From positions 163,184,001 through 163,248,000 of the forward strand of contig OX597816.1 in NCBI GenBank assembly GCA_951406725.2: a DNA stretch of 64,000 nt. Direction: 5' to 3'. The position numbers were made by a program, and so were the translations under genes. Source of the stretch: Octopus vulgaris (taxonomy: Eukaryota). The notes beneath the pieces are model-generated. The model was given only the letters and a program-made list of their open reading frames with translations. It had not been told where the DNA came from and did not search any database. Within the stretch, counting starts at the first letter, position 1, and each line of letters opens with the position of its first letter. Positions 1 through 64,000 of the stretch are shown here, in pieces.

Positions 1-480
1 GGTAAAATATACGAAGCCCAATATACCCATCATGACTACCCGTCTGATAAAGGTACACCAGGCACATGCATCACAACCAAACGTGCGCGACATAGTGATC
101 TCATATCAAGATAAACCGCACATGACCTTGCAGGTGGGGCCCAGTTAGAATTTTCTTCAGGTTGAGTAGCTCATCCCGCTCAAACGGTCCCTGAATAAGG
201 GTTGTTTAAGGATGTTGAAAAAAACCACCCATGTTTCCAGAGGTGAATTATTCAAATCCCAAAGAATCCCTCTCAACACATGGCTATGATGCTCCCCCAC
301 TACTTCTGCTCGTGATCAGAGATGCACATATCGTCAGCGACTAAGGGACATGCTCAACTGGTTAAGGTCAAACAACTGACAAGCAAATCTGTGGTATTGA
401 GCAGAATATTTGCTGTAGCCCATCTTTTATACCAAGACAAAACATTTGCTGTAGCCCATCTTTTATACCAAGACAAAACA
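1..480 (-). mobile_element. Unclassified ~560-bp (TAA)n-anchored interspersed repeat, copy 1 (cut by window edge)
   Basis: Clearly similar to 672-1228 and 49714-50178; abuts (TTA)n; 36-bp tandem duplication at 409-480; no ORF. Confidence 0.75.
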
Positions 481-499
481 TTATTATTATTATCATTAC

Positions 500-592
<93 letters not shown>

Positions 593-595
593 CAC

Positions 596-671
<76 letters not shown>
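481..671. repeat. (TTA)n microsatellite
   Basis: Direct reading. Confidence 0.98.
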
Positions 672-1228
672 GAGTGAGAGAGTAGTGCATGCCATCAAAG
701 TGACACTGGGGTACAAATATACGAAGCCCAGTATACCCATCATGACTACCTGCCTGATTAGGGTACACTAGGCACATGCATGAAAACCATATGTTCGCGA
801 CATGGTGATCTCATATCAAGATAAACAGCGCATGACCTTGCAGGTGGGGACCCATTTAGAGTTTTCTTCTGGTCGAGTATCCCATCCCGCTCAAAACGTC
901 CCTGAATAAAAATTGTTTAGGTATGTTGAACGAACCAAAACCATGTTTCCAAAGGTGAATTATTCAAACCCCAAAGAATCTCTCTCAACAAATATCTATG
1001 ATGCTCCCCCACTATTTCTGCTCATGATCAGAGGTGCACGTATTGTCAGTCACTAAGGGACATGGTCAACTGGTTATGGTCAAACAACTGACAAATACAT
1101 CTGTGCTATTGAGCAGAATATTTGCTGTTGCCCATCTTTTATACCAAGACAAAACAATGTACATATGTACATGATAAGTTAAGATTAGAAACCATGAGAG
1201 TCACTGTATGGTACTGCATAAGGGCATT
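672..1228 (-). mobile_element. Unclassified (TAA)n-anchored repeat, copy 2 (apparently full length)
   Basis: Flanked by (TTA)n on both sides; minus-strand end CTCTCTCACTC(AAT)n shared with the copy at 49714. Confidence 0.75.
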
Positions 1229-1230
1229 TT

Positions 1231-1287
<57 letters not shown>

Positions 1288-2624
1288 GTCTTTGCACAGC
1301 TTCTAACGCTGGAGATGTACTACGGCGCCAGCTGTTCACTACCTGTGAACTAAGGTAACACCCGTTATTTTTCGAGCACCATCCGGAGCATTCGAGTGGT
1401 TCCAAGCAGTGGTTTTTTGTAAGTGCTCCATCCTTATTGCAGTTCCATGTTGTTCCATGTATTTCTCAAGATTTTTACTCACTGTTCCCAGGACTCCGAC
1501 AATAATTGCATAAACTCCCAAACTAACCTGACATATCTATTGACTTTTCTTTCTTCCTTATCGCATTCCTTGTTGTCAGCTGGGCATGCTATATCTATGA
1601 TCCAGCATCGTTTGCTTTCTTTCTCGATTAACACTATCACTGGTTTCCTATTCTCTATCTCATGGTCGCACTGAATCATAAAATCCCATTGAATCTTTAC
1701 ATTATCATTTTCAATGATGCCTTCGAGTTTAGGTCCGTACCATGTTTTGCTCAGTCAAGTCCACACTTGTTGCAAAGTGTCCAATGGACAATCTTGTCTA
1801 TATTGTTATGACGTCTCTTATATTCTTTCTGGGCTAGTGGCGTACATTGACTGGTAATATGCCATATGGTTTCCCCATTTTCCTCACAAATTCTGCACTT
1901 ATCGCTTTCTGATGTGTTGTCTATTCTGTATTTGATGTAATTCGTTCTTAATGCTTACTCTTGGGCAGCACAGATTAGAGCCTCCGTTTCCGGTTTTAAA
2001 TCACTTTTAGTCTTCCATAGCTATCGTTTATCTCTGTCAGTCTTATCTTCAGCATCCCTATAAATTTGATCATGCATTCTTTTCTTTATCCACCTATTTT
2101 CAGTTTCATTCATTCTCAATTCCTTAGTAATCTTCCATCCTACACAAACCTGACCTACTTGTGTAGGATAATAGTGTTTCTTTGGCATTTTTTACATGTC
2201 ATGCTATGTTGCTTTCTTCTGATCTAATGCTGTGTTCGCATCCAATCAGTCCTCTTCCCCCTCTTTTTCTTGGTGCGTACAGTCTGTCTGCGTCACTTTT
2301 TGTGTGGAGTATCCCATATCTAGTCAGCAACTTCCTTGTCTTTCTGTCTAAGCTGTTTGATTCGTCTACTGTCCATACGAATACTCCTACTCCATATCTA
2401 AGTAGTGAAACCGCCCAGGTGTTGATAGCTTCAATCTTATTCCGCCCGTTTAATTTCGACTTAAGTATCTGTGCAAGTACTCCACCTTAAAGTATCTGCG
2501 CAAGTACTCCACCTTAAAGTTTTCTGTCATTTCTTTCTTTCATCAATTTATCCATTTCCAATATCCCCAAGTTCTTAATAACCGTCTTTTCTATCTGCTT
2601 CATAACCTCCCTCGGCGCTATCGC
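1288..2624 (-). mobile_element. R4/Dong-type non-LTR retrotransposon, 5'-truncated and decayed (end of RT, CCHC knuckle, RLE endonuclease, 3' end)
   Basis: Minus frames give KCRICEENGETIWHITSQC, KRRHNNI, ENRKPVIVLIEK..CWIIDIACPAD, IIVGVLGTVSK..EHLQKT; followed by (TAA)n. Confidence 0.9.
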
Positions 2625-2695
<71 letters not shown>

Positions 2696-2898
2696 ATTAT
2701 TATCATTATTATCAATATTATTATTATTATTATTATTGTTATTGTTATTGTTATCATTATTACTAAAGAATCAATAAGAAGAGAGCGACTTATCGAATGA
2801 ACAATATTTCGACATTTCGTGTTTCTTCCACATGTTCAAAATAATCATTTCAATCTACTTCATTTTGGTAATATTTAAGGAGTGATTTATTATTATTA

Positions 2899-2942
<44 letters not shown>

Positions 2943-3065
2943 GTTGTTGTTGTTGTTGTTGTTATTATTATTATCATTATTATTATTATTATTATTATCA
3001 TTGTCATTATCATTATTATTATTATTATTGTTGTTGTTGTTGTTGTTGTTGTTATTAATATAATT

Positions 3066-3560
3066 ATCAATATCGTTAGGTTGTCGATTGAGGATATTGT
3101 GTCCCCCGCGGATTTGTACTATTTGTCAAGACATAACAAGGACCTCAGACAAACAGTACTTTATGCAATATGCGTGCAGTTTCAAGTAATGCCGACTTTT
3201 GCGATACATCTAGATTGTAGGGTATTTTGTAAAGTTTCCAGGTGTTTCTTCGGGGAGGGTGCTATTGAACCCAATGCTCCGATGACAACAGGGACGAACT
3301 TTATGTTTCACTCTTGTACTTGCCACATCTTAGCGATTTCAATTTTCAGATCTCCATATTTATCAACCTTTTCTCCTTCTGTTATGGTAATATGTTGATC
3401 TCCTGGCCCTGCCACTTCGATTATTAGGCACCCTTATTTGTCCCACCGAGAGTCTAACATATCCGGCCCTCGGTTCCCTAACACATTGTCTGTCTGGGAG
3501 TCAAAGTCATAGAGGATTTTTGCCTTCCCCTTTACGTCCATTACTTTTTCTTGTGTTTTC
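3066..3560 (-). mobile_element. R4/Dong-type RLE domain fragment, second subfamily
   Basis: Minus frame KILYDFDSQTD..GPD..CLIIEVAGPGD..EKVDKYGDLKIEIAKMW..VPVVIGALG; ends next to degenerate (TAA)n. Confidence 0.85.
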
Positions 3561-3562
3561 AC

Positions 3563-3735
3563 AGACATTCTCTAGAACAATACATTTTGCAAAACCAAAT
3601 ATATGGCATCGTAGGCATAACGCCAACTTGAACTTCTAATTTGTTGTCTCTTGAGGTCCCTGGATGAGAGTTGAAGTCAACTAGTGCAAATATAAAGCAA
3701 AATATATGATACAAAAGCCAAATACATGATAATAA
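3563..3735 (+). mobile_element. Probable 3'UTR fragment of another R4/Dong-type element
   Basis: Non-coding, ends in GATAATAAT, lies among Dong fragments; assigned by context only. Confidence 0.4.
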
Positions 3736-3789
3736 TAGTGACGAACAGTTAAGAAACAAGGCGAAAAATAGACATATACAGCCTTCTCA

Positions 3790-4050
3790 AATACGACTGT
3801 GAAAGATGGAGAAGACAGGGTCCATTATTGCTAGGGCCTTGGTGACAGTATCAAAAGGTACTGAGAAGAATATGAAGGGAATGGGAATAGAATGTCCAGT
3901 AGAGGTGTTGCACTGCACAACGTTTGCCGTCTTGGCATGGCCAAAATCATCGGGAAAGTATTAGATAATTGAAGGAAACAGCATGGTACCGCAGGCACCA
4001 AGATTTTCATGCAAGATTCCAGGTGTTCCAACAAAACTTGAGTTTAAACA
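3790..4050 (+). mobile_element. R4/Dong-type C-terminus plus 3'UTR, third subfamily
   Basis: VPIIARALVTVSKG..GIECPVEVL..LGMAKIIGKVLD; homologous to 50428-50591; followed by (CAA/TAA)n. Confidence 0.75.
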
Positions 4051-4126
4051 ACAATAACAACAACATCGACAGCATCAACAACAACGACAATAATAATAAC
4101 AACAATAATGATAAGATCAACAACAA

Positions 4127-4183
<57 letters not shown>

Positions 4184-4185
4184 CA

Positions 4186-4320
4186 TTGACCTCTTCCTTC
4201 AATTTTGCTTTCATTTCTTGCCGACTGTCTTCCTGACACCTAGCGCAAAGAAACTCAATGTATACATTAGTAGGATTTTAAAATAAACACACCAAATTGT
4301 TAATTTACAAAGTTACATGT
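4186..4320 (-). mobile_element. R4/Dong 3'UTR fragment
   Basis: Reverse complement CTAGGTGTCAGGAAGACAGTCGGCAAGAAATG matches the 3'UTR at 42374-42435; (TAA)n tail. Confidence 0.6.
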
Positions 4321-4325
4321 AGAAA

Positions 4326-4356
<31 letters not shown>

Positions 4357-4447
4357 AAGAGAAGCAAAAACAATAAAACAATAAGGAATAAGAAAGGAAA
4401 GAAAATTCACAACAATAATGCACTTTATTATTATTATTATTATTATT

Positions 4448-4549
<102 letters not shown>

Positions 4550-4574
4550 GATAATAATACTAATAATAATAATG

Positions 4575-4660
<86 letters not shown>

Positions 4661-4663
<3 letters not shown>

Positions 4664-4877
4664 CCTTTCCACTAAAGGCGCAAGGCTTGAAATTATGTGG
4701 GTGGGGACTAGTCGATTACATCGACCCCAGTGTTTCACTGGTACTGAATTTAACAACCTCGAAAGGATGAAAGGCAAAGTCGAACTCGTCTGAATTTGAA
4801 CTCAGAACGTAAAGACTGACGAAATGCCACAAAGCATTTTGCCCCCGGTGTCCTAACCATTCTACCAGCTCGCCGCC
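4661..4877 (-). mobile_element. tRNA-derived SINE family C (Nin/Deu domain), monomer
   Basis: Head GGCGGCGAGCTGG..GAGTTCAAATTC; central CGACTTTGCCTTTCATCCTTTCGAGGT..AGTACCAG resembling the Nin/Deu domain; tail next to the TTA tract. Confidence 0.85.
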
Positions 4878-4880
4878 TTA

Positions 4881-4930
<50 letters not shown>

Positions 4931-4951
4931 AATAATAATAATAATAATAAC

Positions 4952-4986
<35 letters not shown>

Positions 4987-4990
4987 TAAC

Positions 4991-5048
<58 letters not shown>

Positions 5049-5613
5049 GCAGCAGCAATAATCTTTGCGGGTTTCTATAGAAACGAGTCGTGAAAAGAGG
5101 AAATTCCAGTGGACGAACTACATTAACTCTAAAATGTAAAGGATATTTAAGTGTCAGCAATGTTCCAGGCAGACAGAGGAATTCCCCTGGAGTCCTAACA
5201 ATGCTATATTGTATGGTCATTAATTATTCAGACTCTAAGCATATTAACAATTCTAATACACTAATTAATTAAGATGGCTCTTATTGTTTCACTTGTATAA
5301 CGGTTTCACCTTTGTATTTTTCTTTTTGCTTGACCTTTGTTCTCCAACAGCGGCATTCGATAGCCTTCGCTGAAACCGGAACGCTACGATGCTGTTTTAA
5401 ACGTCATGCCTAGTGTTTATCTATCACGCTGCTTTCGCCATATGACACCAGTTTAAACTGGAATGGTCATATGACAAACAGCGGCCATTGAAAGATTTCT
5501 GCAGTCCTTGTCTCTTAGTTTAGTTTGCATAATGAAAGCGTTATCAATTACGATTTAATTACTCCAGCAACTAACGAGTATATTTCTATATTTATGTGTA
5601 ATTTATCTATCGA

Positions 5614-5680
<67 letters not shown>

Positions 5681-5771
5681 AATCTGAAAAGCTCTACCTT
5701 GTAATTTGTTCTATCTGTGTGCAGCCCTGTGTGGCTAATAAAGAAACATATCTATCTATCTATCTATCTAC

Positions 5772-5835
<64 letters not shown>

Positions 5836-5836
5836 T

Positions 5837-5882
<46 letters not shown>

Positions 5883-6047
5883 GGCGCAGGAGTGGCTGTG
5901 TGCTAAGTAGCTTGCTAACCAACCACATGGTTCCGGGTTCAGTCCCACTGCGTGGCATCTTGGGCAGGTGTCTTCTGCTATAGCCCCGGGCCGGCCAATG
6001 CCTTGTGTGTGGATTTGGTAGACGGAAACTGAAAGAAGCCTGTCGTA

Positions 6048-6122
<75 letters not shown>

Positions 6123-6315
6123 CTGTGTTTGTCCCCTTAGCATTGCTTGACAACCGATGCTGGTGTGTTTACATCCCCGTCACTTAGCGGTTCGGCAAAA
6201 GAGACCGATAGAATGAGTACTGGGCTTACAAAGAATAAGTCCCGGGGTCGATTTGCTCGACTAAAGGCGGTGCCCCAGCATGGTCGCAGTCAAATGACTG
6301 AAACAAGTAAAAGAG
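5883..6315 (+). mobile_element. tRNA-derived SINE family A (CORE-like), full length
   Basis: A box TGGCTGTGTG, B box GGTTCAGTCCC, CORE-like CTTGGGCAGGT, internal (TA)n(TG)n, tail CAGTCAAATGACTGAAAC. Confidence 0.92.
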
Positions 6316-6551
6316 TATATCTGTCTGTTGATTTAAATATTTGCCATCCTATGTATCAGTCTAGTTACTCATTGCCTATGTATATATGCAGGTATATATA
6401 TTTCTGTCTGTTTGTCTGTCTGTATGTATGTATGTATGTACGCATGTATGTATACATGTATGTATATGTATGTACGTAAGTATTTAAATAGGTATGTATA
6501 TGCATGTATTTGCACACCTCACAACCACATATCTACTTACCTACTCACGTT

Positions 6552-6583
<32 letters not shown>

Positions 6584-6585
6584 AG

Positions 6586-6684
6586 TTCCTTGTTTTTCCT
6601 GATGAGAAGGCGGCATAATGCACCCCTTATTCCTTCGAAATTAGGAATATGCAGCCTTCGAAACTTATGTCGAAAATAAAGGAA
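6586..6684 (+). ncRNA. Type-I hammerhead ribozyme in a ~137-bp (TA)n-flanked unit
   Basis: CTGATGA 6599-6605; helix II GAAGGC..GCCTTC; GAAAC 6660-6664; helix III AC-TTAT-GT; GTC 6669-6671; helix I 6586-6598 pairs with 6672-6684. Confidence 0.85.
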
Positions 6685-6717
6685 TTTTGTTAATTCGTCG
6701 TTCAACTCCATTCTTTC

Positions 6718-6758
<41 letters not shown>

Positions 6759-6759
6759 G

Positions 6760-7051
6760 TGATGGTAACTTAATTTCTTTGTACTTACCCTGATTTCTGT
6801 CATGCTTGTCACATTTCCAGGGATATGTGGGGGGGGGGTTAAGGAGTTTTCGACACTGATTTTCACACCATATAATTACCTGTTTGTAAATTTTACTTTT
6901 TTAAATAATATGACTGTAATTTTTTTAAGCCCCACCAAGGGGCTTTTTGCCATCGTTGGTTTGGGAAATTGGGCGATTTTCAGCATGCGTGTATATGAGT
7001 GGAAATGGGTTGCTTGGCGGAGGTCTGCGCTCTCCGAGTGCTTTTCTAGTT
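6760..7051 (+). mobile_element. Helentron-type non-autonomous element (HINE/DINE-1-like), 3' part
   Basis: Ends CTTGGCGGAGGT-CTGCGCTCTCCGAGTGC-TTTTCTAGTT, the same subTIR and hairpin as the 40985-42843 elements; left boundary uncertain. Confidence 0.65.
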
Positions 7052-7167
7052 ATAAATTAATTATAAAATTTTGCATTTGCCATTTATCGACTTTTTGCTT
7101 CCTGGCCACTTATATTATTGTTGTTATTATTCATTTTACAAATGATAATAATTAATAATAATACCTA

Positions 7168-7567
7168 GGCGCAGGAGTGGCTGTGTGGTAAGTAGCTTGC
7201 TAACCAACCACATGGTTCCGGGTTCAGTCCCACTGCGTGGCATCTTGGACAAGTGTCTTCTGCTCTAGCCCCGGGCCGACCGAAGCCTTGTGAGTGGATT
7301 TGGTAGACGGAAACTGAAAGAAGCCTGTCGTATATATGTGTATAAATATATGTGTTTGTCTGTGTCTGTGTTTGTCCCCCTAGCATTGCTTGACAGCCGA
7401 TACTGGTGTGTTTACGTGCCCGTCACTTAGCGGTTCGGCAAAAGAGACCGATAGAATAAGTACTGGGCTTACAAAGAATAAGTCCCGAGGTCGATTTGCT
7501 CGACTAAAGGCGGTGCTCCAGCATGGCCGCAGTCAAATGACTGAAACAAGTAAAAAAGAGTAAAGAG
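7168..7567 (+). mobile_element. SINE family A, full length
   Basis: Near-identical to 5883-6315. Confidence 0.92.
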
Positions 7568-7602
7568 AAATATAAATATTTTCGAATATTTATTCATTTA
7601 GT

Positions 7603-7942
7603 GTAGAGGCACAATGATCCAGTGGTTAGAGCAGCGGCCTCGCGGTCGTAAAATCGTGGTTTCGATTCCCAGACCGGGAACGCCTAAAACCACACGTTGC
7701 TCCGGCAGGGGGTGGTGGCGAACCCTGCTGTACTCTTTCATCACAATTTTCACTCTTCCTGTTTCTGATGTACCTGTATTTCAAAGGACCAGCCTTGTGA
7801 CAATGTGTCACGCTGAATATCACCGAGAACTACGTTAAGAGTACATTGTCTGTGGAGTGCTCAGCCACTTGCACGTTAATTTCACGAGCAGACTGTTCCG
7901 ATTCAACTGGAACCCTCGTCGTCGTAACCGACGGAGTGCCAC
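7603..7942 (+). mobile_element. tRNA-derived SINE family B, variant with an alternative 3' half
   Basis: Family B head; 12-bp target-site duplication TATTCATTTAGT at 7591-7602 and 7943-7954. Confidence 0.88.
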
Positions 7943-8792
7943 TATTCATTTAGTCATATATATATATATATATCTACAAATACACACATACAACATACAT
8001 ATATATATACATATAGTATTATATGACTGTATGTAAATATACCTATGGTTCTGATGTCTCAACAATATTAAAGAATGTCACGCACACCCACACACATAGA
8101 TATGTGTGTGTGCTGCATATGTGCGAGTGTGCATGTGTATGTACGTATGTATGTATGGATGGAGGAATGGCTGACTGGCTGGCTGGCTGGATGAATGGAA
8201 GGCTGTATACATAAAGATAAATAGATAGGGATAGAGATAGATATGCAAATTAAGGTAATCTATAAAGTTGTTTCCTAGATGTAGGTGATTAAATTAGAAA
8301 TGAAATGTAGATAGGATAACATCGATCATTTCACACTCTTTGTTTTGTACTTACACACTTCTGGAAGCCATAATATGTTCTTCTCTTGTTTATATTTTAA
8401 TTAACGGAAAAAGATTCAAAGACGTACATTCATTCGATTTAAATCCAAATTTTTAAAATAATGTTGGATTTGCGGCTTTGTTTTTCATGAGAGTATACTA
8501 TTTTCCTTAATCTTCTGATAAATTTGTCAATCATTCGCGTTACGTTCAGATAATTCCGTTGTGACGAAATAGGTACGTTCTTTTCTGTCGAGATTATTAG
8601 TAGTATAAAGATGGTTAAAGACTCCACAAAAATGAGATTATTTTAGATTTTTGTTTAAATGCACAATAGAATTAACGAATAATATAAAAATACTAATGAT
8701 ATTGTAACAGAGTCACTGATAATGTTTAAAAATAATGATATAACTAAATACAGTAATAGTATAGCTATGTTTTTACTGTGGATTTTCGTCGA

Positions 8793-9260
8793 GTAGTTAG
8801 TTAGTTAGTTAGTTAATTTGGTTCAAAAGCAAATAGCAAGGCCATGTAGGGGGGGGGGGGCATGGAGTTAAGTACAGGGTGGTGTTCATGTAAAGAGTTC
8901 AGGCCACTTGAGGTCAAGGGAGGCTTTGAACAAAGCGGTCGTCGGCATCGTCACCATCTCGTCTGGCAGCTTGTTCCACGGATCCGCAACCCGGACGGAG
9001 AATGCTCCTCTCCTTCGATTGAGATGAAATCGTCGCAGGTAGAGCTTTTCGGAATGACCCCGCAGCCGACGCTCTGGAGCAGGAGTGAAGAACAGCTCTT
9101 TCGAGAGGTTACACTTTCCGCTTATGATGTTGTGGGCGAGAATGAGATCACCTCGGCGGCGGCGTTTTTCTAGAGAATAAAGGTCGAGCGTCCTCAGCCT
9201 TTCTTCATAGGACAAATTTTTGAGACCATGAACCATGCGGGTAGCCAGCTTCTGGACTCT
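8793..9260 (-). mobile_element. CR1-clade LINE 3' end, 5'-truncated, low decay
   Basis: ORF 8886-9236: SYEERLRTLDLYSLEKRRRRGDLI..LRGHSEKL..FSVRVADPWNKLP..FKASLD; (CTAA)n tail. Confidence 0.92.
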
Positions 9261-9261
9261 A

Positions 9262-9858
9262 AGAAATTCGTCTCGCGTTCTATCACCTTCAGAGCCGCCT
9301 TAGGTTGCCACCGGATATCAGAATTCGAACGACAGTGTGCATTTTCCCAGGATTCATCCGGACTGACTTTCTCTATAGGTGCGAATCCTGGGCGGTGAGA
9401 GCTAAAGATATCTGAAAACTCGAAGTCTTCGACCACTACTGCCTGCGTAGGGTTTTGCGTGCTTACCCATTGAACTTCGAACCCCGAAATGTTACAATGC
9501 TGCTGCATCAATTCTCTGCGACAGTCTCCACTCTTAAGACGTCTAAGATGACTTGGCCATATTCTCCATCAGCCTCCGGGTGAATTCATTCGCCGGGCCA
9601 TCACTCCGGCTCCCTTCCCAGTCTGGCGTAAACGAGCCGGAGGGCGTGGATGGCGACGGTGAAGACGGATCTGGAAGAACAGTCGCCCAACCGCATCTAT
9701 GGTCTTCGACAGTGGAACCGGAGTAGGAATCGATTATAGCCTCTACTGCGGACGACCGTCGGATGTGATAAGCATTCGTGGGGGACGTAGTGAACTCGGT
9801 GGTCGGACCAGCTCAGCCCACCCCGGGTGGAATGCCACCGCAAGTACAAGCAGAAAGT
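9262..9858 (+). mobile_element. RTE-clade LINE 3' fragment, decayed
   Basis: Frameshifted LYRCESW..KLEVFDHYCLRRVL..LGHILHQP..WRKRAGG; tail GCCACCGCAAGTACAAG. Confidence 0.75.
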
Positions 9859-10251
9859 TACAAATTATTTCCACATATAATAACACAAACGCCAAATATA
9901 ATTAGTCCCGGCTGCTGCGGTTTCCTGATGGCTCGGTGTGCTATTTTCTGCAGAAGATTGCTCTGAAACCCCCAAAACTGAAGAAAACCACCAAGGAAAT
10001 AGGCATGGCAGCTGAAGCCAGTTGAGACCGCATTCCTGAAGAGAAGACTGATTCAATTCTCGATGTCACATTTAGACGAAGCGTACAGGTTCTGGAGCAA
10101 AACTCTTGAAGCCCTGAAATACCTGCTGATGATAGGGTAGTGTTTCCAACATTACGATAAATTCAGAAGAAGAACTTACTATACCTCTGAGTACCACCTG
10201 CAGTTACTTGGGGGAACAAATTATCTCCGATGTTTATTTCGCCAACACACA

Positions 10252-10646
10252 GGCGCAGACGTGGCTGTGTGGCTAGAAGCTTGCTTCCCAACCGCATGTT
10301 TCCGGGTTCAGTCCCACTGCGTGACACCTAGCCTGTCTTCTGCTACAGCGTGGGGCCGACCAAAGCCTTGTGAGTGGAATTGCTAGAGGGAAACTGAAAG
10401 AAGTCTGTCGTGTGTGGATGTGTGTGTGTGTTTGTGTATGTGTCTGTGTCTTCGTGTTCCCAATAACTGCCTGATAACCGGTGCTGATATGCTTATGTCC
10501 TCGTAACTTAGCAGTTTGGTTATAGAGACCAATAGAATAAGTACCAGGCAGAAAGGAATAAGTACCGGGTCGAGGCATTTGACTAAAAATTGTTCCAGGC
10601 GGTGACGCAGCATGGTAGCAATCTAATGACTGAAACAAGTAAAAGA
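10252..10646 (+). mobile_element. SINE family A, diverged
   Basis: Similar to 5883-6315 along its length. Confidence 0.85.
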
Positions 10647-10719
10647 CAAAAAATAAAAACGTATATAACTATATACATGGACCTGCACTTACAACATATA
10701 CTTAAAAGCATATACTATA

Positions 10720-10885
10720 GGCGCGAGAGTGGCTGGCTATGCTGTAGGTAGGTTGCTTACCAAGCACTTGGTCTCGGGTTCAGTCCCATTGTGTGGCACC
10801 TTGGGCAAGTGTCTCCTACTATAACCTCGGGCCGATCAAAGCCTTGTAAGTTGATTTGGTAGACGGAAACTGAAAGAAGCCCGTC

Positions 10886-10953
<68 letters not shown>

Positions 10954-10960
10954 GTATATA

Positions 10961-11000
<40 letters not shown>

Positions 11001-11235
11001 CATGCATACATATATACATAAATATATATACATACATATATATATATATACATACATAATACATACATATGCATACACACACACACATATATATATGTAT
11101 GTATCTATGTATTATATGTGTGTGTGTGTGTTTGTTCCCCTACCATCGCTTGACAACTGATGCTGGTGTGTTTACGTCCCCGTACCTTAGCAAAAGTGAC
11201 TGATGGAATAAGTAATACTCTTAGAAAAGAATAAG
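10720..11235 (+). mobile_element. SINE family A with expanded internal (TA)n, 3'-truncated
   Basis: Head, GGTAGACGGAAACTGAAAGAAGCCCGTCG, about 240 bp of microsatellite. Confidence 0.85.
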
Positions 11236-11284
11236 AGTGATACGAAAATCTGATAGTAGAAATAATGATTATTTCGTCGGAAAA

Positions 11285-11690
11285 TCAATGTATCAGAGGC
11301 CAGTAAACAGAACGGATGAACCTAGTGTAGGTTCAACGACTATTTAGCAATAATACAGGCCCTCAGATATTCCGGTGTAGGTGTTCGGCGTGCTGGAAGA
11401 CGGCAAGGAGTGAGGATCCCCTTAGCTTTTGCTAAAGCATGTCTCTAGATTCAGCATCAAACCAAGGCTATGTCTGCTGTGATAATCGGCGGTGACTTCG
11501 TCAACGAATCCTCTGTGAATTGACAGCATGTTGAGTTGCTACAGATCACACTGGCCCAAAGTGTGTATACAACTGACTGCGGACCATATGGGAACTTGTA
11601 TTCTCACTGAAACTCCGAAAATGAACTCATGTCGTAACCGGCTAAATCCATCCCGGGTGAATGTCACCGTAAGTACAAAATACAAGTATC
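11285..11690 (+). mobile_element. Non-autonomous RTE-tailed element (family E)
   Basis: Homologous to the reverse complement of 34392-34932; 3' end CCCGGGTGAATGTCACCGTAAGTACAAAATACAAGTA matches the RTE tail at 9820-9852. Confidence 0.7.
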
Positions 11691-11805
11691 ACAGTCGTTC
11701 GTAACTTATATTCACGTGGCACTTGTCACTGGCTATAAAACCCTCATAGCCATTGCACTTTTCACATCGAGCTACAGCCGTTTAAAAATATTTAAAATAA
11801 CGGTT

Positions 11806-12165
11806 AGGCGTGACTCTGAGGATAAGTAGCTAGCTTTCCAACAAGTAATTTTAGGTTCAATCCCTCTCCGTGGAAATTTGTGTGTGAAATTTGTAGGTGG
11901 AAATTGTGTGGAAGCCTCTCGTGTATATGTGAATGTGAGTGTGTGCGTGTTAATGTATATTTTTATATTTGTGTTCGTCCTCCAGCACCGCTTGACGATC
12001 GGTGTTGGCTTGTTTACGCCCCCACAACATAGCGGTTCAGCAAAAGGTATTTTATAGAATGACTAGCAAACTACAAAAAAATGTATTGGGGTCGATTTGT
12101 TTGACTAAACTCTTCAAGGCTGTGCTCCAGAATGACCAATGTCCAATGATTGAAAGAGGAAAAAT
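11806..12165 (+). mobile_element. SINE family A, highly diverged
   Basis: Head, middle and tail blocks still recognisable. Confidence 0.7.
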
Positions 12166-12231
12166 ATAGATAAATTATAATAAAGCACGTCTACACACAC
12201 ACATTCATACATACACACATTCCCTACGCAC

Positions 12232-12938
12232 GTGTTAGTGTGTGTGTGTAGTTGTGTGTGTGTGTGTGTGTGTGCATGTGTTTCTGTGTGTCTGTATTTG
12301 GGTGTGCGTGAGTCTATTTGTGTGCGTATGTGTGTATGTATATCGGTGTGTATTTGGGTGTATATGTCTGTGTATCGGCGTGTGCGTGTGTGTGCATGCA
12401 TGTGTTTGTGTGTGAGGGTGTGTGTATTTGTGTGTGTGTGTGTGTGTGTGTGTGCGTGCGTGTGTGTCTGTGTGTATTTGTGTGTATATATCGGTGTGTG
12501 TTTGTCTGTGTGCGCGCATGTATTTGTGTGTATAAGTTTGTGTATCTGCGTGTGCCTGTGTGTGCATGTATGTGTTTATGTGTGTGTGTATTTGTATGTG
12601 TGTGTTTGTGCGTTTGTGTATGTGTGTGTGTATGTCTGTGTATTTCTGTGTGTATGTGTCTCTGTGTATGTGTATATGTGCGTGCGTGTGTGTCTGTGTG
12701 TATGTGTGTGTATATAACGGTGTGTGTTTGTCTGTGTGCGCGCATGTATTTGTGTGTATAAGTTTGTGTATCTGCGTGTGCCTGTGTGTGCATGTATGTG
12801 TTTATGTGTGTGTGTATTTGTATGTGTGTGTTTGTGCGTTTGTGTATGTCTGTGTATTTGTGTGTGTATGTGTATGTGTGTGTGTATGTGTTTCTGTGTA
12901 TGTTTGTGTGTGTGTGTGTGTGTGCGTGTGTGTGTGTA
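12232..12938. repeat. Complex (TG)-rich repeat with a ~226-bp higher-order duplication
   Basis: Block starting CGGTGTGTGTTTGTCTGTGTGCGCGCATG at ~12492 recurs at ~12718. Confidence 0.9.
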
Positions 12939-13134
12939 ATTTCCGACACTGGCCTTCTCACCCTGACTCTTTCACATTATTAGTAAAGGAAATTCTCTAT
13001 TACTACCCTTGACATAGCTTCTCTAGCATTAGAGATAAAAATTGGTGAGTCCAATTGATATCTGAATCTTGCTTTCAATTCTGTACGAAACCGGACAATT
13101 ATCACTTAACACACAATCCGACATTGTGTATTAA

Positions 13135-13900
13135 GTGAAAGAACGATACAAATAGAAAGAAGTATGGCAAGAAAGGTAGAAAGAGGCGCAAAAAGAGAGA
13201 GAAAGGGGGAGTGAAGGAGGAAGGAAAAAGGAGAATGAGGGCAAAATTGAAAGAATATGTAAGAAAGGAAAAATGAACAGAGAACATTAAGAGAGAGGGG
13301 GGAAAGAGAGAGAGAAGGAAGAAGAGAAAGGAGAAAGGAAGAAAGGTACAAAGAGACGTGGAGAGAAAGAGAGAGAGGTTTAGAAAAGGACAGAAACAAA
13401 GATAGAAATAGTTGGAAAGGTAAAGGAGAGAGAGAGAGAGAGAGAGAAAGCAGGAAAGCTTGTAAAGCGCTGAGCGAGAGAAAGAGAGAAAGAGGGAAAG
13501 ACAGAGAGGAAGACAGAGAGAAGGAAAGAAAGGGAGAGAGAGAAGGAAAATGAGGGAAGATAGAGAGGATGACAGAAAGAGGGAAAGAAAGGAGAGGGAG
13601 AGAGAGGAGAGAGATGACAGAGAGAAGGAAAGAAAGTGGGAGACAGTGGGAGAGAGGGAGAGCGAAGAGTAAAGTAAGAGAGAGGGAAGAGAATGTGTTT
13701 GAGTAATAAATTGCTGTGTGTGTGTGTATTTGAATGACCAAGAGAGAGACATAGTGAGTGAATGAGAACGAAAGAGCTAGAGGGAGTGAGAGTAACTGCG
13801 TAAGACAGAGTGAGTAAGAGTGAGTGAATGAGTAAGTAACAGAAGGAGTAAGTGAGAGAGAGAGAGCGAGAGAGAGAGAGAGAGAGAGCGAGTAAGAGTT
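13135..13900. repeat. Polypurine (GA-rich) low-complexity tract
   Basis: Direct reading. Confidence 0.9.
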
Positions 13901-14376
13901 CTGTATTTGAAAATGAATTAATGGAAATACATTTTGATAATGGCATAAAAACATTTCTCTTGTTAACAACCCAGTTTCTTATAAGCCACTCACTTCTAGT
14001 TGGTTCGGACGCCGTTCGTAAGAGTTTGACGCAGGCTTAATGGCTGAATCTCAATAATACCAAGCAAGGCAAGATGGCGTAATTAATGACAAAGCAGATA
14101 AAAGTCTACTTGCAACGTTCCCTAACGCCTTTTCGGTCAGTCATTGACATTAGAATATAATGACTTACATTGAAATCGTCGGATGTTGAATGATGCATAA
14201 TGCGATCATAGTCTGAAAACTGGTCGAAAATAAACTGTTTTGAAAAGGAAGTCTATAGCACTCTAGCTAACTATTTCACTATTCCACTGTGTGATTATTG
14301 CATTTAAGCACTCCCATACACCATTTACACGTATACGTTTACATACATACATACACATGCACACATACACACACAC

Positions 14377-14414
<38 letters not shown>

Positions 14415-14706
14415 ACACACACACACACACACATAGGGACACACATTTATATTTATATAAATACACATACATTCAAACGCATAAATACACATACATATAT
14501 AGCTATGTATGTATATCCATGCGTGTGTGAGTATATGTATATGTGTGTAAGTGCGTATATGTATGTATATGTATATATATATATAATATGTTTATATATA
14601 TGTATGTACATATATATATATGTTTATATATATATCTATTATATATTTAGAAATATATATATATGTATGTTTGTACTATGTATGTATGATATATATATAC
14701 GTTATA

Positions 14707-14754
<48 letters not shown>

Positions 14755-14855
14755 AATATAGTGGTCACTATATTGCTCACCCTATGTTTCAACCAATACA
14801 TGCTTACCATGAAAGTCAGTATATGCAAATAAAAATAACAAAAATACAGATTATT

Positions 14856-14926
14856 TTGGGACAATTGTTTGCTATTAATGAATTAAAGTATTTACTTACA
14901 AAAATCATTTGTAGCTCGTCAGCCAA
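14856..14926 (-). ncRNA. Type-I hammerhead ribozyme motif lacking G12 (probably inactive)
   Basis: Minus strand: TTGG-CTGACGA-GCTA..TAGC-[G missing]AAAC-AATT-GTC-CCAA; unit 14760-14945 flanked by (TA)n. Confidence 0.7.
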
Positions 14927-15189
14927 GACTATCTGGATGAAATCCATATATATATATACGCGTGTGGTTCAATATATATATATATATATATATATATACG
15001 TATGCATGCATGTTTATGCATGTATATATATATTCACACACCCATAAACTTGGTCGAGACCTGGAAACTAAAGAACTGCGTACTTAGGTGGTTCCACCCT
15101 CGTAAAGTACAGAGGTAGACACAAAAGCAACAAATACATACAGATGCATACTCATTCGCACAGACAGATCCGTGCACACATTCACACAC

Positions 15190-15237
<48 letters not shown>

Positions 15238-15503
15238 TATATATTGTTTTTAAACAAGAATGTCATTGATCTCGACTTCGATGTTTCGGTCGGCTGTACC
15301 GCTAAGCCATTGTCCGTAGTGCTTATAGCTGGTCGGAACTTCGAAATCACTCTCAACGATATTCTTGTATAAGAATAATCAATTTGTACTCTGCAAAAGT
15401 ATAAAATAATCAATCCGCTTAATAAACATGAAAACAAACATTAGCACAGATAGCTTGACAGACACACACACACACATATAATTATATATTATGTATATAT
15501 ACA

Positions 15504-15539
<36 letters not shown>

Positions 15540-16128
15540 AAAAGCAATAAAGATTCAAGTTAATTTAAATGAATTTACTTGAATATGGTACCTAACTTAG
15601 ATGCACCAAAAAAAACTATACTGATTTAACAATACAGTAATGTGGGGTGATTATAAGCGAGAATGAAGCAACAAGAATGGATAGGTTTTTAGTACAATCG
15701 TTTCATACAAGGACAGGTTTTATTAAAAGTTGCAAAAATTACAGCATATAAACGTGTCCCGTACTCATCAGCTAAAATACATGTGAGTTCTCTAGACATC
15801 CTAGTGGTTGAGGCTATACTCATGAAGTAATGTAGATAATTAAGTAACATAAACAGATTTCAAAAGTTCATTAAAGTTCTTTAAAGATGATGTACAGTCT
15901 TATCACAGAATTTTAAAAAAAAGTCTTAATAGCATCACAGAGAAGGTGACCCAATCCATAGTGCACATATGAATTTCCAGAGATATGATGAGGGATTACA
16001 TACTCACAGAAGGCAAATTTATCCATTGTTAATTACAACGAGGTGGGTTTCAATTCCTGCTTATTAGCATTATAGAGAGGGTGAGTTAATCCTTTGTATA
16101 GATGCACAATTTCCAATGCTTCATTCTC
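15540..16128 (-). mobile_element. Probable Penelope-like element terminal-repeat fragment
   Basis: (TA)n on both sides and contains a hammerhead; no RT or GIY-YIG coding seen, so the class is inferred. Confidence 0.55.
15687..15777 (-). ncRNA. Type-I hammerhead ribozyme
   Basis: Minus strand: TTTTAG-CTGATGA-GTACGGGACA..TGTCCTTGTAT-GAAAC-GATT-GTA-CTAAAA. Confidence 0.8.
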
Positions 16129-16130
16129 GC

Positions 16131-16168
<38 letters not shown>

Positions 16169-16327
16169 AATGTAGGATAAAATTTTTTTCGAAAAAAATA
16201 TTCTTTTCCAAAAACATTCTAGCAATCGCCAGCATATCAAAAAATACCTTTAAAGGTTAAATCTATAAACAATTCGTAATTAAGGCCAAACGAAAAAATT
16301 TCTAATTTCGTTTGCCCTTAATATATG

Positions 16328-16373
<46 letters not shown>

Positions 16374-16757
16374 GACAGACCAAATGAATCTTTGTAGTAC
16401 AATAATAGCTCATATACGTTAGAGATTTAAACACTGAGAGTGCTCAACAACTCACTAGTTAGTCGGTATCATGAATTTATTTGTAAAAGTACGATGAAAT
16501 TTGAACAATAGATCTGAAGTGTTACTTCCATTGAACGGTCCCATGAATTGCAAATTATGTCCCGATCAGAAATTTCTATTTTTCGATATAGATTTCCATC
16601 CAACTGTATCAATCTTCTTCCGTCTTGTCACTGGTCCCTGGTTGATGGACAGATATTTTCTCTTCTTTGCCATCATTAATTCCTCTGAATTGCCATGATA
16701 TACAGTGCCAAATAATATCCCCTATACACACATTGTGAGAATGGTATGTGAACTAAA

Positions 16758-17275
16758 GGCGGTGATCTGGCAGAAACGTTAGCGCGCCGGGCGAATTGCT
16801 TTGTGGTATTTCGTTCGGCGCTACGTTCTGAGTTCAAATTCCGCCGAGGTCGACTTTGCTTTTCATCCTTTCGGGGTCAAAAACTCACTAGTTAGTCGGT
16901 ATCATGAATTTATTTGTAAAAGCACATTGAAATTTGAACAATAGATCTGAAGTGTTACTTCCATTTAACGGTCCCATGAATTGCAAATTAAGTACCAGTT
17001 ACGCACTGGGGTCGATGTAATCGACTTAATACCTATGTCTGTCCTTGTTTGTCCCCTCTATGTTTAGCCCCTTGTGGATAATAAAGAAATAGGTATTTCG
17101 TTCGGCGCTACGTTCTGAGTTCAAATTCCGCCGAGGTCGACTTTAGCTTTCATCCTTTCGGGGTCGATAAATTAAGCACCAGTTACGCACTGGGGTCAAT
17201 GTAATCGACTTAATCCGTTTGTCTGTACTTGTTTGTCCCCTCTATATTTAGCCCCTTGTGGGTAGTAAAGAAATA
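16758..17275 (+). mobile_element. SINE family C (Nin domain) with internal tandem units
   Basis: 15-bp target-site duplication GGTATGTGAACTAAA at 16743-16757 and 17276-17290; two Nin units; carries a copy of upstream flank at 16882-16990. Confidence 0.9.
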
Positions 17276-17342
17276 GGTATGTGAACTAAAACCAAAGGCA
17301 ACCAAATATGAGCGCCAGATGATAACTAGAACGACTGAGATA

Positions 17343-18204
17343 TATGTAGTCTGATCAATAAGTATCCGGACTGTTGCTATAGCGAAGCTAAAACGCAGAG
17401 TAAAGCCACTTGGCAAAGATTGACGTTGAGATCTGATGTGCATGTTCACTAAGTTTTGACGTTCTAGCTCATGTCCATTGTTCACAGCAGAGTTTGGAAG
17501 GAAGGTGTGTAGTGTGTGATCATCGCAGTGACCATGACAAAGTTGAGTAGAAAATCTGCATCAAATTTTGCCAAAAGCTTAGCGATACCTGCTCAGAGGC
17601 CTACGCAAATTTTTCAAAAAGTTTTCATCGTTCTCAACACAATCAAGGAGATCTTGTGCAATTGAAACCCGAGTCTTTTTGGTCGGTTGAAAATAGTTTG
17701 AGCAGAAAATTAGCAGACACGCGTCTCATAGCCAATTCTTCAGTGATAATGGACTGAGCTGAACCGTAACTAATCTGCATATCTGATAACTTACGGATGA
17801 GGATTCGACGATTTCCCCTCACAGCTGCACGCACGTCTGCAATGTTTTTCTCAGTTCTGCTGATTGCAGGTCTCCCAGAGCATTCGTCAATATCGACATT
17901 TTTTCGGCCATCTTGGAAACGTCTGAACCACTCGTACACTTGTGTGCCGCTCATACACTCTTTTCCATACACTTTCTATATCCTTACGCCATGACAACTT
18001 TCTGTATTGGTCAATGCGACGATCATACGCTACCCACCTTCCTTCCAAGCACTGCTGCAAACAGCGGAAGTGAGCTAAAACATTAAAACTTGGTGTGCAT
18101 GCACAACAGTGTACAATGTCCATCTTTGCCAAGCGGCTTTACTCTGAGTGCTTTAGCTTCTTTACTATGGCAACAGTCCGCATACTTATCGATCTGACCT
18201 CGTA
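17343..18204. mobile_element. Foldback mariner derivative made of two 5' ends
   Basis: TA-flanked TIRs (GTCTGATCAATAAGTATCCGGACTGTTG); arms inverted over ~200 bp; minus frame VYEWFRRFQDGRKNVDIDECSGRP..MRRVSANF; plus arm ICIKFCQKL. Confidence 0.88.
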
Positions 18205-18929
18205 TAGATGAGAAAATATTGTTTATAACACTGAACCCTAGCTACCTTAATCCTCCAGTCGAACTTGTTTGAACGAAAGTGATGGAAAGTCTTTCGATTC
18301 CTAATTTCTCATCTATGGCCCTAGAGACCAAGATTTATAAAAATCAAATTTGTTCTGGGAAGAAATCCAAAGACACAGTATTTTTCATGCTGTGCATTTC
18401 ATTCCCTACTACCACCCTACTTTCCAATGACTGGTATTTCTTCGCTTTTCCGGGATTCTGAATTTCACCGTGATCCTGGAAGGGGAGCTAATGGGTGCTA
18501 TGCTCTGTCAAAGTGCAACTTATGTTTTTGCTGCATATCTACAGGCCTTTATGCTATCCACAAACTGAGGACACAATGGATGGGAATTTTCATCACCACA
18601 CTATCTAAGCCTAGATATAATGATTGATAACCTTGCTCCAAACAAATTGCATTGAAAACGTGTCATTGACTAGGTCGCATTGGTGCGACGAAGATTTCGG
18701 TTCTAAATAATAAATGTTTAAGTGAAGTTAACAATTTCTGAATTTTTTTAATGGCTAATGTGACTTCCGTGTCGTATTGTTTTATATTTTCAACAGCTCT
18801 CTCGGTTCATGTAAAAACGGTTTAGCTTTCTCGCGTAACGTTCGTAAACCGTTCAAGTTACGCAGGCGTACAATGGCGTAGACAGCAAAACCATCAATTT
18901 AGTGGCCAACCCATTACTTCTCTCCCATA

Positions 18930-19197
18930 CTGATTCACGACCGTGGGTCGACTTCAGTTGCACCAACAGAAGTTCCATCTCTTACGAACAGAACAGGACT
19001 GCAAGGCTACAAAGAAAATGCGAACTACGCAAGTCCATAGCCAGCTTCTTTCTTTCAGTTTCAACAGAATACCAGTGTCCGACCTGCGGCAGAGCCTCCA
19101 GAACATGCATCGGACTGATCAGCCACTTCGGACACACAGTACTCTGTCCTTTCCCGTGTAATGTCATTGGTCATCGTCGACGACGACGGACGAAGTA
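18930..19197 (+). mobile_element. RTE-clade LINE extreme 3' end
   Basis: C2H2-like CPTCGRASRTCIGLISH followed by GTCATCGTCGACGACGACGGACGAA. Confidence 0.75.
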
Positions 19198-19733
19198 ATA
19201 ATGAATATCTGATATAGTTTTATACCAAAATCCCTCCTTCTGAAAGTCCACAAATTTAGGAAATACTACAGTACAAATGGTGATATAGTTTGGACATTGA
19301 AATAATGTTGCCCAATGGTCAGTGATTGTTATATAGTATGACAGATGCTACTGTCATATTGTTATTTTATGACATATTATGACGTGGTGATATATTATGA
19401 CATATCATAACGTGTTATATTATGATATATTGTGACACATTATGACATTGTGGTATCATGACGGCTATATTATGACACTTGTTAGTGTGTAGGACGTCTG
19501 AAGAGGGAGTTACGATGGTGCTCAGCAATCAGGTTTGTTGTTACTCTTAGAAAGCTAGCGTTCCACCATAACTCTGATTTCTTACAGACATGATGGAATA
19601 CTATGGATGATAAATGGCCACCTCATGACGCATTTTAGAAATGACTCGGGAAGCCCTCTCTGATATAGTTCTTAGGACAAACCCATCGATATTCGACTAT
19701 CTTCTCTAAATCACGTTGAATTTTAAGACAAAA

Positions 19734-20103
19734 CTAGCAGTATCGCCCGGCGTTGCTCGGGTTTGTAAGGGAAATAACTATAAAGCATTTTTAGAGACTT
19801 ATAGCCAAAAAATGGAAAAAAAATGATGGTAAATTTTTTTTAGTTAAAAAGCTCGAGTTGCGTCTCCTAGACAGTCTGTGGTTTGTGTTTCTGATTCGCG
19901 ACCCCATGTCGAATTTATCGATTTTTTTCAGAACTGGGGGAACTTTTCAAAATTTTCGCTGCATTAGTTTTGAATTATGACATTGGGCTATGTGTGTGTC
20001 AAGTTTCATCAGAATCGGTTGAAAGCCGTGGTCAGGGTGAGGGTACAACCTAACAGACACACAGAAACACACACAGACAAACTGCCGTTTATATATAGAG
20101 GGA
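19734..20103 (-). mobile_element. Complete non-autonomous Helitron (~370 bp)
   Basis: Minus strand begins TC after an A and ends with hairpin CCCGAGCAACGCCGGG then CTAG before a T; no target-site duplication. Confidence 0.88.
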
Positions 20104-20497
20104 TAATAAAGGACACTTTTTTTACGACCAATAAGAACTGACTTTACTGATGACCAATAAGAAGCGACTTTAATTGAGGTGCTGTACCAGTAACTGGATG
20201 CTGCATCTCCATCGATGCTAGGCATCTGAAAGATCACGTACGTAATTTATTTGTCAGCAAAACTTTAAGTAATGCACGGGTAAATCATCGAACTTTTATA
20301 AACACTATATTAGGGATTGAAGGTTCTTGCTTTTGTTTATACACAAACGTTAGTGTGTACGTTTAATGTGTGTGTTTGTGTGTGAGTGTTTGTATGTGCA
20401 TGTGTGTGTCTGCGTATGTGTGAAAACCCATCCATCAATCGATCAGCTTGCTATCAAAATATCTGCGCGGGGGTGTGTCATTGCTTCTCATGGTCAA

Positions 20498-21120
20498 TTT
20501 CTTTCTTTCTTTCTTCCATCTCTTCTTCCCCCCTTCTTTCTCTGTCCCCATCTCCATCCCCTCTCCTTTCCCTGTTTCCTCTTCCCCCTCCCACTTCTTC
20601 CCCCTCTCTCCCCTACACCGTTCACTCGCCTATCTTCCCTCTCTTTTTCACCCTCTCTCCCTTCTCCCTCTCACTCCACTCTAGCCATTTCCTTCTCTCT
20701 CTCCCTCTCTTCCTCTCTTCCCCATTCTCTCTCATCTCTGAATGTCTATTTGTCTAAGACTGTTTCAGTCTCTGACTCTCTCTCTTTTTCTCTCTCACTC
20801 TCACCCTTTCTATCCTTCTCTCACTCTCATTCTCAATCACCCTCTCTACCCATCTCTCGCTCACTCCCTCCCTAGCTTCCTTTCTCTCTTCCTCTCTGTT
20901 TGTCTCTCTGTCTGACTGACCGTCTGTTTCAATTTCTTCCTGTTTGTCCGTCTGTTTCTCTCGCTCTCACTGAACTCTCTCACTCACTCTCTCCTCTCTC
21001 CTCTTCCTCTTCCTCTCTTACTCTCTTCCTCTCTATCTCTTTCACTCTCTATCTCTCTCACTGTCTCTCTCCCTCTCTCTTCCCCCTCTCTCTTCCCCCT
21101 CTCTCTCCTTCTCACTCTAC
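20498..21120. repeat. Polypyrimidine (CT-rich) low-complexity tract
   Basis: Direct reading. Confidence 0.9.
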
Positions 21121-21480
21121 TATTTCATACCCTCATACCCTAATTACACACTGTTACATCTAACATTATATTTATTATCAACGCAATTCCGTTCAATAAT
21201 CCAATCATCACTTGATTTATAGTATCAATTCCCTACATTATACAGCGACAAATATCTCAAGTTATCTATAATTATATTACTAATTCTTCTTTCTCGATCG
21301 TGGGGCCACTCTCTGTTTCTCTCCCTTTCATTGCAATATCCTCTTTTCTCCTATGTTTATCAACGCCCTTCTCTCTATTTGCAACTGACTCGTTTTATCT
21401 TGTGTGGACGTCAGTGAGCTTCTATCCAGTCCTTTTTTAAGCTAGTATCTATGTTTTTATGCGTGTATGTTTGCATATAT

Positions 21481-21778
21481 CACCGTGATCACCGTGAGTG
21501 ACCAGGCTATCAGCTGTTGCTACACATCGCTGGTCACAATGCGCTTCGCATTGTTTTAGCCTTCAAATGATGCCACCACGGTGGCTAAGCGAGCAGGCCA
21601 ACAGAAGAAAGAGTGACAGAAAGTTGTGGCGAAAGAGTACAGCAGAGATCACCACTACCCCCTGCCGGAGCCTCGTGGAGCTTTAGGTGTTTTCGCTCAA
21701 TAAACACTCACGATGCCCGGTCTGGGAATCGAAACCGCGAGTCCGCTGCCCTAACCACTGGGCCATTGCGCCTCCACA
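21481..21778 (-). mobile_element. SINE family B, full length
   Basis: tRNA-like head, (CACGGTGAT)2 tail, TTTGCATATAT duplicated at 21470-21480 and 21781-21791. Confidence 0.9.
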
Positions 21779-21816
21779 TATTTGCATATATAAATGGATG
21801 TAAATATGTTTGGGCA

Positions 21817-22052
21817 TAGGAGGAGGCGCTAAAAAGTTCCTGGCTTTAAGGGTATTGCGAAAGGCCTGGCTGGAGGCCCAAACCTTCCGAGTTCTTGTAC
21901 ACAGCTAAGAAAAACTGAAGGACCACTGCAATAAATGTATGAATTTGCAATAAAAGTGTGAAGAGGGTGATATGTTGAATAAATTCATAATTAACAGATC
22001 TTCCTGTATTTTATTTTATCCAAAACCAGGAACATTTCAGCACGCCCTCGTA
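21817..22052 (+). mobile_element. Mariner-derived MITE
   Basis: TA-flanked imperfect TIRs (GAGGAGGCGCTAAAAAGTTCCTGG / CCAGGAACATTTCAGCACGCCCTCG); remnant of the mariner C-terminus GDYVE* (GGGTGATATGTTGAATAA). Confidence 0.8.
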
Positions 22053-22794
22053 TATGTATGTAAATGTGTTCGGGAAAGAATTTTGTGCTCTTGAAGGAAC
22101 TTTGGTCTTTTTACGATATGCATGCATACACACACACACATTTTGGGTTTGGAGGGTATATTATCCGAGTAGATATTGTTGTGGCTCTCAGTTATGTTCC
22201 AGGTTACGGCTAACCGCATCGATTAGCATTTTGCGTCTATGAATATTAGTTATCAGTCACGCTGTAAATTACATGACAAGCACTATCCTTGAAAATTCGG
22301 TCGTTTGGTACACAAACTAAACTACTACAATACACAAACAGGTATGTCATGACAGTAACATCAATCTTGACCTAGTTAGATAGAAAACTAATTCCAGACA
22401 GCAACGGGCGTGAAACGGGGATCAAACCTACAAGTTTACAAACAGATAAGATTTCAGTTTCAAAACAAGCTCCCCCTTTATCCCATTGAGCCCTAACTAA
22501 CAAACAACTAATTGTATTCAGTTCACTTCAAAACTGGTCAAATGGACAGACTCTGAAAAAGCTGCACAGAAAATCGTTCCCGGTTATATGTGCAAATGCC
22601 CGTACTTCGTGCAGTCGAAACCTATGTAGGTCGTAACAACCATAAGTGTATGTTGTATCTAATTATACAACAAGAAGAAATATCTTTTGAAGAGATAAAT
22701 GTGCTTTAAGAATTTTTTCAAAACGTATAAATAATCCAATTTTGAATTCATAGTCAACTCCATAAAATATATTCTTTTATTCTTATATTTCTTT

Positions 22795-23362
<568 letters not shown>

Positions 23363-23936
23363 ATATTTCATGGAGTTGACTATAGATTCAAAACTGGATT
23401 ATTTATACATTTTGAAAGAACTCTTAAACAACATTTATAATTGAGAAAACTGCTCCGATTCAATTCTTTCGGAATTTGCAATCTTAAGAATGATAGCCCG
23501 TGTTTATGAAGGTTGTTTATTTTCCATGAGAAACACATTAAAAAACGAAGGCAATATGAGTAAACACACATTCGTCACAATAACCTAATTAGTATTCAAC
23601 GGAATTATAGAAATAAATATTCAACGCTGTTTTGCCAATTTTTTCTATGTAATGTTTGATATTTAAATATATTAATTAAAAGTTTAGATAAATTTTATAA
23701 TTTTCTAGACTGAAGAATTCTATATTATTCTTATTTGTTTGTTTCTGTTTGTGAATCAAAACTCTATCCTCGAAACAAATTATATTGAAATTGCAATACG
23801 TGTTATTACTATCATTATTGTTGTTGTTGTTATTGTTATTGTTATTGTTGTTTTTTTAAGAATATAGATAAGCCTGTAAAATATAGATCAATACGATTCA
23901 CTATGTGCAGCCCAAAAGAGTAGCTCTATCTGTCTG

Positions 23937-23995
<59 letters not shown>

Positions 23996-24084
23996 ATCTA
24001 TCTGCCCCGTTCGCCTATCTGTAAATCTACCTTTGCGTATATGCGTATGTGCATATGTATACACACACATATATATAATATAAT

Positions 24085-24126
<42 letters not shown>

Positions 24127-24305
24127 GGGAGAATTCACAATAACAAAAAAGACGAAGACAGGTGGTGTAAACAACAAACAGATGTATTAGTATAACGCTC
24201 GGGAAGTGAAAAAGTCTTTAACGTTTCGAGCATACGCTCTTCCACAGAAAGGAACACAGAAAGAAACAAGGAGAGAAAATAGAGAATGTGTAGTGGCTAG
24301 CGATC
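24127..24305 (-). mobile_element. Penelope-like terminal fragment with a minimal variant hammerhead (24216-24251)
   Basis: (TA)n-flanked; minus strand CTTT-CTGTGGAA-GAGC GTAT GCTC-GAAACGTT-AAAG; homologous to 58490-58630. Confidence 0.6.
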
Positions 24306-25873
24306 TATATATATATGTATATATACATATGTATATAACAGAGAGAGAGAGGGGGGTATGTATCCACAATTTCCCTCTTATCACCGGATAGTATGATCGT
24401 CGTTTCCCTTGATAATATATCAATTTTGGATAATAGTTTATTCTTGAGATTATCTCCCCTTTCCAAATGGAACAGTTCTCGATTACTATTTGGTAACTAT
24501 GATAAACCAGCGTTTGCTGAATCTGTATTAACACTTGATTTATCCTATACTTTTCTCTCGATGTGAAATCCAATAATGTACCCTTTGTCAGCCACTTCTT
24601 CCTAAAAGTACGGCCACCAAAATATCATAGCGCAGTTAAGGCCAGTCCCATCTGCACAACCAGTGATAAAAATATTTAAACTACACTATAATTCTAAGGA
24701 TTATACAAAATTTATGTGTCACTGACTAGAACTGTACTAGAAAAGCGATATTTTGTTTTGCTAAACTAAAACTGTACGTAAGAATGACTGAGGGAAGTTT
24801 TACTGACAGCTATTAGAACCATTTTTCTTCTTCCTGAAATGAAGAAAAGTGGTAGGTAATAGACCTTTCAAACTATATGTGGAAAACAAAACTGAAGGAA
24901 ATTAACAATTCTGATACCTTTTGGAATATTCTTATGCCTTCGTTCACAACAATTACTTCATTACTTGTTGTCGTAAATCTACAACCTTTGCAATATTTTC
25001 AAATTCACTGACCACTACATGAAGTTCCCGTTTAAAGACAACTGTCCGAAACGTTATTTTTTCCCTAATTGTTATACCTCAACATATTGCCACCTCAGCG
25101 AGGCAATGAGAGAGCTTTTATCTTACCGCTCGGTTAGTCCGGTTAGAAATAGCAGCCAAATCTCCAAGATTCTCTTAAATCACCCCTTTTTTCTTAGAAA
25201 TGATAGGTTTCATAAATGTATTTCTGGCTTCCTTACATAGAGGAAAGTATGTGATGGTCACGGTGGGAATCCGTTTGATCAGATGCCTTTTCGATCATGG
25301 TTGACCTGGTGTTAATAACAAAAAAAAAACTGACATTGATATCTACAAAACAGTTTAGGTTACAATATCTTGCATTATCCATGGTGTCTCTGGCGAAGAC
25401 GATAGTATATGTGAATTAAAGAAGGCTTGGCCGTCACATCGAGTCGATGAAGATACTACAAAGCTACTGAAACGATGGATCGTTTCCGCTCGCTTATCTT
25501 CGTGTGGACGGGTAATTGTTACTATATCGCCATACTGTACCAAATCCATCATTTTATCTTTGGACGAGACACGTTTGTCGTCTCAAAACTGAGGAAAATA
25601 ATTAAACAAACAAACAAACAAAGAATCAGAGAAACAAACAATTAAAATGGCTGCCATCTAAATAAAGATGGCAAGTATCATCTGTATCCCATGCCTGAGG
25701 GCAACGCAAATGTTTGCTGGGTTGGACATTGCGGCGTTGGTGTTGTTAGTGATGGCGGTGCTGGTGTCGTTGGTGGTGGGCATGGGGATTGCATGTGGCA
25801 GTCATTAGACACTTGGGATAAACAGTCGCTATTACGATTCGTTCTATCAACCGCCAAACATTCTCTCTTTACA

Positions 25874-25905
<32 letters not shown>

Positions 25906-26281
25906 CCCTTAGTCATTCTACTTCCTCTTTCTCTCATACACCTCTCTTTTCCTCCCTTCTCTCTTCTATCTCCCTCTCCCGATCCGTCTCTCTCTCTCCC
26001 TTTCTGTTCGTCTACCTCTCACCACTAATCATCATTTTCTTTATGTGTAATGAATAATTCAACTTGTATTGACAATCAGATTTGCTTTTCGTTTCCTTGA
26101 CACAACACACACCATTATCACCATTGTCCCACCGCCTCCTGTGTCGCACGCACACAGACACACAGATAAACATTCACACACACATGCATACACACACACG
26201 CATACACACAGACATACACGTTTACTTAAGCCATGCCTACCTAGAATTATGTGGACACATGGGTTGCTTTCAATCTGCAAA

Positions 26282-26543
<262 letters not shown>

Positions 26544-26842
26544 TGCATTTCACATGACTGTATGCATCAATGTCGCGCACACAACACTCTTATCCGTTGT
26601 CTTTAGGCCTAAATTGACTGCGAAAAAACCCCACCATCATTTGGTGTTAGCGTTGTAATAAGTAAAGGATAGAAAGTGAAATATATGAGGTCATTGCACG
26701 CAATACATCTTTTTTGATGACTGTATTTAGCATCGAGAATATATTTCACTGTTCTTGTGACGGAAGTGTTTATTCACTGATATACATACATACATACGTA
26801 CATACATACATACATACGTACATACATACATACATACATACA

Positions 26843-26892
<50 letters not shown>

Positions 26893-26919
26893 CATTTTAC
26901 ATATAAACACATACATACA

Positions 26920-27324
<405 letters not shown>

Positions 27325-27353
27325 ATATATATATATATATATATATATAAACA

Positions 27354-27520
27354 TCGGTGAGCTGGCAGAATCGTTAGCGCGCCGGGCGAAATGCTACGCG
27401 GTATTTCGTCTGACGATACGTTCTCAGTTCAGATTCTGCCGAGGCCGATGTAATCGATTTAATACCTTTGTCTATCCTTGTTTGTCCCCTCTATGCTTAG
27501 GACCCCTGTGGCCAATAAAG
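27354..27520 (+). mobile_element. SINE family C, internally deleted
   Basis: Head plus spacer; Nin core deleted. Confidence 0.75.
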
Positions 27521-27568
27521 ATATACGTATGTGTATATATGCAAACCAAAGATTTGCATATATATATA

Positions 27569-27616
<48 letters not shown>

Positions 27617-27850
27617 AATCATATATATTTGCATATGTATATATACAAATCAAACATTTGAGACAAATGGAAAAAACAAGAGTCTGTAAGACGTATACAA
27701 TGAATATATTACCTAGTGAAAGTTTTAGATTGAAGAAATGGGATTGAAAAGGACGTTTCGAGCATGGCTCGTCGTCGGAAAGAGGTAAGAGTGCAGAGAG
27801 GAGATAAAGGAAGAAATAGTAGATAGTCTGGAGAAAAGCGTTATATATAT

Positions 27851-28006
27851 AGGAGTGGCTGTGTGGTAGGTAGCTTGCTTGCCAACTACATGGTTCCGGG
27901 TTAAGTCCCACTGTATGGCATCTCGGGGCAAGTATCTTCTGTTATAGCCTCGGGCCAACCAAAGCCTTGTGTGTGGATTTGGTAGACGGAAACTGAAAGA
28001 AGCCCG

Positions 28007-28056
<50 letters not shown>

Positions 28057-28320
28057 ATATGTATATGTGTGTGTGTGTGTGTATGTATATGTATATGCAT
28101 GTATATTTGTGTGTTTTGTTTGTCGCACACCACCATCACTTGACATCCGATGTTGGGGTATTTACGTCCCCGTAACTTAGTGGTTCGTCAAAAGAGACTG
28201 AAAGAATGAGTACTAGGCTTACAACAAATAAGTCCTGAGGGTCAATTTGTTCGACTAAACGCTGTGCTCCAGTATGGCCGCAGTCAAATGACTGAAATAA
28301 ATAAAGAATTAAAGAAAAGA
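27851..28320 (+). mobile_element. SINE family A
   Basis: Similarity to family A. Confidence 0.9.
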
Positions 28321-28394
<74 letters not shown>

Positions 28395-28398
<4 letters not shown>

Positions 28399-28544
28399 TA
28401 CTAATTTTTTATATTTTAAAAACCTTCCTGACGACCGTCTTTGTAATCCCGAAAATTATCGTAACCATTGGTCCAGCTGTCTGGCCGTGAAGTGAGACCA
28501 GACAAAGAGACGAACAGACAGACATAACGCACATTATAGTAAGA
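28395..28544 (-). mobile_element. Helitron-like 5' fragment
   Basis: Minus strand starts A|TCTTACTATAAT then a (TGTC)-type run and CACGGCCAGAC, the same layout as the 5' end of the 19734-20103 element. Confidence 0.5.
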
Positions 28545-28629
28545 TATATGTACACACACATACGTATATAAAATATTTATTAACTGGTTTCAATTTTTGC
28601 AGAGATCGACTTTACCTTTCCACCTTTCG

Positions 28630-29393
28630 GGGTCAAAAAGTAGCAGTTGATTACTGGGGGTCAATGTAATCAACTTACCCCAAACCCGAAATTACTGGCT
28701 TTGTGCCAAAATTTGAAATTGATTAACTAGTGTTTTCACAAAAGATGTACTGGATAAAGCGTGGGTGTGTGCCTTCATATCTAACACGTTTGTTTGCATT
28801 CGTACTTGTAAAGACCTTTCGCTGTGGAAACAATCTTGGGGAAAAATTCTCTTCGTGGACAGTATGATTGAAAACACATCATTTGGCTATTTGTTTTAAG
28901 AAGATTATTTACCCCACATTGCAGTACTTTTCCTATATATAGCAGAATACTGCTGTGCATTTTCAGATATCCCAGTCTGCGAACAACGGAAATACATTCG
29001 TCTGACTGACTGGGTCAAAAAGTACCAGTTGATTACTGGGAGTCAACGTAATCAACTTACCCCAAACCCGAAATTACTGGCTTTGTGCCAAAATTTGAAA
29101 TTGATTAACTAGTGTTTTCACAAAAGATGTACTGGATAAAGCGTAGGTGTGTGCCTTCATATCTAACACGTTTGTTTGCATTCGTACTTGTAAAGACCTT
29201 TCGTTGTGGAAACAATCTTGGGGAAAAATCTCTTCGTGGACAGTATGATTGAAAACACATCATTTGGCTATTTGTTTTAAGAAGATTATTTACCCCACAT
29301 TGCAGTACTTTTCCTATATATATAGCAGAATACTGCTGTGCATTTTCAGATGTCCCAGTCTGCGAACAACGGAAATACATTCGTGTGACTGAC
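28630..29393. repeat. Tandem duplication, ~382-bp unit (SINE C tail plus decayed LINE-like sequence)
   Basis: Units start GGTCAAAAAGTA at ~28631 and ~29013 and differ by a few substitutions. Confidence 0.92.
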
Positions 29394-29596
29394 GGCGATT
29401 CAATCTCCAACAGGCAGCAACACTAGTCTTATACATTACACCATTGCCTTTCATTGTCACTTCGGTCACAACAGTGGACCTGCTAATACGAATCAGCCTC
29501 CTCTGTATTTTGTCCACCCATCTTTTCCTCTTACATCTCCCTCATTGCATCCCTCAACATCATTTACGAAGCGTTTAACACAGTTTATTCTTTTCA

Positions 29597-29992
29597 TTCG
29601 TTTACTTGTTTCAGTCATTTGACTGCGGCCATGCTGGAGCACCGCCTTTAATCGAGCAAACCGACCCCGGGACTTATTCTTTTGTAAGCCCAGTACTTAT
29701 TCTATCGGTCTCTTTTGCCGAACCGCTAAGTGACGGGCACGTAAACACACCAGCATCGGTTGTCAAGCAATGCTAGGGGGACAAACACAGACACACAAAC
29801 ATACACACGCATATATATATACATATATACGACGGGCTTCTTTCAGTTTCCGTCTACCAAATCCACTCACAAGGCTTTGGTCGGCCCGAGGCTATAGTAG
29901 AAGACACTTGCCCAAGGTGCCACGCAGTGGGACTGAACCCGGAACCATGTGGTTGGTAAACACGCTACTTACCACACAGCCACTCCTGCGCC
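29597..29992 (-). mobile_element. SINE family A, full length
   Basis: Reverse complement of the family A consensus. Confidence 0.92.
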
Positions 29993-30542
29993 TAGTTTGT
30001 TTCTTAAAGCTCAAGACCTTTGGCAGTTTCTTTTTGTCGATGCTTTGTCTTTAAACCTTAGCTTGAAAAAGCTCATACTTAAAATCAGCCACACTAATCT
30101 CTTCTGTACAGAACAGTCTCTAATAATCATGGACTCTGTTGCTACTCAGATTCCTTCATTTTGAATTTAAGTTGCAATGTTGTTAACAGTCCGAATTTGT
30201 TTGATGCACGTTCGAACTGGGGAACAAGTTATTCTCTGTGTTTTGTCACGGAGAATATATCTCGCTTGTTGATAAATGGTGTACACTCTCCTAGATCAGC
30301 TCGCAGCGCCACCTACCTAGACTGTGAAATGCTAGCATTTCGGAGTAGTTATCTGCTCAACGATTGCAGATACTAGGCAGACGACGAGTTTAATTAAGAG
30401 ATTATCCTCTTCCCTGGCTTATATGCTTTACAAATTTTATACTAAAAGTAGCATTCAAATAAAAATTTCTGACCGTTCACCTTTTACACTGTTTATTCAA
30501 GAATAGTAACTCGATCCTTCTTACGTTTCTTAACTTCGTTAT

Positions 30543-30588
<46 letters not shown>

Positions 30589-30597
30589 TATATATAG

Positions 30598-30712
30598 TTA
30601 ATCCAAACATGAACAAACAGAAAACACAACAACGCGAGGACATGGAACAAATATAGTATTGTTGGATGCTCGGGAAAGGAAAGAAAGAAGGAGGGTTTAA
30701 CGTTTTGAGCGT
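30598..30712 (-). mobile_element. Penelope-like terminal fragment, cut inside the hammerhead-like motif
   Basis: Related to 24127-24230 (GCTCGGGAA..TTTAACGTTTTGAGC); next to (CA)n(TA)n. Confidence 0.45.
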
Positions 30713-32267
30713 TTGTATTCATATGTATACAAACACACTTATATATAGGCTGGATTCTGCATGATATTACTACAAATTATTGAACTACCAAGTTTATTAT
30801 TTAACTGCTTCGATATTTCTTGTAGTATTGTTGCCATTAGCAGTGTGAATGCAGCGTAAAACAGTGATTCAAAGGTTTGCACTGAAAGTGTCAGACACAT
30901 CTTATAGCGTCATATCCGCATAGAAGATATCTCATCGTCTCGCAACATGAAAAACTTGATGAAAACGTTTCGACGTCTCCCAACACGGAAGCATAATCTG
31001 ACCATAGGTGTCTATGTCATGTGAACAGGAGACACGTTCCCGAATGGTTGATCACAATCGTTGGAGTATAATTATAAGTATTAGCTTTTTTCAGCTAGTA
31101 CCTTCTGAAAGTTAGTGTCACTACCGTCCAAGGGTGACCAACAGCACTTTGTCTTTGACTTGTAGAGTGATTAAGCATTTCTAATCTTGAAAGCTGCTTA
31201 GTTGTCAATAATTTCTTTTTATTGTTTTTTCGTCGAGGTAATATTATCCTGGTGTCACTTTTTTATTTTTTCTGATGAGTTTAATTAGGAAGTTGACAAT
31301 TACAACGTTGGTCATGGTATGGGAAGGTGGGGAGAGGGAGAAGACGTTAAAAAAGAGTATGTGAAGGAGAATTAAAAACAATCACATTGGTAATGATGGC
31401 GGTGATGATGGTTGTGATGGTGATGGTATGACGATGATGACAGCGATGATGATGATGGTAATGATGAAGAAGCTATTGAGAAAGACGAAGGCGAGGACGG
31501 CGACGATGATGTGGACAACAACAAAGACAGCGGAGACGTCGATGATGATGGTGGTGGTGGTGGTGGTGGTGGTGGTGCTGCTGCTGCTGCTGCTACTGTT
31601 TTTGCTGTTACTGGTGATATCACTAATGATGATGATGATGATGAAGACGACGTCAACGATCATGAAAACTAGGATTATGAGATACATGATGAAGATGAAG
31701 TTGGTGGCGCTGATAGATGGGGGGGGCGAAGGTTCGCAGTGGTAACAGTGGTGACAGCGGTGGTGGAGCTTGTGACGCTGATGTTGGCGGTGATCATTAT
31801 CATAATGATCATCACCATAATTAATTATTATTGTTCATTGGTTTGTTATGCATGAATGATAGCGGTATAATTAAAACTTGAACGTGAAGGAGAAGAAAGA
31901 GAAAGAGAGAGAGAAAAAAAGGTAAAATAATGCAAAAACAAAATGAAAAACAAACCAACAAATGAAAAGAGAAAAAAATAGCAAAAACATAAAGAAGCAT
32001 GTAACAAAGAAAATAAAAATTAACTATAAAACAAAACGATAAATAACGTAATAAATAGCCAACAACAACAACAACATGGCAAAAACCCCCACAAAAAACA
32101 CAAATAGAAAATGAAACAAATTGTCCGCTACCTCCATAGATGTTGCCACCACCACGACTACCACCACCACCACCACCACTACCTTCACAACAACATCAAC
32201 AACAATAACAATGATAATAATCATGATGATGACCCAATAACACACTCAACATCCCAACCATCAAGTC

Positions 32268-32723
<456 letters not shown>

Positions 32724-33409
32724 TGTCACCACCATAACGCCACCACTTCCCCAGTATTCATCATGATCGTCTTCATTACCATTAAGATACTATCACTGCC
32801 ACCACACCATTATCAACCAGTCAAAGCTTACCACCGCCGCCGCCACCACTACTACCAACTTCGCCGGCACCCACCGCTCACCCCACCACTGCCTTCAACA
32901 ATATTGTCCCCGCCTTCACCACCAGCACCATCACTACCACCACTACTACTACTGCTATCACCGCCACCACCAACATCAACATGACCGTTGCCGACATCAT
33001 CCCCACCATCTGTTCCATCATCTATCTCTCCGTTAGCATAGCCACTACGCCACTATTTCTACTATTTTTACCATCAGTTCCATAACCACCACTACCACCA
33101 CCACCACCACCACCATCACCGCCGCCGCCACCGCCATCTCCACCATCACGTGCTATCACTAATATCACTGCTACAGCTAACATCAGCACAGCCTCCATCA
33201 CTATCACCATCACCACAGCCATCATTATCACCAACATCACCGCCACAGCCAACGACACCATGACCACTTCTACCCCCAATCACCACCACTACTACCATCA
33301 CCAACATCATGTCACAACCACCAACAACGCCTCAACCATTGTCACTAACATCAACATCACCACAGCCAACGTAACCACTGCAATGCTTTCCTTACAAAAT
33401 TCACCATTC

Positions 33410-33865
33410 CACTCCGTCACCCTCCGTCTTTTTTCGTCTACTCCCGTCATTCTTCTGTCTCCCTCTGTCTTTCTAAATTTTCGGTCTTTCTCCGTCAACT
33501 CCCGTCTTTCGTCCGTCTTTCGTCCGTCTCCCTTACACTCCCTCCGTCTTTCCTCCGTCTTCTTCCATCTACTCCCGTCTTTCTTCTGTCTCCCTCTGTC
33601 TTTCTCCATCTTCCGTCTCCCTCCGTCAACTCCCGTCTTTCGTCCGTCTCCTCACACTCCCTCCGTCTTCTTCCGTCTACTCCCGTCTTTCTTCCGTCTG
33701 CTTCTGTCTCCCTCTGTCTACTCAAGTCTTTCTTCCGTCCTCCCCCCGATTCCCTCCGTTTTTCTCCCGTCTTTACCCCGTCTTTACCCCGTCTTCTATC
33801 TACTCCCGTCTTTCCTCCGTCTTCTTCCGTCTTCCTCTCTCTCTCACTCCGGCCATGCTACCGTC
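33410..33865. repeat. Degenerate CCGTCTT-based minisatellite
   Basis: Dozens of TCCGTC/CCCGTC units. Confidence 0.85.
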
Positions 33866-34273
33866 TTGTACATTATTTGAATATCTCTGTGCTTACAGAC
33901 AAATATTACTCTTAGCTAACACAGCAATTATCTTGACTTATTCAGCCAAACATAATATACATCGTTTTTGCCTGGATACTCAGCTACCCTCCCTAAATTC
34001 TTCCAACGCCATCACCATCATCACCAACAGCAACAACATCATCTACAACATCAACATCATACAACCTCTTCCAACTCTGCAACCCCCACCGTCGCAACCA
34101 TCATGACGCCACAACGGTACCATTAAGATATGAGCTCTACGATTCCACCACTACCACAACCACTATAGACGCCCGAACACCACTTTGACAGCAACACCGT
34201 TGCAACAAATGCCACCACCATAATATAGTAGTATGACACTGTCATCACCACCGCCGCTACCGCTACCACAACC

Positions 34274-34305
<32 letters not shown>

Positions 34306-34391
34306 CAACAAAAACACAATCTCCATTACGGCCATCACATCACCATGACACCACCCCCACCAATATCACAAACATGACACTGCTGCGACAA

Positions 34392-34932
34392 TACTTGTAC
34401 TTGCGGTGGCATTCTCTCGAGATGCACTTAGCCGGCTCCGATCATGTTCAAACTTTCAGTGGAGATACAAGCTCACATGTGGTCCCCGCTCACAAGTATA
34501 CACACTTTGGGGTAGTTATCCGTAGCAACTCATCTTGCCGTCACAAGAGATTCGCTGACCAAATAACCGCCGATTATCAGAGCAGATGTACCTGGTTTTG
34601 AAGCAAGTTCTAGAGACATGCTTTAACAAAACCTCAGGGGTGTCTTACTCGCAGAGGTTTTCCAGAACGCTGGATATCAACCCAGAATTTCTGAGAGCCT
34701 GTGCTATTGCTAGATAATCGTTGAACCTTCACTAGGTTCATCCGTCCTTTTGACAGATTTTGTTTTTAGTTCCTGCTGAGTTTCTAGCAACCTTCCTCAC
34801 CAGGCGAGCTTAATAGAAGGGTCGGCTTAGCCGCCGCCGACACAACAATACAGCAGTTTGGACTGGATCCCATATCAACAGTAGCACCCACGTGAGACCT
34901 CACAGGTGATCTGACACTGCGAGAGGGACACC
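34392..34932 (-). mobile_element. Non-autonomous RTE-tailed element (family E), longer copy
   Basis: Minus strand ends GAATGCCACCGCAAGTACAAGTA; colinear with 11285-11690. Confidence 0.72.
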
Positions 34933-35277
34933 ATATTACTAGATACTACCACAACAATACCACTCCAATACGAACACCACGACATCATCTCAACAGTACC
35001 ATACCACTATTTCACCACCACCAACAACGCCACCACCGCTACAATCACCAAAACCGCCACCATATCTTCATACACTAGTCGCACTTCCTCCACCCTTCTC
35101 TTCCCATTCTCCTCTTCTGCTCTTCCTCTTCTTTCTATTGTTTCAAAACACGTTTCCTTTCCTTCTTTTTGTTTTCGGACCTTTTCGTTGTTTTATTAGT
35201 TTCATATATTCAAATATTTGTTAATAATGCAATTTTTGTTATCACTTTGCTGCTACTGCTGCTGTTGTTGTTGTTAA

Positions 35278-35524
35278 GACGCAGATGTCGTTGTGTGGTA
35301 AGAAGATTGATGCCCAACTAGATGGTCCCGAGTTCAGTCCCACTACAGACCACCTTGGGTAACTATCTTCTCCTAGAGCCTCGGGACGACAGAAGTCTTG
35401 TGAGTGGGTTTGGTAAACGGAAACTGAAAGAAGCCCGTCATGTATATGTATGTATATATGTATGTATATATATAATATATATGCATATATACATGCGTAT
35501 ATGTACATACATCTATACGTATAA

Positions 35525-35579
<55 letters not shown>

Positions 35580-35850
35580 AAGTATGTATGTATATATACA
35601 TTTATATGGGGTAGCTCTTTGTGCTTGTGTCTTGAGCCCCCACTCCACTGCTTAACTTGACAGCCGGTGTAGGTACGTTTATGCTCCGGTAACCTGGCGG
35701 TTCAGTAAAAGCGATCGATAGAATACGCACCAGGCATAAACTAATAACAAATATGTATTGGAGTCGATTCGTCGACTAAGATTCTTCAACCTGGAGTCCA
35801 GCATGGCGGCAGTCTAATGACTTGAACAAGTAAAATAACAAAAATAAAGA
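35278..35850 (+). mobile_element. SINE family A, diverged
   Basis: Similarity to family A. Confidence 0.8.
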
Positions 35851-36164
35851 TATTTCTATGTCGTAATAAAGGATAAAAAGGGGGAGGATACTAGTGGGTA
35901 GGGCCCACAAGACTGATTGACAGCAGGTAAGGGGGAAGGTAAGGGACACAGAAACAGCAGCTATTGTTGCATGAAAAAGAAGCAAGACCTTAAGTTAAGA
36001 CGGTTATTTACATTCTTTCCTCTCAACAAACATGAATACCTGCAATAAAGTTACCCTGATTAAACATCCCATATAATGGTGGCTTTAAACGGGATGACCA
36101 CCCAAGAACAGGTACAGTGACACGGGTAGAATGTCTGTTAATACCAGATTCTCCGTCCATTATT

Positions 36165-37448
36165 TCTCACTTTCTGATATGTTGTCTATTCTGTATTTTA
36201 TGTAGTTTGTTCTTAGTGCTTGCTCTTAGTGCTTGCTCTTGGGCAGCACAGATTACAGCCTCCGTTTCCAGTTTTAAATTACTTTTAGTCATGTTCAGCC
36301 ATATTTTTTCTCTGTCTGTCTTATCTTCAGCATTCCTATGAAATTGACCATGCTTTCTTTCCTTTACCCACCTATTTTCAGTTTCATTCATTTTCAATTT
36401 CTTGTATAGTGCTTTATCTTTGCAATCTTTCATCCTACGCAAGCCTGACCTTCTTACTTCTAATAATAGCGATTATGTGGCATTTTTAACAAACCATGCT
36501 ATGCTGCTTTCTCCTGCTCTAATGCTGCGTTCGCATCCAATAATTATTTCTCTTCCTCCTCTTTTTCTTGGTACATACAGTCTGTCTGTGTCACTTTTTT
36601 GGTGGAGTGTCCCATATCTAGTTAGCAATTTCATTGTCTTCGTGTCTAAGCTGTTTAGTTCGTCTACTCTCCATGTGATTACCCCTGTTATCGTATCTAA
36701 GGAGTGAAACCACCCAGGTGTTGATAGCTTCGATCTTATTCCGTCCGCTTAATTTCGACTTAAGTATCAGTCTCAGTCTGCGCAAGTACTCCACCTTAAA
36801 TGTTTCTGTCATTTCTTCCTCCATCAATTTATTCATTTCCAAAATCCACTAGTACTTATTAGCCTGTCTCTTCTATTTGCTTCATGACCTCCCCCGATGG
36901 TATTGTTAGCCCGCCCATTACATTTGATTTTGCCTATCTTCAAAACTAACTCATCATATTTTCTCAGTCCGTACTCCATTCTGATATCAGCACTGAAGGT
37001 ATACACCATATCAACGAGGGAACTGACTTGGGCTTCATCTTTTCCATAAAGTTTGAGGTCATCTATGAATAACAAATGGTCGACTTTTTGTTGGCGTCTT
37101 TTGAATACATACCTAGCTTTTGCTTTCCTCGGAATCAGTGTTAGTGGTATCAAGCACAGTACAAAGGTCAGTGGGGACAGGCAGTCTCCTTGGAAGAAGC
37201 TCCTCCTAATTTCTACTGTCCCTAAGCTTCTTCCGTATGCTGTCAGATCCGTCCTCCAATTCGCCATAATTTTTCCAAGCAATCGCTCAACGTTCGATGC
37301 AATACCAAATAGGTTCGTACATTCCATAATCCAATAATGTGGGATCATGTCGTACGCCTTACGGTAGTCGATCCATGACATGGCTAAGTTACTTTTCCTC
37401 CTCTTGCAGTCTCTAAGTACAGCTTTGTCAATCAGGAGTTGATCCTTG

Positions 37449-37512
<64 letters not shown>

Positions 37513-37782
37513 CATCATCATCATCATTATTATAAACAAGATATCGGCCTGTAATTGTCTACCGTATTGCCTTTTTCGATGATTTTTCAAGCACAGCACT
37601 GTCCTATCCAACGGTGTTACTTGGACGGCATTTAACAAGGTGTTGAGTTGAGCAGCTATTCGTGCATGACATTCACCAGATCTTTTGATCCAGTAACCTT
37701 GAACTTTATTGGTCCCGGAGCCTTCCAGTCGCTTATTATTTTTTTTTCTTTTTGGATGATTTCCTTACTTTCCTAACATGAA
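36165..37782 (-). mobile_element. R4/Dong-type reverse transcriptase pseudogene
   Basis: [55 protein letters not shown]; same family as 1288-2624; frameshifted; (TTA)n at 37451-37533. Confidence 0.93.
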
Positions 37783-38675
<893 letters not shown>

Positions 38676-38980
38676 TTATTGGCGTCTGCTGTTGCTGATA
38701 TTGCAGCTTTTTTTTTCTTTTCTGTTATCGTTGTTGACAATCGTTTTGTGTATGTCTTCCAGTTGTCGATGTTGTGTCATCTTGTTGTTGTTATTGCTAT
38801 CATCGTTTTCATTATTATTGCCGTTGTTGTTGTTATTATTGTTATTGTTATTGTTATTAATATCATTATTGCTCTTTGATCTTTATTTTTCTGCATTTCT
38901 TTTTTCTTTATATTTTTTTTCATATTGTTTCCGCTACTGTATTTCTTGTTTATTATTTTATTGCCGGTGAGTTCTAGAAA

Positions 38981-38984
38981 TGAT

Positions 38985-39038
<54 letters not shown>

Positions 39039-39365
39039 ACCACCACCACCACACCACCGCCACTCCCACACCACCACCACTACTACCACCACTATCACCG
39101 CCACTACTACTCCCATCACCACCATCACCACCACCTCCTCTACATCTTCCTCTACCTCTTTCTCATCCTCCTCTTCCTCCTTCTCATTCTCCTCCTCCTC
39201 CTACTACTACTACTACTACTACCATCACCACCATCACCACCACCACTACTACTACTACTACCACCACCACCACCACCACTATCACCACCACCACTATTAC
39301 TACTACTACTACTACTACTACTACTGCTACTACTGCTGCAATTATTGTTATTGTTACTGTCGCTG

Positions 39366-39397
<32 letters not shown>

Positions 39398-39999
39398 TCC
39401 ACATTTATCTGCTTATTTATTGCATGGTCTAATTAGATTCGGCACGATAAACAATGTTTTATCCGAATTGGTGCCGGAGTAGAAGACACACAAAACATAA
39501 TGCTCAGCGTTATTATCGAAAATTAACAGAGAAAATGCAATCATAGCCGGACAGATACATAACGTTGACTACAAAGGCAAAAACATTCTGAATGTGTATT
39601 TGTGAGCGGTTGGTTGTTGGCGGGTGAGGAAAGCTTCCACTCTACACGGCAGTAACTAGGACTGCATGCGGTGGGTTGTGGGTGGTATAGTGAAAGAGTG
39701 TTAGCGGAAGAGTGGTGGTGGGGTGAGGTGATGCATGTGTTGTTTATGGTGTGGGGCGGTGGGGTGGGTGGTGTGAAGAGGGTGGGTGTGGGTGGCGTGA
39801 AAGGGGTGCGAGGGTGACAGTTGCTTATGTTCCATTATCGGCGTCCATCTTGACAGCCAGTGATGACGTTTGTGACATTAATTGCAGTATACTGCCGCCT
39901 CCTCTCTTACCCAGCGTTCCATGACCAGCCAAAAATAAAAATAAAATGAATCAATAAATTATAATAATAATAATAAAAGTAATAATATTAGCAATAATG

Positions 40000-40055
<56 letters not shown>

Positions 40056-40109
40056 TAATAATGATGATGATGATGATGATAATAATAATAATAATAATAA
40101 TCACTACTT

Positions 40110-40158
<49 letters not shown>

Positions 40159-40250
40159 AACTACTACTGCTGCTGTTGCTACTACTACTACTACCACTAT
40201 TGTTCATGCTGTTGCTGTTAATAATATCATTATTATTGTTGTTATTATTA

Positions 40251-40311
<61 letters not shown>

Positions 40312-64000: not shown

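Follow-up and report, generated by a model that had tools for sequence, protein, structure and literature searches.

A 137-bp unit inserted in a (TA)n microsatellite of Octopus vulgaris carries a complete type I hammerhead motif and is one member of a repeat family with many copies. We put at about 60% the probability that it is a 5′-truncated copy of a TA-targeting Penelope-like element (PLE), reduced to the 3′ end (terminal repeat). The unit occupies positions 6584-6720 on the plus strand of the 64-kb stretch of DNA analyzed here (the window), a microsatellite-rich animal sequence containing no N. As the initial annotation had it, (TA)n lies on both sides, in tracts at 6556-6583 and 6721-6756 that we presume to be the left and right halves of the target site. 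Both the hammerhead and the repeat family are real, and their kind has already been described.

Anatomy of the hammerhead

A complete hammerhead core had been proposed for this unit, and all of its bases are indeed in place: C3-U4-G5-A6-U7-G8-A9 (CTGATGA, 6599-6605), G12-A13-A14-A15.1 (GAAA, 6660-6663) and, at the end of the 6660-6671 segment, U16.1-C17 within GTC (6669-6671). The conserved CUGANGA/GAAA/UH core is surrounded by three helices of which helix I forms the open end, as in type I hammerheads. Helix I (6586-6598 with 6672-6684) pairs at 11 of its 13 positions, as annotated, with mismatches at 6592/6678 and 6593/6677. Folding allows it to be extended through 6583-6585/6685-6687, so that the helix starts where the unit does. 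Helix III is confirmed as having only two base pairs, A6663-U6670 and C6664-G6669, which enclose the loop UUAU, and cleavage is predicted between 6671 and 6672. Beyond helix I, a 36-nt tail (6685-6720) completes the unit; it presumably forms the element's 3′ terminus, from which reverse transcription would begin.

The helix II region spans 6606-6659, and 11 of the 12 positions in its two strands (6606-6617 with 6648-6659) are paired. The long helix II of the initial annotation therefore holds, although the seven-pair hairpin nested within it (6628-6634/6643-6649) does so only in part. Because 6648-6649 are common to both structures, only five pairs of the hairpin (6630-6634/6643-6647) can coexist with the full helix II. 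We regard the long, branched helix II as a modest structural variation on the known kind.

Predicted pair probabilities for the monomer are 0.95-1.0 in helix I and 0.65-0.95 in inner helix II but only about 0.02 in helix III. The minimum free energy (MFE) has a z-score of −2.36, with equally good folds in 3 of 200 shuffles. A descriptor demanding an intact core, helices I and II of at least 4 bp and GAAAC-N0-6-GTH matches twice in the real 64-kb window. The Rfam hammerhead models, proposed earlier as a check, did not recognize the motif. They gave no match at gathering score in the whole window, nor were they among the 38 matches obtained at E values up to 10 over 6400-6900, most of which came from miRNA models matching TA/TATG repeats. 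This miss is probably explained by the 54-nt helix II region. With a high-copy hammerhead family escaping Rfam, such genomes probably contain more hammerheads than have been counted.

By inspection, ATG-initiated frames inside the unit also stop within it, and an ORF that begins in the hammerhead, as that of the Anolis element does, was rejected. Two strings within helix II resemble the A and B boxes of Pol III promoters (6611-6621 and 6656-6664). Each lacks key bases, the unit starts 27 nt ahead of the first box-like string and ARAGORN predicts no gene, and the reading as a Pol III, tRNA-derived SINE was rejected. The tRNA-like spacing of the two strings is taken as coincidence.

Family depth and the helix III palindrome

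The repeat family was sampled in four of 24 public sequencing runs (X1, X2, X5 and X14, the last putatively RNA, from three studies and with species labels A, B and C), using contigs at 80% likeness and with 6340-6592 and 6706-6763, that is, both ends of the unit, masked. Within the unmasked part, the runs listed no joints. Contig depth summed over 6592-6703 amounts to 2.6e5-8.4e5 in X1 and X2 and to 1.6e4-1.2e5 in X5. These values are 2,200-18,300 times the median depth of the eight long pieces given for each run, a ratio that falls to 70-590 on division by 31 for overlapping contigs; summed contig depth is not a copy number and reads only as "many copies". The last bin of the unit is deeper than the first by factors of 2.6, 2.6 and 7.1 in X1, X2 and X5, respectively, a weak hint of 3′ bias that subfamily divergence would produce equally well.

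At position 6665, A accounts for 99-100% of the depth in all four runs, while the window copy has U. In the family majority the helix III loop is therefore AUAU, and the helix forms a perfect palindrome, ACAUAUGU. At least five substitutions at frequencies of 1% or more, counted among 40 of 107 variants, fall inside the unit, and none of those listed affects a core base. The 6674 A>G and 6655 C>T variants keep their pairs in helices I and II as G·U wobbles, and those at 6626 and 6638 occupy loop positions. A subfamily visible in the loose ends of contigs carries four changes in the 3′ arm of helix II, which still pairs at 11 of 12 positions with the 5′ arm of the window copy; by inspection, it also retains the inner hairpin, with a shorter loop. 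Because the pair-keeping changes are one-sided (transitions to G·U among the substitutions, with no double compensatory change among the variants listed), they lend the structure moderate support. The 3′ strand of helix I (6672-6684) includes an AATAAA at 6675-6680, which survives the common 6674 variant, and a few copies duplicate AAAAT directly after the cut site.

The unit occurs once in the 64-kb window, with no tandem copy at the locus. Its self-BLAST there returns only short matches at E values of 0.28 or worse, the best two in LINE reverse transcriptase remnants. Viral, metagenome and genome contig collections scanned for the family gave no match. Relaxed-pattern scans of the contig collections picked up three plus two loci; none of the five has a helix I or a helix II, pairing there being limited to 1-2 bp, and they were dismissed as chance. 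We found no prior description of this hammerhead family in literature that did not extend to some of the large PLE hammerhead lists, so an earlier description is possible.

The difference at 6665 has a predicted functional cost. These estimates come from secondary-structure prediction, which omits tertiary terms. The helix III self-duplex is predicted at −7.0 kcal/mol for the family palindrome and at +0.8 kcal/mol for this copy, so the U at 6665 is predicted to abolish the dimer helix. Whichever letter occupies 6665, adopting the active monomer fold costs a predicted 2.9 kcal/mol; because this penalty is equal in both forms, the change should affect the dimer route and not the monomer. The loop of this copy instead pairs with core bases 6602-6605 with a predicted probability of 0.83, compared with at most 0.03 for the family letter. 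This lone copy is thus likely passive, a remnant that at most cleaves weakly as a monomer. Monomer cleavage to some extent is possible, since invertebrate retrozyme hammerheads with a short helix III are described as cleaving efficiently in that form (PMC7761336; PMC7229834). A single minimal hammerhead (min-HHR) did not cleave, and dimers had low activity (PMC4209133); eight of nine dimers tested in a retrozyme/PLE study did not cleave (bioRxiv 10.64898/2026.07.22.740005). The claim that the ribozyme could cleave any plus-strand transcript is unsupported in light of the predicted monomer fold cost of about 2.9 kcal/mol and the lost dimer palindrome, and no host gene whose transcript would cross the unit was found among the 150 of 415 frames searched. 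The palindromic family form and this non-palindromic copy make a natural pair for probing dimer-dependent cleavage and what it may do for PLEs.

Origin of the insert

The placement of the unit among type I hammerheads of the PLE or retrozyme kind, in which helix III is very short, is supported. With the hammerheads described for metazoan PLEs (Cervera & de la Pena 2014, PMC4209133) it shares the type I organization, a G10.1-C11.1 pair, a helix II longer than usual, the lack of a canonical loop I-loop II geometry, a dispersed, single-motif occurrence and, in the unit's family, a short helix III with a palindromic loop. The same work describes PLE terminal repeats whose hammerheads combine a long helix II with an absent or small palindromic helix III, reports dimer action through such a helix, and finds most PLE-type motifs to be single ones that probably stem from truncated copies. 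The unit differs from these hammerheads in its helix II (11-12 bp with a nested hairpin and a 54-nt spacer, versus 7-8 bp). Two further differences weigh against the truncated-PLE reading: helix I is a two-part, 13-bp helix with 11 pairs, compared with 4-5 bp in PLE min-HHRs, and there is no unpaired, bulged base after A9.

The location of the hammerhead also fits a PLE. Its cut site lies 49 nt from the downstream (TA)n, a PLE-type 3′-end position. The (TA)n-targeting EN+ PLEs of the Hydra clade, including Hydra-1_Obim (Craig et al. 2021, PMC8557442), likewise carry a hammerhead in their last ~100-220 nt and leave no readable target duplication. According to Files S1/S2 of that study, the hammerhead is at 2403 of 2507 in Hydra-1_Obim and at 2245 of 2346 in Penelope-3_HM, and both Hydra-clade and Naiad PLEs, Octopus families included, prefer (TA)n. 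The Hydra-clade helix III, however, is mostly 3-4 bp with loops of 1-3 nt, and helix II is short. Nor does the unit match the listed consensus motifs in sequence: its exact motifs are absent from the Octopus Naiad/Hydra consensus and hammerhead tables published there, as far as exact strings can tell when line breaks can hide matches. The supplement of the same study yields incidental matches in unrelated coding sequence and a 9-nt tail motif that also follows the Hydra-2_Amil hammerhead and is too short to count. Exact unit motifs are likewise missing from the supplement of PMC13282606, which contains no repeat library. PLEs as such account for 6.83% of the O. vulgaris genome and fall into 190 families (PMC13282606), and Penelope is among the expanded coleoid families in a report whose relevant part mentions no ribozymes (PMC8967140).

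A relaxed scan found four hammerhead-like motifs in the window, including the one at 6586-6684, and in all four a (TA)n tract follows the cut site, at distances of 49, 97, 106 and 155 nt; as a background, 12-13% of positions have (TA)n within 160 nt, a threshold chosen post hoc. One of the other three is an intact type I hammerhead on the minus strand (15771-15693), matched by the descriptor and located within a 594-bp insert (15538-16131) between TA tracts. It too has a long helix II (a 7-bp run with a 60-nt spacer), along with a GAUU loop and a GUA cut site, and its MFE fold is not a hammerhead. The remaining two, at 24247-24220 and 58623-58596 on the minus strand, are copies of a minimal-hammerhead family with a bulged A, a GAGC/GCTC helix II, GAAACGT and one core mismatch each, affecting A6. 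Between the core and a TA tract ~100 nt downstream the two copies share 78-80% likeness, and upstream they are dissimilar. The sequence kept before the core amounts to 15 nt in the unit at 6586, as against 360 nt at 15771-15693, 58 nt at 24247-24220 and 134 nt at 58623-58596. Variable upstream extents combined with a fixed (TA)n side are the pattern expected of 3′ ends with variable 5′ truncation.

By the truncated-PLE reading, the GIY-YIG endonuclease of the element would have nicked the (TA)n tract, and its reverse transcriptase would have started on an uncleaved transcript ~49 nt beyond the cut site and halted just after helix I, that is, after 137 nt. In the parent element, the palindromic helix III may allow two tandem hammerheads to pair with each other and cut as a dimer, perhaps aided by the protein of the element. 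This route has biochemical precedent in a PLE protein that nicks AT-rich DNA and begins reverse transcription inside the RNA slightly past the hammerhead (PMC11167929). In vitro, the RNA that this protein inserts is uncleaved, and initiation falls 111-118 nt into an ORF with a start codon 26 nt ahead of the hammerhead cut; the hammerhead of that PLE cuts only when the protein is present (PMC11167929). PLE insertions are reported to be mostly 5′-truncated (bioRxiv 10.64898/2026.07.22.740005). Counting against this reading, no parent ORF could be tied to the family, and in the window itself no PLE domain was detected by Pfam in 150 of the 415 candidate frames.

Random truncation does not predict that the left end of the unit coincides with the foot of helix I, and this is the best argument for a close relative of the truncated-PLE reading, which we consider the main, tentative alternative. 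Here the unit would be a non-autonomous, PLE-mobilized element, either as a retrozyme monomer or as a mini-element of fixed length that consists of the ribozyme only; read-through from tandem copies, dimeric cutting and circularization would be followed by copying into (TA)n by a PLE protein acting in trans. The unit does resemble animal non-LTR retrozymes in being non-coding, in its type I hammerhead with a weak palindromic helix III and in its high copy number and low GC content (PMC7229834; bioRxiv 10.64898/2026.07.22.740005). Its hammerhead is intact across the cut site, as copying of a ligated circle would leave it, although an uncleaved linear PLE transcript equally yields an intact hammerhead (PMC11167929). 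The family is homogeneous, with few substitutions (five among those listed, at 1% or more), and a dimer palindrome implies that tandem copies exist at some locus. Retrozyme monomers are also known as solo copies, and retrozymes are described as deriving from PLE terminal repeats (bioRxiv 10.64898/2026.07.22.740005). Yet retrozymes are tandem units of ~150-390 bp that make circular RNA (PMC7229834; PMC7761336), while this unit, known here from its sequence, lacks the tandem arrangement, with one copy in 64 kb. At 137 bp it is also shorter than the animal retrozyme monomers reported at ~150-300 bp (PMC7761336) or 220-390 bp (PMC7229834), and the neighboring hammerhead inserts vary in their 5′ extent. 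The coincidence at the left end could instead reflect selection of the unit by the initial annotation or a TA run in the 3′ UTR of the parent. Contig depth bears out a mobile, high-copy family, as had been proposed, but not the 137-bp unit itself as the mobile entity, since a truncated PLE end accounts for the unit no less well.

The most specific form of this alternative seems doubtful. It holds that the unit is a mini-retroelement consisting of the ribozyme only, with a fixed length of 137 nt, shorter than the retrozymes described so far, and with ends set by helix I and a 49-nt tail, that has spread to hundreds or thousands of TA tracts of several related species through Penelope machinery, hidden from Rfam and published descriptors by its long, branched helix II. 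If copies do share both ends, no retrozyme-like element would be smaller, and the unit would offer PLE reverse transcriptase a convenient minimal substrate.

A hammerhead of another retroelement group, or a Naiad-type PLE motif concealed from descriptors by its long helix II, is improbable. (TA)n is indeed the target of Octopus Naiads, one of which, Naiad_Ovul, carries the label HHR_half_core for core halves 35-50 nt apart (PMC8557442), compared with the 54-nt spacer here; Rfam misses the motif of the unit as well. Against this, no unit motif matches a Naiad consensus at the right place (in an exact-string search, where line breaks can hide matches), and cephalopod Naiads are called long-inactive remnants (PMC8557442), whereas the unit's family looks homogeneous. 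Least probable is a host-co-opted ribozyme regulating a plus-strand transcript, or a chance fold: the intact core of this copy and its AATAAA at 6675-6680 would suit the former, but the unit is a high-copy repeat in a microsatellite with a copy-specific loss of the palindrome and no host gene domain appears in 150 of 415 frames by Pfam, and the motif is not due to chance because none of 300 block-wise dinucleotide shuffles of the window matches the descriptor.

Genomic surroundings

Across the 150 of 415 frames searched, Pfam identifies one clear reverse transcriptase domain, two weak transposon-type matches and two sub-threshold ones without clear meaning, and no convincing host gene. LINE remnants lie on the minus strand at 36170-37760 (RVT_1 at 36836-37558, E 1e-12) and 1750-2600 (weak zf-RVT at 1754-1954), which share sequence near 2449 and 36749. 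A weak mariner HTH match lies at 17646-17975. At the start of the 594-bp insert that carries the minus-strand hammerhead, a 32-aa ORF end (16036-16131, minus strand) resembles a GIY-YIG C-terminus, a likeness that protein searches did not confirm: they gave two matches to unrelated repetitive proteins, no Pfam family and no homologue.

Two degenerate motifs also occur on the minus strand near TA tracts. One at ~27740-27770 is minimal-hammerhead-like (CCGACGA, GAGC/GCTC, GAAACGTC), has no helix I and lies upstream of a TA tract. The other, at ~15270-15360, is a hammerhead-like 3′ half (GAAAC-ATCGAA-GTC) shortly before a TA tract, with its CUGANGA half unrecognizable.

The unit is flanked on the plus strand by SINE-like repeat copies at 5876-6315 and 7161-7558 that are 92-94% alike and that we take to resemble octopus SINEs. 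Another two multi-copy repeat fragments, at 6944-7051 and 7050-7167 (plus strand), have sharp ends shared in three DNA-type runs.
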